Source of the DNA: Thermoproteota archaeon
GTDB taxonomy: Archaea > Korarchaeota > Korarchaeia > Korarchaeales > Korarchaeaceae
Length of the DNA stretch: 64,000 bases
Direction: 5' to 3'
Assembly (NCBI GenBank): GCA_026986575.1
Contig: JALSOH010000004.1
Location: 96,001 to 160,000 of the forward strand
Shown here: one piece after another, positions 1 through 64,000 of the stretch
Numbering within the stretch: the stretch's first letter is position 1
Layout of the letters: each line of letters begins with the position of its first letter
Program-made: the position numbers and the translations under genes
The notes under the pieces: generated by a model
The model's database searches: none
Told to the model about the DNA's origin: nothing
The model's input: the letters and a program-made list of their open reading frames with translations, nothing else

Positions 1-810
1 GACGTAGCTGTGTCCTAAGAATCCCAAATGATACTTGTTCGAATAGTCTGACACTATGCTAGTTGTTACCTCCCCGCCTATCCTCCCGTGCATCCCTATG
101 TAGCTCCCAGCAACCCTAGAGCCAGTGACTATGACCGTATGCGGACCTATATAGAGAGGACCTTTGAGGTAAGCGTACGGCTCAATTTGAACGCCCTCAC
201 CGATGACTACAGGCCCCTCCCTAGCGTCTATCGTTACAGGCCCCATCAGATCTAGTTCTTCGGGTAGGTTGACGGGATAATTCCCTAGTACTCTGATTTC
301 CCCGAACTCCCTGCTAGCGGGTGGTTTAAAGAACTCCATCAAGTCCTTGGACAGGTGAGTGATTACCGACGTCGGGGAGACATCCCAAGGCGAGGTGAGC
401 AGGTGAGCATCGCACGGCCTCACTTTGAATGTACCCGCGTCCCCTTTGAAGATCATGAGACTGTCATCATAATCGAGTGAGTTGACCCTAGCGGCGACCA
501 CCTGCCCCTTGCTTACCAAGGCCTCACCGGGTTCCAGACCCCTGACCTTAGAAAGGACCTCAGGCGATATTAGACGAGAATTTAGAAGTAAAGCAGGATC
601 TCCGAAATCGGGTTTTCTATCCTTGGGGACCTTCTCCTCATAGCCATTCCTCACGAGCCATCTCGTTCGAGTACCCAGCCACTTATCCATCCTCTCGAAC
701 TGCTTAACTCCACCAACTACGACCTCCTGCATCAGTGTGAGGTCGGTCAAGGGGGAGATGTCACCGACCCGCGTGTCTTCGAACAGCACAACTTGGATCA
801 TAGGCACCAT
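1..810 (-). CDS. GlmU-related putative sugar nucleotidyltransferase/hexapeptide-repeat acyltransferase (3' end runs off window)
   Basis: Manual translation of minus strand: MVPMIQVVLFEDTRVGDISPLT...GPVTIDAREGPVVIGEGVQIEPYAYLKGPLYIG...GGEVTTSIVSDYSNKYHLGFLGHSYV; left-handed beta-helix repeats. Confidence 0.75.
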   Translation of the reverse strand, partial: MVPMIQVVLFEDTRVGDISPLTDLTLMQEVVVGGVKQFERMDKWLGTRTRWLVRNGYEEKVPKDRKPDFGDPALLLNSRLISPEVLSKVRGLEPGEALVSKGQVVAARVNSLDYDDSLMIFKGDAGTFKVRPCDAHLLTSPWDVSPTSVITHLSKDLMEFFKPPASREFGEIRVLGNYPVNLPEELDLMGPVTIDAREGPVVIGEGVQIEPYAYLKGPLYIGPHTVIVTGSRVAGSYIGMHGRIGGEVTTSIVSDYSNKYHLGFLGHSYV

Positions 811-872
811 GCTACACCTGATGGAGTTTTTTAAGTCGGATGCCATTCCACCTCTCGTAAGGGTGAAAAACT

Positions 873-2114
873 TTGTCCCTAACCTACGAGCGATACGAGT
901 TCAAGAAGCTGATAAAAGAGCTGAAGGGTAAGAGGGGTAGAGGTACTGAGCTTATTTCCCTATATATCCCACCTGGAAGAAATGTTTATGATGTTATAAA
1001 GTACCTGAGGGACGAGTACGATCAAGCTAGCAATATCAAGGACAAGCTAACCAGGAAAAATGTCCAGAGCGCCATAGAGAGCATAATACAGAGGCTTAAA
1101 CTGTACCGGAAGGTACCTGAGCACGGACTGGTCGTCTTCTGTGGGGCGATACCTCAGGGCAAGGATAGAGGGACTGAGAAGATCGAGATCTACGTGATAG
1201 AACCACCAGAACCCGTCAGATCCTTCCAGTACGTATGTGACCATGAGTTCTACGTGGAACCCCTAGAGGAGATGGCCAAGGAGAAGAAGGCCTACGGCCT
1301 CATAGTTATGGACAGGGGCGGTGGCGTCATAGCCGTGCTCAGGGGCCCCAACTATAAGATAGTGGACTGGGTCACCTCAGACATACCTCCAAAGCATAGT
1401 GCTGGAGGACAGTCCCAGAGGAGGTTCGAGAGGATAAGAGAGGAGAGAGTGCACGACTTCTTCAAGAGGCTGGGGAAGAGGGCGAACGAGGCTCTCCTGC
1501 CTTTAGAGGGTGAGCTAGAGGGGATAATAATTGGAGGACCTGGAGATGCTAGAGAGAAGTTCGAGGAGGGTAACTTCTTGGATTACAGATTGCAGAAGAA
1601 GATAATCGCTAATATACCCCTATCCTACACCGAGGAGCAGGGAGTCAGGGAGTTGGTGATGAAGGCAGAAGATCTCCTTAAGGAATCCTCTCTCTACAAA
1701 GAGAAGGCTCTGGTGGAGGAGGTCTTCCGGCTCTTGGCCAAGGAGCCGGGTAAAGTAGCTTACGGGATAAGCGAGGTCGAGAAGGCTCTGAAAGCCGGAG
1801 CTGCCGAGAAGGTCTTGGTGCTGGAAGACATACCAGTGAAGAAGGTGAGGATCAGGTGCCCTCAGTGCGGCTATGAGGAGCAGAGAATCATCAGAAAGGA
1901 CAGGGAGGCTTCTCTATCTGGCTGGCAGTGCCCGAATTGCGGAGGAACGGTATACGAGGTGGAGGAGGTGGACATAATAGAGCACTTGGGAGAGATGGGA
2001 AAGCAGAGCGGAGCTGAGATCTACGTGATATCTTCGGGTACCGAATGGGGTATGCAGCTCAAAGCTCTAGGCGGCGTGGCGGCTGTTCTCCGATATGAAC
2101 TAAGGGAATACTGA
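873..2114 (+). CDS. prf1: Peptide chain release factor aRF1
   Basis: GTELISLYIP, NIKD (NIKS-like), YxCD, HSAGGQSQRRF motifs; C-terminal CxxC..CxxC ribbon. Confidence 0.97.
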   Translation: MSLTYERYEFKKLIKELKGKRGRGTELISLYIPPGRNVYDVIKYLRDEYDQASNIKDKLTRKNVQSAIESIIQRLKLYRKVPEHGLVVFCGAIPQGKDRGTEKIEIYVIEPPEPVRSFQYVCDHEFYVEPLEEMAKEKKAYGLIVMDRGGGVIAVLRGPNYKIVDWVTSDIPPKHSAGGQSQRRFERIREERVHDFFKRLGKRANEALLPLEGELEGIIIGGPGDAREKFEEGNFLDYRLQKKIIANIPLSYTEEQGVRELVMKAEDLLKESSLYKEKALVEEVFRLLAKEPGKVAYGISEVEKALKAGAAEKVLVLEDIPVKKVRIRCPQCGYEEQRIIRKDREASLSGWQCPNCGGTVYEVEEVDIIEHLGEMGKQSGAEIYVISSGTEWGMQLKALGGVAAVLRYELREY

Positions 2115-2160
2115 TCCTTTGACTGTAAAATTTTATTTAGGGGAGTGGGTAGTTGGCATT

Positions 2161-2234
2161 GGGCCGGTGGCGCAGGTTGGTAGCGCGCCGCCTTCGCAAG
2201 GCGGAGGTCGGGGGTTCAAGTCCCCCCCGGTCCA
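2161..2234 (+). tRNA. tRNA-Ala(CGC)
   Basis: Cloverleaf, anticodon arm ccgcc-tt-CGC-aa-ggcgg, G3-U70. Confidence 0.95.
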
Positions 2235-2236
2235 CT

Positions 2237-2311
2237 GGGCCCGTGGCTCAGACTGGTCAGAGCGCCCGGCTGATAACCGGGAGGTCGGGGGTTCAAGTCC
2301 CCCCGGGCCCA
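2237..2311 (+). tRNA. tRNA-Ile(GAU)
   Basis: Cloverleaf, cccgg-ct-GAT-aa-ccggg. Confidence 0.95.
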
Positions 2312-2325
2312 TTCGGGTGGTCGAT

Positions 2326-2724
2326 TTGAGGTACATCGTCTTGGACACTTCCTTCCTAATGGCCTTGGCGGAGCTCAGGTTCCTGAATCTGAGTGATCTG
2401 AGGAAGTTCTACCCCAATGCAAAACTAATTACCACAAAATCCGTGGTTAAGGAGCTGGAAAGTTTTCTTAAGGGGAAGAGGAGGATCGCTGCGAGTGTCG
2501 CCCTGCAGGTAATAGAGAAGCATGGCATCTCGGTAAGTGAGAGATACTGCAAGGAGGCCGATGACGATATAATGGCGTTGGCTAAGGAGCTAGGAGCCAT
2601 TGTGGCCACTTTCGATCTGGAATTGAAGGAGAGGCTGTTGACGGAGGGTGTTCCCGTTATATACCTCAGGGCGGGGAAGAAATTAGTGCTCGATGATCCG
2701 TTAAGGTTAAGTAAGGAAAGCTGA
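2326..2724 (+). CDS. PIN-domain nuclease, Fcf1/Utp24-like
   Basis: IVLDTSFLM, V..ELE, ADDDI, VATFD..LK motifs; true start lies downstream of the tRNAs; usual neighbour of rpoE'. Confidence 0.85.
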   Translation: MRYIVLDTSFLMALAELRFLNLSDLRKFYPNAKLITTKSVVKELESFLKGKRRIAASVALQVIEKHGISVSERYCKEADDDIMALAKELGAIVATFDLELKERLLTEGVPVIYLRAGKKLVLDDPLRLSKES

Positions 2725-2762
2725 TCTCTGGAGTGGTAAGACCTCTCAGGGCTAGCGGGGGA

Positions 2763-3335
2763 ATGGAAGAATTGTTTTATATAACAGAGATGAGTGATGT
2801 TGGTTTCATTAAGCCTGCTGATATAACTGGGGATATTAAATCCATACTGAGGGAGCAGTTCGGCTCTAAGTACATAGGACGCTATCTCAGGGATGTGGGC
2901 CTAGTTCTGGATGTGCTTGAGGTCACGGAACTAAGCCACGGTAAGTCCATCATAGGTAGCCCCAACATATACGTCAGGGCGAAGTTCAAGGTCCTAACCT
3001 ACCTACCGCTTAAGGACGAGATAGTCGAGGGAGAGGTGGAGAACATCGTGGACTACGGGATGTTTGTCTCCATAGGTCCGATAAGCGGGTTCGTTCACAT
3101 CTCCCAGCTGGGCGATGACGTCTTCATACACAGGGCGGGGGTGCTGCAGAGCAAGAAGGCGAAGATCACCTTTAGGAAGGGGGATAGGGTCAGAGCTAGG
3201 ATAACCACGGTTAGTAAACCCAGTCCCGCGGCTCTCCTCAGAGGAGAGCCAATAGTCAGGGTCTCCTTGACGATGAGACAGCCGAAGCTCGGAAAGATAG
3301 AGGAGAAGGGGAAGGAAAAAGAGAGTCATGAGTAG
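2763..3335 (+). CDS. rpoE1: RNA polymerase subunit E' (Rpo7)
   Basis: EIVEGEV..YGMFVSIGPISGFVHISQL S1 domain; SLTMRQPKLGK. Confidence 0.93.
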   Translation: MEELFYITEMSDVGFIKPADITGDIKSILREQFGSKYIGRYLRDVGLVLDVLEVTELSHGKSIIGSPNIYVRAKFKVLTYLPLKDEIVEGEVENIVDYGMFVSIGPISGFVHISQLGDDVFIHRAGVLQSKKAKITFRKGDRVRARITTVSKPSPAALLRGEPIVRVSLTMRQPKLGKIEEKGKEKESHE

Positions 3336-3343
3336 GTGATCTT

Positions 3344-3532
3344 ATGGCTAAATGGAAGGCCTGCAGGAATTGTAAGGCTCTCACCACCGAGAACAAATGT
3401 CCTGTATGCGGATCAGATGACCTAACCTATAACTGGGAGGGCATAGTTGCCATCACAGACCCTCTACGCTCCCAGCTCGCCAAGATGCTAGGTCACGAGA
3501 AGGTGGGTATGTACGCCTTGAGGGTGTGGTGA
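3344..3532 (+). CDS. spt4: Transcription elongation factor Spt4 (RpoE'')
   Basis: KACRNC..CPVCGS..WEG..YALRV. Confidence 0.95.
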   Translation: MAKWKACRNCKALTTENKCPVCGSDDLTYNWEGIVAITDPLRSQLAKMLGHEKVGMYALRVW

Positions 3533-3579
3533 GGTAGAGGTTATATATTGGAGAAGTAAACGCAAGAAGGGAGGCGAAA

Positions 3580-3876
3580 ATGGAGTTGGAGATCGTCAGG
3601 CGCAGGGAAAACCCGCTGCTGCAGAGGGAAGAGATCATCGCTAGGGTGCGGTTTGAGGGAGGCACTCCATCTAGGAAAGAGATAAGAGAGGCCCTAGCCA
3701 GAGAGCTCGGGAAACCGATTGGAAACCTCTTTATCAGGAGGATCATCACAGAGTATGGGAAGGAAGAGGCCGAGGTCGTGGCAATGGCCTATAGCAGCAG
3801 GGCTTTTGCCCTACTTATAGAGCCAGACCACATAATAAAGAGGAATGAGGGAGAGGAGGAGGGAGTATCCTCATGA
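3580..3876 (+). CDS. rps24e: 30S ribosomal protein S24e
   Basis: [17 protein letters not shown]. Confidence 0.93.
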
Positions 3877-4040
3877 AGCACAAGCCAGTTCAAGTGTGGA
3901 AGTACTACTCCATTGAGGGGGACAAGCTAGTCAGAAAAAAGAGAATGTGCCCGAGATGCGGCTCCTTCATGGCCGAGCACAGGGACAGGTACACCTGCGG
4001 TAAGTGCGGCTATACCGAGTTCAAGAAGAAGGAGGGTTGA
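3873..4040 (+). CDS. rps27ae: 30S ribosomal protein S27ae
   Basis: Not in ORF track; [12 protein letters not shown]...[25 protein letters not shown]; ATGA overlap with rps24e. Confidence 0.95.
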
Positions 4041-4090
4041 TCCCTCCGCTCCTACAGCGATTTTATATCGGACTCAGGGTATTAATCTCC

Positions 4091-4165
4091 GGGCCCGTAG
4101 CTCAGCATGGATAGAGCGCCGGCCTCCGGAGCCGGAGGTCGGGGGTTCGAGTCCCCCCGGGCCCG
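4091..4165 (+). tRNA. tRNA-Arg(CCG)
   Basis: Cloverleaf, ccggc-ct-CCG-ga-gccgg. Confidence 0.95.
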
Positions 4166-4289
4166 CTATTCGCTAGACGTCCTGGGAATGTGCTGAATTT
4201 TTGATATGGTTTATCGTCATTGCAGAAACGACTATTGACATCAATATTGTAGCCAGCATTTGGCATAACTAAATGCCTGTTAGTATCTG

Positions 4290-5468
4290 ATGATAATTAA
4301 TGTTATAAATGAGATGATACCGCACTCAATTATTATGAATGGAATGTCGACGAGAAGTCGTCCTTTTAATAATTCTATTAATGAAACCATCGAGTTTTTG
4401 ACTTATCATTACCATAATTTCGTCATAGAGGACTTGTTATTTCGAACTCTTAGAGATTTTATTAAGAATCTAGTAGAGGAGCTTCAGAGAGAGTATTTCC
4501 CTTGCTGTGAGGAAACTATCAATGCCTTTGCCTGTAAGAGAGAAGTAAAGGAGTATCTCGATGTATTGTCGAAGACGCTTTACGCCACGAGCAATGAACC
4601 TGTCCGCCTCGGGGCTTTTAGAGTATTACTTCTTGAATCATATAAGCGTTTACTTGGTGATCTAGTTTTTAAGCCAAGCGGGGTTGTTGATCTTGCCCTA
4701 CACGGCATTCTAAAGGAAGAATCAGTAATATTAACCAGTAGAAATCGTGCTATGTTGAAGTCATATCACTTCGGTATAGATTATATGCTCTTAGTTGAAT
4801 ACCCTATTCCAAATAGGAAGCATAAGGTTTTCGTTCCCCTGTTCGTCATAGCGAAGTCAAGCTTTGAAACCATTAAGGAGATAGATATTATAGAGGCTAT
4901 AAGAGCCAAAATAGAAGAGCCACTAGAACGAAAGGATGGGCCTGACAATGTCACAGTGGCTTTGAGGAGTATCCCCAAGTTTACCAGAATAGTGTTAACT
5001 AGAGTAGCCACGTACAACGAAAAGATAATTGAAAAGCCCTGTGTTAATAGGGAGTATCAGAGCATACCTGTATACGGCGATCTAGCATGCGGCATTATTA
5101 GCTTAGTCTTAAAAGATTTACCGGATATGTATAAAATGGTCATTAGTAATGAGGAACTAGTCGGTATTACAATAAATGATTGGATCGTAGCACTGCTAAG
5201 TCTTGCTATACCTTTATTACAGGTAACCGTCGCGTCGGCAAATAGACCTCCTGATCCACCGGGGGGCGCGACTGTGGATGCCGTAGTTAGGAAGATACAT
5301 CAAGAGACCCTTGAGAAGATAGGAAAGGAGATTCAGCAACAACTATTTGTTATGAGGAATCACACTCTACAAGATATAAGAAGAAGTGTAGAGAAGAAGT
5401 TGAACAGTATAATAGACCACTATAGGAACTACGGGAGCACTAGCACAATGGTAGAGATGAGCACTTAA
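4290..5468 (+). CDS. Hypothetical protein in AT-rich insert (start uncertain)
   Basis: 392-codon open frame with AT-rich codon usage unlike neighbours. Confidence 0.65.
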   Translation: MIINVINEMIPHSIIMNGMSTRSRPFNNSINETIEFLTYHYHNFVIEDLLFRTLRDFIKNLVEELQREYFPCCEETINAFACKREVKEYLDVLSKTLYATSNEPVRLGAFRVLLLESYKRLLGDLVFKPSGVVDLALHGILKEESVILTSRNRAMLKSYHFGIDYMLLVEYPIPNRKHKVFVPLFVIAKSSFETIKEIDIIEAIRAKIEEPLERKDGPDNVTVALRSIPKFTRIVLTRVATYNEKIIEKPCVNREYQSIPVYGDLACGIISLVLKDLPDMYKMVISNEELVGITINDWIVALLSLAIPLLQVTVASANRPPDPPGGATVDAVVRKIHQETLEKIGKEIQQQLFVMRNHTLQDIRRSVEKKLNSIIDHYRNYGSTSTMVEMST

Positions 5469-5577
5469 GTAACCACCGCCGCCCTTTTATAGGACACTAC
5501 TTTTAAGAACTAACCCACCAGAGGCAGAGGCTTAAGTTGAAGTTCTCTCGGGTTATTGATGAAGGAGGTGTTTCGGT

Positions 5578-5772
5578 TTGAAGGATGAAAAAGTTTGCGC
5601 AATAGAAGGTTGTAACGAACCGGCCTCGAAGGAGGTGGATAGGTCGTTTCTCCCCTTCATACAGGAGTTGAAGTTGAAGCTGAAGGAGGACACCGGGAAA
5701 AAGATACCCCTATGCAGGAAACACTACAAGATGGTGAAGCAGGTCAGGGGCGCTCAGCTCTCAGGCTTCTAG
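5578..5772 (+). CDS. Small putative zinc-binding protein
   Basis: CAIEGC...LCRKHY; ggaggtg SD upstream. Confidence 0.7.
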   Translation: MKDEKVCAIEGCNEPASKEVDRSFLPFIQELKLKLKEDTGKKIPLCRKHYKMVKQVRGAQLSGF

Positions 5773-6370
5773 GTCTGAGCTCGATAACAATCAGCTCATG
5801 AAATGCTAGCTTCCTCCTACCTAGTATGTGGGAATCGAATCCCCTCTTTCTTCCCCATTCTAGAGTCAGACGTGGCTCGTTGTAGTCCGCGTGCAGTATT
5901 GCTGCCCTTCCACCCTCTTTAATAACACGAGGAAGATCTGAGAGGAAGCGATCGATGAGTTCCCTACCCATCAAACCTCCGACCCAAGATATGGAGAGCT
6001 TGACATTGCTCGGGGGTTCCGGGAGATATGGTGGGTTGAACGTTATGATGTCGAAGGAAGAATCCCTGAAATGATTCATCAGGTCACCTTGGGCGACATG
6101 GAGGTCTACACCATTTAGCTCGGCGTTTCTACGGGCTAATTCCACTGACTCTGAGGTTAGGTCCGTTGCGAAGGTCTCGCACCCCTTCCTAGCCATGAAT
6201 ATGGCCACTATACCCGTGCCTGTTCCCACATCCAGGCATTTTAATCCTCTAAGATCTCCCCACAGGTCTACGGAGTCGAGCATGAGCAGTGAGTCCTCTG
6301 CAGGCGTATAGACCTCCCTGTGAGTCTCAATCTCGAGATCCCTCACTCTGATCTTAGCTCTCTCAGCCAA
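5744..6370 (-). CDS. HemK/Mtq2-like glutamine methyltransferase (release factor N5-Gln MTase)
   Basis: VYTPAEDS, LDVGTGTG, FNPPY, WVGG..GR. Confidence 0.9.
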   Translation of the reverse strand: MAERAKIRVRDLEIETHREVYTPAEDSLLMLDSVDLWGDLRGLKCLDVGTGTGIVAIFMARKGCETFATDLTSESVELARRNAELNGVDLHVAQGDLMNHFRDSSFDIITFNPPYLPEPPSNVKLSISWVGGLMGRELIDRFLSDLPRVIKEGGRAAILHADYNEPRLTLEWGRKRGFDSHILGRRKLAFHELIVIELRPRSLRAERP

Positions 6371-7095
6371 AGTATCACCTCCAGCACCTCCTCTGGAGAT
6401 AGGTGGTACGGTCTCCTATCCACATAGGGAGCTGATTCCACCTTTTCACCCACCAAGGGCCTCAGGACATTCCTGAGGGTTCTCTTCCTCCTAGAGAATA
6501 TCGTCTTGGAGTACTCGAGAATAGCTTCTCTCACCTCAGGTTCAACATCCCTAGGCTCTATCACTACTATAGCCGATTCGACCTTAGGTGGGGGTTTGAA
6601 GGCCTTCTTCCCCACTACAGCCACGATCTTCACGCTGAAAAGGAGAGAGGATATCACCGTCAGGCTTCCATATTCTGGAGTCCCGGGGGAGGCGACCATC
6701 CTCTCGGCGAATTCCCTCTGGAAGGTCATCACCGCCCTCTCGAAATCGCTCCTCGTGAGACCAATTAGGATGGTTGAGGATAGGTAATAAGGTGGGTTGG
6801 CGGCTACCTTCTCATAACCCCTGATGGGTAGCACCTCTCTGATGTCCTTTTCAACTATTTCCACCCGGGGATCGGATGATAACCTAGACTTGAGATGCCA
6901 TATCATGCTGGGATCCTTCTCCACCAATATAAGCCTCTTGGGACCTCTCTTCAGTATCTCCTCACTCAAATTTCCAGTTCCAGCCCCCAGCTCGACCACA
7001 GAATCGGTGGATCTTATTGAAAGTAGATCCGCCATGACACCGAGCCACTTCCTCGATATCATTATGTGCTGGCCCAAGCTCTTTTTAAGCCTCAG
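6343..7095 (-). CDS. rsmA: 16S rRNA adenine dimethyltransferase RsmA/KsgA
   Basis: KKSLGQH, ELGAGTG, ANPPY, FKPPPKVES; start probably CTG at 7095. Confidence 0.93.
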   Translation of the reverse strand: MRLKKSLGQHIMISRKWLGVMADLLSIRSTDSVVELGAGTGNLSEEILKRGPKRLILVEKDPSMIWHLKSRLSSDPRVEIVEKDIREVLPIRGYEKVAANPPYYLSSTILIGLTRSDFERAVMTFQREFAERMVASPGTPEYGSLTVISSLLFSVKIVAVVGKKAFKPPPKVESAIVVIEPRDVEPEVREAILEYSKTIFSRRKRTLRNVLRPLVGEKVESAPYVDRRPYHLSPEEVLEVILWLRELRSE

Positions 7096-7172
7096 GAGAG
7101 ATCACCGTCCTTTGAGAATGGGGTTAACAAGCTTATATATGGTTGCATAGGTTAGCTAACGGGTGAGGAAGC

Positions 7173-10007
7173 TTGGGTGTGGAGTCTCTCTTCAGAAAAA
7201 TCGATGAAGTCAGATGGGAGCTTCCTAAAGGGTTTAAACCCGGAATGAGGGTTCCCGGGCTGGTCTTCGCCAGTGAGAAGCTGATGAGGCAGATAGAGAG
7301 GGGAGCTGTGGAGCAGCTGGCTAATGTAGCAACTCTCCCCGGCATTTACAAGTATTCGATAGCTATGCCAGACATACATGAGGGTTACGGGTTCCCCATA
7401 GGGGGGGTGGCCGCCTTCGACGCTTATGAAGGGGTAATAAGCCCCGGAGGCGTGGGCTTTGACATCAACTGCCTCTCCCCGGACTCGGAGATACTGACGG
7501 AGCATGGCTTCAGGATAAGGCTCTCGGACCTCCCCAAGAAGCCCCACGGCCTCAGGGTCTATGATGCCGAGGAGGGTCACAACGATTACTCGGACCTGCT
7601 CTTCGTGGCCGTGAGGGAGGCCGATGAGTTCGCGATCAGGCTGATCACTGAGTCGGGCCGCTCCCTCGAAGGCAGTGCAGATCACCCCATCCTGACCCCC
7701 GAAGGTTACAGGCAGATGGGGGAGCTGAGGGCCGGCGATTCCATCGTCGTGTACCCGTTCGAGGGCGTGGAGTACGAGGAGAGGAGCGGGGTGCTGCTCG
7801 ATGAGAGCGTCTTCGAGGATCATCAGGTGAGGAGGTACCTGAGGGAGAGGGGCCTGATCCCGCTGCGCTGGGAGGACCCGAGGATCGGTACGATAGCGAG
7901 GCTGCTTGGCTTCGCGATGGGGGACGGCCACCTCGGGGAGATGTCAGGGAGGCTTCACATCTCCTTCTACGGCCTGAAGGATACGCTGGAGGAGGTGTGG
8001 AGGGATCTGAAGAGGCTGGGAGTGAGCGCGAGCCTTTACACGAGGAGGGGCGATAACTCGGAGCTCAGGGTGGCCAGCAGGTCCTTCGCCCTGCTGATGG
8101 AGAGGCTCGGGATGCCCAAGGGTAAGAAATCGGAGGTCCCCTTCTCGGTCCCGGAGTGGATAAGGGAGGCGCCCCTCTGGGTGAAGAGGAACTTTCTGGC
8201 TGGCCTCTTCGGGGCTGACGGTAGCGCACCCATCTTCAAGAGGTACACGCCCCTCCCGATACACCTCACCCAGCACAAGAGGTCCGGGCTTGAGGACAGC
8301 CTCCTGGGCTACCTGAAGGACGTAGCGGACCTGCTCAGGGAGTTCGGTATATCGAGCCTCATATACAGGATAGAAACTGTAGAGGGAAGCGTCTCATACA
8401 GGCTCGTGATAGAGGGGGACGAGAACATAAGGAACTTCCTAGGAAGGGTGGGCTACGAGTACGATCCGAGGAAGAAGGAGAGGGGTCTCTGGGCCTATGC
8501 ATACCTCGTCAGAAAGGAAAGGGTGAAGGAGATCAGGCGTGAGGCGGCAGAGAGGGCCAGAGAGGTCCACAGGAGGACGGGAAGCCTGAAGAAAGCCTAC
8601 GAATCCGTGAAGGGTATGGTGAACAGGAGGTTCGTCGAGCGCTCCCTCTACTACCCGGCGGGAGACGCTAGGCCCCCGAAGGGGTTCCCGACCTTCGAGG
8701 AGTTCGTCGATGCCTATGGGCTGAGGGGTGGCATGGTCATTGAGAGGGTCAAGAGGGTCGAGAGGATGAGGCCCTCCTACAGGGAGTTCTACGATGTCGG
8801 TGTCGAGCACAGGGCCCACAACTTCGTGGCCAACGGGATGATCGTCCATAACTGTGGGGTCAGGCTGATAAGGACTGATCTGAGCGAGAATGAGGTCAGG
8901 CCAAAGCTGAGGCAGTTGGTAGACACACTATTCGCTAATGTCCCCTCGGGATTGGGCAGCAGGGGCAAGTTAAGGTTGACTCCCCAGCAGCTCGACGAGG
9001 TCATCCTGATGGGAGCACGATGGGCTGTGGAACACGGTTATGGGTGGGAGAAGGACTTGGAGCACGCTGAGGAAGGGGGGATGATGGAGGGAGCCGATCC
9101 CTCCGTGATAAGTAGGAGGGCCAAGGAGAGAGGTGCCCCTCAGCTGGGAACGTTGGGGAGCGGTAACCACTTCTTGGAGGTTCAGGTGGTCGACAAGATA
9201 TACGATCCGGAGGTGGCGAAGGTCATGGGCATAACCCACGAGGGGCAGATCACAGCCATGGTCCACACCGGAAGCAGGGGATTCGGGCATCAAGTGGCCG
9301 ACGATTACCTCAGACTCATGCTCTCCAATATCAGGAACTTGGACTTCAGGCTCCCTGATAAGCAGCTGATATGCGCTTATGCCAACACTGAACTGGCTCA
9401 GAGGTACTTCAAGGCCATGAGGGGAGCGGCGAATTATGCCTGGGCTAACAGGCAGATGATAACCAACTGGGTCAGGGAATCCTTCGAAAAAGTTTTCGGG
9501 AGGAGCGCTGAGGATATGGGCATGTGGCTAGTCTATGATGTTGCCCACAACATAGCAAAGCTGGAGGAGCATGACGTAGATGGGAAAAGGGTGAAGGTCT
9601 ACGTACACAGGAAAGGGGCTACCAGGTCCTTCCCGCCAGGTCATCCAGCGGTACCCAGCGACTACAGGGACATTGGCCAGCCGGTGCTCATTCCCGGATC
9701 TCAGGGAACGGCCTCCTATCTCATGGTGGGCACCCATCAGGCGATGAGCGAGTCCTTCGGGACCACCGCACACGGCGCTGGCAGGGTTATGAGCAGGGCA
9801 AGGGCTAAGAGGATATATAGGGGGACGCAGATAGTCCAGATGCTCGCTCAAAGGGGAATAATAGTCAAGCCAGCTTCCTTCGCAGTGGCTGCGGAGGAGG
9901 CACCGGGCGCGTACAAGGATGTGGATGAAGTAGTGAATGTCACCCATCGCGCCGGCATAGCCAAGCTCGTCGCGAGGCTCAGGCCCATAGGTGTCGTCAA
10001 AGGATAG
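7173..10007 (+). CDS. rtcB: tRNA-splicing ligase RtcB, interrupted by an intein
   Basis: MPDIHEGYGFPIGG, GFDIN|C, GTLGSGNHFLE, HTGSRG, HRKGAT, HGAGR, AYKD. Confidence 0.97.
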   Translation: MGVESLFRKIDEVRWELPKGFKPGMRVPGLVFASEKLMRQIERGAVEQLANVATLPGIYKYSIAMPDIHEGYGFPIGGVAAFDAYEGVISPGGVGFDINCLSPDSEILTEHGFRIRLSDLPKKPHGLRVYDAEEGHNDYSDLLFVAVREADEFAIRLITESGRSLEGSADHPILTPEGYRQMGELRAGDSIVVYPFEGVEYEERSGVLLDESVFEDHQVRRYLRERGLIPLRWEDPRIGTIARLLGFAMGDGHLGEMSGRLHISFYGLKDTLEEVWRDLKRLGVSASLYTRRGDNSELRVASRSFALLMERLGMPKGKKSEVPFSVPEWIREAPLWVKRNFLAGLFGADGSAPIFKRYTPLPIHLTQHKRSGLEDSLLGYLKDVADLLREFGISSLIYRIETVEGSVSYRLVIEGDENIRNFLGRVGYEYDPRKKERGLWAYAYLVRKERVKEIRREAAERAREVHRRTGSLKKAYESVKGMVNRRFVERSLYYPAGDARPPKGFPTFEEFVDAYGLRGGMVIERVKRVERMRPSYREFYDVGVEHRAHNFVANGMIVHNCGVRLIRTDLSENEVRPKLRQLVDTLFANVPSGLGSRGKLRLTPQQLDEVILMGARWAVEHGYGWEKDLEHAEEGGMMEGADPSVISRRAKERGAPQLGTLGSGNHFLEVQVVDKIYDPEVAKVMGITHEGQITAMVHTGSRGFGHQVADDYLRLMLSNIRNLDFRLPDKQLICAYANTELAQRYFKAMRGAANYAWANRQMITNWVRESFEKVFGRSAEDMGMWLVYDVAHNIAKLEEHDVDGKRVKVYVHRKGATRSFPPGHPAVPSDYRDIGQPVLIPGSQGTASYLMVGTHQAMSESFGTTAHGAGRVMSRARAKRIYRGTQIVQMLAQRGIIVKPASFAVAAEEAPGAYKDVDEVVNVTHRAGIAKLVARLRPIGVVKG
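7470..8852 (+). mobile_element. Intein with LAGLIDADG homing endonuclease in rtcB (461 aa)
   Basis: Begins CLSPDSEI, block B SADHPIL, LLGFAMGDG and FLAGLFGADG, ends FVANGMIVHN|C. Confidence 0.95.
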
Positions 10008-10040
10008 ATCAATTTATTATACTCCCACCCTTTTCTCTCC

Positions 10041-10775
10041 TTGGTGTTGGATTTGAGCGGTAAAGCGTTTCTCCTAGTGGATCTCACGGTAAAGGACGCG
10101 AGGGAGGGTAAGATATACCAGACGACTGTGGAGGAGACAGCCAAGGAGTCTGGAATATACGACGAGAGGTCTGTGTACCTGCCAGTACTTGTGATACCTG
10201 GAGAGGCTGACCTCTTCCCCAAGGTGATGGAAGCACTGAAAGATCTTAACGAAGGTGAGAGTTTCGAGGTCAAATTAAGTCCTGAAGATGCATACGGCCC
10301 CTACGACAGGGGAAAGGTCAGGGTGTTCTCGGTAAAGAGGCTGGAGAGGGAGGGTATCCAGCCTCAGATCGGGGCGACTGTCTACGTGGACGGGCAGAGA
10401 GGGGTAATTCAGTCAATTACCGGTGGGAGGGTGACCATAGACTTCAACCATCCCTTGGCGGGCAGGGAACTGGTGGTGTCCGGGAAGGTGGTCAGGAAGA
10501 TAGAGAACGACTTGGAGAAGGTAAGGGCTATAGTGGCGGACTCCTTCGACGTGCCCTTAGAGGACATAAAAGTCGAGGAGGTGGAGGAGGGCGTGGTGAC
10601 CGTAGAGCTTCCTTCCAAGGCATACGTGCTGAGGGATGCCTACTCTAGGAAGATAAGGTCCCTCTCCCTGATAATGAGACATGTCAAAAGTGTTAAGAAG
10701 GTCCGCTTCCTAGAGGAGTTCGAAATCCCCAAGAAGGAGTCGGAGGCTGAAGGGTCTCAAACTCGAGAGTCCTGA
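10041..10775 (+). CDS. FKBP-type peptidyl-prolyl isomerase (long SlyD type)
   Basis: PEDAYG, GRVTIDFNHPLAG. Confidence 0.92.
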   Translation: MVLDLSGKAFLLVDLTVKDAREGKIYQTTVEETAKESGIYDERSVYLPVLVIPGEADLFPKVMEALKDLNEGESFEVKLSPEDAYGPYDRGKVRVFSVKRLEREGIQPQIGATVYVDGQRGVIQSITGGRVTIDFNHPLAGRELVVSGKVVRKIENDLEKVRAIVADSFDVPLEDIKVEEVEEGVVTVELPSKAYVLRDAYSRKIRSLSLIMRHVKSVKKVRFLEEFEIPKKESEAEGSQTRES

Positions 10776-10788
10776 TTGGAGGTTGAGA

Positions 10789-11232
10789 TCACCTGACCTC
10801 AACCTCGTATATCTTGAAGCCAGCCACCTTTGAGCAACCGGATAGGGGGCCAACCTCTCTCACGATCTTTATTTTGTCTCCGGGCACGATCCCCTCCGGG
10901 TTGCAGTACGGATAATTCTTGCATGAGATATCCTCACACTCCATCCCTTTATACTGCATCGTGACGCCCTCTATGAGGCCAGAAGGTAGAGCGACGAGAA
11001 TATGGGCCTTCCTCAGGGTAGCCAGCACAACTTCACCGTGTAGCGGGCAGGAGAACCTCTTCTTCCTGTTAACCTCCACGACCTCGTATATCCTGCCCAT
11101 CTCCAATCCATCAACGCACGCTGACCTCAGCTTGCAGGTCTTACACGATTCTGATATCCCCTCGAAGGTGAATTTGAACCCTCTTTTAGCTAGAGAGGAC
11201 GGTACCAAGCCCACTCTTTCCCCATCAGTCAT
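10789..11232 (-). CDS. UPF0179 family protein
   Basis: C..C.L...C..LE.GR.YEV...CPLH..C....C..Y..C.PEG pattern. Confidence 0.8.
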   Translation of the reverse strand: MTDGERVGLVPSSLAKRGFKFTFEGISESCKTCKLRSACVDGLEMGRIYEVVEVNRKKRFSCPLHGEVVLATLRKAHILVALPSGLIEGVTMQYKGMECEDISCKNYPYCNPEGIVPGDKIKIVREVGPLSGCSKVAGFKIYEVEVR

Positions 11233-11326
11233 TTAAGTGCACCGATGCTGATTCAGCGGAATCCTTTTAATTCGATTGCCCCCAGTGAAAGGGGATAGCT
11301 ACTTAGCCTCACCTAAAGGTGGTTCT

Positions 11327-12004
11327 ATGTTCCATGATGTTAGGACTGGAGGGGCACATGCTGATGTCCCCGAGCAGCTAGAGAAGCTGCTGAAGGGAAC
11401 TACGACCGTTGGCGTCAAGTTCAGGGATGGGGTGATAATAGCCTCGGATAAGAGGGCTACGAGTGGTACCTTCGTCGCCAGCAAGAGCGCCGTCAAGACC
11501 ATACAGTTGACTGACTACGCGGTCGCTACCATTTCAGGGCTGGTCGCTGACGGGCAGTACCTAGTCAATCACGTAAAGGCCATGGCTGAACTCTATCAGT
11601 TGGATATGGAGAGGCCGCTGAACTTGAAGGGCATGGCGAAGCTCCTATCTGTGATGTTGAGGAATTACAGACCGTATTTCCTAATGGCCCACTTAATAGT
11701 GGGGGGCATAGACAGGGAGGGCCCGCATCTATTCAATGTGGACTTCTTCGGGACTTTGACCGAGGAGGATTATCTAGCCACGGGTTCTGGATCTCCCGTC
11801 GCCATTTCAGTCATTGAGGAGGGGTACTCTCCGGATATGGATAAGGAGCGCGCACTAAAGCTCGTCATCTCTGGAATGATAGCTGCTCTCTCTAGGGACT
11901 CGGCTACCGGGGATGGAATTGACGTAGTAGTCATAGACAGAGGTGGCGTGAGGTTCCTCTCTAGGGAGGAGATCACTGAGTTGTGGAAGGAGCTTTCGGG
12001 ATGA
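11327..12004 (+). CDS. psmB: Proteasome beta subunit
   Basis: Propeptide then LKG|TTTVG, ASDKRAT, ATGSGS, RDSATGDG. Confidence 0.96.
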   Translation: MFHDVRTGGAHADVPEQLEKLLKGTTTVGVKFRDGVIIASDKRATSGTFVASKSAVKTIQLTDYAVATISGLVADGQYLVNHVKAMAELYQLDMERPLNLKGMAKLLSVMLRNYRPYFLMAHLIVGGIDREGPHLFNVDFFGTLTEEDYLATGSGSPVAISVIEEGYSPDMDKERALKLVISGMIAALSRDSATGDGIDVVVIDRGGVRFLSREEITELWKELSG

Positions 12005-12014
12005 GGGTGTCTGA

Positions 12015-13910
12015 TTGCAGCCCGTAGAGCAGCTGAAAAGGAGGGTGAGGGAATACCTCTCCCAGTACGCAAAGATAACCAAGGTCGATTTGGAGGGACC
12101 TTTCGTCGTCGTTTACGCGGAGGATCCTAGGGAGATATTGGATATACCTGACGCCATCACTAACGCCGCGAAGACCCTGAAGAAGAAGATCATAGTGCTG
12201 GCATCGAAACCCTTAAAGGACGAGAATGCCACCATAGAGTTCATAAGGAAGCTAGTTCCTCAGAAAGCTGAGATAATTGATATAAAATTTGTTCAGGAGA
12301 CGAACGAGGTGTACATAATTGCTAAGCGGACGGGTTACGTCGTAGGGAAGGGCGGTTCTAACATACTGGAGATCCTGAAGGAGACTGGATGGAGACCCAT
12401 CATAATAAGGGCTCCCACAATAAAATCGGCCTTCTTGGAGACTTTCTACAACATCTTGATCTCAGGATCTGTTGAGAGGAAGAGAATCCTCAAAAGGCTC
12501 TCCTCTAGGATATATAGGCCCCCAGTGGGAGCTGATAGGGGCCTGTTCATTACATTTTTGGGGGCGGCTAGGGAGGTGGGCAGAAGCGCCATCCTAGTTC
12601 ACACGGATGAGAGCACCGTGCTCCTAGATAGTGGGATAAGTGTGGGTGGTAGAAATCCCTTCCCGAGATTCGACCTTCCCATATTCAGGCTGGAGGAACT
12701 CGATGCCGTGGTGGTGACCCACGCTCACCTCGATCATTCCGGAGCCCTGCCCCTCCTGTTCAAGTATGGATACAGGGGTCCAGTTTATCTGACGAAACCG
12801 ACCAGAGACCTGATAATGCTCCTGCTCTATGATTACCTGAACCTCTCCCAGAAGATGGGGATAACACCCTTCTTCTCGTGGAGGGATGTTGTGAACCTGA
12901 TGAACCACATGATTACCTTGGATTACGGGGAGACTGTCGACATATCCCCTGACATAAAACTCACCCTCTACAATGCTGGGCACATACTGGGTTCGAGCTT
13001 GGCCCACCTCAACATAGAGAGCTCCAAGCATAACATCCTCTACACCGGAGATTTCAGATACAGGGACACCAAGCTATTGGATAAGGCTATGAGGAGGTTC
13101 CCGAGGGTGGAAACCCTCATAATGGAGTGCACATACTGTGGGGAGAGGGATGTGCTGCCCAGCCTCAGGGAGGCCGAGGAAGCACTCTTTTCCATAATAA
13201 GGGAGACGGCTGAGAGAGGAGGGAAGGTTCTCATTCCCGCCTTGGCTGTGGGGAGGGCCCAGGAAATAATGCTCTCCTTAGTAGATGGGTTCCGCAGGGA
13301 TGTACTCCCAGACATACCGGTTTACCTAGATGGTATGATCTATGACTCGACAGCGATCCATTCAGCCTATCCGGACTATCTCTCATCCTACGTCAGGAAC
13401 AGGGTCTTCAAGGAGGACAGGGATCCCTTCACCGATCCCCATTTCAACTTCATCGGTGGGCCCGATGAGAGGCCCGATGTGACCACTGGCGGGCCTGCTG
13501 TGATTATAGCTCCGTCGGGAATGCTCACCGGAGGTCCCAGTGTCGAGTATCTGAGGCTCATGGCACCGAATGAGGATAACTCCATAGTGCTGGTGAGCTA
13601 TCAGGCCGAGGGAACCTTGGGTAGGAGGATAAGGGACGGAGCTAGGGAGATCAGGGTGCCCAACGAGGAAGGTGAGATAGTCACGGTCGAGGTGAGGGCC
13701 AAGGTTCATGTCGTCGAGGGGTTCTCGGCTCATGCCGACAAGGTACAGCTCCTTACCTACCTGAATACAGTTGAGCCTAGACCGCACAGGGTCTTCCTAG
13801 TGCACGGAGAGGAGAGCAAAATAAGATCGTTCATCCCTCTAGCCCACAAGAGTATAGGCGGGATGAGGTTCTCCGCCCCCCACATAGGAGAGACGTTCAA
13901 ACTGGCTTGA
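12015..13910 (+). CDS. fttA: Beta-CASP ribonuclease aCPSF1 (FttA)
   Basis: N-terminal KH domains, GAAREVGRS, THAHLDH, AGHILG, FSAHAD. Confidence 0.95.
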   Translation: MQPVEQLKRRVREYLSQYAKITKVDLEGPFVVVYAEDPREILDIPDAITNAAKTLKKKIIVLASKPLKDENATIEFIRKLVPQKAEIIDIKFVQETNEVYIIAKRTGYVVGKGGSNILEILKETGWRPIIIRAPTIKSAFLETFYNILISGSVERKRILKRLSSRIYRPPVGADRGLFITFLGAAREVGRSAILVHTDESTVLLDSGISVGGRNPFPRFDLPIFRLEELDAVVVTHAHLDHSGALPLLFKYGYRGPVYLTKPTRDLIMLLLYDYLNLSQKMGITPFFSWRDVVNLMNHMITLDYGETVDISPDIKLTLYNAGHILGSSLAHLNIESSKHNILYTGDFRYRDTKLLDKAMRRFPRVETLIMECTYCGERDVLPSLREAEEALFSIIRETAERGGKVLIPALAVGRAQEIMLSLVDGFRRDVLPDIPVYLDGMIYDSTAIHSAYPDYLSSYVRNRVFKEDRDPFTDPHFNFIGGPDERPDVTTGGPAVIIAPSGMLTGGPSVEYLRLMAPNEDNSIVLVSYQAEGTLGRRIRDGAREIRVPNEEGEIVTVEVRAKVHVVEGFSAHADKVQLLTYLNTVEPRPHRVFLVHGEESKIRSFIPLAHKSIGGMRFSAPHIGETFKLA

Positions 13911-13931
13911 GCAACGCCTAAAAAGATGGAG

Positions 13932-14336
13932 TCACTCGGGACTGCGCCATATCTCCACGAACCTAGGGACTATCAGTATGGGAGGATAGCCCCTATCCCT
14001 TATCAGCACCAAGTCCCCACCCATCTCAAGAACCCTTTCCTTCAGCCTCTGTATGATGAACCTCAGCTTCTCCTCACCCTCAGCAGCCAAGTCATCGTAT
14101 CTCAGAAGAATTATATTGCCCTCGCTTATCTCATTGAGAACCTGCTCTACGTCCTCAGCGTTTCTCAGGCTCATAGGCTTTACAGTTATCGCCTTCTCAG
14201 CTAGAACTTTGGCCTTCGCCGGTTCTACCTCATAATCTAGATCTTCGTACTCGATCTCCTCCTCATATCCCTCTTCAGGGTACTCTTCCTCGTACTCCTC
14301 CTCTCCCCTTCCGAAGAGCTTTCTGAAGAAACCCAA
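13932..14336 (-). CDS. sepF: Cell division protein SepF
   Basis: Amphipathic N-terminus GFFRKLFG, acidic linker, EGNIILL...GGDL..ILIVP. Confidence 0.85.
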   Translation of the reverse strand: MGFFRKLFGRGEEEYEEEYPEEGYEEEIEYEDLDYEVEPAKAKVLAEKAITVKPMSLRNAEDVEQVLNEISEGNIILLRYDDLAAEGEEKLRFIIQRLKERVLEMGGDLVLIRDRGYPPILIVPRFVEIWRSPE

Positions 14337-14594
14337 AGTACAACCCCCACGAACTTGCTTCGATAATCCCACCTCAACACATATTTAAAGACTACTCGAC
14401 TGGGGGCATGAAAAGAGGATTTTCCTTTCCCCGATCGCTTTATATGGGGATAGGAGGGAATTTTCAACGGTGGTCCATTTACAGGGAGCTAATAGTACTG
14501 GCAAGTCCCGCGGATCCGATCTCGAATATCGCATCCAAAACCTATTTAAAAGGGAAATGCCCCCTTATTCAATGAACCAACGAGGGGAACTGAC

Positions 14595-14843
14595 ATGTCC
14601 AGCGCCATGAGATACCTCTCCAAGAGCGTTAACACAAACATCTTGGTATCCTTGAAGAATGGCATATTCGTTAGGGGGATATTGAGGGCCTACGACAACC
14701 ATCTCAACCTCATCTTGGATAACGCTGAGGAGATATATACCACCCCCGATGGGGAGACTAAGCAAAACAGCATAGGTAAGAGGGTTTTAATAAGGGGAGA
14801 CAACGTGATCGCCATATCCACACCGAAGATAGAGATGGAGTGA
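14595..14843 (+). CDS. Sm-like protein (Lsm/SmAP)
   Basis: [20 protein letters not shown]. Confidence 0.93.
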
Positions 14844-14856
14844 GGGGGGTACTGTT

Positions 14857-15048
14857 ATGGTGAAGGGAACACCGTCAATGGGTAGAAGGGGCAGGGGCAA
14901 GACCCACATCAGGTGCAGGAGGTGCGGACGGCACTCGTACAATGTAAGAAAGGGTTACTGTGCAGCGTGTGGTTTTGGAAGGAGTAAGAGGATGAGAAGG
15001 TACGAGTGGGCCAACAAGGTGAGGTGGAAGGGCTTAAGGGTTGTATAA
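14857..15048 (+). CDS. rpl37e: 50S ribosomal protein L37e
   Basis: [23 protein letters not shown]. Confidence 0.97.
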
Positions 15049-15144
15049 CCCTCAATGACTGTTCAATCGGTTCACCCCTCTCTTGAGGGAGCGCCTCACG
15101 CGCAGAGAAAAGGTTAAAATTCCCATGCCATCCATGATGGTTCG

Positions 15145-15220
15145 GGGCCGGTGGCGCAGCTGGTAGCGCGCCCGCTTGGCATGCGGGAGGTCGGGGGTTC
15201 GAGTCCCCCCCGGTCCACCA
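15145..15220 (+). tRNA. tRNA-Ala(GGC), CCA encoded
   Basis: cccgc-tt-GGC-at-gcggg; G3-U70. Confidence 0.95.
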
Positions 15221-15227
15221 TTTAACT

Positions 15228-15299
15228 GCCGGGGTAGCTCAGGGGGAGAGCGTCCGGCTGAAGACCGGAAGGTCGAGGGTTCAAATCCCTCCCCCGGCA
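15228..15299 (+). tRNA. tRNA-Phe(GAA)
   Basis: tccgg-ct-GAA-ga-ccgga. Confidence 0.95.
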
Positions 15300-15317
15300 C
15301 TCCTTAGGGATGGTAGT

Positions 15318-16049
15318 ATGAGAAGAAATCGCGTCTCCGATTATCTCCTTAGTTCGCTGAAGAGCTACTTCGGCAGTGAAGTTGGGGAGAGACTAGCTGA
15401 TCTACTCTCCAAGACGGGAATCACCTGCTTCGATGATCTGGCCGGAGATGTTCCCGAGGAGATATTGGAGCTTGCGGAGGTAGATAGGGCTTCTTTCATG
15501 GGATTTCTCGACGAGTACGGACCTCAGGCTATTATCAAATTGAAGAGTGAATTATCTGACCTGAGCTCTAAGATCAGCGATTTGGAATCTCAGCTCAAGT
15601 GGGCTCGGGAGAGGATATTGAGCGATGTGGGCACTAGGACTTCAAGGAGGGCTAACCTGAGGAGGGAGATAGAGGCGGCGATGGGCATATTGGACACACT
15701 AGCTGGATCTGTCAGATTATGCTGTGAGCCTCATAGCTCGATAGGGGAAGAGAGGGCAAGGAACTACGCCGAGGTGCTTGATGGGGTAATTCAAAGGTTG
15801 CGTAATATTTCGACTGATCTAGGAGAGCTGGAACCTATTCTAAGGGGCTTGGAGAACATAAAGTCGTTAATGGAGCAGCGACCAGTAGCTGATGATCTAT
15901 ACCACTTAATCTCTTACTCAGTGTCCTCCCTGTCGGATCTGATGAGACTTGTCGCGGAAGACAATTCGGAAAGTAAGGTGCTGTTATGGGAGAATATCCT
16001 CCTCAAGAGCGAATTAATCTCGGCGCTGTGCAGAAAAAGGGACCGTTAG
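15318..16049 (+). CDS. Hypothetical coiled-coil protein
   Basis: 243-aa ORF with heptad-like LKSELSDLSSKISDLESQL. Confidence 0.6.
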   Translation: MRRNRVSDYLLSSLKSYFGSEVGERLADLLSKTGITCFDDLAGDVPEEILELAEVDRASFMGFLDEYGPQAIIKLKSELSDLSSKISDLESQLKWARERILSDVGTRTSRRANLRREIEAAMGILDTLAGSVRLCCEPHSSIGEERARNYAEVLDGVIQRLRNISTDLGELEPILRGLENIKSLMEQRPVADDLYHLISYSVSSLSDLMRLVAEDNSESKVLLWENILLKSELISALCRKRDR

Positions 16050-16330
16050 TCCCTTATCCTCTCCAAGAGGCCGATTATTAGGAGGATCTCGGACCTAGTC
16101 GGGAAGGGCATGTTAATATCATTTACTATCTCATTCAGGATAGAAATGGCCTTATTGGCCCTTACCCCGTAGCTAAAGTTCTCATCTCTGAGAGCCTCGA
16201 TTGCTTCGGTCGTAGCCCTCCTTATATTCCTTGGGACGCTTCTATCCTGAGAAATCTTATCAAGCCTTTGTATGGCCTCTGATAGGAACTGCTCATACTC
16301 CTTAATCTTCTGGGACTTCTTGGTGGCCAT
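16046..16330 (-). CDS. UPF0147 family protein
   Basis: D.SVPRNIRRA, DINMP..TR; ggaggtg SD before ATG 16330. Confidence 0.88.
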   Translation of the reverse strand: MATKKSQKIKEYEQFLSEAIQRLDKISQDRSVPRNIRRATTEAIEALRDENFSYGVRANKAISILNEIVNDINMPFPTRSEILLIIGLLERIRD

Positions 16331-16425
16331 AACAATCACCTCCGAATCAAGCAGACTCCTGTAGGATCGCACCTCATCGACTTAAAAAATTATTACCTAA
16401 GCGATTAAGCTAAGGGGATCACTCG

Positions 16426-16812
16426 ATGTCGGGGAGCCTGGGGCCGGAGGAGAGAAGTAGAAAGCTTGCGGAGGCTCTGCTTAAGGGATGGAAGATGCTC
16501 CCCGAGACCTGTCCCGTCTGCGGATCTCCTCTCTTCGAAACCCCCGGTGGAGAGGTTGTCTGTGCAGTATGTGGGACTAAGGTCATCTTGGTAAGTTCGG
16601 AAGAAGAGGTGAGGATAGAGGAACAGAGGTTAGTGATGGAGAGAATAATGAGGGATCTAATAAGGCATCTGGACAGGATAATCCATGAGGCAGGTGAGGA
16701 ACTGAGTGACGACGACTTATTGAGGATAAATTCTCTACTGGAGGCGATCGAGAAGGCCAGCTCTATCTACAGGAGCTTATCTCGTCAGGAAAGGAGGCGT
16801 AAACTATCTTAG
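16426..16812 (+). CDS. UPF0148 / autoantigen p27-like zinc-ribbon protein
   Basis: LLKGWKML..TCPVCGSPLF...CAVCG. Confidence 0.85.
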   Translation: MSGSLGPEERSRKLAEALLKGWKMLPETCPVCGSPLFETPGGEVVCAVCGTKVILVSSEEEVRIEEQRLVMERIMRDLIRHLDRIIHEAGEELSDDDLLRINSLLEAIEKASSIYRSLSRQERRRKLS

Positions 16813-17260
16813 ATTCCCAGCTAGACTCTTGGGCCTTTTCCATGATTTTAGAGATCAGTTCGTCGTACCCGATCCTAGATAAACCCTTCTCGAGTTTCAA
16901 TGAGACCAACGCACCTCTCTCGACCCCCCGAACATTCATCAAATAGATGTCTCTCTTGAGGTGGATGGCCCTCCCCCCACTTATGTAATAGTATCCTAAT
17001 GTCACCCTAAACCTGTGAGTCTCTCCTATGGGATCCTCAGGACCGTGGAGAATCTTTATGACATGTTTAACTGCGTTCCCACCTTGAAAGGGGGATGGTT
17101 TTCCTCCTTCTTCTAGTAGAACCACCTCGTAGGACACATAACCCTTCTTCACTTGGGGGGTAGAGCCTGACCAGAGCTCCCTCTCCTCGTGGGTCCCGTG
17201 AAGTCTCGATAGCCCTATCAGGGTCATTGACAGAACCTTCCTGCAGCTCTCTCCGCACAC
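16763..17260 (-). CDS. Hypothetical protein (start uncertain)
   Basis: Longest ORF filling the gap; no confident motif. Confidence 0.5.
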   Translation of the reverse strand: MCGESCRKVLSMTLIGLSRLHGTHEERELWSGSTPQVKKGYVSYEVVLLEEGGKPSPFQGGNAVKHVIKILHGPEDPIGETHRFRVTLGYYYISGGRAIHLKRDIYLMNVRGVERGALVSLKLEKGLSRIGYDELISKIMEKAQESSWESKIVYASFPDEISSCR

Positions 17261-17344
17261 TAGGAACTCCTTACCTAATATGGGGAACCCCCGCTCTACA
17301 ACTAAGCCTCTAAGTTAAAAATGGTTCCCGGCAACCCCGGCACA

Positions 17345-18535
17345 TCAAAGTAGATCCTCGGGGCGTCGGTCTTTCAATATCTGTCTTACCCTATCCCTGT
17401 AAGGTGGCCATGTATAGACTCTCACCATCCTTGGTAGAAGGTTCCTCAGCCTACTTAAGACCGGAGAGGCCTCTAAGGGATCCAATAAAGAACCCTCCCT
17501 CCATAGGAGGGGGAGATCCGTGGATTTTATGAACTCTATACGGGGGGAGTCCACCACGAGATCGTCCTCGTTCAGGCCTGCGCGGTCCGCTATGTGAGAT
17601 TTTAGGTCGGAAACCTCTTCCTCGGAAAGGGATGCGTTGTACCACTCCTTCGCCAGTTTGAGTATGTAGCGCCTCATCAGCCTATTCATTATCTCCCTGC
17701 TTCTCCCGTCTCTCCTGAGGATATCCCACATGGTGTAGTCATCTAGTTGAAGGAAGACCTCCGGATCGTCTAAGCACCTCGCGAGATTCAATCTGTCAAT
17801 CACCGACAGCATCGCCCTCTCCAACATCAGTTGAACTGCTCTTGATGTTTTATGATAGTAGACTGTCCTGAAAGATAGTAATCGGGCCATTAGTAGGGAT
17901 TCCACTGCTTCTAAAGCTCTGGCATTGATGACGAGGTCGCCGTTAATCTCTAACGAGTTAAGTGCGATCCTATGAATGTCGACGCTATAACCAGCTCCTG
18001 TGTGATAGGAATCCCTAACGGTATAGTCCATTTTATCTGCGTCCACCGAGGAGTTTATTATTCTCGAGAGGCTCCTCCTATGATGAACTCCCTCTATCAG
18101 GTCGGTTACCTCGTTAACCCCCACACCCCATCTCCCCAAGATGTCCGATATCTCAGTACTCTTTACGAGGTGGACGCTCATCTCCTCGTGAGTCATGCCC
18201 AGAGACCTTTTCAAGATAGGCTCAAAGGAGTGAGAGAAGGGGCCGTGGCCTATGTCGTGGAGTAGGCCAGATACCCTCAGGAGAGTTACTATATCCTCAT
18301 CTCCGGATTGCTCGCTTATCCTCTTTCCCATGAGCCCTGCTAGATGCATCACACCGAGAGAATGCTCGAACCTCGTGTTCATTGCCCCAGGATAGACGTA
18401 CTCCGATCCAGGGAGCTGCTTTATCCTCCTCAGCCTCTGAAGCGGCAAAGTGTCCACTATCTCAAGCTCGAGGCGAGTCAGCTCTATATACCCGTGGATA
18501 GGGTCCTTTATTGATTTGACGTACTTCCCCATCAT
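17345..18535 (-). CDS. HD-domain phosphohydrolase (SAMHD1/dNTPase-like)
   Basis: DPIHG, QRLRRIKQL, RFEHSLG, LLHDIGHGPFSH, DADKMDY..RD. Confidence 0.93.
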   Translation of the reverse strand: MMGKYVKSIKDPIHGYIELTRLELEIVDTLPLQRLRRIKQLPGSEYVYPGAMNTRFEHSLGVMHLAGLMGKRISEQSGDEDIVTLLRVSGLLHDIGHGPFSHSFEPILKRSLGMTHEEMSVHLVKSTEISDILGRWGVGVNEVTDLIEGVHHRRSLSRIINSSVDADKMDYTVRDSYHTGAGYSVDIHRIALNSLEINGDLVINARALEAVESLLMARLLSFRTVYYHKTSRAVQLMLERAMLSVIDRLNLARCLDDPEVFLQLDDYTMWDILRRDGRSREIMNRLMRRYILKLAKEWYNASLSEEEVSDLKSHIADRAGLNEDDLVVDSPRIEFIKSTDLPLLWREGSLLDPLEASPVLSRLRNLLPRMVRVYTWPPYRDRVRQILKDRRPEDLL

Positions 18536-18957
18536 CGGTGTTCCTCCAAGAGCCTCTCGTACTCTTCGGGTGAGAGGAGGTTCTTTATCTCCTTCTCAAC
18601 CTCCGGCCCCATCTTTATAACGAGAATCCAACCCTCTCCGTAGGGATCCTCGGTTATTGTCTCCAAACCCATCGGAATTTCATCGCTTCCCTCCTCTACC
18701 ACGCCGACCTCTCTGTTCAACTCGGAGATCTCGCCAGATAGTGGGGCATATATCTTCTCGGTGGTTTTACTGCTCTCCACCAATCCTACGGGCTCCCCTT
18801 GGCTGACCTTAGTTCCCACTGGTTTGACCTCGAGGTATGTAATATCGCCCAATTCCTCCACGGCATAGGAGGTCAGGCCCATTATAGCGGTGTCACCCTC
18901 CAGCTTAACCCACTCGTGGGTCTTGGTATAGTACCTGTCCCCAGGAACCTCGTGCAT
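18532..18957 (-). CDS. gcvH: Glycine cleavage system H protein
   Basis: YTKTHEWV, LGDI, VESSK (lipoyl Lys), DPYGEGW. Confidence 0.93.
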   Translation of the reverse strand: MHEVPGDRYYTKTHEWVKLEGDTAIMGLTSYAVEELGDITYLEVKPVGTKVSQGEPVGLVESSKTTEKIYAPLSGEISELNREVGVVEEGSDEIPMGLETITEDPYGEGWILVIKMGPEVEKEIKNLLSPEEYERLLEEHR

Positions 18958-19007
18958 ACGATCACCTAGTAGGATGACTCCTATTCCTTTTAATCCTTAG
19001 ATGATTA

Positions 19008-19919
19008 TCACGGGGATTCTAGGCCAAATTCGGTTATTTTGAAGGCTGCTTGACCTGGAGGCAGGTAAGAGGAGTCCTCCAAGGATACTATCACCAAGTT
19101 CTTCCTAGCCTTCCTGAAGTACAAGGTGTTGTGGGGGGTATGGCCAAGAACGAAACCGCCCTTCGAGGTGATCTCCTTACCCCATCTGACAGCGTGGACC
19201 GTGATCAGGACCACCGCGTCTAGTTCTGCGATCCTTCTAACGAGCATCAGCACCTCTTGGAGCTCTTCCTGCCTCTCTCTCAGGCCATCTAGCCCTTTAT
19301 ATCCCCTGAAAGGATAGGATATCGAATCCACGCAGACGAACCTGCTGGTACCCTCTTTGACGAAGTCAGAGGAAAGTTTGAGGGCTACCTTCAGTTGGGA
19401 TACACCCGGGGCCGAGAATACCCTCACCCTAGATAGATCCCTGTCCGCGAGGCCGTTACTGTACAGGAATGTTTTCATTCTCCCCGGAACAAAAGTCCCC
19501 TCTGTATCCAAGAATACGGCCTCCTCAGAGGCTACACCCCCTTCATGCTCATTCAGTAGAGATCTAGCTGTCATATGGAGACAGAACTGCGTTTTACCCG
19601 AGGCTGGAGGTCCGAATATGGCATTTATTGTTCCTATTTGGAACCCCCCGGCCAGTAGGTCATCTAACCTTTTGATTCCAGTACTCAGGATGAGCTTCTC
19701 TTCCCTTAGGAGTTCATCGGCAGGTATGGGTTTGAGTAGAATTGAGGCAACTGTGTCCAATATCTCTCTAGCAACTTTCCTGTCGATAGCCAGCTCATCC
19801 GCAAGCTGCTTTTCGGAGATGATGAGCAGGTCTCTAACAGATATACCCCTTTCGATGAGCTTCTTCAGGTACTCATCAGGGATCCTCCCCCTGAGGAATG
19901 AGAGGTCTTCGGATCTCAA
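19008..19919 (-). CDS. RadA/Rad51 paralog
   Basis: N-terminal HhH-like region, STG...LD.LL.GG, GPPASGKTQ, DTEGTF, VDSI, GGFVLGH, LEDSSYLP. Confidence 0.88.
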   Translation of the reverse strand: MRSEDLSFLRGRIPDEYLKKLIERGISVRDLLIISEKQLADELAIDRKVAREILDTVASILLKPIPADELLREEKLILSTGIKRLDDLLAGGFQIGTINAIFGPPASGKTQFCLHMTARSLLNEHEGGVASEEAVFLDTEGTFVPGRMKTFLYSNGLADRDLSRVRVFSAPGVSQLKVALKLSSDFVKEGTSRFVCVDSISYPFRGYKGLDGLRERQEELQEVLMLVRRIAELDAVVLITVHAVRWGKEITSKGGFVLGHTPHNTLYFRKARKNLVIVSLEDSSYLPPGQAAFKITEFGLESP

Positions 19920-20401
19920 TGATCGACCCCCTTCAATCCTAGCCTGTGCGCTATCACATTAGTGCCCTTATGGAGCGCGGGAGTCACTACCAAGAGGAAT
20001 AGAATGGACCACATGTCTAGAGGTTCAACTGGATAAGAGAAAAGAATGGAAATTATTAGGAATCCCTCTTGATCGAGAAAGGGGGCAGAGCCACCGGCCT
20101 CTATTCCGATTCTCCTTTTTACGAACGAGCCTAGAGAATCCCCAAGCATTGCACCTAGGGAGAGGAGGAAGCCCGTTAGGGATCTTCCCTGTAGGCACCC
20201 CACTAACGTGCCAATCAGTATTCCGGAGGCGAAACCCTTGATGGTCTTGTGGTCTCCAAGTATCCTCCTTCCGTCTAGGAACTTCTTCCCCATGTCTAGG
20301 GGTCTTCCCCCTCCGAAAATGACCGGTGACATGTTAGCCATATATGAGGGTAGAATATACCAGAGGGATTTCAGGATCAGGAGCGTCAAATCTAGCATCA
20401 T
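19916..20401 (-). CDS. carS: CDP-archaeol synthase
   Basis: PSYMANMSP, PLD.G..FLDGRRILGDHKT, GD..GSFVKRR, DQ. Confidence 0.93.
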   Translation of the reverse strand: MMLDLTLLILKSLWYILPSYMANMSPVIFGGGRPLDMGKKFLDGRRILGDHKTIKGFASGILIGTLVGCLQGRSLTGFLLSLGAMLGDSLGSFVKRRIGIEAGGSAPFLDQEGFLIISILFSYPVEPLDMWSILFLLVVTPALHKGTNVIAHRLGLKGVDH

Positions 20402-20404
20402 TTA

Positions 20405-20845
20405 TCACCTAACGAAGGTCACCTTATCGAAAATCCTCATGAACTGGGCGTCTAACTGAGTAAACGATGTGTAGGCCCTCACGCGGAAGGGGATTTGTCT
20501 CTCGAGGAACCTTAGTAGATTCATGGCTATCAAAAATTTCCTTCTAGCGCTACCGAACTCATTAGAGATGCTCAAAGACACAGCGTAAGGTCCGTATACC
20601 TCGTCAATGAATCCATCATATCTCCCAAGCAGGTGAGCAAGCATTAGGAGTGGATCTATTCCCCCCGATAGGGTAGCATCTATTAGCAGGAGGTTTCTCT
20701 CCCGTCCGAAGACCTCTCCGAGCATTCGGAGTGTGTACCCCTCGAAGGATACCAAGGCTACTTTAGAACCCACCCTTAGAGATTCCTCAATATCTCTCCT
20801 TAAGAGGCTTCCCTTCAAGTGAGATGGTGCTGCTATTAACTCCAT
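20405..20845 (-). CDS. Hypothetical protein, possibly degenerate RecA-fold
   Basis: In operon between XPD-like gene and carS; alternating beta/alpha pattern, GFIDE. Confidence 0.55.
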   Translation of the reverse strand: MELIAAPSHLKGSLLRRDIEESLRVGSKVALVSFEGYTLRMLGEVFGRERNLLLIDATLSGGIDPLLMLAHLLGRYDGFIDEVYGPYAVSLSISNEFGSARRKFLIAMNLLRFLERQIPFRVRAYTSFTQLDAQFMRIFDKVTFVR

Positions 20846-22541
20846 CGGGGGGCACCCTTGCATCCTCAGGTAAGTATCCGTTCGAGCTAAAGAACTCATC
20901 GGCTAACTGAGGTACATCTTCAAGGGATGCAACCTTGGTCATCGCCCTCAGCCACCTAGGGAACAGGTTCAGGCACAGCTTGAACCTACCATCCGCGAAC
21001 ACCACAAATCCTAAATCGTCGGACGACCTTACAGGTCTAGCTGCCGCTTGCGCCGCGGATCTACACGCTATTAGAAGCTCGGGATTGTCGAGTCTCGAAT
21101 ATCTTCTCCATAGAGAGAGTGTGAGGGACCTGACGATACCGGGTTTCATGAACTGCATCCCCACAATCACGGATGTGGACATGTATGGCCCTGGAAAATC
21201 CTCACCCTCGCTGTTCCTGCCTCCCTGAACCCCTAGAAGTATTGCCCCCTCTCTCCAAGACCTCTTGTATCTCTCGATGAGATACGCCCTCTCTGTCTCC
21301 CTCATTCCCTTTCTCTCAACGAAGATAGGTCTCTCAACGAGCTCCTCTAGGCCAGCGTCAAGCAGTCCCTGTAAGATGTCATACGAGGAAGCGAACACTC
21401 CTATGTTCCCGAATACTCTGTGAGACAAGTCCGCTAGAGCAGTAGCTAGCCTGTAATACTCATACCTGCTTCTCTCCTCGAATCTCGTGGTGAAGTCCCT
21501 CGTTATGTACGCCTCTAGACGGCCCCATCTAGACAAGGACACCCTTCTGTAGTTAGAATCCACTAAGAATTCTCCCCTAGATCCCCTTCCACCCCATGTC
21601 CCCGATATTAGAACGACCGATTTATACTTGCTGAATATCTCCTCTAGGGTGCCCTTGGGTCTCCTGAGTAGGATGAGTCCCTCGTCGGATAGAAAGACCT
21701 TTTCTGCTTCTAGAACCTCGTCTCTCATCCATATTAGGGTCTCTCTAATCTCTTTGGGGAAGGTTCCATCACAGGCCAAGGAGTAAGCCAGATACTTCTT
21801 GGGAAGAGCGATGTAGCTCAGCCTCGATCTCTTGAAGTAGGACAGTAAATCCCTTATCCTCCAGCAGTAGTATGATATCGGGCTGAGTAGGTCCCGCTCT
21901 ATTGTGATAAAGTGGTTAGACAGCCACGCTTTTTTCAGGTTGTGACCCTCGTCTATTAGGATAGATCTTCTACCTCCGAGAGTCTCCTCCACGAACTTCA
22001 GTAAACCTTCATCCATGAGATACGCATAAGATGCGACTACCACATCGTAGTTCCCCTTAGCTATGGTCCTGAGGGATCCGTAATAGGGACATCCTTTTCC
22101 GCCCAAACCTAAGGGATCGAAACATCTCCCCGTATTTCTCTGGCTGTTTCTTGCGAAATAGGGGCACTTTCCTTCCTCTCTAAGCTCATCGCACCTCTTA
22201 TTGAAGAGGTGATAGTTTGCGATGCGGTTGGCCCTCCAGTTCAAACACAGCTCCCTCTTACCCCTCAGGGCAGCTACCTTGACCATGCTGAACCTTCTAC
22301 ATTCATCCAACACGCGATCTATCTGGCTGTGGGTCCTGACGAGATACAAGAAAGTAGCTCCAATCCTTTGTGAGAGATATTCCATAGCAGTAAGGACGGT
22401 GGCTGTCTTACCTATTCCATTCGGGGCTTCTATGAGTGTCAGACCCCTTCCACTCAATGAACGACACAGGTAAGCCAAGAGCTCCCTCTGTCCTTGCCTG
22501 AACTCATCAAAGGGAAAATGACTTTCAATTCCCTCACACAC
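20787..22541 (-). CDS. XPD/Rad3/DinG-family Fe-S helicase
   Basis: FRQGQ, EAPNGIGKT, four Cys Fe-S ligands, IDEGHNL, SGT, EGEDF, QAAARPVRS. Confidence 0.88.
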   Translation of the reverse strand: MCEGIESHFPFDEFRQGQRELLAYLCRSLSGRGLTLIEAPNGIGKTATVLTAMEYLSQRIGATFLYLVRTHSQIDRVLDECRRFSMVKVAALRGKRELCLNWRANRIANYHLFNKRCDELREEGKCPYFARNSQRNTGRCFDPLGLGGKGCPYYGSLRTIAKGNYDVVVASYAYLMDEGLLKFVEETLGGRRSILIDEGHNLKKAWLSNHFITIERDLLSPISYYCWRIRDLLSYFKRSRLSYIALPKKYLAYSLACDGTFPKEIRETLIWMRDEVLEAEKVFLSDEGLILLRRPKGTLEEIFSKYKSVVLISGTWGGRGSRGEFLVDSNYRRVSLSRWGRLEAYITRDFTTRFEERSRYEYYRLATALADLSHRVFGNIGVFASSYDILQGLLDAGLEELVERPIFVERKGMRETERAYLIERYKRSWREGAILLGVQGGRNSEGEDFPGPYMSTSVIVGMQFMKPGIVRSLTLSLWRRYSRLDNPELLIACRSAAQAAARPVRSSDDLGFVVFADGRFKLCLNLFPRWLRAMTKVASLEDVPQLADEFFSSNGYLPEDARVPPDGVNSSTISLEGKPLKERY

Positions 22542-22554
22542 CTTAAGATTGTGG

Positions 22555-23679
22555 GTGAGCGATATATACGAGAAAAGGCGCAAAATTGGGTTAATAGTAA
22601 ACCCCATAGCCGGGCTCGGCGGTCCTCTCGGCAGGAAGGGCACGGATGATCATGAGACTGTTGCTGAGGCACTGAGAAGGGGGCTCAAGAAGACCTCCTT
22701 GGAGAGGGCTGCTAGGGCTTTGAAGTTCCTCAGGGATATCGACGTGATCGTATACGCTCCAAGAGGAGAGATGGGTGGGATTTCAGTTATTTCTGCTGGT
22801 TTAGGATCTGATTTCATCCCTCTAGAGTATACGCCCTCTAGTCCCAGCACGAGGGAGGATACACTGAGGGCAGCTGAGGAGATCATTAGGAAGGGCGTTG
22901 ACCTTCTCTTGTTCTCAGGTGGAGACGGGACGGCAGCCGATGTGTTGAGAGTTGTGAATTGCAAGCTGGTGGTCTTGGGTATACCTTCAGGTGTCAAGGT
23001 GTTCTCGTCTGTGTTCGCAAAGACCCCAGAAGATGCTGGGAGAGTAGCGAGGGATTACTTAGAGGGAAAATTGGATGAGACAGTAGGAGAGGTCGTTGAT
23101 ATACCGGAGGAAGACTACAGGAGTGGCTCCTTCTCCCCCAAGGTTATCGGTACGTTGAGGATACCTCGCTCCCATTTGGTGCAGGGTAGCAAGAGCTTGG
23201 AGGCTCCAGATGAGATAGTGCTCGAGGGGATCTATAGGTACATCAGCAATAGATTGAAAGCGAGGGATTTGATCGTTCTAGGTCCGGGTAGAACTGTGAG
23301 CTTCATAGCCGCCAAGATGGGCTACAGGAAGAACCCTTCAACTGTGGATGTGATCATGGGATGGAAGTACTTGAAGGATGTGAATTACTTCGAGATGGAG
23401 TCCATCCTCGGGGGATCTCTGATCAGGCCATTAGTTGTTCTGACCCCAATAGGGGGGACCTCGTTCCTCCTTGGGAGGGGGAATCACCAGCTCGTACCCG
23501 CTATAAGGAGAGCCAATTGGAGAGAGGATGTCCTAGTAGTTTCAACTCCCTCCAAGATCAGGGGCATAGAGGAGCTGCTGGTGGATGTGGACGAGCCCCT
23601 CGAGAACGTCCCTGAATATACCAGGGTGATAATAGGTTACAGGGAGGAGAAAATAGTTAGAGTGAGGCTGACTCAGTAG
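22555..23679 (+). CDS. ATP-NAD kinase family protein
   Basis: NPIAGLGG..KGTD, GGDGTA, GIPSGVK, LLGRGNHQ. Confidence 0.85.
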   Translation: MSDIYEKRRKIGLIVNPIAGLGGPLGRKGTDDHETVAEALRRGLKKTSLERAARALKFLRDIDVIVYAPRGEMGGISVISAGLGSDFIPLEYTPSSPSTREDTLRAAEEIIRKGVDLLLFSGGDGTAADVLRVVNCKLVVLGIPSGVKVFSSVFAKTPEDAGRVARDYLEGKLDETVGEVVDIPEEDYRSGSFSPKVIGTLRIPRSHLVQGSKSLEAPDEIVLEGIYRYISNRLKARDLIVLGPGRTVSFIAAKMGYRKNPSTVDVIMGWKYLKDVNYFEMESILGGSLIRPLVVLTPIGGTSFLLGRGNHQLVPAIRRANWREDVLVVSTPSKIRGIEELLVDVDEPLENVPEYTRVIIGYREEKIVRVRLTQ

Positions 23680-24899
23680 AGCACGTAGGCTCTGCCTAAG
23701 GCGTCCTCTATCACGCTCACGGGATCGTACTGTCCGTCCACCGCCGTTATACCCGTGCTGATAACGGGCTGTATTGTTCCTATCTTCTCCGGTCCGAGGA
23801 CATCAGGGGATTTTATACCCGTCAGCAGGAGTATCACCCTCACGCTGTCCCCAAGCTGCTCGTCCATGTCAGCTCCTATCTTAATTATAGCGTCGCTAGA
23901 CATCCTAGATGCCACTATCTCGGTTATCTGGTGAACTTCCGTGAGTTTGAGGTTCTTCCCCCCGTATACTACTACCAAGGCCCCCTTGGCTCCATCCGGG
24001 GAGATCTCTATCAGCTGGTTCCTGAGGGCCATCTTGACCGCCTCCTCTGCCCTCCTCTTCGGATCACTGGATTCTCCTATTCCCACAGCCGCCACTCCTC
24101 CAGCAGACATGAGCGTCCTTATGTCGTTGAGATCCACATTCACCATGGTCCTCTTCCTGATGATCTCGGCTATTCCCTTCACCATTATAGCTAGGGTGTA
24201 GTCAGCCATCACGAAGGCTTTATCTATCGGGAGTTCGCCAGCAAGATGTAGGAGCTTGTCATTGGATATGAGTACGACTGTATCGGCCCATTTTCTAAGC
24301 TGTCTTATTCCCTCCTGAGCTATCTTGTATTTATGCCTCCCTTCAGTTTTGAAGGGGAGCGTCACGAAGCCTATTACCTTAGCCCCCTTGTCTTTAGCTA
24401 TCTTCGCGACTATAGGGGCGGCACCCGTCCCGGTTCCACCCCCCATACCCGCCGCTATGAAGACCAGATCCGGTCTGCTTCCTAAGGCATCCGAGATCTT
24501 GTGAGAATCTTGCTCTGCGCAGGCTCTCGCTACCTCCGGTCTTCCGCCTGCACCCAGACCGTTGGTTATGTTTTCTCCTATGAGTATCTTATGGGGAACC
24601 TCTACGCCATCCAGATGTACCTTGTCCGTGTTTATGGCGACGAGCCTAACTCCCTCGACACCCAGCTTATTCAGGTTGTGAACGGTATTGGAACCGCATC
24701 CTCCCACCCCGACTATGACTATGTTACCAGCGGAGTAGTCCTCGCTCTTCACCGGAGTGTCTAAGGAGTCGATAGCCCTCGCGGCGTCCATCATCGGCAT
24801 GCCGGATCCATCGTCGGCTGGACCATTGAAGATCCTCCTGAAGAGATCCACCATCTCCCTTCCTTGGGGAGATCCAGCCTCCTGCATCCCCTCGAACAT
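23673..24899 (-). CDS. ftsZ: Cell division protein FtsZ (FtsZ2-like)
   Basis: [27 protein letters not shown]. Confidence 0.95.
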
Positions 24900-25060
24900 C
24901 AGTAAGCTACACCTCCAGCGTTCCTTCTCTTATATTCCCTTATGAGGAGTCTTATAGCCTCCCTTATGGCCTCACTCTTGCTCGTGAAACCGACCTCCTG
25001 GACTAGTTTCTCCAGTTCCCTCATAAGGGAGTGAGGTATATGGAACGATACCACTACCAT
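24899..25060 (-). CDS. Ribbon-helix-helix regulator, CdrS-like
   Basis: Not in ORF track; MVVVSFHIPHSLMRELEKLVQEVGFTSKSEAIREAIRLLI; TGATG overlap with ftsZ. Confidence 0.88.
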   Translation of the reverse strand: MVVVSFHIPHSLMRELEKLVQEVGFTSKSEAIREAIRLLIREYKRRNAGGVAY

Positions 25061-25403
25061 TATACCACCGAGATCAATGGAATATACGTGACCTTAAGGT
25101 ATGGTTGAGATAATTGGGTAGGATGTCGTAGTGTTATTGTTAATATTTCCTTTATGAGTCCTTTATATAATAGTGTCACTTTTCGTAGTGACAAATCAAT
25201 GTTTTCCGGAAGTAAGGGCCGCGAGCAGGTAATGTAGCGTAAGTTGAGGGAAAATAGCTCGTTGCATCCTAAAATTGACTTTCTACTTCGATTTATCTAG
25301 GGGTGTGACCGACAAGATGTGGTATGATCACTATCATTTCCACTCCGTGCTTATGACATGGAAGTGCCATAGTGTTAAGATAATCTGGGCAGTGTAATAT
25401 CTG

Positions 25404-26786
25404 ATGCCGATGCCTGCAGAGGGCTTGATACCCAATGCTTCAGATCCTATTATCTCTGAGATGCTGAATTATCTGGGCATTAATAAGTTAGAGGATCTGT
25501 TCTCCGATGTTCCCGGCTCCATCTTAATGAACGAGCCTACTGAAATCGGGAAACCTCTAACACAGTCCGAAGTGGAAGCTCTGTACAATGAAAAGCTAGA
25601 GAAGAATGTATCCGTTAAACTGAGCTTCATGGGGGGAGGGTTGGCTGATCACTACGTGCCTCCCCTGGTGGACGAATTAGTGACCAATCAAGAGTTCTAC
25701 TCCTCGTATACACCCTATCAGCCCGAGATATCTCAGGGGATCCTACAGGCACTCTTTGAATACCAGTCGCTCATGGCGGAGCTGCTGGGCATGGATGTGG
25801 TGAATGCCTCCCTTTATGACTACGCCTCCGCATTGGGCGAGGCTGGGAGGTTCTCCGTTAGGGTCACTAAGAGGAAGAAGATTCTGCTGGCGTCGACCAC
25901 CCATCCGGAGAGGAAGGCTGTATTGAAGACCTACATGGAACCCCTCGATGTCCAAATAGTTGAGATCAACCGAGAGGCTGGTGGAGAGATCTCTCTTGAT
26001 GAATTATCGGCTAATATGGATGAGGACGTTGGTATGGTGTATCTGGAGACCCCAAATTTCTTCGGCGTTGTTGAGAGGAAAATTGAGGATGCGGCTGATA
26101 TGGTGCATTCCAAAGAGGCACTTCTCGTCGTTGGAACCGACCCCCTACTGGCTGGTATAGTTAAGCCACCTGGAGAGCTGGGAGCGGACGTAGTGATTGG
26201 GGAAGGACAGCACTTGGGTGGATACATGAGCTATGGAGGTCCATCATTGGGAATATTTGCAGTGAAGAAGAGCTTCAGGCACATCAGACAGCTTCCTGGA
26301 AGGTTGATAGGGATGACCAAAACCGTTGATAAGATGTATCGCGGTTATACTATGGTTCTGCAGACAAGGGAGCAGCATATCAGGCAGGAGGAGGCTACTT
26401 CGAACATAACTACTAACTCTTCGTTGATGGCCGTGAGAGCAGCGATCTACCTAGCATTGCTTGGGCCTGATGGCATCAGGTCCGTCGCCGAGAAAATTCT
26501 ATACAATACAGAGTACCTCAAGAGGAAGCTAGGCTCTCTTCCATGCTTCAACATCCAATTCAAGGGCTCCCTTCATTTCAAGGAGATTCCCGTCGTATCT
26601 GAAGTATCTTGGAGTGAAGTGAACAGCTGGCTGTTGAGGAACGGAATCCTAGGAGCCTTTCAAGTATCCAAGCTGTTCCCGGATGTTGATCCAACTGGAA
26701 AGCTGGGCCTGCTCTCGACAACGGAGAAACACCGGCTTGCTGACTTAGATCTGCTCTTGGGACTGATGAGGGAGGTGTGCTCATGA
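25404..26786 (+). CDS. gcvPA: Glycine dehydrogenase subunit 1
   Basis: SYTPYQPEISQG.LQALFEYQ, LQTREQHIR, TSNI. Confidence 0.95.
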   Translation: MPMPAEGLIPNASDPIISEMLNYLGINKLEDLFSDVPGSILMNEPTEIGKPLTQSEVEALYNEKLEKNVSVKLSFMGGGLADHYVPPLVDELVTNQEFYSSYTPYQPEISQGILQALFEYQSLMAELLGMDVVNASLYDYASALGEAGRFSVRVTKRKKILLASTTHPERKAVLKTYMEPLDVQIVEINREAGGEISLDELSANMDEDVGMVYLETPNFFGVVERKIEDAADMVHSKEALLVVGTDPLLAGIVKPPGELGADVVIGEGQHLGGYMSYGGPSLGIFAVKKSFRHIRQLPGRLIGMTKTVDKMYRGYTMVLQTREQHIRQEEATSNITTNSSLMAVRAAIYLALLGPDGIRSVAEKILYNTEYLKRKLGSLPCFNIQFKGSLHFKEIPVVSEVSWSEVNSWLLRNGILGAFQVSKLFPDVDPTGKLGLLSTTEKHRLADLDLLLGLMREVCS

Positions 26787-28315
26787 ACAGGAGATACGTG
26801 CAGGCCAAGTGGCAACTCAGCGAGGGAGTCCTAGAACCCACCGTCTTCGAGTTAGGGGAAATTGAAAAGGGGGGTGTCGTAGTCGCTAAAGTGGAGGACG
26901 AGCTACGGAGAGAGGTGGGAGAGCTGGAGGATTTGATTCCCCGGGATCTCCAGAGAGGAGCTATAGGATTGCCTGGACTGACCGAGCCGGAGGTGGCCAG
27001 GCACTACAGTCATCTAGCTCAGATGAACTACGGGGTCGACAGCGGCCCTTACTGGTTAGGCTCGTGTACTATGAAGTACACGCCCAAGGTCGTGATGAAG
27101 CTGGAGTCCCATCAATCCCTCAGGAACGCACATCCCTATGCTCCCGAGGAGACTGTTCAGGGAATACTGGAGGTCCTCTACGAGCTTCAGAAGATGCTTT
27201 CCTCAATAACGGGATTGCCCAAGTTCACTCTACAGCCAGCAGCGGGAGCTCACGGTGAGCTAGTCGGGGCCCTGATCATAAGAAAGAGGTTTCTTGACCT
27301 AGGGGAAAGAAGAGATGAGATCCTCATCCCGGAATCTGCTCATGGATCCAACTTCGCCAGTGCAGCGATGGCAGGATTCAAGGTGGTCAGGATTCCGCCC
27401 TCCGAGGAAGGCACCGTGGACATGGGGGCATTGAGAGCGGCTATAAGCGAGAGAACTGCTGGAATGATGATAACCAACCCTAACACACTGGGCATATTCG
27501 AGAGCGATATACTGGAGATAGCAGATCTCCTACACTCCAATGGTAGCTACCTCTACTACGATGGAGCGAACCTGAACGCGATAATGGGGTGGGTACGCTT
27601 ATCAGATATGGGGGTCGATCTAGCCCATCTTAACATACATAAGACCTTCAGCGCGCCTCATGGTGGGGGAGGCCCGGGTGCTGGAGCTGTTGGAGTTATA
27701 GAGGAGCTAGCCGATTATCTCCCCGTCCCCTTGATAGTGAGAGAAGGTGACACCTATCGCCTAGACTACGACCTCCCCAAGAGCATAGGGAGGGTCAGGA
27801 TGTTTCACGGAAATATAGGTGTCCTCGTGAAGGCGTGGGGTTATCTAAAACTGCTAGGAAGCGAGGGTGTGAGGCTCTCATCGGGAATAGCTGTTCTTAA
27901 TGCGAATTACGTCAGGAAGAGGCTCATGGACATGGGGTTTGAGGTTCCTTACGGGAAGGACAGGCCGTGTAAGCACGAGTTCGTTATATCTCTGTCCAAG
28001 TTCAGGAGGGAGTACGGGGTCAGGGCGCTCGACTTCGCCAAGGCGTTGATGGACAGAGGGGTGCATCCACCGACCATGTACTTCCCGCCCATAGTTCAGG
28101 AGGCATTCATGATGGAGCCCACGGAATCGGATAGCTTGGAAGAGCTGGATGCCTACGTGAATGCCATGGGTGAGCTCGCCGATCTGGCTAGGAGGGATCC
28201 AGATGATTTGCTTAGCGCTCCCAAGAACACAGCTATTGGTAGGATCGATGATTCATTCGCAAACAAGAGATTGTGGTTATCTTGGAAGATATATAAGGAG
28301 AGAGAGGACAGCTAA
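26783..28315 (+). CDS. gcvPB: Glycine dehydrogenase subunit 2
   Basis: GSCTMKY, QPAAGAHGE, HLNIHKTFS.PHGGGGPG. Confidence 0.95.
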   Translation: MNRRYVQAKWQLSEGVLEPTVFELGEIEKGGVVVAKVEDELRREVGELEDLIPRDLQRGAIGLPGLTEPEVARHYSHLAQMNYGVDSGPYWLGSCTMKYTPKVVMKLESHQSLRNAHPYAPEETVQGILEVLYELQKMLSSITGLPKFTLQPAAGAHGELVGALIIRKRFLDLGERRDEILIPESAHGSNFASAAMAGFKVVRIPPSEEGTVDMGALRAAISERTAGMMITNPNTLGIFESDILEIADLLHSNGSYLYYDGANLNAIMGWVRLSDMGVDLAHLNIHKTFSAPHGGGGPGAGAVGVIEELADYLPVPLIVREGDTYRLDYDLPKSIGRVRMFHGNIGVLVKAWGYLKLLGSEGVRLSSGIAVLNANYVRKRLMDMGFEVPYGKDRPCKHEFVISLSKFRREYGVRALDFAKALMDRGVHPPTMYFPPIVQEAFMMEPTESDSLEELDAYVNAMGELADLARRDPDDLLSAPKNTAIGRIDDSFANKRLWLSWKIYKEREDS

Positions 28316-29218
28316 TACAACCTCGATCCCGAGAATAACTTTCACCAGCTCGTACTCCCTATTAACCCCTATTTTGATGAGGAACCACGCCAGCGACTTA
28401 TTTGGTGGAGGGATAAGGATCCCATCAGGTTCGACCCTAGCGGGGATCTTCTTCCCTGTTCTCCCCCAGCTTACGAGTTTCAGAAGGAAATCGAATCCGT
28501 GGGGAATGGTCATTATTATTAGGGGCCAATAAATTCCTCTTTGAGCTGAAATGAAGCCTATAAATCCTCCTAAGAGGAATGTCAGGATATTACCCGGAAA
28601 CACTTTGGCGGGATACCAGTTGTAGGGAAGGAAGGCCAGTATAGCGGACAGTGAGATCAGCAGGATGATCCCGTAGGCGTCACCCCTTGCGAGTAATAGA
28701 ATCGATAACGCTAGGTATATTATGAAGGAGGACCCTGCTTCGAGGCCGTTGAATCCAGCCAGAGTGTTGAAGGCGTTGGTCACGTAGATCCCGAATAGGG
28801 TCGCCGCAACTATCTGAAGGAACGGATCTTGGTGGAAGGGTGGGAATGGCTTCAGTGAGCTGTGAAACACGAGAAAGGGTACACCAGATAATACGATCTT
28901 CTCTATATTCCTAAGGCCGATAAAGTCGTCTATAAGTCCCATTGAGGCGGAAAAGACTGCAACAGTAATCAAAGGGTAAGCTTCGATTGAAGGAATTATG
29001 GATGTTGCTGGTAAGACCCCTATTAAGGTGAATGCCGCTGGTAACCCCCCTATCTTGGCTCCCCACTTTTCACGAGGTTTATGGAGATCCCTCGAAACGA
29101 GTTTCCTCCTCCTAGAGATCTTCTCCCAAGTCCCGGTAAGTAGGTAGGTGACTGTGAAGCTTGACAATATCAGACATACGCTGGCGATGATGCTGACGAT
29201 CGGATCGGCTGGAAGCAT
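28277..29218 (-). CDS. Polyprenyl-phosphate HexNAc-1-P transferase (GT4; MraY/GPT/AglH-like)
   Basis: D.HK, GLIDD, NAFNTLAGFNGLEAG, YNWYPAKVFPGN. Confidence 0.88.
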   Translation of the reverse strand: MLPADPIVSIIASVCLILSSFTVTYLLTGTWEKISRRRKLVSRDLHKPREKWGAKIGGLPAAFTLIGVLPATSIIPSIEAYPLITVAVFSASMGLIDDFIGLRNIEKIVLSGVPFLVFHSSLKPFPPFHQDPFLQIVAATLFGIYVTNAFNTLAGFNGLEAGSSFIIYLALSILLLARGDAYGIILLISLSAILAFLPYNWYPAKVFPGNILTFLLGGFIGFISAQRGIYWPLIIMTIPHGFDFLLKLVSWGRTGKKIPARVEPDGILIPPPNKSLAWFLIKIGVNREYELVKVILGIEVVLAVLSLLIYLPR

Positions 29219-29255
29219 CTTTTTATCGGTGCTCATCGGTTGGCTAATGATAAAA

Positions 29256-30242
29256 ATGCTTACTTGGATCTCCCTAACAACGCTTGCGATGGTGCTATCC
29301 CTCGTCACGTCCGAGCTGTTTCATCGGACTTTGATACCTAGGCTGGTGAGCAGGGGATATGTTTCCGAAGATGTCCACAAACCGAGTAGGCCTAAGATCC
29401 CGGAGCCAGCGGGACCCGCGGTCTATTTGTCCTTCGCCATATCTATGATGGTTGTATCGCATCTGGCTGGCAGCGTGGCACTTGAAGGAGTTGTCGCCTC
29501 AACCGGGTTGGCCTTCCTCATTGGGCTGCTGGATGATCTGTCCCCTCTAGGTCCCAAGACTAAACCTCTACTCCTGATCGTGCCTGCCCTCCTATTAGCG
29601 GTAAGTGGAGAGATAGTTCCTAGGCCCTACTTGCCCATACTAGGTAGAGCGAGGCTTTACTACATCTACTGGATCGTGCTAGCCATCATGTTCACCGTTT
29701 TCTCCAATGGTGTTAACATGATGGATGCGCTCAACGGGATGATGCCCTCCTCTGTCTTCGCTTCTACCCTGCCCCTATTGCCTGTGCTGATCACACTGGG
29801 CAGCCACACGGGCCTGCTATCGCTCACCACCCTGTATGGATCCCTGATACCCTACTACATAAGGAACAGGTACCCAGCCAAGGCATTTGGTGGCGACTCC
29901 AATTCCCTTTTCGTCGGAGCCGCTCTCGCCTCGGTAGCGGCAATATCCAACACCGAGGCCTTCTTCGCCATATCGCTACTCCCATTCATGGTTTCGGGTT
30001 TCTCCATTCTGGCCTCGATAGGGGGGTTGCTGGAGAGGAGGGATATAAGGGTCCGGCCCGTCATTGTGGAAGGAGGGGTTATAAGAGCAAATCCCAGTAA
30101 AGAGGCACCAATCTCCCTCATAGCCATACTGACGAGTTACGAGGGTAAAGTTGAACCTCGTATAGTTAAGGAGGTCGTCGTGATATCACTGATCTCAGGG
30201 CTGCTTTCATGCTTCACATTCTTCTTCCTCACCCCGAGGTGA
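29256..30242 (+). CDS. Polyprenyl-phosphate HexNAc-1-P transferase (GT4; MraY/GPT/AglH-like), second paralog
   Basis: DVHKP..P.IPEPAG, GLLDD, NGVNMMDALNG, RYPAKAFGGD. Confidence 0.88.
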   Translation: MLTWISLTTLAMVLSLVTSELFHRTLIPRLVSRGYVSEDVHKPSRPKIPEPAGPAVYLSFAISMMVVSHLAGSVALEGVVASTGLAFLIGLLDDLSPLGPKTKPLLLIVPALLLAVSGEIVPRPYLPILGRARLYYIYWIVLAIMFTVFSNGVNMMDALNGMMPSSVFASTLPLLPVLITLGSHTGLLSLTTLYGSLIPYYIRNRYPAKAFGGDSNSLFVGAALASVAAISNTEAFFAISLLPFMVSGFSILASIGGLLERRDIRVRPVIVEGGVIRANPSKEAPISLIAILTSYEGKVEPRIVKEVVVISLISGLLSCFTFFFLTPR

Positions 30243-30247
30243 GGATC

Positions 30248-30502
30248 GTGGATAAGGGGTTTCTCCTAGCCATCTATAGCGTTGTATCTGGATGGGTACT
30301 CATCTTGATGTCACTATCCTTGATTAAAGTGCTGATCACGACTTTGGGGACTAAGGGGTTCCTCATCGCCCTAACAGAGGCCGTAGTTGGCTTCCTAGCT
30401 CTAGGAGGGGCTCTCTATCTGTGGTATCTCACGCTCAGAGCACTGTTCCTAAAGGTAAAATCAACACTGGAGGAGGGCAATGGTGGGCCCGGGGGGACTT
30501 GA
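30248..30502 (+). CDS. Small membrane protein
   Basis: Two hydrophobic segments; gaggtg SD. Confidence 0.55.
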   Translation: MDKGFLLAIYSVVSGWVLILMSLSLIKVLITTLGTKGFLIALTEAVVGFLALGGALYLWYLTLRALFLKVKSTLEEGNGGPGGT

Positions 30503-30591
30503 ACCCCCGACCTCCCGCTTCTCCTCTGGGGTCCCTGTAGCGGGAGCCGCCATATAAGGCGGGCGCTCTATCCAGTCTGAGCCACGGGCCC
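30481..30591 (-). tRNA. tRNA-Ile(UAU) with 33-nt intron (30520-30552)
   Basis: Body nearly identical to tRNA-Ile(GAU) at 2237; cccgc-ct-TAT-a[intron]a-gcggg; CCA encoded. Confidence 0.88.
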
Positions 30592-30654
30592 CAGCCCTGA
30601 TCGATAAGGCACTGGACCTATATATAAGGATTAGCTAGGCTTCATAGAGATGGC

Positions 30655-31332
30655 ATGAGTTCGACTACCTCGGAACCCGCCCATAAAGTGTGGATAGAGG
30701 AGCTCAGAGAGGGCAGATTCGAGGATATATCGATCAATCAGGTGCGCTACTTCCGATTATCTTGGGGGAGCGTCTCTAAGGTGAGAGTGATGGGATTGGT
30801 CATCAATTCATGGATGAATGACGATGGCACCTTCGCGTGGATAGAGGTACACGATGGTAGCGGAAGCATTCAAGTTAAGGCTTGGGAGGAGGATATAGAT
30901 AGGATCACAGATCCTGACACTGGTAAGTTGTTGGGAACCGGTTCCTTGGTCGATGTTATAGGCAGGATAAGGAGCTGGAGGGACACCCTCTACCTCTATC
31001 CCATCCTCGTGATCAAGATAAAGGATCCTAATGCCATTTTTCTCAGAGAATTAGAGGTTTTACGGCGGAAATTGAGGTATCAGACTCCCCCTAGAGGCGT
31101 TTCTACGGCGGAAGCCCCTAACTTAAGGACCATAATTAAGCTGCTCAAGGAGATAGGCCCCCTAGATAGTAGGGAGATGGCCGATCTCCTCAAGGTTGAT
31201 GAGAGTCAGCTCATCGTCCAGCTCCATGAGCTGGAGGACTTAGGTTTAATATACAAAGATAACGGAAAATACGTGTACGTTGGATGGGGTGATAAACATG
31301 TCAAGCAAAGAGGAGTACCTAGAGATGCTTAG
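30655..31332 (+). CDS. RPA32-like OB-fold + winged-helix ssDNA-binding protein
   Basis: KVRVMGLV, DGSGSIQV, VDVIG.IR; C-terminal wHTH. Confidence 0.75.
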   Translation: MSSTTSEPAHKVWIEELREGRFEDISINQVRYFRLSWGSVSKVRVMGLVINSWMNDDGTFAWIEVHDGSGSIQVKAWEEDIDRITDPDTGKLLGTGSLVDVIGRIRSWRDTLYLYPILVIKIKDPNAIFLRELEVLRRKLRYQTPPRGVSTAEAPNLRTIIKLLKEIGPLDSREMADLLKVDESQLIVQLHELEDLGLIYKDNGKYVYVGWGDKHVKQRGVPRDA

Positions 31333-31720
31333 GGAAGCTAGGGAGCAGTTACCTGCCGTCGTGGTTAGCGGGGAGAGGTTCACACCTCCTAAGCCCATAA
31401 TTGCGATAGAAGGCAAGCAAACTCACATAGTCAATTTCAAGGAGATAACCACCGCCTTAAACAGGGATCCCAAGCTCCTAGCTAGATATCTGTCCAAAGA
31501 ATTGGGCTCTCCCTACTTCCTAACCGAGGATGGTAGGAAACTCATACTGAGTAGGAGGATAGATCCCAGACAGGTGGAGAACAGGGTAGAGAGATTCATT
31601 AGAACTTACGTGATATGCCCTCACTGCGGGAGGCCAGACACGGTCATAGTGAAGATCAAGAAGGCTTGGGTCCTCAGGTGCCAGGCTTGCGGTGCGGAGA
31701 CCCCGATACCTAAGATTTGA
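31298..31720 (+). CDS. eif2b: Translation initiation factor aIF2 beta
   Basis: ERF..P, NF.EI..LNR, YVICPHCGRPDT...CQACGA. Confidence 0.95.
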   Translation: MSSKEEYLEMLREAREQLPAVVVSGERFTPPKPIIAIEGKQTHIVNFKEITTALNRDPKLLARYLSKELGSPYFLTEDGRKLILSRRIDPRQVENRVERFIRTYVICPHCGRPDTVIVKIKKAWVLRCQACGAETPIPKI

Positions 31721-31731
31721 GGGGGGATCAT

Positions 31732-32097
31732 TTGCCCAAGAAGAAGGCTGCCAAGAAGAAGAAAGGGAGCGACATCGAGAGATCCTTAGATGCCGAGATG
31801 GAGGAGCTCCTTCCCGTCGAGGAGGAGCTCGAGATCTTCGGTAGGGTACTGGAGCCACTGGGGAAGGGACACTTCAGAGTGGAGTGCGCAGACGGGGCCA
31901 TCAGGGTGTGCAGGGTAAGAGGCAAACTTAGAGGGAGGAGATCTTGGATAAAGAGGGGAGACATCGTACTCGTGTCAATATGGCCCTTCAGGAAGGATAG
32001 GGGTGACATAGTGGTAAGATACACACACCAACAGGTTCAGTGGCTGGTGGAGAAGGGATACATACCCGAGGACTGGGCGCTCTATAAGGAGGGCTGA
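31732..32097 (+). CDS. eif1a: Translation initiation factor aIF1A
   Basis: LG..F.V.CADG..RVCRVRGK..WIKRGDIVLV..W. Confidence 0.95.
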   Translation: MPKKKAAKKKKGSDIERSLDAEMEELLPVEEELEIFGRVLEPLGKGHFRVECADGAIRVCRVRGKLRGRRSWIKRGDIVLVSIWPFRKDRGDIVVRYTHQQVQWLVEKGYIPEDWALYKEG

Positions 32098-32115
32098 TTC
32101 GAGGGAGATTTCAGC

Positions 32116-32904
32116 TTGTCCGACAGGTTCGAGGAGCTGGAGGAGAGGATAGAAGAACTGCTGGAGAAGGATCGCGGCAAGAAGAGGATTAAAGATGAAG
32201 AGTATTTCAAGGTAAGGCAATTGGCCTTCGATAACAGGACGATAAGGTCCCTCCTGAAGCTGTTCAATAAGGGAGTGCTGGACGATCTGACATGGGTCAT
32301 CAGCGCTGGAAAGGAATCCCTTGTCTTGGCCGGAAGGGGACCCGAGGGCGAGCTAGCGATCAAAATATACAGGATCTATACAGCTAATTTCAGGAAGTAC
32401 TTGGACTACATCATAGGAGACCATAGATTTCCTCCTGTCAAGGATCGAGACAAAATCATACCCCTGTGGGCGAAGAAGGAGTTTAGAAACCTCAAGAGAC
32501 TGAGGGATGTGGGAGTGAGGGTGCCCAAGCCCGTAGATGTTGTAGGGAACGTACTGGTGATGGGGTTCATAGGCAGAGAGGGGGTACCTGCCCCTCTCCT
32601 GAAGGACACTGATCTAGAGGATCCTGAGAGATACCTCAAGGAGATACTTGAGGATATAAGGAAGTCTTACGTAAAGGCTGACCTAGTGCACGGGGATCTC
32701 AGCGAGTATAACGTGATGGTGTGGGAGGACCATCCTTGGATCATAGATGTGTCCCAAGCGGTGGTCACAGTGCACCCTTTATCCTTCTCATTGCTCCTAA
32801 GGGACTTGGAGAGGGTCACCTCATTTTTTAAAAAGCGATACCGGATAGATGTCCCGGACCCTTACAAGCTTGCCGAGGAGCTTGCTAGGACTAAGGAAGT
32901 TTGA
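32116..32904 (+). CDS. rio1: Rio1 atypical kinase
   Basis: ISAGKES, AIKIY, WAKKEFRNL, LVHGDLSEYN, IIDVSQ. Confidence 0.95.
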   Translation: MSDRFEELEERIEELLEKDRGKKRIKDEEYFKVRQLAFDNRTIRSLLKLFNKGVLDDLTWVISAGKESLVLAGRGPEGELAIKIYRIYTANFRKYLDYIIGDHRFPPVKDRDKIIPLWAKKEFRNLKRLRDVGVRVPKPVDVVGNVLVMGFIGREGVPAPLLKDTDLEDPERYLKEILEDIRKSYVKADLVHGDLSEYNVMVWEDHPWIIDVSQAVVTVHPLSFSLLLRDLERVTSFFKKRYRIDVPDPYKLAEELARTKEV

Positions 32905-32919
32905 GAGGGGGTCTTACTC

Positions 32920-33516
32920 TTGCAGGAGATCAGGGTCAGGATACCAAAAGACAGGATAGGAGTTCTGATAGGCAAGAGGGGTTCCACCAAGGCCATGATA
33001 GAGGAGCTCACCGGAGCCGAGATTGTGGTCGACAGCGGGACTGGAGAGGTCCTAATAAGGTTCCCTGATATTCCGGAGGATCCTCTAATGCCGATGAAGC
33101 TCGAATCTGTGATAAGGGCGATAGGCAGAGGTTTCAATCCTGAGATAGCGCTGAAGCTCCTGCAGGACGACTATGTGCTCGAGATCATAGATATAAGGAG
33201 GTTTGTTGGTGCTAGGAAGAATGCTTTGAAGAGAATGAGAGGGAGGCTAATCGGAGAGAAGGGGAAGGCTCGTTCCTACATAGAGAGCAGGACCAACACA
33301 CATATATCGGTTTACGGGCATACTGTCTCCATAATCGGAAGGACGTACGACGTCGTAGCCGCTAGAGAAGCGGTGTTCTCGCTGCTGGAGGGATCTATGC
33401 ACTCCACGGCCTACAGGGCCATGGAGAAGAAGATAGCTGAAATGAGTAAGAGGGCAATGCTCGATGAGAGTCTGCTGAGGAAGGCCCTCAAGGAGACTAT
33501 GAACGAGGAGAAGTGA
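32920..33516 (+). CDS. KH-domain rRNA processing protein Dim2/Pno1
   Basis: RIGVLIGK.G, AIGRGF, GRLIG..GK, GSMH. Confidence 0.93.
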   Translation: MQEIRVRIPKDRIGVLIGKRGSTKAMIEELTGAEIVVDSGTGEVLIRFPDIPEDPLMPMKLESVIRAIGRGFNPEIALKLLQDDYVLEIIDIRRFVGARKNALKRMRGRLIGEKGKARSYIESRTNTHISVYGHTVSIIGRTYDVVAAREAVFSLLEGSMHSTAYRAMEKKIAEMSKRAMLDESLLRKALKETMNEEK

Positions 33517-33527
33517 GAGGTGTTTCT

Positions 33528-35090
33528 ATGTCCGAGGATGTGAGGCTCGAGGAGATAAGTGCTGCGGATTTCTTCTACAGAAATAAATCCTTAGCCGGGT
33601 TCGACAATCCTGTCAGAGCTACTTATACGATAGTCAGAGAGCTGGTGGAGAATGCTCTAGATGCGGCGGAGATGGCGGAAAATCCTCCGAAGATACAGGT
33701 AGTGATGGCTGGGTACAAGGAGAGGGACATGGGGTCCCTGCCCTGGTATAGGATAGTTGTCGCAGACAACGGAATAGGGTTAGGGCCAGATGAGATACCT
33801 AGAGCCTTCGGCAGAGTCTTCGTCAGTTCCAAATACAGGCTGATCCAGAGCAGAGGTACCTTCGGTCTCGGAGGAACTATGGCCCTCCTTTACGGGCAGA
33901 TAACTACGAATATGCCGTTCAAGGTAACGTCAGCTAAGAAGGGAGAGCCCGTTTATGAGATAACCATGATGATAGACATTCAGAAGAACGAGCCTGTGGT
34001 ACTGGACAGGAGGGTCTTAAAGGGCATATCTAGGGCTTCCTTCACTGTAGTGGAATCCTACTTCGAGGGTAATTACCCCAGGGCCAAGAGGAAGATAATA
34101 GATTACCTGCACCAGACGGCCATAGTCGTCCCCTACGCGGACATCACCTTCATGGACCCGGAAGGGAACTTCTACGTATTCCCCCGAAGTACTGACAGGC
34201 TGCCTCCCCGACCAAAGGAGGCGCTATATCATCCAAAGGGAGTGGATTTAGAGCTATTACAGAGGCTGCTGCAGGCAACGAAGGCACGCACCCTCAAGTC
34301 GTTCTTGACTAGGCACTTCCAGAGGGTAGGGGGTAAGACCGCCAGCGAGGTCCTGAAGATAGCTGGCTTGCCTCCAGATAAGAAGCCCTCCAAACTCACG
34401 AAGGAGGAGATAGAGAGGCTGTTTCGTGCGTTGAAGAGTTACGACAAGTTCCTCCCTCCCGACCCCAGCGTCCTATCTCCCCTAGGAGCGGACCTATTCG
34501 AGTCGGGTATAAAGAAGGAGTTGCGGCCTGAGTTCGTCAAAGCAGTTCAGAGACCGCCTTCAGTTTACGAGGCTCACCCTTTCATAGTAGAGACCGCCAT
34601 AGCCTATGGAGGGCAAATAAGACCTACGGGGGAGATACAGCTGTATAGGTACGCCAACAGGATACCCCTCCTCTACGACGTTTCAAGCGATGTATCATAC
34701 CAGATAATTAAGAGAATAGACTGGAGTAATTACGGCATAAAGAGTCCCGAGGATGAGCCGATCGTCTTCTTCGTTCACATAGTCTCCACTAAGGTTCCGT
34801 TTAAGACCGTAGGTAAGGAGTTCATAGCTAACGTACCTGAGGTGGCCAAGGAGATCGAGCTGGGGCTGAGAAACTGTGCTAGAGACCTGAGGATCTTCCT
34901 GAGTCGTAAGAGAAGGAAGGAGATGCTAAGAAGGAGGTACGAGTTGTTCAGGATGTACTACCAGATAATAGCGGAGACCTTGGAGGAATTGCTCGGTGAG
35001 CGCCCTCCCGTGGAGAATCTGCTGGATAAGTTGAGGGTTAAAGTAGGTGATGAGGATGGAGGAGATGGAGGTCAAGAAGAGAGCCCTTGA
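33528..35090 (+). CDS. top6B: DNA topoisomerase VI subunit B
   Basis: ELVENALDA, DNGIG, QSRGTFGLG, RYANRIPLL, STKVPF. Confidence 0.97.
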   Translation: MSEDVRLEEISAADFFYRNKSLAGFDNPVRATYTIVRELVENALDAAEMAENPPKIQVVMAGYKERDMGSLPWYRIVVADNGIGLGPDEIPRAFGRVFVSSKYRLIQSRGTFGLGGTMALLYGQITTNMPFKVTSAKKGEPVYEITMMIDIQKNEPVVLDRRVLKGISRASFTVVESYFEGNYPRAKRKIIDYLHQTAIVVPYADITFMDPEGNFYVFPRSTDRLPPRPKEALYHPKGVDLELLQRLLQATKARTLKSFLTRHFQRVGGKTASEVLKIAGLPPDKKPSKLTKEEIERLFRALKSYDKFLPPDPSVLSPLGADLFESGIKKELRPEFVKAVQRPPSVYEAHPFIVETAIAYGGQIRPTGEIQLYRYANRIPLLYDVSSDVSYQIIKRIDWSNYGIKSPEDEPIVFFVHIVSTKVPFKTVGKEFIANVPEVAKEIELGLRNCARDLRIFLSRKRRKEMLRRRYELFRMYYQIIAETLEELLGERPPVENLLDKLRVKVGDEDGGDGGQEESP

Positions 35091-36156
35091 GCTAGCCAAG
35101 GAGATTGCCGAGAGGATAAAGCAGGGAGAGTTCCCCGAGATAGAATATCCCCCGAACAGTCAGAAGAACATACTGTTCGATGAGGACATAGGCTACATAT
35201 TCAGCCCCAAGACCTACAGTAAGATAAGAGGTTCTAGAGTGAAGAGTCTCAAGACTCTGGCTGGCGTCCTGTACGGACTGAGCAGGGCGCTAGATCACCT
35301 AGAGAACGGACTTACCATGACAAAAAGGGATTTCTACTATGTGCATAAAGTGGAGAGGCTCAAGGGAACTCTCTTTCCCGAGGATCAGAGGGAAACTGAT
35401 GCCAGAATAGTGCTTATGGAACTCATACTCGGAATGCCTAGGGAGGCCTTTTCCATAACAAGCGATCCCAGGGGATGGATCTACGGAGATATAGAGCTCA
35501 TTGACAGATCAGGAAGAATCCTGAGAGCCGATCAGGTGGGAGAGATGGGGTATTCCGTACCACCGAGGCCTGAGAACATAAAGTTCAAGAGGATTGGTGT
35601 CAAGGCAGTCGTCGCCATAGAGAAGGTGGGTCCTGCCAAGAACATGATCGAGTTAGGTATCCCCGAGGAGAGAAAGATCGCCATCGCGATTTTACAGGGA
35701 CAGGCTTCTAGGAGCATGAGGAGATTCCTGAGGATGCTATCTGATGAAGGGGTCCCAATTGCTATACTCACGGACTTGTCCCCTTGGTCCCTCAGGATAG
35801 CGGCCACCGTGATATACAACAGCATAAATTCCGCCCACATACCTTATCTAGCGTCTCCTGAGGCTAGATTCATTGGCATACTCACGAAGGATGTAGAGGT
35901 GGGGTTCTTCAGGGATTATCAGTTCGCCCTCGAACCCCTCACTCCCGCGGATCTCAAGGCCGCTCAGGACAATCAGTTCCTTCCCAACCTCCAGAACGAG
36001 TTCTGGCAGAGGGAGAATAGGTGGTTCTTGGAGAAAAAGAAGAAGGCAGAGATAGAGATATTTAAGGCCATGAGTCCCACTGCCAAGAAGCTGAAGGAAC
36101 TATTCGTCGAGTACTTGAGGGAGAAGCTGGATGAACACTTGGGAATAAGTATCTGA
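35050..36156 (+). CDS. top6A: DNA topoisomerase VI subunit A
   Basis: KRDFYY catalytic Tyr, IEK, GQ, KAEIE; follows top6B. Confidence 0.92.
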   Translation: MRMEEMEVKKRALELAKEIAERIKQGEFPEIEYPPNSQKNILFDEDIGYIFSPKTYSKIRGSRVKSLKTLAGVLYGLSRALDHLENGLTMTKRDFYYVHKVERLKGTLFPEDQRETDARIVLMELILGMPREAFSITSDPRGWIYGDIELIDRSGRILRADQVGEMGYSVPPRPENIKFKRIGVKAVVAIEKVGPAKNMIELGIPEERKIAIAILQGQASRSMRRFLRMLSDEGVPIAILTDLSPWSLRIAATVIYNSINSAHIPYLASPEARFIGILTKDVEVGFFRDYQFALEPLTPADLKAAQDNQFLPNLQNEFWQRENRWFLEKKKKAEIEIFKAMSPTAKKLKELFVEYLREKLDEHLGISI

Positions 36157-36252
36157 TCCTCACTCTCCTATCTTCAATTCGAGAATTAGGGTCTCTCCTC
36201 GACGAGGGGCCTCATAACATTTTTATTGGGGTTATACTTATAGGTGGATTGG

Positions 36253-36330
36253 GCTCCGGTGGTGTAGCCCGGTCAAGCATAGGGGCCTTTCGAGCCCCAG
36301 ACCCGGGTTCAAATCCCGGCCGGAGCACCA
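36253..36330 (+). tRNA. tRNA-Glu(UUC)
   Basis: ggggc-ct-TTC-ga-gcccc; CCA encoded. Confidence 0.95.
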
Positions 36331-36420
36331 GCGGGGGTAGCCAAGCCAGGTCCAAGGCGCCGGATTCAGGGTCCGGTGGGCGTCAGGCCCGCGTGGGTTC
36401 GAATCCCACCCCCCGCACCA
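36331..36420 (+). tRNA. tRNA-Leu(CAG)
   Basis: ccgga-tt-CAG-gg-tccgg, long variable arm; CCA encoded. Confidence 0.95.
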
Positions 36421-36464
36421 CTTGTGATCAAATTTTATAGGGAGGATGATAACTAACCTGTCGA

Positions 36465-36540
36465 AGCCCCGTGGTGTAGCGGCCAAGCACGCCGGGCTTT
36501 GAACCCGGAGACCCCGGTTCGAATCCGGGCGGGGCTACCA
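36465..36540 (+). tRNA. tRNA-Gln(UUG)
   Basis: ccggg-ct-TTG-aa-cccgg; A1-U72. Confidence 0.95.
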
Positions 36541-36575
36541 CCTCCCCCTTCCCTTCCTCCAACCATCCTAAGTGA

Positions 36576-37067
36576 GTGGTATGGATGTGCGACGCCAAGT
36601 TCCTTGTTGACTCAATGGGCGGGAAACTAGCGAAGTGGCTGAGACTACTGGGATGTGACACCGAGTATGTGGATCCCAGAGAGGAGGACTCCTTGATACT
36701 TAGGTCTTCAATCGGCAGGATACTGGTCACTAGGGATAGGGAACTTGTCAAGAGGGCGATTAACTACGGAATTAAGGTGGTAAATGTCCCTGAGCGATTG
36801 GAAGAGGCTCTGGCCATTCTATCAGCGAGCGCAGGGGTGAGGTTGAGGATCAATCCCAAGGAGAGCAGGTGCCCGTTCTGCAACACCAAGTTAGATATCA
36901 TCAAGAGGGCTCAAGTGGTCAAGGAGCTACCTAGGGAGGTCCTCCGCTCCCACATTAAGTTTCTAGTATGCCCGTCATGTGGAAATGTCTTCTGGTTCGG
37001 GACGCATTACTGGAATATGCTCAAGACCCTATCCAAGGTAAAGAAGAAAAGGCGTTCCCTCCAATAG
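36576..37067 (+). CDS. Mut7-C RNase domain protein
   Basis: FLVDSM.GKLAKWLRLLG.DT, LVTRD, RCPFCN, CPSCG..FWFGTHY. Confidence 0.9.
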   Translation: MVWMCDAKFLVDSMGGKLAKWLRLLGCDTEYVDPREEDSLILRSSIGRILVTRDRELVKRAINYGIKVVNVPERLEEALAILSASAGVRLRINPKESRCPFCNTKLDIIKRAQVVKELPREVLRSHIKFLVCPSCGNVFWFGTHYWNMLKTLSKVKKKRRSLQ

Positions 37068-37071
37068 TCTA

Positions 37072-37135
37072 GGGGACCGGTGATGACAGGTGACGGCAAT
37101 GATTCGTGAGAAAACTGACCTACTCTGAGGTCCTC
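37072..37135 (+). ncRNA. C/D-box sRNA (predicted 16S rRNA 2'-O-methylation guide)
   Basis: Box C GTGATGA 37080-86, box D CTGA 37125-28, terminal stem ggacc/ggtcc, guides complementary to the 16S in this window. Confidence 0.75.
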
Positions 37136-37217
37136 CCATACAATTCGAGTCAGACCAAAGGAATTTATGTAGCTCTCCTCTCCCCCTCGGGGTGATATCA
37201 CGGATAGACTATCGCTA

Positions 37218-38336
37218 GTGCTAAGGGGCGTGGCGGAGCCGCTGGATGAGTTCGTCATGACTCTGGATGAGATAAAGGAGTTGCTCAAGACGGGACGGCA
37301 TAACACATACGTGGGTTATGAGCCATCCGGCCCGATCCATTTAGGTACGCTCATCACGCTCTATAAGCTGAAGGATATGGTAGAAGCGGGATTTCACGCA
37401 ATAGCTTTAATGGCGGATATCCATGCGATCCTCAATTTGAAGGGGCCTAGAGAGCTTATAGAGGAGGTTTCGATGACCTACTGGAAGACGGTGTTCCATG
37501 AGCTTGGCTCTCCAGAAATAGAGATAAAACTCGGTAGTAGCTTCGAACTGTCTCCCGACTATGTTTTAGACCTCCTATCGCTATCTCAGAGGGTAACTGC
37601 TAGAAGGGCCTGGAGGGCCATGTCGATAATAGCTAGAGAGCAGGAGGACCCCCTAGTATCCCACCACATCTATCCTTTGATGCAGGCCCTTGACATCCTG
37701 TACCTCCGGGTCAAGGTGGCCATCGGAGGGACAGATCAGAGAAAAATACATGCCCTAGCTAGGGACATATTCTCGACGAATGTTCCCCTCAGGGTTGAGA
37801 AATACGTACCGTCAGCCATACACACCCCGCTGCTGACGGGGCTGACGGGGGGTAAGATGAGTAGCAGCATTCCCAAGTCGCACATAGCCGTTCACGATCC
37901 ACCTGAGATCATAAGGGAGAAGATAAAGCACGCTTACTGCCCTCCCGGATCTGAAGACCAATATGATGAGGAGGGCAGATTGAAGAACCCGATACTGGGC
38001 ATAATGAGGTATATAATACTTCCAAGATCCGGAAGCGTCATCCTGCCGAAGTCTAAGGCCGCTGGTGGTGGAGAGATCGAGATTTCCAGCTATGAAGAGT
38101 TGGAGAGCAGTTACAGGAGAGGCGAGATACATCCGCTGGACTTGAAGAACTTTGTGGCTGAGTATCTGGTGGACGAATTCGCTGGATTGAGGGAGAAGTT
38201 GGTGTCCGATAGTGGGTTGATAGAGCCTCTCTACAGGCTGCAGAAGTGGCAGAAAGAGAGAGGTTTGTTCGGGGACTTGGAGTGGAAGGAGGTCCTCAGA
38301 TCATACCGCCCCTACTTGGGAGACTCTATCTCATAA
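37218..38336 (+). CDS. tyrS: Tyrosyl-tRNA synthetase
   Basis: YVGYEPSGPIHLG, YPLMQALD, GGTDQRKIH, KMSSS. Confidence 0.95.
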   Translation: MLRGVAEPLDEFVMTLDEIKELLKTGRHNTYVGYEPSGPIHLGTLITLYKLKDMVEAGFHAIALMADIHAILNLKGPRELIEEVSMTYWKTVFHELGSPEIEIKLGSSFELSPDYVLDLLSLSQRVTARRAWRAMSIIAREQEDPLVSHHIYPLMQALDILYLRVKVAIGGTDQRKIHALARDIFSTNVPLRVEKYVPSAIHTPLLTGLTGGKMSSSIPKSHIAVHDPPEIIREKIKHAYCPPGSEDQYDEEGRLKNPILGIMRYIILPRSGSVILPKSKAAGGGEIEISSYEELESSYRRGEIHPLDLKNFVAEYLVDEFAGLREKLVSDSGLIEPLYRLQKWQKERGLFGDLEWKEVLRSYRPYLGDSIS

Positions 38337-38380
38337 GGGGGATTCCCCCGAAATTTTTAGGGGAGATATGGTCAGAAGAG

Positions 38381-38448
38381 GGGGCTGTGATGATAGCTCC
38401 ACAGACGGATTATCACGAAAATGAGGAGACTCTCCGCTCCTGAGCCCC
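38381..38448 (+). ncRNA. C/D-box sRNA (predicted 23S rRNA 2'-O-methylation guide)
   Basis: Terminal stem ggggct/agcccc, box C GTGATGA, D' CGGA, C' ATGAGGA, D CTGA; guide agctccacag is the exact complement of 23S 52421-52430. Confidence 0.85.
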
Positions 38449-38483
38449 CTTGATCGAGAAAATTGAGGGGTCGAGGAGATAGG

Positions 38484-39368
38484 TCAGGAGACCTTCTCCT
38501 GCAGGGCCTTGGCGGCAGCCGCCGCCCTCCTTATCAGCAGAGGTATGGTCTTGTCGCTGAGCCACGCAGCCTCTAGGGCCAGAGCTAAAGCCCTCGCGAC
38601 AGCCCTCTCCGTGAGAGGTCTCACTGTGTGCCTGTTTATCTCGCCCATCTCCAAGGCCAAGTTCAGGGCGGCAGAGTGGGCCCTGACGACCATCTCTATT
38701 ATGTCCTCCTTGGTGATCGAGAGGAGTTCCGGTAGGTAGAGAAGCCCGTCCTCGTCTATAGCCGCGGTCACCTTGAAACCGACCTTCAGGGGCTTTATGT
38801 TGAGGTTCCTGAGTAAGTCAGCAACCTGTGGGGAGGCGGTCTCACCTTTCTTAAGTATCGTAAAGTCCTCTGATATCGCTATCTTGCCCCCCTGTATCTT
38901 AGTGGGTATCCCCATGGCTCTTAGATCTGTGAGAATAGGTCCAGGAGCTATGTCCGTGGGTCCCTTAGGTATGATTACGTCCTCCTCAGCTACGTCGCCG
39001 GGTTTGAGGAAGACCTCTGCCTTTCTCTCGGTTACTAGCCTGTAGGTCTCGAACGGGTCTTTCTTGCTGAAAATAGCGACTAAGCTCATCGGCATTCTCT
39101 TGACTAACTCTTGGATGCCCTTCCTGTCCATTTTCTCGGCTGCCTTCTGAACAAGCCTCTTCTTTATCACGAAGAACTTTATGTCAGGAGCCAGCTCTTT
39201 TCTCACCCGCTGAAAATGATCAGCTGGCACCCTAGCGAAGTCAGCCAGCATTATAGTGGGGTACTCCTTGGCTAGCTCTATGAACCTCTCCATCATCTTA
39301 GCTTTCCTTATCCTCTGAGGACTCTGCTTCCTCCTTACCTCTCCAGTAACGGTTGACATGGGGATCAC
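38484..39368 (-). CDS. rpl10: 50S ribosomal protein L10 (P0)
   Basis: KPGDVA..DV.IPKGPT...PGP, GIPTKI..GKI, LNIKP. Confidence 0.93.
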   Translation of the reverse strand: MIPMSTVTGEVRRKQSPQRIRKAKMMERFIELAKEYPTIMLADFARVPADHFQRVRKELAPDIKFFVIKKRLVQKAAEKMDRKGIQELVKRMPMSLVAIFSKKDPFETYRLVTERKAEVFLKPGDVAEEDVIIPKGPTDIAPGPILTDLRAMGIPTKIQGGKIAISEDFTILKKGETASPQVADLLRNLNIKPLKVGFKVTAAIDEDGLLYLPELLSITKEDIIEMVVRAHSAALNLALEMGEINRHTVRPLTERAVARALALALEAAWLSDKTIPLLIRRAAAAAKALQEKVS

Positions 39369-40057
39369 CTCCTCTTAGTGTAGGATATAGGGAGCTCGTA
39401 CGCTGGACCCATCGTCGTCTTCACATACACCTTGGCTATCTTGGAGGGATCCTCGTATTTCCTCTCTATCACGGATAGTACCGCCTTTATATTTTCCAGT
39501 AGTTCCTCGGGAGTCATGTTCCTAGATCCCACCTTCACATGAACCACGGGCTGATCCTTCATCCTTATCCTCACGGACCTCCTCAGCTTCTCTATCATGG
39601 CAGGTAGCTGAGATACCGCCGCTGCTGGGAGATTAACCGGCATCTTGTTTCTAGGACCGAAGACGGGACCTATGTACCTGACTATCCTAGGCAGGATGTC
39701 GGCTTGAGCTATGAAGAATTCGTACTCATTTGCTAGCTTTTTCAGTGCCCTCTTGTTACCGGCTAGTGTCTCTATCTCCTCCGGCTCAATTACCCTATCT
39801 GCTCCAGCCTCTTTAGCCTTGACCGCGAACTCCCCTTTCCCTATCACAGCTACCTTGATGGGCCTGTTCCTCGGCGGGTGAGGCAGCTCTACTATCTCGT
39901 TTATCTTCGCATTGGGATTCCTCTTGAGGTCTATTCCCCTGAGGAGGACCACTATATCAACAGCCTCGGTGAACCTCCTCTTAGGACTTTTCTCAAGCAT
40001 TTCAGAGATTACCTTCAACACCTCGTCTTCAATCAACACCTGAGACATCTCAACCAC
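39365..40057 (-). CDS. rpl1: 50S ribosomal protein L1
   Basis: RRFTEAVD, LPH, GPRNKMP, VYVKTTMGP. Confidence 0.96.
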   Translation of the reverse strand: MVEMSQVLIEDEVLKVISEMLEKSPKRRFTEAVDIVVLLRGIDLKRNPNAKINEIVELPHPPRNRPIKVAVIGKGEFAVKAKEAGADRVIEPEEIETLAGNKRALKKLANEYEFFIAQADILPRIVRYIGPVFGPRNKMPVNLPAAAVSQLPAMIEKLRRSVRIRMKDQPVVHVKVGSRNMTPEELLENIKAVLSVIERKYEDPSKIAKVYVKTTMGPAYELPISYTKRR

Positions 40058-40541
40058 CTATTACCTCATCCCAAGCTCCAGAATCTATTTCTCTCTGAAT
40101 CTCACGGGGGTCCTTCCCTTCCACGGTTACGCCCATAGATAGAGCCGTCCCCAATACCTGCTTCACCATCTTTTTGAGATCACTCGTATTAGCGTTCTCT
40201 AGTTTGGTCCTGGCTATCTTCACCACCTGATCCATCTTGAGATCTCCAATCCTCTTGGAGCCCGGATCGGAAGATCCCTTCTCCGCTCCCAATTCCCTGA
40301 GGATGAGCATGGAGGTAGGGGGAGTTCCTACCCTGACTTCGAACTCCTTACTCTCTAGGTCGATCTCTATCTCCACCGGAACCTTCATGCCAGCGTACTC
40401 CTTGGTCTTATCGTTTATCTCCTTGACCACGAGCCCCATGTTGAGGCCTAGACCTCCCAACGCGGGACCCAGTGGAGGACCGGGTGTGGCCTTTCCACCC
40501 TCTATCATAACCTTAACTACCTTCTTAGGCACTCTGAGCAC
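40050..40541 (-). CDS. rpl11: 50S ribosomal protein L11
   Basis: GGKATPGPPLGPALG, GTALSMGV. Confidence 0.96.
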   Translation of the reverse strand: MLRVPKKVVKVMIEGGKATPGPPLGPALGGLGLNMGLVVKEINDKTKEYAGMKVPVEIEIDLESKEFEVRVGTPPTSMLILRELGAEKGSSDPGSKRIGDLKMDQVVKIARTKLENANTSDLKKMVKQVLGTALSMGVTVEGKDPREIQREIDSGAWDEVIGG

Positions 40542-41034
40542 CTCCCTCAGCCTCTTCTCCCTTCTTCTCTACCAGTTTCACGTTTGTTAGGGGCATTTTT
40601 ATCTCCCAGTCCCTGTCTATGTCCAACAACTTCAGGGTGAGCATCTTTCCCCTGCCACCCTCAGGGACCGAGAGCACGACGGCCCTATAGCCTTTGAAAT
40701 TCCCTTTAATAATCTTCACTATATCCCCAGGCTCTATCTCTATAGCAGCCGTTTCGGAGGCAATCAAGTTCTCTATCTCTTGGAGTGGAATGGGGCTCGT
40801 TGATGCGAGTTTAACCTTGGTAAGGCCCCTAATTAGCCTCCTAACCTCGTACTCCCTGTCTGACTCGATGAACAGATACCCCTTGAACTTCGGTATGAAG
40901 AGAATGGACTTTACCTTGGCTCCCGTAGAGGATACCCTCGCCATGAGCAGGCGTATTATGTTTATTTCTTTTCCTGAAACTATTCTGACTGGAAAAAAGA
41001 GTGCCTGGGATTGCTGGCTCTCCATCCTAGCCAC
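40525..41034 (-). CDS. spt5: Transcription elongation factor Spt5
   Basis: G.E, KGYLFIE, KOW PGDIVKIIKGNFKG; secE-spt5-rpl11 synteny. Confidence 0.9.
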   Translation of the reverse strand: MARMESQQSQALFFPVRIVSGKEINIIRLLMARVSSTGAKVKSILFIPKFKGYLFIESDREYEVRRLIRGLTKVKLASTSPIPLQEIENLIASETAAIEIEPGDIVKIIKGNFKGYRAVVLSVPEGGRGKMLTLKLLDIDRDWEIKMPLTNVKLVEKKGEEAEGGAQSA

Positions 41035-41236
41035 CCACTAGGTAGAGCGCCGCTAGCTGGAACAGGAAGCCTATTACACCGACTATAAGGAAGCCCGTCA
41101 CGGTCACCTTGAACGTGCTCCACACCTCTTCCCAGCTCGGTTTCTCCGCGACCTTGAGCGTCTGGACTATGTAATCCCACAGTCCAGACCTGCTTTTGGT
41201 GGGCTGCTTACCTCTCTGATCCCTCTTCCTAGGCAT
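41027..41236 (-). CDS. secE: Protein translocase subunit SecE/Sec61gamma
   Basis: LKVAEKPSWEE + TM GFLIVGVIGF. Confidence 0.9.
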   Translation of the reverse strand: MPRKRDQRGKQPTKSRSGLWDYIVQTLKVAEKPSWEEVWSTFKVTVTGFLIVGVIGFLFQLAALYLVGG

Positions 41237-41246
41237 GGGACATCCC

Positions 41247-42452
41247 TCACAACTCATCCAGACCCAAGTCCCTTTCCGGTCCCCTTACCTCTCTAGCTAG
41301 AGGTACAGTCCTCCTATCTGAGACTATTCTCCTCGGAGCCGTGGGCCTCTCTACTCTCACCCTAGTGGCCCTCTCAGCGGTCGCCTCGGCGACCTCACCT
41401 TGGAGGGCAGCCTCAACACTAGGAGATGCTACTCCGGTAACCACCAAGAGAACTTGAACTACTCCCTTGAGGGACTCGTCTATCCTAGCCCCCCATATGA
41501 CATTGGCGGTCGGGTCCAAAGATCCCACTATGGTTTCCACGATCTGTTCCATCTCCTCGAGGGAGAAGTCCGGCCCTGATGTGATGTTTATGATGGCCGC
41601 CTTACCACCTGAGATATCGGCCTCGAGTAAGGGGTTACCTAGAGCATCCTCAACGGCCTCTATTGCCCTGTTCTCTCCATCGCTCTCTCCGAATGAGAGA
41701 ACTGCCGGGCCTCCATTCTCCAAGACGTTTCTGAGGTCGGCCAAGTCTACGTTTATCAGACCGGGCTTCATCACAAGCTCGACCATGCCCTTGACGGCCC
41801 TAGCTACAATTTCGTCCGAAATGAAGAACGCTTGATGCAGAGGAAGCTCTTTTGCTATATCCAGTATCCTATCGTTGTTAACCACCACTATAGTATCCGA
41901 GGATTCCGCCAGTTTGGCAAGTCCCTTCATGGCTATCTCCTTCTTCTTAGTTCCTTCCGCTGAGAATGGCAGTGTAACGACGGAAACCACAACGGCTCCT
42001 ACCCTCTTCCCGACCTCAGCTATCACAGGGGAAGCGCCCGTGCCAGTTCCCCCTCCCAGCCCGGCCATTATGAAGAGTACATCGGTACCCCTGAGGAACT
42101 GCTCTAGCTCCTCCATGCTCTCCCTAGCGGCCTCTTCACCTATATGCGGGTCACCACCTGATCCATTCCCGCCGCATAGCTCTTTACCCAAGAGGAATTT
42201 TCTATCGGCAATGGTGGTCAGGAGGTGCTGGGCGTCAGTGTTGACGGCCACTGTCTCCACAGAATCGACGCCTATCGCGTTAAGTCTGGTGATTGTATTA
42301 CTCCCAGCCCCACCTACGCCCATTATTACTATCCTAGCTTTAACTCTCTCCACGAAGTCCTTCAAAGCAGAATCTTCTGGGGATACCTTCTGGGGGATCT
42401 CCCGTACCTCCTCCTCAACTCTGCGTGTAGCAGATCTCACTATGGACTTCAA
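41247..42452 (-). CDS. ftsZ: Cell division protein FtsZ (FtsZ1-like)
   Basis: GVGGAG, VNTDAQHL, GLGGGTGTG, INVDLAD, IWGA; ftsZ-secE synteny. Confidence 0.96.
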   Translation of the reverse strand: MKSIVRSATRRVEEEVREIPQKVSPEDSALKDFVERVKARIVIMGVGGAGSNTITRLNAIGVDSVETVAVNTDAQHLLTTIADRKFLLGKELCGGNGSGGDPHIGEEAARESMEELEQFLRGTDVLFIMAGLGGGTGTGASPVIAEVGKRVGAVVVSVVTLPFSAEGTKKKEIAMKGLAKLAESSDTIVVVNNDRILDIAKELPLHQAFFISDEIVARAVKGMVELVMKPGLINVDLADLRNVLENGGPAVLSFGESDGENRAIEAVEDALGNPLLEADISGGKAAIINITSGPDFSLEEMEQIVETIVGSLDPTANVIWGARIDESLKGVVQVLLVVTGVASPSVEAALQGEVAEATAERATRVRVERPTAPRRIVSDRRTVPLAREVRGPERDLGLDEL

Positions 42453-42632
42453 TACACATCCCCTTCTCGCTCTTATTTCTCTCTTAGGATGGTGTCAATT
42501 CCCTATTTAAAGTAAGGCATATGGTTCGACGATGCGCTTCCATGCGATTGATTGAATTGAGCACCTAACCGGAGATGATTCCGGTCACATGTGGGACAAT
42601 GTTTATTAAACCTTCAGTGGCTCCCTACGATT

Positions 42633-42708
42633 GGGCCCGTAGCTCAGATGGTAGAGCGCCGGCTTTGCAAGCCGGAGGTCCCGGGTTCGAGTCCCGGCGG
42701 GTCCACCA
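42633..42708 (+). tRNA. tRNA-Ala(UGC)
   Basis: ccggc-tt-TGC-aa-gccgg; G3-U70; CCA encoded. Confidence 0.95.
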
Positions 42709-42797
42709 ACCTTAACTTCCTGAAAAGAGCCCTACCGCCTTATGTCGATATCTCATCATGTAGAGCCAACCGGCCTATCGAGGGCGAGCAGTCAGAA

Positions 42798-42873
42798 TGG
42801 GGCCGGGGCCGGGATTTGAACCCGGGTTAAGGGCTCCACAGGCCCCCAGGTTACCAGGCTACCTCACCCCGGC
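42798..42873 (-). tRNA. tRNA-His(GUG)
   Basis: ggggc-ct-GTG-ga-gccct; C73; CCA encoded. Confidence 0.93.
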
Positions 42874-42879
42874 AAGTAG

Positions 42880-42956
42880 TGGTGCGGCCGCCGGGATTTG
42901 AACCCGGGTCTGGGGCGTGGCAGGCCCCCATCCTGTCCAGGCTAGACTACGGCCGC
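42880..42956 (-). tRNA. tRNA-Gly(GCC)
   Basis: GCC anticodon loop ct-GCC-ac; gcggccg acceptor stem; CCA encoded. Confidence 0.95.
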
Positions 42957-43009
42957 CAGCCCTATAGCAAGCGATCGTGTATTTAAGCATTAATTCCTCG
43001 AGATGGGAG

Positions 43010-43669
43010 ATGATCAGGGTATTTTTGGTGGAATCATCTTTAACAAAAATCCCGGAAGAGTTAAAGAACGATAGGATAAGGAGGTCATATACCAAAGTGT
43101 ATGGGAAGTTCTACGATGTCTTGGACATCCAAGCGCTGCCTCCCCAAGCTAGAGTCGGCATGGGACCCAAGGAGGGCAGACCGGACATAGTCCACAGATC
43201 TGTGCTTTCAGTAACCGATCATCCCCTCTTCCTTATGGGACAAATCGAGTTCTACATGCACACCTTGGATGGTAGGATATTCCGCTTCTCCAAGGAGGTC
43301 AGGCCCCCTCGCAACTACATAAGGTTCCTCGGTTTGATGAGTAAATTGCTCGACGAGGGGTGGGTGGGTCCGAGCGAGGATGAACCACTCATATGGGAGG
43401 TGAACGAGAGATTAGGAGATTTGGTAAGTGACCAGGCAATACTCCTAGAGGAAGGTGGAGAGTTCAGAGATCCCTTAGCCTACTTGAGAGACTTAGTGAA
43501 GAGGGGAGACGTATCGATTATGGTTGGCGGGTTCCCTCAGGGATCTTTTTCTGATGATGTCATATCGCTCGCTAGAGGCATATTCAGCCTATATAGGGGA
43601 GTGTTGTCCTCTTCAACGGCTCTCTCCATGGTGCTCACCTACCTCTACTACTTGGAGGTATGGAGATGA
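43010..43669 (+). CDS. nep1: rRNA pseudouridine methyltransferase Nep1/Emg1
   Basis: GRPDIVH, RPPRNYIRFLGLM, VGGFP.G.F. Confidence 0.93.
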   Translation: MIRVFLVESSLTKIPEELKNDRIRRSYTKVYGKFYDVLDIQALPPQARVGMGPKEGRPDIVHRSVLSVTDHPLFLMGQIEFYMHTLDGRIFRFSKEVRPPRNYIRFLGLMSKLLDEGWVGPSEDEPLIWEVNERLGDLVSDQAILLEEGGEFRDPLAYLRDLVKRGDVSIMVGGFPQGSFSDDVISLARGIFSLYRGVLSSSTALSMVLTYLYYLEVWR

Positions 43670-44010
43670 GGAGGAAAGCCAAGGAAAGGGAGAAGGACCT
43701 TGCTAAGCAAAGGATAACGAGGTTGCTCAGGTTGGCCGATGAGGTATACCCTAGCGAACCTGAACTCGGACTCCGGTATGGAGAGCTGGCCAGAAGGTTG
43801 GCTCTAAGAACAAAAGCGAGGATACCCGAGCAATGGAAGTGGAGGTACTGCAGGAGATGTGGGTCCTTCCTTTACCCTGGAATAAGCGCTGATATTAGGA
43901 CGAGAGATCGCAGGCTTCCTCACCTAGTGATCAGATGTCAGTTATGCGGTGAGATGAGGAGAATCCCCTATCTAAGGGAGAAGAGGGCCAAGAGAGCGGC
44001 ATCTCGTTGA
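43660..44010 (+). CDS. rnp4: RNase P protein Rpp21
   Basis: LA.QRI..L, YCRRC..LYPG, CQLCG..RRIP. Confidence 0.93.
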   Translation: MEMRRKAKEREKDLAKQRITRLLRLADEVYPSEPELGLRYGELARRLALRTKARIPEQWKWRYCRRCGSFLYPGISADIRTRDRRLPHLVIRCQLCGEMRRIPYLREKRAKRAASR

Positions 44011-44111
44011 GTAGGGGGGTCATGCGAGGACACCTTGGTAGGCCTCAACTTCCCTAATGGTTTTATATGCCACGCCTGCAGTAGCTTGTTGAAGGTCTAA
44101 CGGAGAAAAGG

Positions 44112-44579
44112 GTGATGAGCTTGCCTACAGCTAGGGATGTAAGGGCTGACCTGCTGATAGACCGCCTCAAGGAGGAGCTTAAGAAGTTCGAATCGATAAG
44201 GCCACCTGAATGGGCTTTCTACACGAAAACGGGAGTGCATAAGGAGAGACCCCCGGTCCAAGAGGACTGGTGGTACATTAGGGCTGCCTCCATATTAAGG
44301 ACCCTTTACATGAGGGGAGGAAGGCCTGTCGGTGTAGAGAGGCTCAGAACAAAGTATGGAGGCAGGAAAGATAGGGGAGTAAGACCAGAGAGGTTCGTTA
44401 AGGGAAGTGGGCATGTGATACGGCTCATTCTCCAGCAGCTGGAGGCTGCTGATCTAGTAGAGAAGGTGGAAAGGAAGGGTAGGAGGATAACGCCGAAGGG
44501 AGTCTCTCTCTTGGATAAGACAGCCGCCGGAATAATCAAGGAGATTGAGTTGATTCCAGGAAAGGTGGAAGCGCCATGA
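44112..44579 (+). CDS. rps19e: 30S ribosomal protein S19e
   Basis: PPEWA..KTG..KERPP..DWWYIRAAS. Confidence 0.97.
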   Translation: MMSLPTARDVRADLLIDRLKEELKKFESIRPPEWAFYTKTGVHKERPPVQEDWWYIRAASILRTLYMRGGRPVGVERLRTKYGGRKDRGVRPERFVKGSGHVIRLILQQLEAADLVEKVERKGRRITPKGVSLLDKTAAGIIKEIELIPGKVEAP

Positions 44580-44902
44580 GTGCCGAGGATAGGGCGCTTA
44601 AGGAGATACAGGAGAAGTTGATGGCCGAGATGGCGGCTAAGCAGAGTAAAGAGGAGGAAGTAGCCAAGGAACTCCAGAAGATAGATGCTCTCGTTAAGCA
44701 ACTCCTGACCAATGAGGCTTGGCAGAGGCTCAAGAGGGTGGAGCTAGTTAAACCCGACCTAGCCAATGAGGTAAAGTTATATTTGGTTCAACTTTATACC
44801 GCCGGTCGGCTAGCTAGGAGACTGACCGACGATGAGTTGAAGGCCCTGCTGGCCCAGCTCTCGGAGAGGGCCAAGAGGGATTTCAACATAAGGATAGTGT
44901 AA
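44576..44902 (+). CDS. PDCD5-like DNA-binding protein
   Basis: LTNEAWQRL.RV.LVKPDLA, TDDELK.LL. Confidence 0.9.
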   Translation: MSAEDRALKEIQEKLMAEMAAKQSKEEEVAKELQKIDALVKQLLTNEAWQRLKRVELVKPDLANEVKLYLVQLYTAGRLARRLTDDELKALLAQLSERAKRDFNIRIV

Positions 44903-44921
44903 GTAAGTATAGGTGATAACT

Positions 44922-45074
44922 ATGGCGACTAATAGGCCTCTGGGGAGTAAGCTGAGATATGCTAGGGCCCTCAAGAGTAATAAGAGGGTTCCTGCTTGGG
45001 TCTACGCGAGGACTAACAGGAAGGTCAGGGCCAGACCCCTCAGGAACTGGAGGAGGAGCAGGCTCCAACTGTGA
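44922..45074 (+). CDS. rpl39e: 50S ribosomal protein L39e
   Basis: Not in ORF track; ...KSNKRVPAWVYART...RNWRRSRLQL. Confidence 0.95.
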   Translation: MATNRPLGSKLRYARALKSNKRVPAWVYARTNRKVRARPLRNWRRSRLQL

Positions 45075-45085
45075 GGTGATCTTCT

Positions 45086-45358
45086 ATGGCTGAGGTGAAG
45101 GAAGTGGCCTTCAACATAAATATGGGGATCCTCATAAGGGCGAAGTATCCTCCCAAGAAGAGAGCGGCGAGGGCCGTGAAGTTCATCAAGGCCTTCGTCA
45201 GGAGGCATGCGAGAATCCCTGAAGAATACGAGATAAAGGTCAGACCGGAATTAAACGAGCTCCTGTGGTCTAGAGGAGCTGGAAATCCACCTGGTAAGGT
45301 GAGAGTGCGCGTTGTATTGGACGAGGATGAGAAAACAGCTGTCATATGGCCGGCTTAG
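45086..45358 (+). CDS. rpl31e: 50S ribosomal protein L31e
   Basis: KRAARAVKFI, LNE.LWSRG..NPP. Confidence 0.95.
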   Translation: MAEVKEVAFNINMGILIRAKYPPKKRAARAVKFIKAFVRRHARIPEEYEIKVRPELNELLWSRGAGNPPGKVRVRVVLDEDEKTAVIWPA

Positions 45359-45366
45359 GGATTTAG

Positions 45367-46038
45367 ATGGTGGTTTTCAGGGTAAAGATCTTCGGCAGCT
45401 ACAACTTAGGGGTTTACTTGAGGGCGGTGGGCCCTTACCTGCTGGCCCCGCCCAACGCCTCGCAGGTGATTGGCGAGGAGGTAGAGGAGATAGGTCTGAG
45501 GATAGTCGAGACCTCGATTTATGATAGTAGGATGTTGGGTATATTCTTGACTGGGAATAGCAGGTCCCTGCTGGTCCCTCCCATAGTATCAGAAGGCGAG
45601 ATAAGATACCTCAGGGAGAAGTTGAATTTGGAAGTTCATGTGCTTCCCTCGGCCAGACTGACTGCCTTGGGAAATGATATAGTGGTGAACGATTACGGGG
45701 CCCTAGTGCACCCCCTCTTCACGGACGACGAGGTGGATCTCATAAGCAAGTTCCTTGGAGTCAAGGCGATCAAGGGGAGGATAGGTGGTGTCCCCGTGGT
45801 CGGCTCCCTGGTGGTGGTCAATAACAAGGGATGCCTGATCTCCCCCTCAGCCGATGATGCCGAGCTGAGGGGCGCCTCCGAGATCCTAGGCGTGGAGTGC
45901 CTCAGGGGCACAGTCAACGATGGCGTTGGCTATATAAGGCTGGGACTAGTGGCCAGCGACTCTGGTGCCTTGGTTGGCTATCCCACCACCCCTATGGAGA
46001 TAGAGAACCTAGCGGAAGCTCTTAATATTGAACCATGA
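45367..46038 (+). CDS. eif6: Translation factor aIF6
   Basis: TALGNDIVVND.GALVHP, VGS, GTVN. Confidence 0.95.
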   Translation: MVVFRVKIFGSYNLGVYLRAVGPYLLAPPNASQVIGEEVEEIGLRIVETSIYDSRMLGIFLTGNSRSLLVPPIVSEGEIRYLREKLNLEVHVLPSARLTALGNDIVVNDYGALVHPLFTDDEVDLISKFLGVKAIKGRIGGVPVVGSLVVVNNKGCLISPSADDAELRGASEILGVECLRGTVNDGVGYIRLGLVASDSGALVGYPTTPMEIENLAEALNIEP

Positions 46039-46459
46039 GCCTATCAGTGAGGTGCGAAGATTGAGCCAAGAGAGAGCTGCCGACCTGAACTTCCTCCAAA
46101 CGCTCTATAGATACCTGCTGGACGAGTACAACAGGTTGAACCTTCTCAAGACAGACTTAGAGAGGACAATAGAGACTCTGAAGGCCCTTAATAAGGCGCA
46201 GGAGGAAGAAGTTGGTCCTCTGATAATTCCCGTTTCGTCTTTCCTGTCCCTCCTAGTGGACGGGGTTAAGGCCAAGGAGACGCTCGTTCTCATGGGCGGC
46301 AACATATATGCTAAAATGGGGCCCGAGGAGGCATTGAAGCAGGCCCAAGAGAGGCTGGAAGAGGTCAACAAGGGCCTTCAGGAGGTGGGCATGAACCTCA
46401 CTAAGGTCCAACTCGAGATAGAGAACCTGCAGAGGGGGACCTCGAGACGTGCTAGGTAG
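46028..46459 (+). CDS. pfdA: Prefoldin alpha subunit
   Basis: Coiled coil-beta hairpins-coiled coil, LIIP, LV.MGG..YA; synteny. Confidence 0.8.
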   Translation: MNHEPISEVRRLSQERAADLNFLQTLYRYLLDEYNRLNLLKTDLERTIETLKALNKAQEEEVGPLIIPVSSFLSLLVDGVKAKETLVLMGGNIYAKMGPEEALKQAQERLEEVNKGLQEVGMNLTKVQLEIENLQRGTSRRAR

Positions 46460-47321
46460 GCTCGTAGACGAATTAACCTCCAGAGGAATTGTGAGGAAAA
46501 AGTGGAGTAGGAAGGATGTTTTCAGGGTATTTGACTCCTTGGAGTTGGAGCTGGTGGCCCAAGGGATCCCCCCTTCCCTAGTGGACAGCCTCAGGGAGGA
46601 GGTGGCCAAGAAGCTGGATGGGGTGGAGACCAAGGGGGATCCAAAGGGGATCGTGAGGAACGCGATCAAATCCGCGATAAGGGGATTGCTCCCTCCTCAA
46701 ATGAGATTGGATGATGTTATCGGGATCAAAGGACTCTATAAGGTCGTGTTCTTCGGGTTCAACGGCGTGGGAAAGTCACTGAGCATCGTCAAGATGGCCA
46801 AACACTTGCAGAGTAAGGGGAAGAGGGTCCTTGTCATCTCGGCCGATACGTACAGGGCTGCAGCGGGCGACCAGCTCGAGGGTTACTGCAGATCTGCCGG
46901 CGTTCCAATGTTCAAGGGTCCAAGGGGCGCCGACCCCGCGGCTGTCGCGTACGACGGTCTCAATATGGCCTCCTCCAAGGGGTACGAGTTCGTCCTCATC
47001 GACACGGCCGGGAGGAACTACCTGAACAAGAACCTCACGGAGGAGCTGAGGAAGGTGGTGAGGATCGTCCAACCGGATCTCAAGGTCTTGGTGGTGGACG
47101 GCATGGCTGGGAATGATGTCCTCAATCAGTGCGATTCCTTCGAGGAGGCTGTCGGTATAGATGCCCTAGTGGTCACTAAGGTGGATGGCTCAGGCCCAGC
47201 CACCCCGCTTGTAGCTTCTCTCCACTCCGGTAAGCCCGTGCTCTTCCTAGGGACCGGCCAGTCCTTCAACGATCTCAGGGATTTCGACCCCGAGGAGGCA
47301 ATAGATTATATCCTCGCATGA
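46449..47321 (+). CDS. ftsY: SRP receptor FtsY (divergent)
   Basis: GFNGVGKS, DTYRAAA, DPAAVAYD, DTAGR, TKVD, GTGQ. Confidence 0.85.
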   Translation: MLGRLVDELTSRGIVRKKWSRKDVFRVFDSLELELVAQGIPPSLVDSLREEVAKKLDGVETKGDPKGIVRNAIKSAIRGLLPPQMRLDDVIGIKGLYKVVFFGFNGVGKSLSIVKMAKHLQSKGKRVLVISADTYRAAAGDQLEGYCRSAGVPMFKGPRGADPAAVAYDGLNMASSKGYEFVLIDTAGRNYLNKNLTEELRKVVRIVQPDLKVLVVDGMAGNDVLNQCDSFEEAVGIDALVVTKVDGSGPATPLVASLHSGKPVLFLGTGQSFNDLRDFDPEEAIDYILA

Positions 47322-47343
47322 CCCCTTATCCCGGTGTCAATCA

Positions 47344-48276
47344 ATGGCCTCGGTGCTGAGGAGGCTCAAGGGAAAGGACTTCCTCACTCTTCTGGATTTC
47401 ACGCCTCTAGAGTTCAAGGCGCTGATCGTCAGATCTAGGGAGCACAAGTGGGGTCTGGTGAGGGGAGACCCCTTAAAGGGCAAGTACGTCGCTGGCATCT
47501 TCGAGAAGCCGTCCACTAGGACTAGGGTCTCCATGTCTGTAGCTACGTTCGATCTGGGAGGAGTGTTCCTAGAGCTCCCCACATCCAGCCTTCAGGTATC
47601 AAGAGGAGAGACCTTAAGGGACACGGCTCAGGTGCTGAGCAGGTTCGTGAACGCCATAGCTGCTAGGGTGAAGTCCCATTCCACCCTAGAGGAACTCGCT
47701 AAGTGGGCCGACGTACCAGTGATCAACATGCTGAGCGACAAGTTCCACCCCCTTCAAGCCCTGACCGATGTGTTCACCATGATTGAGTTCTTCGGGGAGA
47801 GGAAGTTGAAGGTCGTCTTCCTAGGAGATGGGGCTGCCAACACGAACCACAGCCTCATGATAGCCTCAGCATTGGTGGGATACGACTATGTCGTGGGAGC
47901 GCCTCAGGAGTACTGGCCGGACAAGGGCATAGTGTCTAAGGTAGAGGAGATCATGGAGGAAACAGGGGGCGCATTGAGGGTGGTGGAGGATCCTGTCGAG
48001 GCCGTTAGGGAGGCCGACGTGATCTACACGGACACATGGTTCTCCATGGGTGTGAAGGACATAGAGAGGAGGAAGAATGTATTCCCGCCCTATCAGGTGA
48101 ACTCCAAGCTACTGAGCCACGCTGCTCCTCATGTAAAGGTGATGCATTGCCAGCCTTGGTTCTTGGGACAGGAGATAACCGAAGAAGTCGCCTATGGGCC
48201 TCATTCCATAGCGTTCGAGCAGGCGGAGAACAGGCTCCACACGGCGAAAGCCGTGCTGGAGGCTCTCCTCATATAA
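47344..48276 (+). CDS. argF: Ornithine carbamoyltransferase
   Basis: FEKPSTRT, HPLQ, YTDTWFSMG, MHCQP, QAENR. Confidence 0.88.
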   Translation: MASVLRRLKGKDFLTLLDFTPLEFKALIVRSREHKWGLVRGDPLKGKYVAGIFEKPSTRTRVSMSVATFDLGGVFLELPTSSLQVSRGETLRDTAQVLSRFVNAIAARVKSHSTLEELAKWADVPVINMLSDKFHPLQALTDVFTMIEFFGERKLKVVFLGDGAANTNHSLMIASALVGYDYVVGAPQEYWPDKGIVSKVEEIMEETGGALRVVEDPVEAVREADVIYTDTWFSMGVKDIERRKNVFPPYQVNSKLLSHAAPHVKVMHCQPWFLGQEITEEVAYGPHSIAFEQAENRLHTAKAVLEALLI

Positions 48277-48289
48277 ATCTTTCTCAGTC

Positions 48290-48300
48290 AACTTTATATA
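48290..48300 (+). promoter_or_regulatory. Probable TATA box of the rRNA operon
   Basis: aacTTTATATA upstream of the structured rRNA leader. Confidence 0.5.
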
Positions 48301-48534
48301 GCTACGTGACCACTAATCTGATTGGCCACGGTTGACCCGGTGGCGGTCCCGAGGAGATGAAGGGGGAGACCCCGATCGGGTGAGGGATCGTCTTTCCGAC
48401 CGTGGCGACAGTGTGCGTACGTTGTGTACGGTCATGTGAGCACGAGGAAACGTCAGATCCCTCGCGCTCAAGAGAGTCCGGATGTCCCCACGAATGGTGG
48501 GTGGCGGTTTTGGGAGGCCTTGCGGCCGTATGCG

Positions 48535-50041
<1,507 letters not shown>

Positions 50042-50226
50042 ATTATAATACCAATACCAAGGCCTTCTGGGCCACCCACCCGTGATAGGGACATCCGGAC
50101 TCTCAGTCGGATGATGCTCCGGAGGCGCCACCTCCGGAGTTGAGGCGCAAATCCCGTTAGTTGCCCGCTAACGGGAAATGTGCGCCCCGCATAGTTGGCG
50201 ACGCTACAGGCTGGCGCTAGGTCGTT

Positions 50227-53250
<3,024 letters not shown>

Positions 53251-53470
53251 ACCGACCTAGCGCCAGCCGGCGTAATCGCCAACTATGCGGGGCGCGTTCG
53301 TTTTCACACATATATCCATGGAAAACTTTCCTTTCCTAGAGTCTAGGGTCTTTCTAAAAGCTGTTTCGAGCTTTACCCATTTCGTTAACTTCAAGGATTT
53401 ATTTCATTATTATCTCATAATTAAAGGGAAACTTATATTTCTCCCCCCCCCCAGAATCAGGGTGATCATA

Positions 53471-53773
53471 TTGAAGATATATGGGATTGAAAGAGAGGTA
53501 TTTGCACTTTCTCTCGCAATCCTGTTAATACTGCCGTTAGTAGCCAGTATACCAAACTCCATGGGTGTCTGGATAGGGACCTATGTAAGAACGTGGTCTG
53601 TGAAGCGTGCTCACAGGATGGCTAGCTGGGCGCTTGATCAGATTACCGATCCCATCGGATGGGCAATAGGACACCATACTTGGTACACACGCCTCGCATC
53701 TATCGCACTCATAGCTTATACTGGCATTGGACCTTATTACGCGGCATTCACGATAGGATTCACTGTAGGGTGA
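53471..53773 (+). CDS. Putative circular bacteriocin-like (archaeocin) precursor, 100 aa
   Basis: TTG start after GGTGAT SD; hydrophobic leader ending ..IPN, Trp/Gly/Ala-rich core; GTGA overlap with SpoIIM-like gene. Confidence 0.6.
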   Translation: MKIYGIEREVFALSLAILLILPLVASIPNSMGVWIGTYVRTWSVKRAHRMASWALDQITDPIGWAIGHHTWYTRLASIALIAYTGIGPYYAAFTIGFTVG

Positions 53774-54312
53774 CAGAAATTATTAGAACATCCTGTTTAC
53801 CCGAGTTTTTTATTCTAATCATTTATCTATCATCGTTTGTTGTAGGTACATGGCACACCTTTAACGAAAATGGCGCTCGGGATGGATCCTTCCATCTGAA
53901 GGATGTTAAAAATATTAATATAGATTACCTCGATTTCTTCAGGATGGTATTGTTAAATAATTTAGTGGCAGGTATCTTAATCATTGTGGGAGGATGGTTG
54001 TTCTGCATACCGACTCTCTTAGTCCCCATAGCTTCGGGTTACTTTGCTGGGCTTTACTTTGGAGCTGCTTACAGAGCTTATGGACTCTTCATTTCCTTAA
54101 TTTTGTACATTCCCATGCCCTTGGAGATAGCCGCCATAGTTATCCTAGGTCATGTATCCTTCAAGCTATGTAAGGAGAATCTCAGGAGATTAAGGGGAAA
54201 CGACTCGGATGCTCCTTTGCTCAGAGGCCATATTAAATCTATCACATACGGTATTTTCCTCATAGTTGTAGGTGCTGTGATCGAGACAGTTATTCAATTC
54301 TACATCGGTTAA
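53770..54312 (+). CDS. SpoIIM/DUF95-like membrane protein
   Basis: LNNL...G....IPT.....G...G, P..LEI.A, GAVIET motifs typical of the stage II sporulation M family. Confidence 0.75.
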   Translation: MTEIIRTSCLPEFFILIIYLSSFVVGTWHTFNENGARDGSFHLKDVKNINIDYLDFFRMVLLNNLVAGILIIVGGWLFCIPTLLVPIASGYFAGLYFGAAYRAYGLFISLILYIPMPLEIAAIVILGHVSFKLCKENLRRLRGNDSDAPLLRGHIKSITYGIFLIVVGAVIETVIQFYIG

Positions 54313-54342
54313 ATTCATGAATGAGATCGCCGAGGGAGATTT

Positions 54343-54936
54343 ATGAGGCTATTCTTTTCCTTCATGCTAGTGCTTCTCACGGGAATCATGGTACACCTTT
54401 ACTTCACTATGCCGTTCTTAAAGCCTAGTACCTCCACATACGCCGAAATGGATGTCCGCATTATAAGGGGATCTTTCCTACTCACTCCGGTATTTTCCAG
54501 CCTCATAGTCGTCCTGATATGGGCTGTGGAATCTTCTTTAGCCTCGCTCGTCATCAGAAGATCGGTGAGAGGGGCGGAAAGGTCCCACATAAATTTAGGC
54601 GTCATAATGAGCGAATTTTCCTTGGGATACGTTCCTGAATTTATCTTCCTCCTCATAATAGTCCCGCTCGTATGGTTCAACCTCCCTGAATACACAGTGA
54701 CCTCTGTGAAGGAGCTTATTAACGCATCTAAGAGCCTAGGAGAGTCTCCATTATACGTAAACGGGATGCTCGCTCTGATTGCTGTATCCATATCTCGCTA
54801 TCCCATATACGCAGCCATACTCAGATACAGATTGGATATAGGATGGAGGGAGACCCTCACTATCATCGCCCTGCTTATCATTGTTGATACACTCATAGCT
54901 TTGTGGGGAGGAGGGTTCGACTTAGGTAGGGGGTGA
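54343..54936 (+). CDS. Yip1-like multi-pass membrane protein
   Basis: About 5 TM segments, LGYVP motif; position in cluster. Confidence 0.55.
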   Translation: MRLFFSFMLVLLTGIMVHLYFTMPFLKPSTSTYAEMDVRIIRGSFLLTPVFSSLIVVLIWAVESSLASLVIRRSVRGAERSHINLGVIMSEFSLGYVPEFIFLLIIVPLVWFNLPEYTVTSVKELINASKSLGESPLYVNGMLALIAVSISRYPIYAAILRYRLDIGWRETLTIIALLIIVDTLIALWGGGFDLGRG

Positions 54937-54943
54937 GTTAGGC

Positions 54944-55591
54944 ATGAGAACTGAAGATAACCTCATCTTAGAGGTTAAAAGGATAAGTAAAAGGCTCGGG
55001 AAGAGACAGGTGTTAGCAGATGTGAGCTTCGACGTGAGGAATGGAGAGGTAGTCCTCATAAGGGGGCCCAATGGGTCGGGAAAGACGACGCTTCTAAGAA
55101 CCATTGCTGGGGTGTTTAGACCAGATTCCGGTCGAGTACTCCTATTGGGAAGGGATATTCACGAGGATATGGGTGTGAGGAGAGAAATCAGCTACTGTCC
55201 TGAGAGGCTAGGCCTTCTTGGGGATTACACAATCGAGGATAACATGATGTTCTTTACCAAAGTGTTCGGGAGATCGTTCGACGAGCACAGATTTAGAGAC
55301 TACGTGAAAGGGTTTCGGCTCGAGGGATACTCGGATGACAAGATATCCAAGCTCTCGGCTGGGACTAGGAAGAAGGTGGCTATCATCAGGACTCTCGTCT
55401 TCCCGGCTAGGCTGTACCTGCTTGACGAACCACTAGCTAACCTAGACGAGGAGAGCGTGAGCTTTTTAATTGAGGAAATTAGGAGAATGGCCGATCTAGG
55501 ATCTTCCTTCCTGATATCTTCTCACATAGAGTTCCCGGCTGCTGATCGTGAATTAGAGATGAGAGGTGGGGGACTTGTCGAGGTTAGGTGA
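54944..55591 (+). CDS. ABC transporter ATP-binding protein
   Basis: GPNGSGKTT, LSAG, YLLDEP, SSH. Confidence 0.93.
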   Translation: MRTEDNLILEVKRISKRLGKRQVLADVSFDVRNGEVVLIRGPNGSGKTTLLRTIAGVFRPDSGRVLLLGRDIHEDMGVRREISYCPERLGLLGDYTIEDNMMFFTKVFGRSFDEHRFRDYVKGFRLEGYSDDKISKLSAGTRKKVAIIRTLVFPARLYLLDEPLANLDEESVSFLIEEIRRMADLGSSFLISSHIEFPAADRELEMRGGGLVEVR

Positions 55592-56309
55592 CCTAATAGC
55601 GGGTCACCTCTACCTAATGGGTGGATTGACCAATGTCAGGGAGATCTTCGTGTTCTTGAGCCCACAGATCCTGTTTTTGGCACTAGCTGAGGTCATAGCA
55701 GGATCCAGGACGTATACAGAATTATTGATGGTTACTTCGTTGCTTGAGAGTTTTTCCTTAGTCATTACGTATATTCTCCTTGGTATCGTGGTGCCGGGGA
55801 GGCTAATCAGATTAAGCTACTCGATGAGAGATGCCGGAATGATGGAGATATTCCTGAATCAGGGGGTTGGATTGGATCAGGTATTGCTGTCTCTCTGGAT
55901 CGGTTCGTCCCTAAAATACTCCTTATACGTGATTGCAGGAAGCCTGATAGCCCTGCTCTCTTTATACCTAGCTGGATGGATGACAGTAGTCGAATTCCTA
56001 ACGGCATTGGGCGTGATCGCCGTCATGGTCACACTCTTCTCGGCAATTTGCATTACCCTATCTCTTATCCTTCCTCCCAGTGAAGCTCAATACTGGTCTC
56101 AATTAGTCTTTTTCCTGATCTTCGGATATTTATACTTAGGTTTCCTCAATCCCCGGAATTACAATGATATCGTGAGGCTCTTCTTGGGCGGATACTTAAA
56201 CCCCATGTCGCTGGGTGGAGGGGCCATAGCAACCTTTCTCGTAATAGTTTTACTGATAGGATTATCTGAGGAGAGGGGGGATATTATTGAAATTGATGAG
56301 GTTAAATAA
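55575..56309 (+). CDS. ABC-2-type permease-like membrane protein
   Basis: About 6 TM, RDAGMMEIFL motif resembling the ABC-2 E..G..E.LL. Confidence 0.65.
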   Translation: MSRLGDLIAGHLYLMGGLTNVREIFVFLSPQILFLALAEVIAGSRTYTELLMVTSLLESFSLVITYILLGIVVPGRLIRLSYSMRDAGMMEIFLNQGVGLDQVLLSLWIGSSLKYSLYVIAGSLIALLSLYLAGWMTVVEFLTALGVIAVMVTLFSAICITLSLILPPSEAQYWSQLVFFLIFGYLYLGFLNPRNYNDIVRLFLGGYLNPMSLGGGAIATFLVIVLLIGLSEERGDIIEIDEVK

Positions 56310-56973
56310 TCTAAATGCCCAAATCACCTTGGAATTGACTTTGCTTGTAAGGGGTAGGGGAAAGAGGATCGGGTGGTTAATTAGGGTACTCGTGGTCTCC
56401 ATGGCTGTGCTGTCGCTGGGTCTGCTAAGCTCACTGGAGTTGGGTAATCTCAAAAACATTTACCTATCACTCCCGGGTGTATGGCTCCTGTCTTCGGCCT
56501 TGATGATGGATAATACGGTCGAGATAAAGAATAGCGGTCTTGCTGAGATTTTGCTCCAGACATATGGGCCTTCATATTTGGGTGTGAGGTATCTCCTATA
56601 TACTGTGGTAACGATACTCCTATCAATATCCTTTATTTTGCTGGGAGGCTCTGTAGTTTCACTGATGGTTGGGATAGGATTATCGGGTTTGGATGCCATT
56701 TCCTTGCTATCTCTCTCCGTCATAGGTTCAACGGCTTTAATGACCGTTACAGTCTTATTATCGGTGAAAATTGGTGGCCTGAGGTTATTAGACACCTTTT
56801 CCCTAGCAAGTGGCGGACTTACCCTCCTCCTGATCATTTCCATGCCTTCTATATTGGAGGCGCTTAATCAAGAGTTGTTTGTTTGTATGTTGCTCGCTGG
56901 GACATTCTCCATAGCTGTTCTGACTATAGTGTACCTTAAGAGGCATGACTTTCCGGCATTATTAACAATCTAG
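56296..56973 (+). CDS. ABC-2-type permease-like membrane protein
   Basis: About 6 TM, EIKNSGLAEILL motif. Confidence 0.65.
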   Translation: MRLNNLNAQITLELTLLVRGRGKRIGWLIRVLVVSMAVLSLGLLSSLELGNLKNIYLSLPGVWLLSSALMMDNTVEIKNSGLAEILLQTYGPSYLGVRYLLYTVVTILLSISFILLGGSVVSLMVGIGLSGLDAISLLSLSVIGSTALMTVTVLLSVKIGGLRLLDTFSLASGGLTLLLIISMPSILEALNQELFVCMLLAGTFSIAVLTIVYLKRHDFPALLTI

Positions 56974-58074
56974 TGTCTCGATATTTCCCCTCATGTTCTT
57001 CCCTTCATCTTATATTAGGTTAAAGCATCCGAAGGGCTTGAGAAATTAGAAAATTCGAAGAGATTAGGACTTCTAAGGATCCAATCAAGTATAATTTGAG
57101 GAGAACCCTTAGTCGGAGTGACAGTCAAGAACTCAGTATTGTTCTCCTCACCTGAATTCTCTGGAGATTGTTTCGGCAGTACTGTAAATATTTTAACCGG
57201 TTTAAGCCTAATTAGGCGTCCAAGTGAATATTAGGTGGTTAAGGATCATGAGCGAGATGATGATCTTCTATCCTCTCACTTCGATCCTAACAGCATTGTT
57301 CGTAGAACAGAGGCCGCTTGATAATTTTTTATGTTTTTTTATTACTTTTTAGACGATACTATGCGAAGAAATCAAATTATGCGCGTGGTAAAATAATTAA
57401 AAAAGAAATCTTATTTCTTCAGACTTTTTGGAAAAATTACTTCTAAAGAAAATGCCAAAAAATGTGTTAAAAATTAGATACCTTCAACATCTCTTCTTTA
57501 GGAGCAGAGGTGCTTCTCGCCCCAAACACCTAATTTGCATCGATAATACCTTTTTAAGTGGCCTAGGCAGCCACTTGCTTAGTCGAGAATATGCTTTTTA
57601 TTTTGCACCATTTTTTGGTGATGCGTTGCGATAGCGCATATACACTATGTCACCACCTACTATTGGACCTACCCGCATTAGTTACTAATGCGAGCTGGTA
57701 GAGCTCTCGGTGTTTCAGCAAAATTGTTGTATATAGCTCGAGGATCCTTTGGGCCGTTAATCTTGCTAGAGAAGCACTATAATTTACAAAGTTGATGTCC
57801 TTCAGATGGCTTCAGCCAAATATGTCGAGTCAGAAAGGCTCTTAGCCAAGGATGGGGCTGCATGAGTGGCTACCAATAAAGGGATTAACTAACGAATGCA
57901 AGCCTCCGTCTCCGAAGGCCGAGGATACGAAAACTGTGTTTCCAGTAGAAACCATCAAATGGAAGCCACCACACAAATGATAATCTTCTAGATATCAACA
58001 TTGATAACTTGGAAGCTTCCTACTAGGAAAAGGCTAATTGGCTCATAAAGCCATATTTGACATGGGTGTAGGGA

Positions 58075-58275
58075 TTGTCTAAAGCCATATGGGTGAAGTA
58101 TGAGAAGGGGGTATTGAAGCCTCTGGAGGAGCTAGACCTCCCTGAGGGCGAGGTATTGCTTGTAAAGTTAATTGGGACACAATTGGCAGAGAAGGTATTT
58201 GGTTCCATAAAGGTCGATAAGGAGAGGCTCGAGCACTTTCTGAGGGAAGCTGAAGATGAGTTCGGTGTTTATTGA
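58075..58275 (+). CDS. Antitoxin, AF2212/DUF104 family
   Basis: YEKGVLKPLE.LDLPEG. Confidence 0.9.
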   Translation: MSKAIWVKYEKGVLKPLEELDLPEGEVLLVKLIGTQLAEKVFGSIKVDKERLEHFLREAEDEFGVY

Positions 58276-58690
58276 TAGTAATGTATTCATTAAATACTTT
58301 GCTGGTGACATAGAGGCTAGGAGGCTCTTAGAACCGATAATTTACGGAGATATGCAGGGCTACATTAATAACGTAATTTTCTCAGAAGTACTCTTCATTT
58401 CAGTAAAGCTTCTCACGGGAAGGAAAGCTTACGAATTAAAGAAGAATCCGGAAATAATCAAGAATATATTCGATAAAATAACGGATTACGTTCTCTTCCT
58501 ACGGCAATACTTCAAAGAGTTAGAGATAAATGAAGAGATAAAGCAATCGGCGTATGAAATAATCAGAGACTACGGGCTACTACCCAACGACTCCTTAATC
58601 GCGGCAACATGCAAACACTACGGCATAGATACCATAGTGACTTTTGATGTAGATTTCAGGCGTATACCGTGGCTCAACGTAGTTCCCTAG
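58256..58690 (+). CDS. vapC: VapC PIN-domain toxin
   Basis: FIDSNVF, SEV, YGLLPNDSLIAATC, TFD.DF. Confidence 0.93.
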   Translation: MSSVFIDSNVFIKYFAGDIEARRLLEPIIYGDMQGYINNVIFSEVLFISVKLLTGRKAYELKKNPEIIKNIFDKITDYVLFLRQYFKELEINEEIKQSAYEIIRDYGLLPNDSLIAATCKHYGIDTIVTFDVDFRRIPWLNVVP

Positions 58691-59320
58691 GTTTAGGTTT
58701 AGCTGATGAGTCCTAAGCTAGGAGGATATGCGGGAATGAGGCGGTGCAATGAGCACGTCCTGCCTCTTTTATTAGTGTGGTTATGGATGTTCATCGGTTT
58801 TGTTGTCACCAGCATTTTGTTAGCTATATTAAAAGGGTGTAGTTCACTTCAGAGCGTATCATCGAATTGTATAGCAATGAGCCCTACTTAGCGGTTTACG
58901 GCGAGATAACTAGTATGGGAGGGTTACCTCTCCCATCTCAATCCTATGTGGAGACAGTTTCACGATGTATGGTTTTAGAAGGCAGGGAATGCTCTGAGGA
59001 GCTTAGGGTTATTATCTATATTTGCCATTGTCATGTCAACATTGAGAACCATGCGGAGCGACTGATCCTTTGAGAGCTTTAACCTAAAGTTCCCCCTTAA
59101 TGTTTGGTATGCAGTATTGGGTGTCTTAGCTTACGGTTCTCTAGAGATTTTCTTTGTGGTATGGCTTATAGTAAATGTCTATAGGGTACCTAATAAGTGT
59201 GGAAGGTTATTATCTCATGAGCTACTCATCACTGCTACAATACTTAGTTTGTCGCATTTGGTACTATCCCCTGCAGGTGGAGATCAACGAGAAGGCTGGT
59301 GGGAAGGATTACCCCGTAAG

Positions 59321-59743
59321 TTATGGTCTACTCCCTTCTCCTCAGCCCACTTGATCAGCGATAATGCAAGCTTTTCTATGTCACTGTAGAGCTTATCCTC
59401 CAAGATTTTCCTCACGATATAAAGATCCACAGACTAATACTGATTGATCACAACGTTCCTGAATCTTATGATCTTCCTGAACAGCTCAGCCTCGGGATCG
59501 CTCAGGCAGCTCTCCCGTTTCAGGATCTGAGGGATTCCTATAACTCTAGGGGACAGCAGCTCCAACCTTCGAGGCTGTATGAGCCGTCAGAGCTATGAAC
59601 GCTTGAGATGCTAACTGGAGGGCGTGTAGAGCTGATAGAAGGAGAAACTTATCCTTTAAAATAGCGATTCCGTGTCTCTGAATCCCCTCATCCAGTAACT
59701 CGGTGCCCTCCCTGATGACTTATAGGAGCCTCTCGTTTCTCAT
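59321..59743 (-). pseudogene. Degraded DUF86/HepT-type HEPN RNase
   Basis: MRNERLL*VIREG...LHALQLASQA...P*SY / FRKIIRFRNVVINQY*SVD; three stops and one frameshift. Confidence 0.75.
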
Positions 59744-59900
59744 CTCAGATCCCTCTCCGCGGCCTTTAAGAACTTCCTCCTGAGGTCCAACTTCTCCCTG
59801 AAGACGAGGTAGTCTAGGTATTGGGAGAGGATCCTTCTCTTATTACTCGCTGCAGAGCTGGGGATCCGAGGATCAGAGCGGGATCTCAGATTACAGCGTC
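59740..59900 (-). pseudogene. Probable C-terminal remnant of the cognate MNT antitoxin
   Basis: ...LSQYLDYLVFREKLDLRRKFLKAAERDLR* with ATGA overlap to the HEPN pseudogene; 5' part missing. Confidence 0.45.
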
Positions 59901-59950
59901 GTACAGGAGGCGCGCGCATTCATGCGATAACCCATATGGATCCTCTGCTT

Positions 59951-60466
59951 TTACCCTTCAGCTGAACTCTCTCCGCTTTCTTCACCGCTCCTCTTCTCCT
60001 TCCAAGGTTCTCTTAGTTCTCCTGGCTCTGAGAGCTTATCACCGTACTTGTAGAACAATATGTAGATGAAATAGCTCCCTGCCACTAAGAAGGCAAAGTC
60101 ACGAAGCTCTTTGCCGGGAATTAAGTCTGAGCTAATCCCCAGTCTGATGAGCGTATACGGATAAAGCACTACCATCATAACGTAGAAGGTTATCAGAGAG
60201 AAGAAGACGTATATGAGAGCATATCTCGTTCTCCTTACTTCCAGCATGTAGTAGTCGATCGCACCGATCAGCCCGAAGCTGGTAATTACTATGAGCACTC
60301 CTTCTATAAAAGGTAGATACCTGTTATTCTTACTGGCAACCGGAAAGTATGTAATGAAATGATAGATTAGCATGGCAAAAAGCATAAATATAGTAAATAA
60401 TATCCTCTCTTTGGATGATTTATTTGAACCTCCTACATCTTGAGGCCTTAAGGTACGCATTGACAT
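59951..60466 (-). CDS. 4-TM membrane protein, candidate immunity protein
   Basis: Four hydrophobic segments; overlaps the end of the Cys-rich precursor gene. Confidence 0.65.
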   Translation of the reverse strand: MSMRTLRPQDVGGSNKSSKERILFTIFMLFAMLIYHFITYFPVASKNNRYLPFIEGVLIVITSFGLIGAIDYYMLEVRRTRYALIYVFFSLITFYVMMVVLYPYTLIRLGISSDLIPGKELRDFAFLVAGSYFIYILFYKYGDKLSEPGELREPWKEKRSGEESGESSAEG

Positions 60467-61173
60467 ACCGTACCTACCTCGCTACAACATCCGCCATACA
60501 GGGTAAATACTAAGCAAAAGGGACACCAGACTATCAAGCATTCCCAGAATGCCGGAACATTTCTACAGCTAGCGCAGCAATTGAGAAGACATGAGATATT
60601 CCATCTACAGCAGTACGCGGAGCAACTGCAGTAGTCCCCACATGAATCATATCCTGGATATGCTGTGCAATTATGAGCGCAACTGCTCAAATTTATATAT
60701 GAACCATTGATGATTCTAGCATCAATTGATATATAGTCTTTATGAGAGCTGAGAATCAACGCTATACTTCTAATTTCATTGACTAATTTAGTGCCCTTCA
60801 TATAAATTAAATACTTTCTTTCCTTAAGTGGGATTAGAAGCAGTACTGCTGTGACTATATCTCCATCGACCGAAAATCTAATGAGCGAGCCTTTAGGTTG
60901 AGATGCCTTAAGATCATTTACATTAAGTGCGCCCCTCTCTATAAGAGAAATCACATCATTTGATTTTAAAGCCTCTGTAACGAAATTTTTGAGCTCTGCT
61001 CCCTCCAGTTTCATGTGATCCAATTCAACAAAATAGGGTTCATTTCTTAATCCTTTGTTCGCCTTTATTTTGAGATCTCCTGTACAAGTAATTGATACTA
61101 TGCTGAGAAGAGATGCCTTTAATGCTTCTTTAATAAACCTCCTTCTGCTCAAATTAATTCTCCATAGGCGCAT
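60448..61173 (-). CDS. Twin-arginine secreted precursor with Cys-rich C-terminal domain (halocin C8-like architecture)
   Basis: SRRRFIK Tat motif; 18 Cys in the last ~77 aa. Confidence 0.65.
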   Translation of the reverse strand: MRLWRINLSRRRFIKEALKASLLSIVSITCTGDLKIKANKGLRNEPYFVELDHMKLEGAELKNFVTEALKSNDVISLIERGALNVNDLKASQPKGSLIRFSVDGDIVTAVLLLIPLKERKYLIYMKGTKLVNEIRSIALILSSHKDYISIDARIINGSYINLSSCAHNCTAYPGYDSCGDYCSCSAYCCRWNISCLLNCCASCRNVPAFWECLIVWCPFCLVFTLYGGCCSEVGTVCQCVP

Positions 61174-61533
61174 GAGCGTAATAGACATTCCTGAAATATA
61201 AATTCTACGTTCTATTCCTATGCATTCTTTCCTTGAGAATCTCACCTTACCCTCTACATTTCCGCCCTCAGGCCATATCGCGTTTAGGGCTTCCTTGAAT
61301 CCTAGATCCGCTGATCTGAACAGTCTGATCGCAAGTTCCTTGAGGTAGAGACCAATTTGCCTCCTTTAACTTGGCCTTTATTAACTCTTTGTTCTTTCTC
61401 GCTTTTGTCTCCTTTATTCTCGTCTCTACGATTCTTCTGAGCTTCTCAGCGCGCGAATAGGATTATTAAAGTTCATCACAGATCTTCGGGAATTCGTTAA
61501 ATACTTCCCGAAGATTTAATGCTTGGAACCCTC

Positions 61534-61945
61534 ATGAGGGACGAAGCCAGAAGGTGGTTCTCTGAGGCGAGATGGAACTTGGAGACCGCTAGGATATTGC
61601 ATGATAGGGGAAGATACAACGCCGCTTGCTTTTACGCTCATAGCCGCGGAGATGGCTGTCAAAGCCCTCTTGATAAGCAGGAACGAGCCTCCTTGGAGCC
61701 ACGGCGTGAGGGCCCTGCTCGAGAGGTATTCGGAGATCAGTGGTGAGGACGTGTCCCTCCTCTTACCTCACGCCAGGGAGCTGGACAGGCACTACATCCC
61801 CTCCAGATATCCGAACGCCCATCCATACGGGACGCCCCACGAGGCTTACGACAAGCCAACCTCCATAAAGGCCATCGGAAGCGCGGAACTAATATTGGGT
61901 TACGTGGAGGATAGGTTGGATGGATCTCAGGAAGCTGGTGAATAG
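61534..61945 (+). pseudogene. HEPN-domain protein, frameshifted at about 61642
   Basis: MRDEARRW...YNAACFYAH / AAEMAVKALL...HGV..LDRHYIPSRYP; GCT CAT A GCC implies a 2-nt loss in the expected Gln codon. Confidence 0.85.
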
Positions 61946-62312
61946 GATAAGGGAGAGGTATAGGGTCTACGCGATCATACTCTTCGGCTCACGGGCCAGG
62001 GGAGACTGGCTCCCTCACAGTGATTACGATCTTCTCGTCGTGGCCGAATTCAAAGAGCCCTTCCTAGACAGGATCTACGAGCTCTCCGGATTGGCTAAGG
62101 GCCCTGTGGAATTCCATCCCTACACCCTCTACGAGGTGAGGGAATTACTGAGGAGGGGCGTTCCATCGATCGTTGATGCCCTCGAGGAGGGCATCGTCCT
62201 CTACGAGGGGGAGGAGTTCAGGGAGGTGAGGGAGCTTTTCGAGGAGATGAAGAGGAAGGGGCTCAGGAGGAGCGGTGTATCGATCATATTGCCCGGAGGT
62301 GATCAGCCGTAG
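61920..62312 (+). CDS. Minimal nucleotidyltransferase (MNT)
   Basis: ILFGSRARGD..PHSDYDLLVV, ALEEG. Confidence 0.92.
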   Translation: MDLRKLVNRIRERYRVYAIILFGSRARGDWLPHSDYDLLVVAEFKEPFLDRIYELSGLAKGPVEFHPYTLYEVRELLRRGVPSIVDALEEGIVLYEGEEFREVRELFEEMKRKGLRRSGVSIILPGGDQP

Positions 62313-63284
62313 GTCTCTTCCACGCCCCCACCCAGCCGGGGATCTGGTGTTCCCGAGTTTTATCGACCCTTCACCCTTCAATACGCTTCTAACGTCGGAT
62401 ATGAAGATCTGAGGTGTGTTGCAAGATCCCAAGCATCCGCAGTAGCTGTAGTAGGGACATGGATCCCTTTTCGTGTGGGTCATCATGTAGCTGACGAACA
62501 TGATACCTCCCAGATCCCTCAGCTCCAGCCCGCACGTCCCGTTAACTAGCGTGTTGGCGGAGCCGCACGACCCCCCGCAGTTCGCTGCTGGTTCACTGCC
62601 CGATAGGGTGATCAGCGCTACGCCCTCACCCATGCCCAAGAACCTCGCTCTGAAGATCATGTGAACGTCGCATGCCGTGCGAGGTGGTTTCTGTCTCGTG
62701 CACCCACTCGCCCTGCCATGTTCGTAGTAAAACCACCAGACATTCCCCTCGGGGTGCATGAGCCCGTGATATATCTCGTTGCACCTCCACATACCATCTC
62801 CGTAACCCTCTGATGGTCCGCTCAGCCTCCTCCACCCCTTCTCCTCCCTAATCCAGAGATCCGCGACCCCTCTCAGGGGGTCCAGTAGGGTGGGCGGTAA
62901 GTCGGCGAAGATCCTAGAAGGCACGCTGCTAAGGGCTAGCTCTGATGCCAGCATCTCGATATAGTGGATGTCGTGACTCCCGTTGAGGGACCATATTATA
63001 ACGAACGGGAGGGTCCTGTTGATTCGCTCGGCGTAATCGAGCAGCTTCCTTATCTCTAACCTGTTAAACCTGAGTGGAGGGACGACGAGGGCGAGAGAAC
63101 CTAGCCTCCTCCCGTATCTCTCGAATACCTCCTTCTCCTTGGCGTAATATTCAACGTCAGGGAGGGATTTGAGGAACATCTCCTTCACGGAATTCCCCCT
63201 AGGAGCTAAGCTTAAGACAAGTCCGCCGATGAGTAGGATAAGGAATAGAGAATTAAGAGCCCTCCTATCGACCGTGGGATCCAT
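62145..63284 (-). CDS. Hypothetical secreted/anchored protein with Cys-rich C-terminal half
   Basis: RR + hydrophobic N-terminus; NCGGSCG, CPYYSYCGCLGSC; 3' end overlaps MNT. Confidence 0.6.
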   Translation of the reverse strand: MDPTVDRRALNSLFLILLIGGLVLSLAPRGNSVKEMFLKSLPDVEYYAKEKEVFERYGRRLGSLALVVPPLRFNRLEIRKLLDYAERINRTLPFVIIWSLNGSHDIHYIEMLASELALSSVPSRIFADLPPTLLDPLRGVADLWIREEKGWRRLSGPSEGYGDGMWRCNEIYHGLMHPEGNVWWFYYEHGRASGCTRQKPPRTACDVHMIFRARFLGMGEGVALITLSGSEPAANCGGSCGSANTLVNGTCGLELRDLGGIMFVSYMMTHTKRDPCPYYSYCGCLGSCNTPQIFISDVRSVLKGEGSIKLGNTRSPAGWGRGRDLRLITSGQYDRYTAPPEPLPLHLLEKLPHLPELLPLVEDDALLEGINDRWNAPPQ

Positions 63285-63376
63285 GCATCCTTTCCTATGT
63301 CGTACCGGGTGCAATGTTATAAGATCTGATGCGCTGCCCTCGAGTCAGTTTTTAATTTCGAGGGGAGCAATAAATT

Positions 63377-63674
63377 GGGGGAGAGGAGGCCGGGGGTTAC
63401 GGCCGTAAGGCTGAGGAAGGTCCGCCCACGCCCCCAGCACCGCCTCCCCGTAAGGGGATGCCCCGAGAGGGGCAGGAAGGCCCACAGAAACGACACGTCC
63501 CTCGGGGCATGGCGATGATGCCGGTGAGGCAGAGGACCCCGAGGGGACCGGTGAAACGGGGCCCCGGCGGTGTGCAAGCCAGTCCCCGCAATGAGCAGCT
63601 GGGGCGAGCGGGGGGTAGGCGCTCAGCCGAATCCCCCAAGTACAGAAGGCGGACTATGGCCTCCACTCCCCCCC
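63377..63674 (+). ncRNA. rnpB: RNase P RNA
   Basis: GAGGAAGGTCC, CAGAAA, TGAAAC, GCAAG, ACAGAAGGCGGACTAT; paired termini. Confidence 0.93.
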
Positions 63675-63836
63675 CAACGAGATCCCACTCCCCCTAACTG
63701 AAATGGGGGTGCGGGAAGATCATGACCATATAGCGCAGGAGAGACGGCTCCAAGCCAAAAGAGGAGAGAATAGCCTTCCACCGCTTGGGAAATCTTTAAA
63801 TATGGGAAATTCAGGTATAGGATGGCGGGGCGAAGC

Positions 63837-63910
63837 AGCGGGGTGGGGCAGCCTGGTAGCCCGCCGGGCTCATAACCCGGAGGTCGGTGGTTCAAATCCA
63901 CCCCCCGCTA
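63837..63910 (+). tRNA. Initiator tRNA-Met(CAU)
   Basis: A1-U72, GGG/CCC anticodon stem, ct-CAT-aa. Confidence 0.93.
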
Positions 63911-64000
63911 CTTGAAAAGTTTTGACATTATTTCGTGTTTTCTGATGTATATTTTCCTATAAATCCGAGTTATTGAATAAAACCATCTATAACATCCCCT

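What the first reader, a model, noticed from the sequence alone, without database searches (positions are those of the whole stretch)
53471..56973. Candidate archaeal head-to-tail circular bacteriocin gene cluster
Seen: six closely spaced co-oriented genes, three junctions overlapping, right after the 23S rRNA in AT-richer DNA. They encode a 100-aa hydrophobic peptide, a SpoIIM/DUF95-like protein, a Yip1-like membrane protein, an ABC ATPase and two ABC-2-like permeases. Established: precursor + DUF95/SpoIIM + ATPase (+ Yip1 and ABC permeases) is the signature of Firmicute circular bacteriocin loci such as AS-48, gassericin A and circularin. SpoIIM-linked peptide loci have been predicted computationally in archaea, but I know of no characterised product. 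Inference: this is a complete biosynthesis/export/immunity system for a cyclic 'archaeocin' in a thermophilic korarchaeon.
Basis: partly seen in the sequence, partly recalled or inferred. Interest (0 to 1): 0.9.

Follow-up and report, generated by a model that had tools for sequence, protein, structure and literature searches.

The report
Archaeal SpoIIM-linked secreted-peptide gene cluster
Just after the ribosomal RNA genes of a hydrothermal-vent archaeon lies a small accessory operon with the gene signature that bacteria use to make ring-shaped antimicrobial peptides, which would be new for archaea if the peptide is really made and cyclised.

Summary
The six co-oriented genes are real. Three junctions overlap, and the cluster starts 213 bases after the 23S rRNA in AT-richer DNA. 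Family searches confirm SpoIIM/DUF95 (Pfam E 7.8e-16) and an ABC ATPase. "Yip1-like" rests only on a structural lead. "ABC-2-like" is not confirmed for either permease.

The small ORF is a true gene. Homologues of 94, 55 and 53% identity keep a signal-like leader, a conserved start of a 70-residue core and a conserved C-terminal GFTxG.

The genome has four stand-alone SpoIIM genes. Each follows a small leader-bearing hydrophobic ORF, and their partner genes differ between loci (one locus has an M48 peptidase). A fifth, fused SpoIIM is the core copy found in all 27 phylum genomes searched.

The six genes travel together in a second species, in permuted order. A third species keeps only the Yip-like and ABC genes at the same site.

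My reading is an accessory system that makes, exports and resists a cationic, aromatic-rich secreted peptide, built like circular-bacteriocin loci. Cyclisation, activity and fold are untested: AlphaFold gave no compact bundle, and the peptide resembles no known precursor. I found no print report of an archaeal locus of this kind in the library searched.

The parts
53433..53470 (+). Putative expression signals of the small gene: an AT-rich TATA-like stretch (53433-53439), a C10 homopolymer (53443-53452) and a Shine-Dalgarno-like GGTGATC (53461-53467) three bases before the TTG start.
   Evidence: Read from the sequence. GGGTGA also precedes the start of the G003 homologue, and the C tract is C7 in G020. 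Promoter function is inferred and was not tested.
53471..53773 (+). Precursor-like small gene of 100 aa. The leader is residues 1-30 (53471-53560) and holds the ORF's only transmembrane-grade hydrophobic segment. The predicted core is residues 31-100 (53561-53770): 70 aa, pI 9.7, 5 Trp, 5 Tyr, 0 Cys.
   Evidence: ORF. Homologues of 94, 55 and 53% identity with invariant S30-M31, V33-W34, DPIG, HTWYTR and a C-terminal GFTxG. Hydropathy. Amphipathic segment. No Pfam, NCBIfam or PDB match.
53770..54312 (+). Stand-alone SpoIIM/DUF95 membrane protein of 180 aa with about 4 hydrophobic segments. Its GTG start overlaps the stop of the small gene (GTGA).
   Evidence: Pfam PF01944, E 7.8e-16. Orthologues of 96% (G020) and 44% (G003) identity. 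In G020 the longest ORF starts at the equivalent GTG.
54343..54936 (+). Membrane protein of 197 aa with about 5 hydrophobic segments. A Yip1-like fold is a lead only.
   Evidence: No Pfam hit. Atlas structure TM 0.59 to a Yip1 cluster. Homologues in G020, G011 and G003.
54944..55591 (+). ABC-type ATPase of 215 aa, consisting of a nucleotide-binding domain only; CcmA-like by sequence.
   Evidence: PF00005, E 1.6e-30. TIGR01189 138.6 bits. The genome's CcmB/CcmC-type genes lie about 500 kb away.
55566..56309 (+). Polytopic membrane protein of 247 aa, the presumed permease 1 of the ABC transporter.
   Evidence: About 5-6 hydrophobic segments and a 26-base overlap with the ATPase gene. Only 3 family members among 5.8 billion clusters, none with a Pfam domain. 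Homologues in G020, G011 and G003, and a remnant in G009.
56287..56973 (+). Polytopic membrane protein of 228 aa, the presumed permease 2.
   Evidence: About 5-6 hydrophobic segments and a 23-base overlap with permease 1. No family match. Conserved in G020, G011 and G003.

Best explanation
This is an accessory, lineage-restricted operon for a small secreted membrane-active peptide, built on the plan of bacterial circular-bacteriocin loci.

Proposed mechanism (all steps inferred):
1. The first gene gives a 100-residue precursor with a 30-residue signal-like hydrophobic leader and a 70-residue cationic, Trp/Tyr/Gly-rich core.
2. The translationally coupled SpoIIM/DUF95 membrane protein acts on or with this peptide, in leader removal, maturation, release and/or self-protection.
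3. The Yip-like membrane protein and the ABC ATPase with its two membrane subunits export the product or pump it out of the producer's own membrane (immunity).

Shown: the genes, their families where stated, their conservation, their coupling, and the recurrent peptide-SpoIIM pairing.

Inferred: that the peptide is processed and exported, that SpoIIM acts on it, that it is antagonistic, and that its ends are joined. I put head-to-tail cyclisation at about 0.3 overall.
For: (1) Signature. Small ORF + SpoIIM (E 7.8e-16) + ABC ATPase (E 1.6e-30) in one tightly packed operon. This equals the minimum set required of circular-bacteriocin clusters in PMC8534725, whose cerecyclin cluster also has a YIP1 protein and an ABC transporter (passages). 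PMC13289728 and PMC5695211 call PF01944 the class-defining or least common conserved domain of such clusters (passages).

(2) The small ORF is a real, constrained gene.
- Homologues have 94% (G020), 55% (G003) and 53% (P0004) identity.
- Of the 40 columns invariant across the four sequences, 7 lie in the 30-residue leader (residues 1-30 minus S30) and 33 in S30-G100. They cluster at S30-M31, V33-W34 and the terminal G96-F97-T98/G100.
- A strong SD-like motif precedes the start in both G000 and G003.

(3) Peptide properties. The core is 70 aa, pI 9.69, without Cys, with hydrophobic ends (mean Eisenberg 0.68 and 0.62). It has a polybasic amphipathic segment with muH 0.62, reached by 21 of 2000 shuffles. 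Vezina et al. (PMC7132975, passages) list conserved hydrophobic termini, a polybasic region, flanking aromatics and translational coupling as recurrent features of circular bacteriocins.

(4) Recurrence. 4 of 4 stand-alone SpoIIM genes in this genome directly follow a co-oriented 81-100-aa ORF with a basic N-terminus, a hydrophobic stretch with a Pro, then a Gly/aromatic-rich part.
- Partner genes differ between loci: an M48 peptidase (E 3.1e-22), small two-helix basic-tailed proteins, and other polytopic proteins.
- The peptide of type C is conserved next to SpoIIM in G019 and, at 26% identity (E 5e-6), in G003. The peptide of type E is conserved in G020.

(5) Accessory distribution.
- Every one of 27 phylum genomes searched has one long fused SpoIIM. 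Stand-alone copies occur only in G000 (4), G003 (5), G020 (2), G019 (1) and G044 (1, followed by a CPBP/Rce1-like protease, E 2.2e-10).
- The peptide and its SpoIIM occur in 3 of 41 related genomes, G000 included.

(6) Linkage. In G003 all six genes are again together, though in cyclically permuted order.

(7) The site is variable. G009 has only a decayed piece of permease 1 after its 23S.
Against: - No sequence similarity of the peptide to any known precursor family: Pfam and NCBIfam at E<=1, PDB profile search at E<=10 with 0 hits, Atlas best score 0.75.
- AlphaFold2 gave no compact helical bundle. The full precursor had pLDDT 55.6. The core alone folded as one 68-residue helix, pLDDT 82 and pTM 0.41, from a single sequence.
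- The leader looks like an ordinary Sec signal peptide, with V-A-S or G-A-S before the conserved Met. Ordinary export and cleavage without SpoIIM is therefore possible.
- G011 carries Yip-like + ATPase + both permeases at the same place with neither peptide nor SpoIIM. The transporter can exist on its own and may have an unrelated job.
- The four peptide types of the genome are not demonstrably homologous (BLAST E >= 0.05; hhalign probability < 1%).
- No large As-48B/CirB-type membrane protein and no obvious small immunity protein lie in this cluster.
- SpoIIM is universal in this phylum as a fused core gene, so the domain by itself is not diagnostic in archaea.
- The C-terminal residue is Gly. 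From recall, known circular bacteriocins mostly end in an aromatic or aliphatic residue.
- No expression data exist.
Confidence: 0.5

Rival explanations
1. Same kind of system, but the product is linear. A Sec-exported, signal-peptidase-processed small cationic peptide serves as bacteriocin-like toxin, signal or surface peptide. SpoIIM serves as immunity or handling protein and the ABC transporter as immunity pump. No head-to-tail bond is made.
For: The leader has the n-h-c layout of a signal peptide, with a Pro in the h-region and small residues at -3/-1 before the conserved Met in 3 of 4 sequences. No cyclase is known or recognisable. AlphaFold shows no fold that brings the ends together. 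In type-E loci a membrane M48 peptidase sits between peptide and SpoIIM, which suggests proteolytic rather than ligating chemistry.
Against: Both ends of the predicted core are among its most conserved parts and both are hydrophobic. That is what the literature reports for ligation sites (PMC7132975 passages). In bacteria the peptide-SpoIIM-ATPase trio is reported for circular, not linear, bacteriocins.
Confidence: 0.27
2. Two unrelated units lie side by side. One is an ABC transporter with a Yip-like accessory protein, working on some lipid, metal or other cell-envelope substrate. The other is a SpoIIM protein with a small membrane subunit that serves membrane housekeeping. There is no antagonistic peptide.
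For: G011 has the four transporter genes alone at the same site. SpoIIM is a core gene of the phylum in fused form. The transporter's membrane proteins belong to no known family. The function of SpoIIM in archaea is unknown.
Against: The six genes stay together in G003 despite rearrangement and 44-55% divergence. Peptide and SpoIIM are translationally coupled. Stand-alone SpoIIM copies are patchy and multi-copy: 5 of 27 phylum genomes hold them, up to 5 per genome, which is not what a housekeeping function predicts. After its leader the mature part of the peptide has no transmembrane-grade segment. Partner genes at sister loci include M48 and CPBP proteases; from recall, such proteases are typical of peptide processing and bacteriocin self-immunity.
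Confidence: 0.17
3. The ATPase and permeases are the CcmABC haem exporter of cytochrome c maturation.
For: The ATPase passes the NCBIfam ccmA equivalog cut-off (138.6 against 131.6 bits).
Against: Neither membrane protein matches CcmB or CcmC/Cytochrom_C_asm at E<=1. The genome's CcmB-like and Cytochrom_C_asm genes lie together at C4:647-652 kb, about 500 kb away. The cluster occurs in only 4 of 41 related genomes.
Confidence: 0.02
4. The small protein is a type IV pilin-like or other structural surface protein with a class III signal peptide.
For: It has a short charged N-terminus followed by a hydrophobic helix. The type-E peptide has a K-K-A-L motif that recalls prepilin peptidase sites (the motif consensus is recalled).
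Against: The window peptide and its homologues lack the [KR]-[GA] site. Conservation is highest after the hydrophobic stretch, not within it. The mature part is only about 70 residues, is predicted all-helical, and has no pilin or flagellin family match. No prepilin peptidase, ATPase of the secretion type or platform gene lies in the cluster.
Confidence: 0.03

Closest known systems
Circular (head-to-tail cyclised) bacteriocin gene clusters of Bacillota, e.g. enterocin AS-48 (as-48ABCC1DD1EFGH) and cerecyclin (cycA, B, C[DUF95], D[ATPase], I, YIP1, EFG)
   Same: A small leader-bearing precursor gene is followed by a DUF95/SpoIIM membrane protein and an ABC ATPase, plus a Yip-like protein and ABC membrane subunits. 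Gene junctions overlap. The core is about 70 residues, cationic and Cys-free, with hydrophobic conserved ends and a polybasic segment.
   Different: The host is an archaeon. The peptide matches none of the known precursor families. No As-48B/CirB-type large membrane protein and no recognisable small immunity protein is present. The Yip1 and permease assignments are not supported by HMMs. The leader resembles a Sec signal. Cyclisation, fold and activity are not shown.
Immunity-type ABC transporters of bacteriocin loci (As-48EFGH) and 'orphan immunity' loci in non-producers
   Same: An ATPase plus membrane subunits sits downstream of the producer genes. A related species (G011) retains only this part at the same site.
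   Different: No sequence relationship beyond the generic ABC ATPase. The immunity function is inferred only.
SpoIIM of Bacillus subtilis (engulfment during sporulation) and the fused long SpoIIM protein that is a core gene of this archaeal phylum
   Same: The same Pfam domain, PF01944.
   Different: The window protein is a short stand-alone copy of 180 aa. It is patchily distributed, multi-copy and always next to a small leader-bearing ORF. The 460-577-aa fused form occurs once in each of the 27 genomes. There is no sporulation context.
Known archaeocins (halocins, sulfolobicins; recalled, not searched by sequence here)
   Same: Ribosomally made antagonistic peptides or proteins of archaea.
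   Different: From recall, none is reported as SpoIIM-dependent or head-to-tail cyclised. Pfam and NCBIfam gave no hit of the window peptide to any family.
CcmABC haem exporter
   Same: ATPase sequence similarity above the ccmA equivalog cut-off.
   Different: The membrane partners are not CcmB/CcmC. The Ccm-type genes are elsewhere in the genome.

Membership tests
Circular bacteriocin biosynthetic gene cluster | A DUF95/SpoIIM (PF01944) membrane protein encoded in the cluster | tested here: met
   PF01944, E 7.8e-16, 58.9 bits against a cut-off of 26.9. The G003 orthologue scores E 5.6e-12.
Circular bacteriocin biosynthetic gene cluster | An ATP-binding (ABC-type) protein encoded in the cluster | tested here: met
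   PF00005, E 1.6e-30.
Circular bacteriocin biosynthetic gene cluster | A small precursor gene (<~110 aa) with a leader and a core of about 58-70 aa next to the DUF95 gene | tested here: met
   100-aa ORF. Its 30-aa leader is the only transmembrane-grade segment. The 70-aa core is conserved in 4 sequences. The cleavage site is inferred from conservation, not shown.
Circular bacteriocin biosynthetic gene cluster | Precursor belongs to a known circular-bacteriocin sequence family (Pfam Bacteriocin_IId / BacteriocIIc_cy, TIGR03651) | tested here: not met
   0 Pfam families and no relevant NCBIfam family at E<=1. 0 PDB chains at E<=10 with the family profile.
Circular bacteriocin biosynthetic gene cluster | Compact four- or five-helix (saposin-like) fold with N- and C-termini adjacent | tested here: inconclusive
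   AlphaFold2 on the full precursor gave pLDDT 55.6. The core alone gave a single 68-residue helix, pTM 0.41, from one sequence. Only 4 homologues exist, so no deep alignment is possible.
Circular bacteriocin biosynthetic gene cluster | Peptide bond between the first and last residue of the core | not testable with these tools
   Needs mass spectrometry of the product.
Circular bacteriocin biosynthetic gene cluster | Antimicrobial activity and producer self-immunity | not testable with these tools
   No culture and no expression data. No RNA run holds the stretch (a blank, not evidence).
Yip1 family (PF04893), gene 54343-54936 | Match to the Yip1 profile | tested here: not met
   No hit at E<=1. 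The genome-wide Yip1 HMM at E<=10 hits two other genes only. An Atlas structural lead (TM 0.59) to a Yip1 cluster remains.
ABC-2 type transporter permeases, genes 55566-56309 and 56287-56973 | Match to an ABC2_membrane profile | tested here: not met
   Best is ABC2_membrane_5 at E 0.38, 10.7 bits against a cut-off of 25, for permease 1. Nothing for permease 2. The G003 orthologues also match nothing.
CcmABC haem exporter | CcmB and CcmC membrane subunits beside CcmA | tested here: not met
   No CcmB or Cytochrom_C_asm match in the cluster. Such genes lie at C4:647-652 kb.

The most novel reading that the evidence does not exclude
A hydrothermal-vent archaeal lineage carries a whole family of SpoIIM-dependent ribosomal peptides, with up to five different modules per genome. 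In these modules the stand-alone SpoIIM protein is the conserved maturation and handling component, and at least the window's peptide is head-to-tail cyclised. These would be the first circular 'archaeocins'. They would show that the DUF95-based cyclisation machinery predates or crosses the bacterial-archaeal divide. The module-only relatives (G011) would be orphan-immunity holders in an ongoing peptide arms race at a hot spot downstream of the rRNA operon.
Probability: 0.25. Interest if true: 0.85.

Novelty: new variant of a known kind. Interest (0 to 1): 0.62.

Why it matters
In the surveys I could read, circular bacteriocins are known and predicted almost only in Bacillota. Xin et al. 2020 found 6,925 precursors in Firmicutes, 2 in Actinobacteria and 1 in Thermotogae, and the word 'archaea' occurs 0 times in that paper and in Vezina et al. 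2020. The enzyme that closes the ring is still unidentified.

An archaeal, probably thermophilic, lineage offers a minimal and very divergent comparison set for asking what SpoIIM/DUF95 does to small peptides. It has several SpoIIM-peptide modules whose only shared protein is SpoIIM. It could also yield very heat-stable peptides.

It would add a new class to the few known archaeal antagonistic peptides. Even if the peptides are linear, the recurrent 'leader-peptide + stand-alone SpoIIM' module is an unannotated accessory system of archaea.

Tried and rejected
- Word-indexed searches of 5.8 billion protein clusters found only the query's own cluster for the peptide and for SpoIIM. For permease 1 they found 3 proteins, none with a Pfam domain.
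- The exhaustive profile search of 1.84 billion representatives with the peptide alignment gave 3 hits: self, P0004, and a 526-aa repeat protein that I judged spurious from its sequence.
- The metagenome contig scan found 76 pattern matches, none confirmed. The genomic context of P0004 could therefore not be seen.
- ESM Atlas for the peptide gave a best score of 0.75, below any useful level.
- PDB profile searches with the peptide and the SpoIIM alignments gave 0 hits.
- PADLOC gave only generic P-loop/ABC similarity of the ATPase, so I rejected a known anti-phage system.
- AlphaFold2 models were uninformative. I did not send them to fold search, because a single long helix or a model of pLDDT 55 would give meaningless matches.
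- Complex prediction of SpoIIM with the peptide gave no verdict (score 0.00, controls not run). It counts neither for nor against binding.
- The look-up of sequencing runs listed no RNA holder, so nothing can be said on expression.
- Homology among the four peptide types of the genome was tested and not found. The same holds for homology between the window's 197-aa protein and the 199-aa protein after the type-E SpoIIM.
- dN/dS of the small gene between G000 and G020 rests on 5 non-synonymous and 1 synonymous difference, too few to interpret.
- The Ccm reading and the pilin reading were considered and rejected (see rivals).
- Literature. Five full-text searches for archaeal circular bacteriocins or SpoIIM-linked peptides returned no paper whose title or abstract describes such a locus. 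I read matched passages only, from PMC13289728, PMC8534725, PMC5695211 and PMC7132975. Makarova et al. 2019 (mBio) is not held, and supplements are closed. A prior computational prediction there or in supplementary tables cannot be excluded.

Full report
OBSERVATION

The window holds an archaeal rRNA operon, with the 16S at 48535-50041 and the 23S at 50220-53257. From 53471 to 56973 six ORFs follow on the + strand. Their junction gaps are -4, +30, +7, -26 and -23 bases. G+C falls from 0.64-0.68 in the rRNA to 0.43-0.50 in the cluster, and the contig as a whole is 0.525.

Family searches gave these results:
- Gene 2 (53770-54312) is a SpoIIM/DUF95 protein: PF01944, E 7.8e-16, above the curated cut-off.
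- Gene 4 (54944-55591) is an ABC ATPase: PF00005, E 1.6e-30. It is closest to the ccmA model, 138.6 bits against a cut-off of 131.6.
- The 100-aa ORF, the 197-aa protein and permease 2 match no Pfam or NCBIfam family at E<=1.
- Permease 1 has only a 10.7-bit, E 0.38 match to ABC2_membrane_5.
- The Yip1 profile run over the whole genome at E<=10 hits two other genes and not the 197-aa gene.
- The ESM Atlas gives a structural lead for the 197-aa protein: TM 0.59 to a cluster that is 100% Yip1.

Hydropathy suggests about 4 segments for SpoIIM, 5 for the Yip-like protein and 5-6 for each permease. The physical observation is therefore confirmed. Two of the six family labels (Yip1, ABC-2) are not.

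IS THE SMALL ORF A GENE?

Yes. The evidence is as follows.
- A TTG start at 53471 is preceded by GGTGATC at 53461-53467.
- Among 41 related genomes, G000 included, the ORF is found in three: G000, G020 (94% identity) and G003 (55%, E 1.3e-23).
- An exhaustive profile search of 1.84 billion representative proteins added one more homologue, P0004 (97 aa, 53%), and otherwise only a spurious repeat protein.
- In the four-sequence alignment, 7 of the 40 invariant columns lie in the leader (residues 1-29). The other 33 lie from S30 onwards, including S30-M31, V33-W34, D60-P61-I62-G63, H69-T70-W71-Y72-T73-R74 and the very end, G96-F97-T98 and G100.
- The only transmembrane-grade hydrophobic segment is in the leader, residues 10-28.
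- The G003 homologue also has a GGGTGA motif before its ATG.

The predicted 70-residue core (residues 31-100) has these properties:
- pI 9.69, with 5 Lys+Arg against 2 Asp+Glu.
- 5 Trp, 5 Tyr, 8 Gly and no Cys.
- Hydrophobic ends.
- One strongly amphipathic polybasic segment, with muH 0.62 reached by 21 of 2000 shuffles.

THE WIDER PATTERN: SpoIIM PLUS A SMALL LEADER-BEARING ORF

The genome has five SpoIIM matches. One is the C-terminal domain of a 460-aa protein. The long form occurs once in each of the 27 genomes of at least 90% completeness that the tool holds for this phylum. It occurs in 18 of 21 genomes of the genus, and the three without it are 63-78% complete. I take it to be the core copy.

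The other four are short stand-alone genes. Each is preceded on the same strand by an 81-100-aa ORF with a basic N-terminus, a hydrophobic stretch with a Pro, and a Gly/aromatic-rich remainder. The four loci are:

| Locus | Location | Gene content |
|---|---|---|
| Window | C4 (window 53471-56973) | peptide, SpoIIM, Yip-like protein, ABC ATPase, two permeases |
| Type B | C6:405061-406435 | peptide, 136-aa membrane protein, SpoIIM |
| Type C | C1:32242-33989, minus strand | peptide, small basic-tailed membrane protein, SpoIIM, 235-aa membrane protein |
| Type E | C4:163695-166034, minus strand, 14 kb beyond the window's cluster | peptide, M48 peptidase (E 3.1e-22), SpoIIM, 199-aa membrane protein |

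The type C and type E peptides are conserved next to SpoIIM in G019 and G020. A 26%-identical type C peptide (E 5e-6) sits in the same arrangement in G003.

Stand-alone SpoIIM genes occur in only 5 of the 27 phylum genomes above the cut-off: G000 has 4, G003 has 5, G020 has 2, G019 has 1 and G044 has 1. In G044 the gene is followed by a CPBP/Rce1-like protease (E 2.2e-10).

Against over-reading this pattern:
- The four peptide types of G000 are not demonstrably homologous to one another.
- At two further G003 loci the upstream small ORFs look like small multi-helix membrane proteins rather than leader-plus-core peptides.

LINKAGE OF THE SIX GENES

- G020 has the same cluster at the same place, with 96.5% DNA identity over window 52577-57119.
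- G003 has all six genes on a 3,428-base contig in the order ATPase, permease 1, permease 2, peptide, SpoIIM, Yip-like protein. This is a cyclic permutation of the window's order, and the contig ends fall inside the ATPase and Yip-like genes. The ends do not overlap.
- G011 has, 157 bases after its 23S, the Yip-like gene (56% identity), the ATPase, permease 1 (51%) and permease 2. It has no peptide gene and no SpoIIM gene, and neither was found elsewhere in that genome with these queries.
- G009 has only a 97-residue remnant of permease 1 after its 23S.
- The other four genomes whose 23S ends I examined (G012, G014, G015, G017) show no similarity downstream. G018 shows similarity only to the RNase P region.

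So peptide + SpoIIM is one separable unit and Yip-like + ABC is another. The site downstream of the rRNA operon is a variable spot. Relative to G020, the window carries a further 4.35-kb insert at 57120-61470.

WHAT IT MOST LIKELY IS

The circular-bacteriocin literature gives these criteria:
[quoted passage not shown] - PMC5695211 and PMC13289728 (passages) use PF01944 as the defining domain.
- PMC7132975 (passages) lists as recurrent features hydrophobic conserved termini, a polybasic region, aromatic residues and translational coupling.

The window's cluster meets the gene-content criteria, and the peptide fits these qualitative features. On that basis I favour a peptide production, export and immunity system of circular-bacteriocin architecture (confidence 0.5). 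On this reading G011 is an orphan-immunity holder.

Cyclisation itself is not shown, and I rate it at about 0.3. My reasons:
- The peptide belongs to no known precursor family.
- AlphaFold2 gave no compact bundle.
- The leader could be an ordinary Sec signal.
- No As-48B-type protein is present.
- In this phylum the SpoIIM domain also exists as a core gene, so it is less diagnostic than in Bacillota.

The main rivals are a linear secreted peptive with the same accessory genes (0.27) and two unrelated neighbouring units (0.17). The Ccm reading is rejected because the permeases are not CcmB/CcmC and the Ccm-type genes lie 500 kb away. The pilin reading is weak (see rivals).

ORGANISM

The two relatives that carry the cluster are titled 'MAG: Thermoproteota archaeon'. 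One run that holds the stretch is labelled hydrothermal vent metagenome. From established knowledge, the high rRNA G+C fits a thermophile.

NOVELTY

Five full-text searches and passages of four papers gave no report of an archaeal locus of this kind. The two large in-silico surveys that I could read in passages do not mention archaea. Makarova et al. 2019 could not be read and supplements are closed, so an earlier computational mention cannot be excluded.

I rate the finding a new variant of a known kind. It has a familiar gene signature, but in a new domain of life, with an unrelated peptide family, unrelated transporter subunits, and a multi-module organisation around stand-alone SpoIIM.

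LIMITS

- All functional statements are inferred from gene content, conservation and context.
- There are only four peptide sequences.
- There are no expression data (one search is a blank, not evidence).
- The complex prediction gave no verdict.

Noticed in passing
L015 (G003:C25:1-3428): The G003 copy of the six-gene cluster sits on a 3.4-kb contig in cyclically permuted order (ATPase, permease 1, permease 2, peptide, SpoIIM, Yip-like). The contig ends fall inside the two genes that are neighbours in the window. This could reflect a tandem duplication, a circular form or a true rearrangement. The ends share no overlap.
   Followed up: partly
window 53443-53452: A C10 homopolymer lies between the AT-rich putative promoter and the ribosome-binding site of the small gene. 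The same tract is C7 in G020. It could be a variable-length tract that affects expression, or assembly noise.
   Followed up: no
window 57120-61470: A 4.35-kb stretch is absent from G020 at this position. It carries a VapB-like/PIN (VapC-like) pair at 58075-58690 and small ORFs. Parts of it are repeated at 70-82% identity on contigs C1 (next to the type-C SpoIIM module) and C11.
   Followed up: partly
G000:C4:163695-166034 (about 4-6 kb beyond the window's end), and G003:C57: A second SpoIIM module (peptide, M48 peptidase, SpoIIM, 199-aa membrane protein) lies 14 kb downstream of the window's cluster. In G003 two different modules are directly adjacent on one contig. The modules tend to cluster.
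   Followed up: partly
G000:C4:794398-795780 and one locus in each of the 27 phylum genomes searched: A 460-577-aa protein whose C-terminal part is a SpoIIM domain is present once in every genome of the phylum searched. It is a conserved core gene of unknown role. I did not scan its N-terminal part.
   Followed up: no
G000:C4:160370-161441 (just beyond the window's end): Two adjacent ORFs (240 and 127 aa) resemble a single 355-aa ORF in G011 with a LAGLIDADG-like motif (read by eye, not scanned). This may be a split homing-endonuclease-like gene near the tRNA/RNase P RNA region.
   Followed up: no
window 63381-63668 and 63837-63910: Archaeal RNase P RNA (179 bits) and a tRNA lie downstream of the variable region. 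In G018 the RNase P RNA region lies much closer to the 23S end.
   Followed up: no
L016 (G020:C26) 1757-2345: In G020 the Yip-like gene has an indel near its 5' end, so that the long frame starts 8 codons later than in the window. The genome search reports one TAG within the matched stretch.
   Followed up: no

Follow-up and report, generated by a model that had tools for sequence, protein, structure and literature searches.

Does a small open reading frame (ORF) in an archaeal genome encode the precursor of a ring-closed peptide? Ring-closed bacteriocins are prized as extremely stable molecules. Which enzyme closes the ring has yet to be defined; a 2026 paper on pumicyclin puts forward the DUF95 protein for both cutting and ligation (PMC13463998). 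In the 64,000-nucleotide stretch of archaeal DNA analysed here (the window), such an ORF lies directly upstream of a gene for a SpoIIM/DUF95 protein, and an earlier note, made from the sequence alone, read its product as the precursor of a 71-residue ring with a leader like those of subgroup II (gassericin A-type) peptides. In the papers searched, nothing describes ring peptides of the DUF95 type from archaea. An archaeal version would make ring-closing chemistry common to two domains of life and add to the antimicrobial peptides of archaea, of which very few are listed. It would also bring a new precursor family and a DUF95 protein that lacks a His-Gly pair but has two invariant glutamates, which would narrow the residues that matter.

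Taking the evidence together, we judge it somewhat better than an even chance that the ORF encodes the precursor of a small exported membrane-active peptide, matured by the SpoIIM/DUF95 protein and handled by the neighboring ABC transporter, and that the locus is an archaeal counterpart of the circular bacteriocins of Bacillota. Here we describe the gene and its operon, the boundary between leader and core, the comparison with known circular bacteriocins, and the recurrence of similar gene pairs in related genomes.

The probable precursor gene and its operon

The precursor gene (53471..53773, plus strand, as are all features below) encodes 100 residues from a TTG start to a TGA stop at 53771-53773, and its translation is identical, letter for letter, to the precursor quoted in the earlier note. 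An exhaustive HMMER search places the product in a family of four members among 1.84 billion representatives, its relatives being encoded in genomes G020 (94% identity) and G003 (55%) or represented by the protein P0003 (53%). As had been noticed, the ORF is hidden within a longer frame: the ORF list embeds it in a 162-aa frame from an ATG at 53285, and the public gene call is 151 aa (P0002). The N-terminal extension of the longer frame is not conserved: in G020 the frame is open for just 113 aa, and in G003 for 108 aa.

The sequence upstream of the TTG bears out a start at that position. A candidate archaeal TATA box, the A/T-rich CTTATATT (53432..53439), lies some 30 nt 5' of the start codon, and an A/T-rich element occurs at a comparable distance in G020 and G003. 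The Shine-Dalgarno-like GGGTGAT (53460..53466) is followed by CATA and then by TTG at 53471, precisely the GGTGAT-CATA spacing from which the start had originally been read, and AGGGTGA(T/C)C is kept 4-6 nt 5' of the start in all three loci (window, G020, G003), with TTG, TTG, and ATG as the respective start codons. The TATA-like element is followed, ahead of the ribosome-binding site, by a homopolymer tract whose length differs among close relatives, C10 in the window (53443..53452) and C7 in G020. A leaderless peptide beginning at the invariant Met31 was rejected because the Shine-Dalgarno-like element precedes the 29 upstream codons, which are themselves coding-conserved (pN 0.38 vs pS 0.99).

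The precursor ORF is a real gene under purifying selection, because in the comparison of window and G003 pN (0.303) is far below pS (0.855), the sole long indel is in frame, and the position of the stop is common to both. All three relatives retain the frame and the stop. Within the gene, change is faster in the leader (pN 0.38) than in the core (pN 0.28), with 11 of 24 leader positions and 41 of 71 core positions identical to G003; between window and G020 there are five nonsynonymous changes and one synonymous change, numbers too small to read. Other searches returned little. The precursor retrieved the window's own protein alone from a word-indexed protein search, a best score of 0.75 to an unnamed bacterial cluster (no lead) from the Protein Atlas, and a single match at E=3, taken as chance, from tblastn against plasmids. 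With the family profile, a scan of metagenome contigs gave 157 pattern matches and no relatives, and a scan of genome contigs gave 38 pattern matches and three tblastn matches, two of them the G020 and G003 loci. A Stenotrophomonas tblastn match confined to the hydrophobic leader (residues 18-50) was treated as chance. Three longer proteins from the HMMER search (P0004-P0006, 450-640 aa, with 6-8 short matching stretches each) were discarded as repeat or low-complexity matches, P0004 proving on inspection to be a tandem-repeat protein.

The precursor stop overlaps the GTG start of the next gene (GTGA), an arrangement of translational coupling in which the start was set by comparison with G020 and G003. 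This gene (53770..54312) encodes a stand-alone SpoIIM/DUF95 membrane protein of 180 aa (PF01944, E=1.4e-15; score 58 bits, cut-off 26.9 bits) with four TM-like segments and invariant glutamates E119 and E172; it returned its own record alone from a word-indexed protein search. The His-Gly of the PHGxxE motif is missing from the window subfamily (3 of 3) and present in both bacterial circular-bacteriocin SpoIIM proteins examined as well as in the four paralogues. We propose that this protein may be the leader-cleaving, ring-closing enzyme; a complex prediction for SpoIIM and precursor, run without controls, gave no verdict (score 0.00).

Downstream follow a membrane protein of 197 aa with five TM-like segments (54343..54936; orthologues in G020, 97%, and G003, 34%), which has no Pfam or NCBIfam match and for which we infer a role in immunity or maturation, and an ABC transporter ATP-binding protein of 215 aa (54944..55591; PF00005, E=1.6e-30), which shares 26% identity with the ATPase of the plantacyclin cluster (E=5e-17). 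Two permease-like membrane proteins complete the set, of 247 aa (55566..56309, overlapping the ATPase gene by 26 nt) and 228 aa (56287..56973, overlapping the preceding gene by 23 nt), each with five TM-like segments, a G003 orthologue, and no Pfam match. The six genes are conserved as a set in three genomes (window, G020, and G003); the GC content of the island is 0.44, against 0.529 for the genome. In G003 the gene order is rotated, perhaps through a circular or tandem arrangement; the contig has no terminal overlap, and the missing gene ends are found on no other contig.

Proposed leader, cleavage region, and core

The proposed leader, residues 1-29 (53471..53557), consists of a polar MKIYGIERE, a 16-aa hydrophobic run with Pro22, and a final ASIPN; residues 3-21 are the sole part of the precursor whose KD value passes the threshold for a TM-like segment. 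The layout given for gassericin A in the earlier note is accurate: the true precursor (gaaA, pLgLA39) carries TKYG and VELFA, then a hydrophobic run that is followed by the last residue, Asn. The suggested resemblance to subgroup II leaders holds in part: the same layout is visible by eye, but it has no statistical support, and both E-x-F-A and K-x-Y-G are confined to the window/G020 lineage and absent from G003 and P0003.

The exact cleavage site fared less well. Conservation of Asn29 in homologues had been chosen beforehand as the test of cleavage after that residue, and the aligned position is Asn in the window and G020 and Ala in both divergent relatives (Asn in two of four sequences and one of three lineages). 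The residue that follows is Ser, not Ile, and G003 and P0003 carry V-N four positions earlier, where the window reads V-A. Cleavage exactly after Asn29 is thus not established, although a conservation boundary does fall at Ser30. Ser30, Met31, and Gly100 are invariant in all four family sequences, and the C-terminal GFTxG is unchanged up to the stop. Because Ser30-Met31 and GFTxG are invariant, a leader/core boundary near residues 25-31, and with it a ring of 70-75 aa, stays plausible from the alignment, the 71-aa ring being one of at least three candidates (A25/S26, 75 aa; N29/S30, 71 aa; S30/M31, 70 aa).

In a different reading, the leader would be an ordinary Sec signal peptide cut by signal peptidase I to leave a linear secreted or membrane-associated product, possibly bacteriocin-like, with the SpoIIM and ABC proteins serving immunity, transport, or another function. 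We consider this fairly unlikely. The leader does have the three parts of a signal peptide (n-region, h-region of 16 aa, c-region), and an Ala-Ser dipeptide ends the hydrophobic run in each lineage (LVA/S in window and G020, FGA/S in G003, FVA/S in P0003). Signal peptidase sites follow a -3/-1 rule of small residues at both positions; the Ala-Ser site suits the small residue at -1, and its place in the alignment moves over four positions, a drift common among signal-peptide sites, but G003 and P0003 have an unfavorable Phe at -3. The charge bias is also reversed in three of the four sequences: the net charge of the n-region is 0 (+1 in P0003), against +4 in the 15 residues past the uncharged run (+1 in P0003). 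In favor of the Sec reading, small ORFs next to paralogous SpoIIM genes have signal-like N-termini too (for example VLLA/E and TPAA/T). A Sec signal leaves unexplained the invariant C-terminus, the coupling to SpoIIM, and the fact that stand-alone SpoIIM genes repeatedly have a small ORF of this kind as partner. Because true group ii leaders are equally signal-like, this appearance leaves room for cyclisation.

The proposed core, residues 30-100 (53558..53770), is cationic, Trp-rich, and predicted to be all-helical. Counted from Ser30 it has 71 aa, with five Trp, no Cys, and five K+R against two D+E (net +3, pI 9.7), so that the five Trp, the cationic patch RTWSVKRAHR, and the lack of Cys first read from the sequence are all borne out by its composition. 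The Ser30-Gly100 core would weigh 7933.0 Da as a linear chain and about 7915 Da if cyclised. Across the family, cores of 71-77 aa have pI 9.7-10.9 and net charge +3 to +5, with a GRAVY of 0.30 in the window and 0.02-0.25 in relatives. The amphipathic helix of the core reaches a muH of 0.62, equalled by 18 of 2000 shuffles, and an uncharged span would run over the hypothetical Gly100-Ser30 junction for 36 aa in the window and 42 aa in G003. Circular bacteriocins form compact, saposin-like bundles of four or five helices in which the ligation site falls within a helix. An AF2 model of the core has four helices at low confidence (pLDDT 61.0, pTM 0.36), and a Foldseek search of the PDB gave nothing significant (one match at E=9.1); the full-length precursor model (pLDDT 55.6) was too low for use.

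The same features bear on whether the product is cleaved at all. An uncleaved, two-segment integral membrane protein acting as an accessory subunit of a SpoIIM/ABC-transporter complex would fit the hydrophobic N-terminal segment, the uncharged C-terminal stretch of 26 aa, and the fact that, apart from the ATPase, every other product of the cluster is a membrane protein. It would also agree with the plain multi-TM-like character of some SpoIIM-linked small ORFs, namely two of 113 aa in G003 and one of 111 aa in G030. We nonetheless hold it improbable: the C-terminal stretch falls short of the TM threshold, the middle is a cationic helix of strong amphipathicity, as is typical for peptides of the membrane surface, change is faster in the leader than in the core, and so narrow and fast-evolving a family suits a conflict or accessory peptide better than a subunit of a transporter.

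According to the preferred reading of an exported, SpoIIM-matured peptide, the hydrophobic leader of 25-30 residues would keep the precursor at the membrane until it is cut off somewhere within residues 25-31. The new N-terminus would then be joined to the invariant Gly100, giving a ring of 70-75 residues whose junction would lie inside the 36-residue uncharged stretch. The cationic amphipathic helix would bind the membrane, and the ABC transporter together with the 197-aa membrane protein would provide export, self-protection, or both. We infer the cyclisation itself by analogy with the bacterial clusters.

Comparison with known circular bacteriocins

As the genes demanded of every circular bacteriocin cluster, Xin et al. 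2020 (PMC8534725) took those for a precursor, for a DUF95 protein, and for one that binds ATP, and all three are found here as a small precursor, SpoIIM/DUF95, and ABC ATP-binding gene. The leader of a circular bacteriocin is taken to comprise 2-48 N-terminal residues, with no C-terminal extension; in the present family a hydrophobic N-terminal part of 25-30 aa is less conserved, and Gly precedes the stop without extension in four of four sequences. The precursor-like gene stands in a cluster of circular-bacteriocin type, with SpoIIM and an ABC ATPase, and the clusters of gassericin A (pLgLA39) and plantacyclin B21AG (pB21AG01) have the same gene order of precursor, SpoIIM, ABC ATPase, and permease.

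The likeness to group ii extends to several other features. Gassericin A, plantacyclin B21AG, and plantaricyclin A share with the window precursor a long hydrophobic leader, about 30 aa in length and polar at its N-terminus, to which the window/G020 leader adds E-x-F-A and the final Asn; they likewise have no C-terminal extension and no protease gene in the cluster, and the uncharged junction span is 41 aa in three group ii peptides, against 36-42 aa in the window family. The differences are as clear. Group ii cores have 58 aa, a GRAVY of 1.0-1.06, and a net charge of 0 to +2, whereas those of the window family are larger, less hydrophobic, and more cationic. The gassericin A-type leader of 33 aa is cleaved between Asn and Ile, whereas the window family has no conserved Asn at -1 and Ser as the next residue. 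The two bacterial SpoIIM proteins examined keep the His-Gly that the window SpoIIM lacks, group ii clusters have an immunity gene of about 54 aa where the window has the 197-aa protein with five TM-like segments, and the two permease-like genes and the archaeal host are unlike group ii.

These comparisons make it most improbable that the precursor belongs by descent to PF12173, the gassericin A subgroup, and came from Bacillota together with a homologous leader and the same Asn-dependent cleavage. Such an origin would account for the K-x-Y-G, E-(V/L)-F-A, hydrophobic run, and terminal Asn common to window/G020 and gassericin A, for the V-W-I after the cleavage region in both, and for the shared gene order and low-GC island. 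PF12173, which scores gassericin A at 4.2e-50 and plantacyclin at 2.4e-26 as positive controls, has no match to the window protein (E<=0.1), the whole genome (E<=10), or G003 or P0003 (E<=10). Against group ii peptides, BLASTP yields no alignment of the precursor at E<=100 and hhalign a probability of 0.6%; the SpoIIM proteins share about 24% identity in a multiple alignment, without a significant BLASTP alignment. Added to the missing leader features and Asn29 in G003 and P0003 and to the differences in core length and GRAVY, this indicates that the likeness to gassericin A-type leaders is one of layout, not of common descent. Nor does the precursor match any bacteriocin family in Pfam or NCBIfam, or any PDB profile.

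Sec-dependent class II bacteriocins resemble the window precursor in being small cationic peptides behind a signal-peptide-like N-terminus; their clusters are not known to include a SpoIIM/DUF95 gene. Archaeal homologues have been named for two of them, enterocin P and hiracin JM79, in a 2026 preprint (10.64898/2026.07.27.741052). Among circular peptides, group i (enterocin AS-48 and pumilarin, with 70-aa cores and leaders of 35 and 38 aa) is closer in size, and its published values (PMC6131525) agree with those predicted for the window in ring size (about 70 aa), a high pI, and a net positive charge; its leaders are likewise long, and its clusters too have DUF95 and ABC genes. Group i differs in being more hydrophobic, and no family-profile or PDB match ties it to the window precursor. 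The 14 characterised rings listed in the same source, usually cationic, span 58-70 aa with a GRAVY of 0.54-1.06 (PMC6131525), so that the family cores, at 0.02-0.30 and 71-77 aa, are less hydrophobic and longer than all of them. In pumicyclin, position +1 was reported to tolerate I, L, V, or M and not Ala (PMC13463998); Ser at +1 with a C-terminal Gly would make the predicted junction residues here atypical.

Small ORFs beside stand-alone SpoIIM genes

The pairing of a small ORF with SpoIIM is not confined to the window. Precursor-like small ORFs lie upstream of four of the five SpoIIM genes in the genome, out of 14-48 ORFs genome-wide with the precursor layout, depending on threshold; at most thresholds four are within 1.6 kb upstream of SpoIIM. 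For 12 threshold pairs, which were fixed after the four cases had already been seen, the binomial P lies between 2e-8 and 1.6e-3. Among relatives, which are not independent genomes, a small ORF precedes 11 of 14 short SpoIIM genes against one of 20 long fused ones, which are housekeeping-like. Because the fused SpoIIM occurs without a small ORF in every genome of the phylum, SpoIIM alone is no marker of ring peptides here. Homology of the four SpoIIM-linked ORF types is not demonstrable, hhalign giving a probability of 0.6% for the window family against the small ORF of L013. An accessory character is suggested by the low GC content of the island and by the presence of clear short SpoIIM forms in only 5 of 27 genomes of the phylum.

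A broader and more doubtful proposition is that the phylum makes head-to-tail cyclised 'circular archaeocins' through stand-alone SpoIIM/DUF95 proteins, with at least four unrelated precursor families in one 1.9-Mb genome, one module whose SpoIIM lacks His-Gly, and another module including an M48 peptidase. If true, DUF95-dependent backbone cyclisation would be a cross-domain mechanism, and archaea would offer a peptide ligase that is probably adapted to heat, along with ring scaffolds exceeding all known ones in size. A small ORF beside a stand-alone, not fused, SpoIIM gene gives a simple search rule for such peptides in archaeal genomes, where gene callers mis-start small ORFs of this kind, as in the 151-aa public call, or miss them.

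The putative precursor gene and its cluster

Judged by its sequence, the open reading frame (ORF) at 53471-53773 on the forward strand, which encodes a putative precursor of 100 residues, is a real gene. An earlier note on this DNA had given its coordinates, sequence and translation correctly, and had recognized that it is concealed within a longer frame, a 162-residue ORF whose start at 53285 lies 28 nt past the end of the 23S (LSU) rRNA gene (50220-53257; the SSU rRNA gene is at 48535-50041). The start proposed there, a TTG at 53471 preceded by GGGTGAT (53460-53466) and CATA, is likewise supported: the frame is open for just 113 residues in the related genome G020 and 108 in the related genome G003, so that the N-terminal extension is not conserved, and AGGGTGA(T/C)C is kept 4-6 nt upstream of the start at all three loci (TTG in the window, TTG in G020 and ATG in G003). 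The public record of this gene, a 151-residue call, starts upstream in sequence that relatives do not keep, and masks the leader/core architecture in family searches. Compared with G003, the window's gene has saturated synonymous sites (pS 0.855) against a pN of 0.303, the sole long indel is in frame, and all four family sequences share the same terminal Gly; the window and G020 differ at six codons, five of them nonsynonymous, which are too few for interpretation. Between a TATA-like element and the ribosome-binding site lies a run of ten C residues (53443-53452; seven in G020), a length-variable tract that could change precursor expression.

The family itself is a very narrow one. Of the 61 genomes compared (that of the window and 60 relatives), only G020 (94% identity) and G003 (55%) held precursor homologs, the other 11 matches listed having E-values of at least 0.039. 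Searched exhaustively with HMMER, 1.84 billion representatives yielded the window's own protein and P0003, a further family member of 97 residues (53% identity); three long repetitive proteins also matched and were set aside. Scans of metagenome and genome contigs revealed no further family members.

The precursor stop codon overlaps the GTG start of a stand-alone SpoIIM/DUF95 gene (GTGA at 53770-53773), encoding 180 residues (53770-54312; PF01944, E=1.4e-15). It is followed by a 197-residue protein with five transmembrane (TM) segments and no known family, an ABC ATPase (PF00005, E=1.6e-30) and two permease-like proteins of five TM segments each, with some of the genes downstream of SpoIIM overlapping at their ends. 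This order matches that of the plasmid-derived gassericin A and plantacyclin B21AG clusters (precursor, SpoIIM, ABC ATPase, ABC-2 permease), and a 2018 review (PMC6131525) places a PF01944 gene in all known circular bacteriocin clusters. [quoted passage not shown] (2020, PMC8534725) demanded of any circular bacteriocin cluster. All six genes recur in G020, likewise placed after the rRNA operon, and in G003, in rotated order on a 3.4-kb contig. That contig (3428 nt) reads ABC ATPase, two permeases, precursor, SpoIIM and 5-TM protein, its ends falling within the first and last genes; because it has no terminal overlap and the absent gene ends are on no other G003 contig, a rearrangement, a tandem copy and a small circular element are indistinguishable in this genome.

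In the literature searched, no paper on DUF95-type circular peptides in archaea was found: Xin et al. (2020) do not mention archaea, and neither the main text of a 2026 preprint on bacteriocins in archaea nor a 2023 survey of archaeal lanthipeptides refers to circular peptides, DUF95 or SpoIIM. Makarova et al. (2014, PMC4158269) list DUF95/arCOG01996 and ABC ATPases with the families most frequent in the 'dark matter islands' of archaea and assign them no function.

The cluster is situated in DNA with a GC content of 0.44, against 0.529 genome-wide. This low-GC stretch at 53300-62000 (0.39-0.49 per kb, versus 0.50-0.57 on either side), which falls between the rRNA operon and the gene for tRNA-Met (63837-63911), looks like an accessory island. 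Besides the cluster, it contains an AT-rich gap at about 57000-58000 in which no ORF is convincing and, 1.1 kb 3' of the cluster, a toxin-antitoxin-like pair (58075-58690) of an AF2212-like gene (PF01954, E=9.5e-17) and a PIN gene (PF01850, E=5e-19). By eye, the AF2212-like gene has a close paralogue beside another SpoIIM cluster of this genome, on a different contig (locus L014, 3-185, forward strand).

Proposed leader, cleavage boundary and ring

The earlier note had likened the leader to that of gassericin A, described there as having K-Y-G, E-L-F-A, a hydrophobic run and a final Asn; the real gassericin A sequence does show this layout, with TKYG, VELFA, a hydrophobic run and a final Asn followed by IYWIA. 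The resemblance stands as layout (KIYG, EVFA, a hydrophobic run and Asn29 in the window, with ELFA for EVFA in G020) but not as homology. PF12173, which detects gassericin A at 4.2e-50 and plantacyclin at 2.4e-26, finds nothing in the window protein, G003 or P0003; BLASTP gives no alignment between the window precursor and gassericin-type precursors; and hhalign assigns a probability of 0.6% to a match between the window family and the gassericin type. The G003 and P0003 proteins start later, with GRVFVV and KKILLF at the position of EVFA. The note had staked cleavage after Asn29 on conservation of this residue among homologs; the aligned residue is Ala in both G003 and P0003, and the argument from Asn29 is therefore refuted on its own terms. 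These tests contradict the reading of the gene as a true gassericin-family member, and cleavage exactly after Asn29 is unsupported. Four alignment positions before Asn29 the situation is the opposite, with V-A in the window and G020 but V-N in G003 and P0003. Asn and Ala-Ser thus each occur once per lineage but exchange places between two positions, so that the family keeps the position of neither a gassericin-type site nor a signal-peptidase-type one.

A Sec signal peptide releasing a linear product is a serious rival reading; an Ala-Ser dipeptide ends the hydrophobic run in each lineage. Yet the charges run opposite to the usual bias, with 0 to +1 in the n-region and, for three of four sequences, +4 downstream, and both the coupling to SpoIIM and the invariant C-terminus would go unexplained. 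Identity is higher in the core (41/71) than in the leader (11/24), and Ser30-Met31 and all that follows, including the C-terminal GFTxG, are better conserved than the leader; thus a boundary near residues 29-31 is plausible. Plantacyclin cleavage is placed between Asn and Ile in PMC7452424, and the mutational rule reported for pumicyclin in PMC13463998 is that I, L, V or M is tolerated at +1 and Ala is not, which cleavage at Ser30|Met31, with a hydrophobic +1, would fit better than Ser at +1.

Counted from Ser30, the core has the 71 residues, five Trp, lack of Cys and RTWSVKRAHR patch earlier described, with a pI of 9.7 and a cationic amphipathic helix (muH 0.62, equalled in 18 of 2000 shuffles). 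Ring closure remains putative, by analogy with the bacterial systems. The uncharged stretch spanning a hypothetical Gly100-Ser30 junction would be 36 residues long (42 in G003, 18 in P0003), compared with 41 in three group ii (gassericin A-type) peptides; by charge the putative ring is like group i and unlike group ii. Family cores are also less hydrophobic (GRAVY 0.02-0.30 versus 0.54-1.06) and longer (71-77 versus 58-70 residues) than all 14 characterised rings (PMC6131525). Predicted folds are of low confidence (pLDDT 55.6 and 61.0), and Foldseek found no structural match. It is less probable that the precursor stays uncleaved as a membrane subunit; the leader alone passes the TM threshold.

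The SpoIIM proteins of the window, G020 and G003 read PM-PLE or PL-PLE at residues ~113-120 and lack the His-Gly of PHGxxE, whereas those of the plantacyclin and gassericin clusters and four paralogues keep (P/F)HGxxE. Across all eight sequences, Glu119 and Glu172 do not vary.

Small ORFs beside other short SpoIIM genes

The genome has five PF01944 genes, four short and stand-alone and one a 460-residue RDD-SpoIIM fusion. Each of the four short genes is preceded on the same strand by an ORF of 81-100 residues that begins with a hydrophobic segment, continues through a polar middle and ends in a hydrophobic, uncharged C-terminus; the fusion has no such ORF upstream. Besides the precursor, these encode 94 residues at L013:537-821 (forward; SpoIIM at 1288-1911), 86 at L014:2269-2529 (reverse; SpoIIM at 1474-2043, reverse) and 81 at L016:2970-3215 (reverse; SpoIIM at 1462-2022, reverse). 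None of the three has detectable homology to the window precursor, and their clusters have a GC content of 0.38-0.46 versus 0.529 for the genome.

When the whole genome was scanned in six frames, 11-48 ORFs had a precursor-like layout, depending on threshold, of which 2-4 preceded a SpoIIM gene by at most 1.6 kb versus 0.02-0.11 expected; the binomial P values (2.4e-8 to 1.6e-3 over 12 threshold pairs) are generous, since thresholds were chosen once the cases had been seen. The same detector, run on 34 SpoIIM genes from 22 genomes of the taxonomic family, found a small ORF at 11 of 14 short forms, a count in which relatives are not independent and the matches fall into some six or seven distinct types of small ORF, versus 1 of 20 long fused forms. 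The three short forms with no such ORF had 292 nt, 121 nt or zero upstream sequence in the locus examined, and two of the types, in G003 and the related genome G030, resemble plain multi-TM proteins.

In a phylum sample of 27 genomes (at least 90% completeness), the long RDD-SpoIIM fusion (L012:700-2082, forward, in the window's genome; frames of ~474-577 residues) occurs once in every genome and looks like a housekeeping form. Clear short forms occur in only five, and are therefore accessory genes.

The L016 cluster, which shares its contig with the window and lies ~6 kb past the window's end, encodes between its small ORF and SpoIIM a 323-residue membrane protein with a Peptidase_M48 domain (L016:1988-2959, reverse; E=3.1e-22, HELAH motif). 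This protein is a candidate for a leader peptidase dedicated to the cluster, a component missing from most circular-bacteriocin clusters of bacteria.

Follow-up and report, generated by a model that had tools for sequence, protein, structure and literature searches.

To our knowledge, archaeocins have been described almost only from haloarchaea and Sulfolobales, and knowledge of warfare among hyperthermophilic Thermococcales, Archaeoglobales and Korarchaeia-type archaea is scant. The closest described system is the halocin C8 precursor of haloarchaea, ProC8, which is made up of HalI and HalC8. ProC8 and the protein described here are built in the same order, from a signal through an N-terminal domain (about 110-200 aa) to a hydrophobic, cysteine-rich C-terminal domain (about 76-77 aa). 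A Tat signal is common to both. The two differ in cysteine content, with 10 cysteines in the halocin C8 domain and 14-20 in the C-terminal domains of the family studied here, and in their hosts, which are halophiles for halocin C8 and hyperthermophile-associated lineages for this family. Immunity to halocin C8 is ascribed to the precursor's own N-terminal part and not to a separate membrane protein (10.64898/2026.07.27.741052). Three of the 13 true halocin C8 loci that we examined (L027, L035, L041) carry a small gene with four transmembrane (TM) segments just downstream, as does the locus described here.

Bacterial polymorphic toxins, such as CdiA-CT/CdiI of contact-dependent inhibition (CDI) and the Rhs proteins, carry a variable C-domain after a conserved N-terminal part, are paired with a cognate downstream gene, and leave orphan modules behind. 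The present family resembles them in its sharp breakpoint between N- and C-domain, its variable downstream gene, and its orphan C-domain fragments and immunity-type genes. Unlike CDI and Rhs proteins, its members are small (about 230-300 aa) and are exported by Sec or Tat without a dedicated secretion machine. Their predicted warhead is a disulfide-knotted mini-domain instead of an enzyme, and they are paired with a polytopic membrane protein instead of a soluble binder.

Here we describe a gene pair in a 64,000-nucleotide stretch of a Korarchaeaceae genome (the whole stretch is called the window). Judged from its sequence, the pair looks like a secreted, disulfide-locked toxin and its membrane protector, and belongs to an unnamed protein family that is frequent among heat-loving archaea. 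We know of no such weapon that has been studied in the heat-loving archaea that carry this family.

Organization of the Gene Pair

The pair is formed by two ORFs on the minus strand, a precursor gene and a membrane-protein gene. Its features are as follows.

60448..61173, minus strand: precursor gene, 241 codons and a stop; order of parts: signal, HalI-like middle domain, C-terminal domain with 18 cysteines
61060..61173, minus strand: predicted Tat signal peptide, residues 1-38, read from the sequence; AlphaFold2 (AF2) helix at residues 10-28
61129-61149, minus strand: SRRRFIK motif, residues 9-15, read from the sequence
60685..61038, minus strand: middle domain, residues 46-163; AF2 pLDDT 85-95; remote homology to the HalI-type N-domain by profile-profile comparison
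60451..60681, minus strand: C-terminal domain, 77 aa, 18 cysteines; up to 9 disulfides predicted; predicted variable warhead
59951..60466, minus strand: membrane protein, 171 aa, no cysteine; four hydrophobic segments by eye; candidate immunity protein
61195..61202, minus strand: TTTATATT, resembling a TATA box, some 25 nt upstream of the start codon at 61173, read from the sequence

The longer precursor ORF (60448..61245, minus strand) has a GTG start and encodes 265 aa. If translation starts at 61173, the result is MRLWRINLSRRRFIK and a protein of 241 aa, which is on record in identical form in a public collection (P0012). Archaeal promoter geometry allows a transcript start to be placed from a TATA-like box. 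The distance of TTTATATT from the ATG at 61173 would put the transcript start at or beside that ATG and suggests a leaderless mRNA. The precursor and membrane-protein genes share 19 nt (60448-60466) and are predicted to be co-transcribed.

In the signal peptide, SRRRFIK is followed by a 13-residue uncharged stretch. The weakly hydrophobic stretch after the motif reads ASLLSIVSITCTG, and a putative I-K-A cleavage site comes next. The AF2 model of the precursor has a low-confidence linker at residues 25-44. The middle domain is modelled as a strand, three helices and a six-stranded antiparallel sheet. Residues 1-164 contain a single cysteine, located within the hydrophobic stretch of the signal, and 18 cysteines are packed into the last 77 residues. 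The anatomy reported in an initial annotation of this DNA (SRRRFIK, a largely Cys-free middle domain and an 18-Cys tail) thus stands in full, the sole cysteine of the N-terminal part being that of the signal. Among stop-to-stop frames of at least 50 aa across the 1.91-Mb genome, the C-domain holds the densest 80-aa stretch of cysteines, with 18 as against 12 in the runner-up, and this rank argues that its cysteine density is not due to chance. The full-length AF2 model packs the two domains together (pTM 0.68).

The 171-aa membrane protein has, by eye, hydrophobic segments at about residues 22-44, 52-72, 82-105 and 121-140, and it ends in a charged C-terminal tail (YKYGDKLSEPGELREPWKEKR). A crude Kyte-Doolittle scan returned three segments as against these four. 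The overlapping downstream 4-TM gene of the initial annotation is therefore borne out by the shared 19 nt and, by eye, by the segment count.

Export Route

The Tat consensus is S/T-R-R-x-F-L-K. The window protein has a twin-arginine motif of this type, a moderately hydrophobic stretch after it, and a host with Tat machinery. TatC (168 bits) and TatA (74 bits) both score above their cut-offs on contig C6, which answers the question about tatA and tatC raised earlier. The window protein is thus a likely Tat substrate. Its twin-arginine signal suggests that folding and disulfide formation probably take place ahead of export or in the course of it. Members from the Thermococcus phylum and the Archaeoglobaceae have Sec-type hydrophobic N-termini, and longer homologues have two extra N-terminal TM helices followed by an internal RR motif. 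As read from these N-termini, Tat export is not a family trait.

Relation to Halocin C8 Precursors

No Pfam or NCBIfam family matches the precursor, and members of the family are annotated merely as "hypothetical protein". Profile-profile comparison points to a remote link with halocin C8 precursors. A family profile of 41 sequences (A7), aligned by HHalign with a profile of 13 precursors bearing the TIGR04449 domain (A8), gave a probability of 89.0 and an E-value of 2.3e-6 over 131 columns. The middle domain, compared with the N-domains of methanogen-type HalC8 precursors, gave a probability of 91.5, a score of 44.2 and a P-value of 8.6e-7, with 99 of 116 columns aligned. In 100 column shuffles of this comparison, the score averaged 10.3 (sd 1.8) and reached at most 15.8. 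As a benchmark, two groups of true halocin C8 precursors compared with each other gave a probability of 89.5 and a score of 47.4, which is comparable. A language-model search of the Atlas found a "Halocin C8" cluster at 0.84, which serves as a lead only. A natural intermediate also exists: the N-domain of locus L043 matches the HalC8-type HMM at E 6.7e-22 and the HMM of the window family at 2.1e-6, and its tail is a third kind of Cys-rich tail. On these profile scores, the middle domain is a remote homologue of the HalI-type N-domain of halocin C8 precursors.

The tail gave a different result. TIGR04449 (halocin_C8_dom, cut-off 24 bits) found nothing in the genome at E<=10, in nine family members at E<=10 or in a Thermococcus-phylum member at E<=1, and the control, Haloferax volcanii, matched. 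In profile-profile comparison the C-domain scored 9.0 against the halocin C8 domain, a value that 40 of 100 shuffles attained and that is level with their mean of 8.6. By these searches, the Cys-rich tail is not a halocin C8 domain. PF22862 (Hac8_like_N) found nothing at either E<=1 or E<=10. It also misses six of eight TIGR04449-bearing precursors tested and is thus a narrow model. Because TIGR04449 and PF22862 are both unmatched, the HMM check suggested at the outset came back empty, and it is profile-profile scores near 90%, not curated thresholds, that tie the family to halocin C8. The proposal of a halocin C8-like precursor accordingly holds for the architecture and for the N-domain (HHalign 89-92%), and fails for the C-domain, which lacks TIGR04449 or profile similarity.

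The Cysteine-Rich Domain

The number of cysteines is even in all 44 distinct C-domains: 14 in seven, 16 in nine, 18 in 23 and 20 in five. Cysteines are also gained and lost in pairs. The cysteine columns at window C36 and C53 are both occupied in 39 C-domains and both empty in five, and neither is ever occupied alone. For C31 and C65, both are present in 29, neither in 14, and one alone in one. Even counts together with paired gain and loss argue for disulfides and not for metal sites. An exception is the fragmentary relative P0007 (172 aa), whose half-length tail has nine cysteines, an odd number. Members from the Thermococcus phylum have an extra conserved cysteine (KGC) in the N-terminal part, and their whole-protein totals are odd for that reason. 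The domain is predicted to be compact, hydrophobic and locked by up to nine disulfides.

Modelled alone (AF2, pLDDT 80.5), the C-domain forms a helical hairpin flanked by two strands. Against solved folds, the best hits of this model were a Foldseek E of 1.5 and a VIA Z of 3.2. Similarity to any known toxin fold was not detected with either tool. The full-length model had no Foldseek match at E<=1e-3; its best VIA Z was 5.0, among weak cystatin-like or barrel-like rows. The absence of a match among solved folds leaves these models without an assigned fold and is no proof of new folds. In the model of the C-domain, the central helix-turn-helix (residues 26-64) superimposes weakly on the plant alpha-hairpinin nigellin-1.1 with an rmsd of 1.9 A over 35 columns, at a Foldseek E of 1.5 and a VIA Z of 2.4, values that are not significant. 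Compared with alpha-hairpinins and thionins, the C-domain is twice as long and has two additional strands and many more disulfides; we claim no homology.

The Membrane Partner and Cassette Exchange

A script found a small membrane-protein gene after the precursor gene at 42 of 46 loci, where it overlaps the precursor gene in 23 cases, lies within 20 nt in 18 and is further away in one. At the remaining four loci a membrane-like frame, partly degraded, is visible by eye. The coupling of precursor and membrane protein that was proposed for the window alone is therefore upheld across the family, by synteny and by the co-variation described below. The only detectable homologue of the 171-aa protein is the gene at the same position in genome G007 (37% identity, E 1e-31). 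In pairwise BLASTP and phmmer comparisons across the loci, similarity among the membrane proteins was limited to window/G007 and Archaeoglobaceae/L020, and nothing reached the Pfam threshold. With similarity this sparse, no single immunity family can be defined.

The 27 loci of the Thermococcus phylum give 351 pairs, in which median identity falls from 62% in the N-domain to 42% in the C-domain and 24% in the membrane protein. N-domain identity exceeds C-domain identity in 332 of these pairs. In the 73 pairs with N-domains at least 70% identical, membrane proteins are at least 30% identical in 14 of 16 pairs when C-domains are at least 60% identical, and in five of 57 otherwise. Because locus pairs lack independence, a Fisher p of 3e-9 makes the co-variation look stronger than it is. 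Four pairs depart from it, with C-domains at 64-80% and membrane proteins at 24-28% (L018/L042, L053/L054, L058/L065, L058/L067). The variable C-terminus and co-varying membrane gene that the initial annotation had looked for among homologues are thus present.

Single comparisons show how the modules are exchanged. L048 and L059 share 91% identity in the N-domain, 39% in the C-domain and 22% in the membrane protein, and the corresponding values for L048 and L052 are 55%, 80% and 47%. In a sliding comparison, DNA identity between L048 and L059 is 90-98% as far as the N/C junction, beyond which it falls away sharply. L059 has kept an orphan membrane gene of the L048 type at 97-99% nucleotide identity, L048 carries an orphan Cys-rich fragment, and a fragment is also found in L043. 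In the window's own lineage, the window and P0002 share 26% identity in the N-domain, 64% in the C-domain and 35% in the membrane protein, and the genome G007 has only an N-truncated C-domain with the membrane gene. The C-domain and the membrane gene swap as a cassette among relatives and leave orphan copies behind, and the N-domain is conserved. In the window family, the co-varying membrane protein is a better candidate for immunity than the N-terminal part. At short range the picture is different. The window and its close relative P0001 are 99% identical in the C-domain and 93% in the N-domain, and this higher conservation of the C-domain shows purifying selection and not diversification. 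A predicted complex of the membrane protein with the C-domain scored 0.00, which has no bearing either way.

Distribution and Genome Context

The pair has a GC content of 0.401 in a genome that averages 0.529 (sd 0.036), and falls within the lowest 0.73% of 3168 windows of the same size. The AT-richness noted at the start is therefore real on the scale of the genome. Toxin-antitoxin genes surround the pair (PIN/AF2212-like, HEPN/nucleotidyltransferase and HepT fragments). The family occurs in two of 21 genomes of the genus, in four of 43 genomes of the window's phylum, in three of 401 genomes of the phylum that holds the Archaeoglobaceae and in 39 of 133 genomes of the Thermococcus phylum. Among the genomes searched, carriers come chiefly from thermophilic lineages of archaea (Archaeoglobaceae, Thermococcus and the family of Ca. 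Methanodesulfokora). By its low GC, its patchy occurrence and its toxin-antitoxin neighbours, the pair is accessory.

The window's own genome has a single copy of the family and no orphan modules; an ORF at 62145-63314 was considered as a relative and rejected, as hmmsearch found no relation. Among relatives of the precursor, one is 94% identical and another, in a sister species, is 40% identical. Two copies are degraded (L025, L080). Word-seeded homology searches with the window protein and with alignment A1 returned one and three proteins and were too insensitive for this family. A full HMMER scan gave 11 matches, three of which were judged spurious: P0006 and P0008 are repeat proteins by Pfam, and P0009 is a simple repeat sequence. 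One homologue, P0011, is from the bacterium Micrococcus luteus, and an Atlas cluster built on structure has 66 members whose known phyla are mostly Actinomycetota. A DCC-type thiol-disulfide domain, suspected by eye from a motif at the N-terminus of P0010 and P0011, was dropped, as Pfam was silent at E<=0.1. A literature search for locus tag OCC_09164 found no mention, and one for Cys-rich polymorphic toxins with an immunity protein in the Thermococcus group found unrelated systems only.

Alternative Explanations

The same conserved N-domain, variable C-domain and co-varying membrane partner would be expected of a surface recognition or adhesion pair that does not kill. The C-domain would be anchored by its N-terminal signal and bind its variable membrane partner in cis or in trans, for kin discrimination or cell-cell contact. 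The strongly hydrophobic N-termini of many members may be uncleaved anchors, the longer homologues have their two extra TM helices, and the packing of the two domains in the AF2 model does not require cleavage. Yet the window protein's Tat-type signal has a plausible cleavage site and no strong anchor, orphan membrane genes left after C-domain replacement and N-truncated cassettes are the classic toxin/immunity pattern, and a carrier domain homologous to a proven bacteriocin precursor speaks for antagonism. We consider such a recognition pair unlikely. An envelope or stress protein without antagonistic function, for example a disulfide-stabilised surface protein of thermophiles whose membrane gene encodes an anchor or assembly factor, appears less likely still. 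It would fit the occurrence in mostly thermophilic groups among the genomes searched, and the failure to recognise a toxin fold. The family is, however, present in only a minority of the genomes searched, it has a foreign GC composition and degraded copies, and cassette swapping better fits an accessory conflict gene.

Tat substrates of non-halophiles are often cofactor proteins, and the RR motif of actinobacterial Rieske proteins comes after two TM helices, as in the longer homologues here. The pair could then be a Tat-exported metal- or Fe-S-binding protein, with a redox or metal-buffering role and a membrane partner, in which the 18 cysteines ligate metal and the cofactor is inserted in the cytoplasm. 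The very high cysteine density and the conserved CxxC...CPxC spacing in the alignments would agree with this. The even counts over the range of 14-20 and the strict paired gain and loss speak against it, and no metal-binding or Fe-S family matched in Pfam or NCBIfam at E<=1-10. Most members use Sec-type signals, which are incompatible with cofactor loading in the cytoplasm. Moreover, a hypervariable, cassette-exchanged domain with a patchy distribution is unlike a housekeeping redox protein. A metal-binding role is thus highly improbable. The initial annotation had named a metal-binding family match or a missing Tat system as grounds against its reading, and neither was found.

Proposed Function and Significance

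We favour a polymorphic archaeocin/immunity pair, that is, a two-gene conflict module with a putative toxin, as the probable explanation of this locus. The first gene would encode an exported precursor, whose middle domain may carry or chaperone the C-terminal part. The last 77 residues would be the active part. Either a cut in the short linker that follows the conserved N-G motif would set them free, or they would be displayed on the cell surface. The C-domain may then attack the envelope or membrane of competing archaea and kill them, and the four-TM protein would protect the producer from its own type of C-domain. The toxin may be thermostable, and extreme stability is predicted from seven to ten disulfides packed into some 80 residues.

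A broader reading is conceivable, and we hold it more tentatively, as somewhat less than an even proposition. The HalI-type N-domain may be a general archaeal carrier on which disulfide-rich warheads are exchanged, each with its own membrane immunity gene. Halocin C8 would then be one branch of a wider polymorphic toxin system, which may be the main peptide weapon of hyperthermophilic archaea and may have crossed into bacteria. At least three kinds of warhead are seen on HalI-type N-domains (halocin_C8_dom, the 14-20-Cys domain and the L043 type). The suggestion of a crossing into bacteria comes from the Micrococcus luteus homologue and the largely actinobacterial Atlas cluster.

The curated models TIGR04449 and PF22862 cover only a fraction of this precursor superfamily, and immunity factors may have been overlooked among the small membrane proteins encoded beside halocin C8 genes. 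Thermococcus and Pyrococcus are genetically tractable. The family is common in this group, and its members are small enough for synthesis. Comparative genomics alone gives the full polymorphic toxin/immunity pattern, and this would make bacteriocin-type warfare in hyperthermophilic archaea directly testable.

The Gene Pair

The precursor gene and the gene for its membrane partner overlap on the reverse strand.

Features of the gene pair
59951-61245 (-): two overlapping ORFs
61245 (-): alternative GTG start of the precursor ORF, giving a longer form of the upstream ORF
61195-61202 (-): TTTATATT box, read from the sequence
61173 (-): ATG start of the 241-aa precursor (60448-61173), which begins MRLWRINLSRRRFIK; this form is P0012 of the public collection
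59951-60466 (-): membrane-protein ORF, 171 aa, 0 Cys, starting 19 nt ahead of the precursor stop

The ATG lies ~25 nt downstream of the box; if the usual archaeal promoter geometry applies, this distance would suit a leaderless precursor mRNA. Precursor residues 9-15 read SRRRFIK, residues 1-164 contain a single Cys within the hydrophobic stretch of the signal, and the final 77 residues contain 18 Cys. This is the densest Cys-rich stretch of the 1.91-Mb genome (18 Cys per 80 aa vs 12 in the next frame). The membrane protein has four hydrophobic segments by eye and three by a crude hydropathy scan. The GC content of the pair is 0.401 vs a genome mean of 0.529, which places it in the lowest 0.73% among 3168 windows of the same size. 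The initial annotation had described the twin-arginine motif, the Cys-poor middle, the 18-Cys tail, the overlapping membrane gene and the AT-rich DNA, and every detail is confirmed from the sequence. The genome also has a Tat system, whose absence would have counted against the proposed Tat precursor: genes for TatC (168 bits) and TatA (74 bits) adjoin each other on another contig.

Genomic Surroundings

The pair lies in a low-GC stretch rich in small accessory genes.

Features around the pair
48535-53257: rRNA operon, one flank
58075-58690: AF2212-like/PIN pair
59284-59565 (-): two short ORFs that adjoin the pair downstream, of which 59434-59565 is HepT-like (Pfam E 1.8e-4)
61601-62312: HEPN/nucleotidyltransferase pair
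63381-63668: RNase P RNA, other flank
63837-63911: tRNA-Met, same flank as the RNase P RNA

The two short ORFs look like a broken HEPN-type toxin gene, and the pair itself is accessory, foreign-looking DNA among toxin-antitoxin genes. A 389-aa ORF (62145-63314, -), with a hydrophobic segment at its N-terminus and a region that contains Cys, shares 168 nt with the 3' end of the nucleotidyltransferase gene. It may be the first archaeocin candidate implied by the initial annotation, or else a spurious frame. No Pfam or NCBIfam model matches it; kinship with the precursor family was rejected, as comparison with the family profile shows no relation. About 3 kb from the pair, on the other strand, 53659-56973 (+) contains genes for a SpoIIM-like membrane protein and for the ATPase of an ABC transporter (54944-55591), plus three ORFs that match no family. 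A preprint (10.64898/2026.07.27.741052) reports ABC transporters within halocin C8 loci.

A Predicted Carrier Domain of the Halocin C8 Type

True halocin C8 precursors were gathered by a search of 401 genomes with TIGR04449 (halocin_C8_dom), which matched in 16. By hhalign, the middle domain aligned along its entire length with the N-domain of methanogen-type precursors (99/116 columns, prob 91.5, P 8.6e-7) with a score of 44.2, while 100 column shuffles gave a mean of 10.3 (sd 1.8, max 15.8). The methanogen-type and haloarchaeal-type N-domains match each other at a similar level (prob 89.5, score 47.4), and the family therefore stands as close to one true branch as that branch stands to the other. 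The haloarchaeal-type N-domains on their own match the middle domain weakly (prob 6.2, score 23.3, 29 columns). A second profile-profile comparison, of a 41-sequence family profile with 13 precursors, covered 131 columns (prob 89.0, E 2.3e-6). The protein Atlas offers a "Halocin C8" cluster as a lead only, at a feature score of 0.84, under the 0.9 bar.

The C-domain is not similar to halocin_C8_dom: the profile-profile score is 9.0 vs a shuffle mean of 8.6, and 40/100 shuffles reach the real score. The proposal of a halocin C8-like toxin precursor is thus supported for the middle domain and fails for the C-domain. Neither TIGR04449 nor PF22862 (Hac8_like_N, a model of the N-terminal domain) matches the precursor. 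From these comparisons, the predicted carrier domain is common to the family and the halocin C8 precursors, and the putative warhead is different.

A 265-aa ORF of an Archaeoglobaceae genome (L043:570-1364, -; G203) joins a halocin-C8-type N-domain to a Cys-rich tail. It matches both N-domain HMMs (E 6.7e-22 for the methanogen type, 2.1e-6 for the precursor family), and its tail is of a third kind that matches neither TIGR04449 nor the precursor family. A three-TM protein gene follows it, and an orphan family C-domain fragment lies just upstream.

Two methanogen-type halocin C8 loci (L036:173-1216, -; L039:1701-2792, +) carry a ~350-aa fusion of thioredoxin and seven TM segments directly downstream of the precursor. 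DsbD_TM was matched in the L036 fusion only (E 5.5e-10). The fusion would be a disulfide-handling membrane protein beside a Cys-rich bacteriocin. Small four-TM genes (120-136 aa) lie 50-82 nt downstream of the precursor in 3/13 true halocin C8 loci and may be overlooked immunity candidates of these systems.

Four-TM genes in halocin C8 loci
L027:1042-1419 (-)
L035:1089-1451 (-)
L041:1765-2175 (+)

Exchange of the C-Domain and Membrane Gene

By script, a small membrane-protein gene (58-171 aa) follows the precursor gene in 42/46 loci; it overlaps the precursor in 23, begins within 20 nt in 18 and lies further away in one. The remaining four loci have a membrane-like downstream frame by eye, partly broken by stops. 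This arrangement suggests translational coupling to the precursor. The membrane proteins (M) are mostly not alignable with each other across loci. Across 27 loci from the Thermococcus phylum, pairs have a median identity of 62% in N, 42% in C (about one fifth of which is, by our estimate, the Cys scaffold) and 24% in M, and N identity exceeds C identity in 332/351 pairs. Among the 73 pairs with N identity of at least 70%, M identity is at least 30% in 14/16 when C identity is at least 60%, vs 5/57 otherwise (Fisher p 3e-9, the pairs not being independent). Four exceptional pairs combine similar C-domains with dissimilar membrane partners. The variable C-terminus with a co-varying membrane gene, for which the initial annotation had suggested comparing homologues, is borne out by these values.

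Discordant trios point to recombination: L048 and L059 share 91% (N), 39% (C) and 22% (M) identity, and L048 and L052 share 55%, 80% and 47%. The DNA of L048 and L059 is 90-98% identical as far as the N/C junction and diverged beyond it. L059 has a new C-domain and a new membrane gene, and keeps an orphan L048-type membrane gene at 97-99% nucleotide identity; L048 has an orphan Cys-rich fragment downstream, with a small membrane ORF of its own. The gene pair of the window and that of P0002, from the same lineage, show 26% (N), 64% (C) and 35% (M) identity, and the sister-species genome (G007) has only an N-truncated C-domain and the membrane gene. The genome of the window holds one copy of the pair, and no orphan modules were found in it. 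The C-domain and membrane gene are thus exchanged as a cassette that leaves orphan modules behind.

Distribution and Annotation of the Family

The precursor and membrane protein have no match in Pfam or NCBIfam. Current work defines halocin C8 by two models, TIGR04449 and PF22862, according to the preprint (10.64898/2026.07.27.741052). Against the whole genome of the window they return nothing at E<=10, and the family members are likewise unmatched. PF22862 is narrow, missing 6/8 true halocin C8 precursors tested. The preprint's survey required TIGR04449, so the precursor family lies outside it by design. The curated halocin C8 models do not cover the family, although proteins of this sort may already feature in Makarova et al. 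(2019).

Scanning all 1.8 billion representatives with HMMER yielded eight real clusters; among them are a twin at 94% identity, a relative at 40% from a sister species and a protein of Micrococcus luteus. Six-frame genome searches with profile A1 or A2, built on family sequences, found the family in 4/43 genomes of the window's phylum (2/21 of its genus), 3/401 sampled genomes of the phylum holding Archaeoglobaceae and 39/133 of that holding Thermococcus. Named records with members are Archaeoglobaceae MAGs, one Thermococcus MAG, Ca. Methanodesulfokora washburnensis and a 2.4-kb Gammaproteobacteria-binned contig. The latter (L020; JALUUH010000072.1, 2383 bases) carries a family member and two downstream membrane genes; the encoded family protein and an archaeal-type member (P0003/P0013) are nearly identical, and we judge mis-binning more probable than a bacterial gene. 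Public names are all "hypothetical protein", e.g., OCC_09164 of T. litoralis, a locus tag not found in the literature searched.

Longer homologues (L019:4629-5513, the same protein as in L013; L015:1483-2433; L020:171-1058; P0017; and P0011 of M. luteus) have an N-terminal CxxC motif ahead of an internal RR (or RK) motif. In the three scanned loci (L019/L013, L015 and L020), two predicted TM helices also lie ahead of it, and the Tat-like motif there precedes a third hydrophobic segment. This layout is reminiscent of actinobacterial Rieske proteins, which undergo dual Sec/Tat insertion. Degraded copies of the pair occur in L025 (G053:C109) and L080 (G519:C1), where the precursor is split among several frames or contains stops, with fragments of the membrane gene downstream.

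Predicted Structure and Cysteines

The full-length precursor model (11-sequence alignment; pLDDT 73.9, pTM 0.68) has a middle domain of a strand, three helices and a six-stranded sheet at pLDDT 85-95, and a tail at 60-78. Modeled alone from 44 sequences, the C-domain forms a helical hairpin between two strands (pLDDT 80.5). Neither model had a significant structural match in the PDB; the best for the tail, the plant alpha-hairpinin nigellin-1.1, had a non-significant E of 1.5.

The Cys count is even in 44/44 distinct C-domains, at 14 (seven domains), 16 (nine), 18 (23) or 20 (five), and in all 46 ORFs prior to duplicate removal. C36 and C53 of the window domain are both present in 39, both absent in five and never found singly; for C31 and C65 the counts are 29, 14 and one. 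Because counts are even and Cys are gained or lost in pairs, the sequences indicate disulfides rather than metal sites. A fragmentary 172-aa relative outside the 44-domain set (P0007) has a half-length tail with nine Cys, and members from the Thermococcus phylum have one extra conserved Cys in the N-part. Most family members have Sec-type hydrophobic N-termini. Sec-exported proteins cross the membrane unfolded, and a cofactor inserted in the cytoplasm is therefore an unlikely reason for the Cys. A metal-binding family match, which would have spoken against the initial annotation, was sought in Pfam and NCBIfam and none was found; we regard a metal-binding protein as very improbable.

Proposed Function

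The pair is predicted to encode a precursor that is exported and has two domains, a carrier of the halocin C8 type and a variable tail whose Cys are all disulfide-bonded, together with a membrane protein that co-varies with the C-domain. The C-terminal tail would be the toxic part and may target related archaea at their envelope or membrane, either once it is released after a conserved N-G motif or while it is displayed on the surface. Type-specific immunity would come from the membrane protein. Since the conserved N-domain shows no co-variation with the tail, it would be a chaperone or pro-domain and not the specific immunity factor. We consider this whole reading, a polymorphic archaeocin-type toxin with a membrane immunity protein, moderately probable. 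That the same co-varying genes form a non-toxic recognition pair is unlikely, and that the exported precursor is a plain envelope protein is less likely again, though not as improbable as metal binding. Read as a polymorphic toxin and immunity pair, these genes would combine a precursor related to halocin C8, bearing a warhead of a new kind, with a membrane partner, and would show the dynamics of polymorphic toxins.
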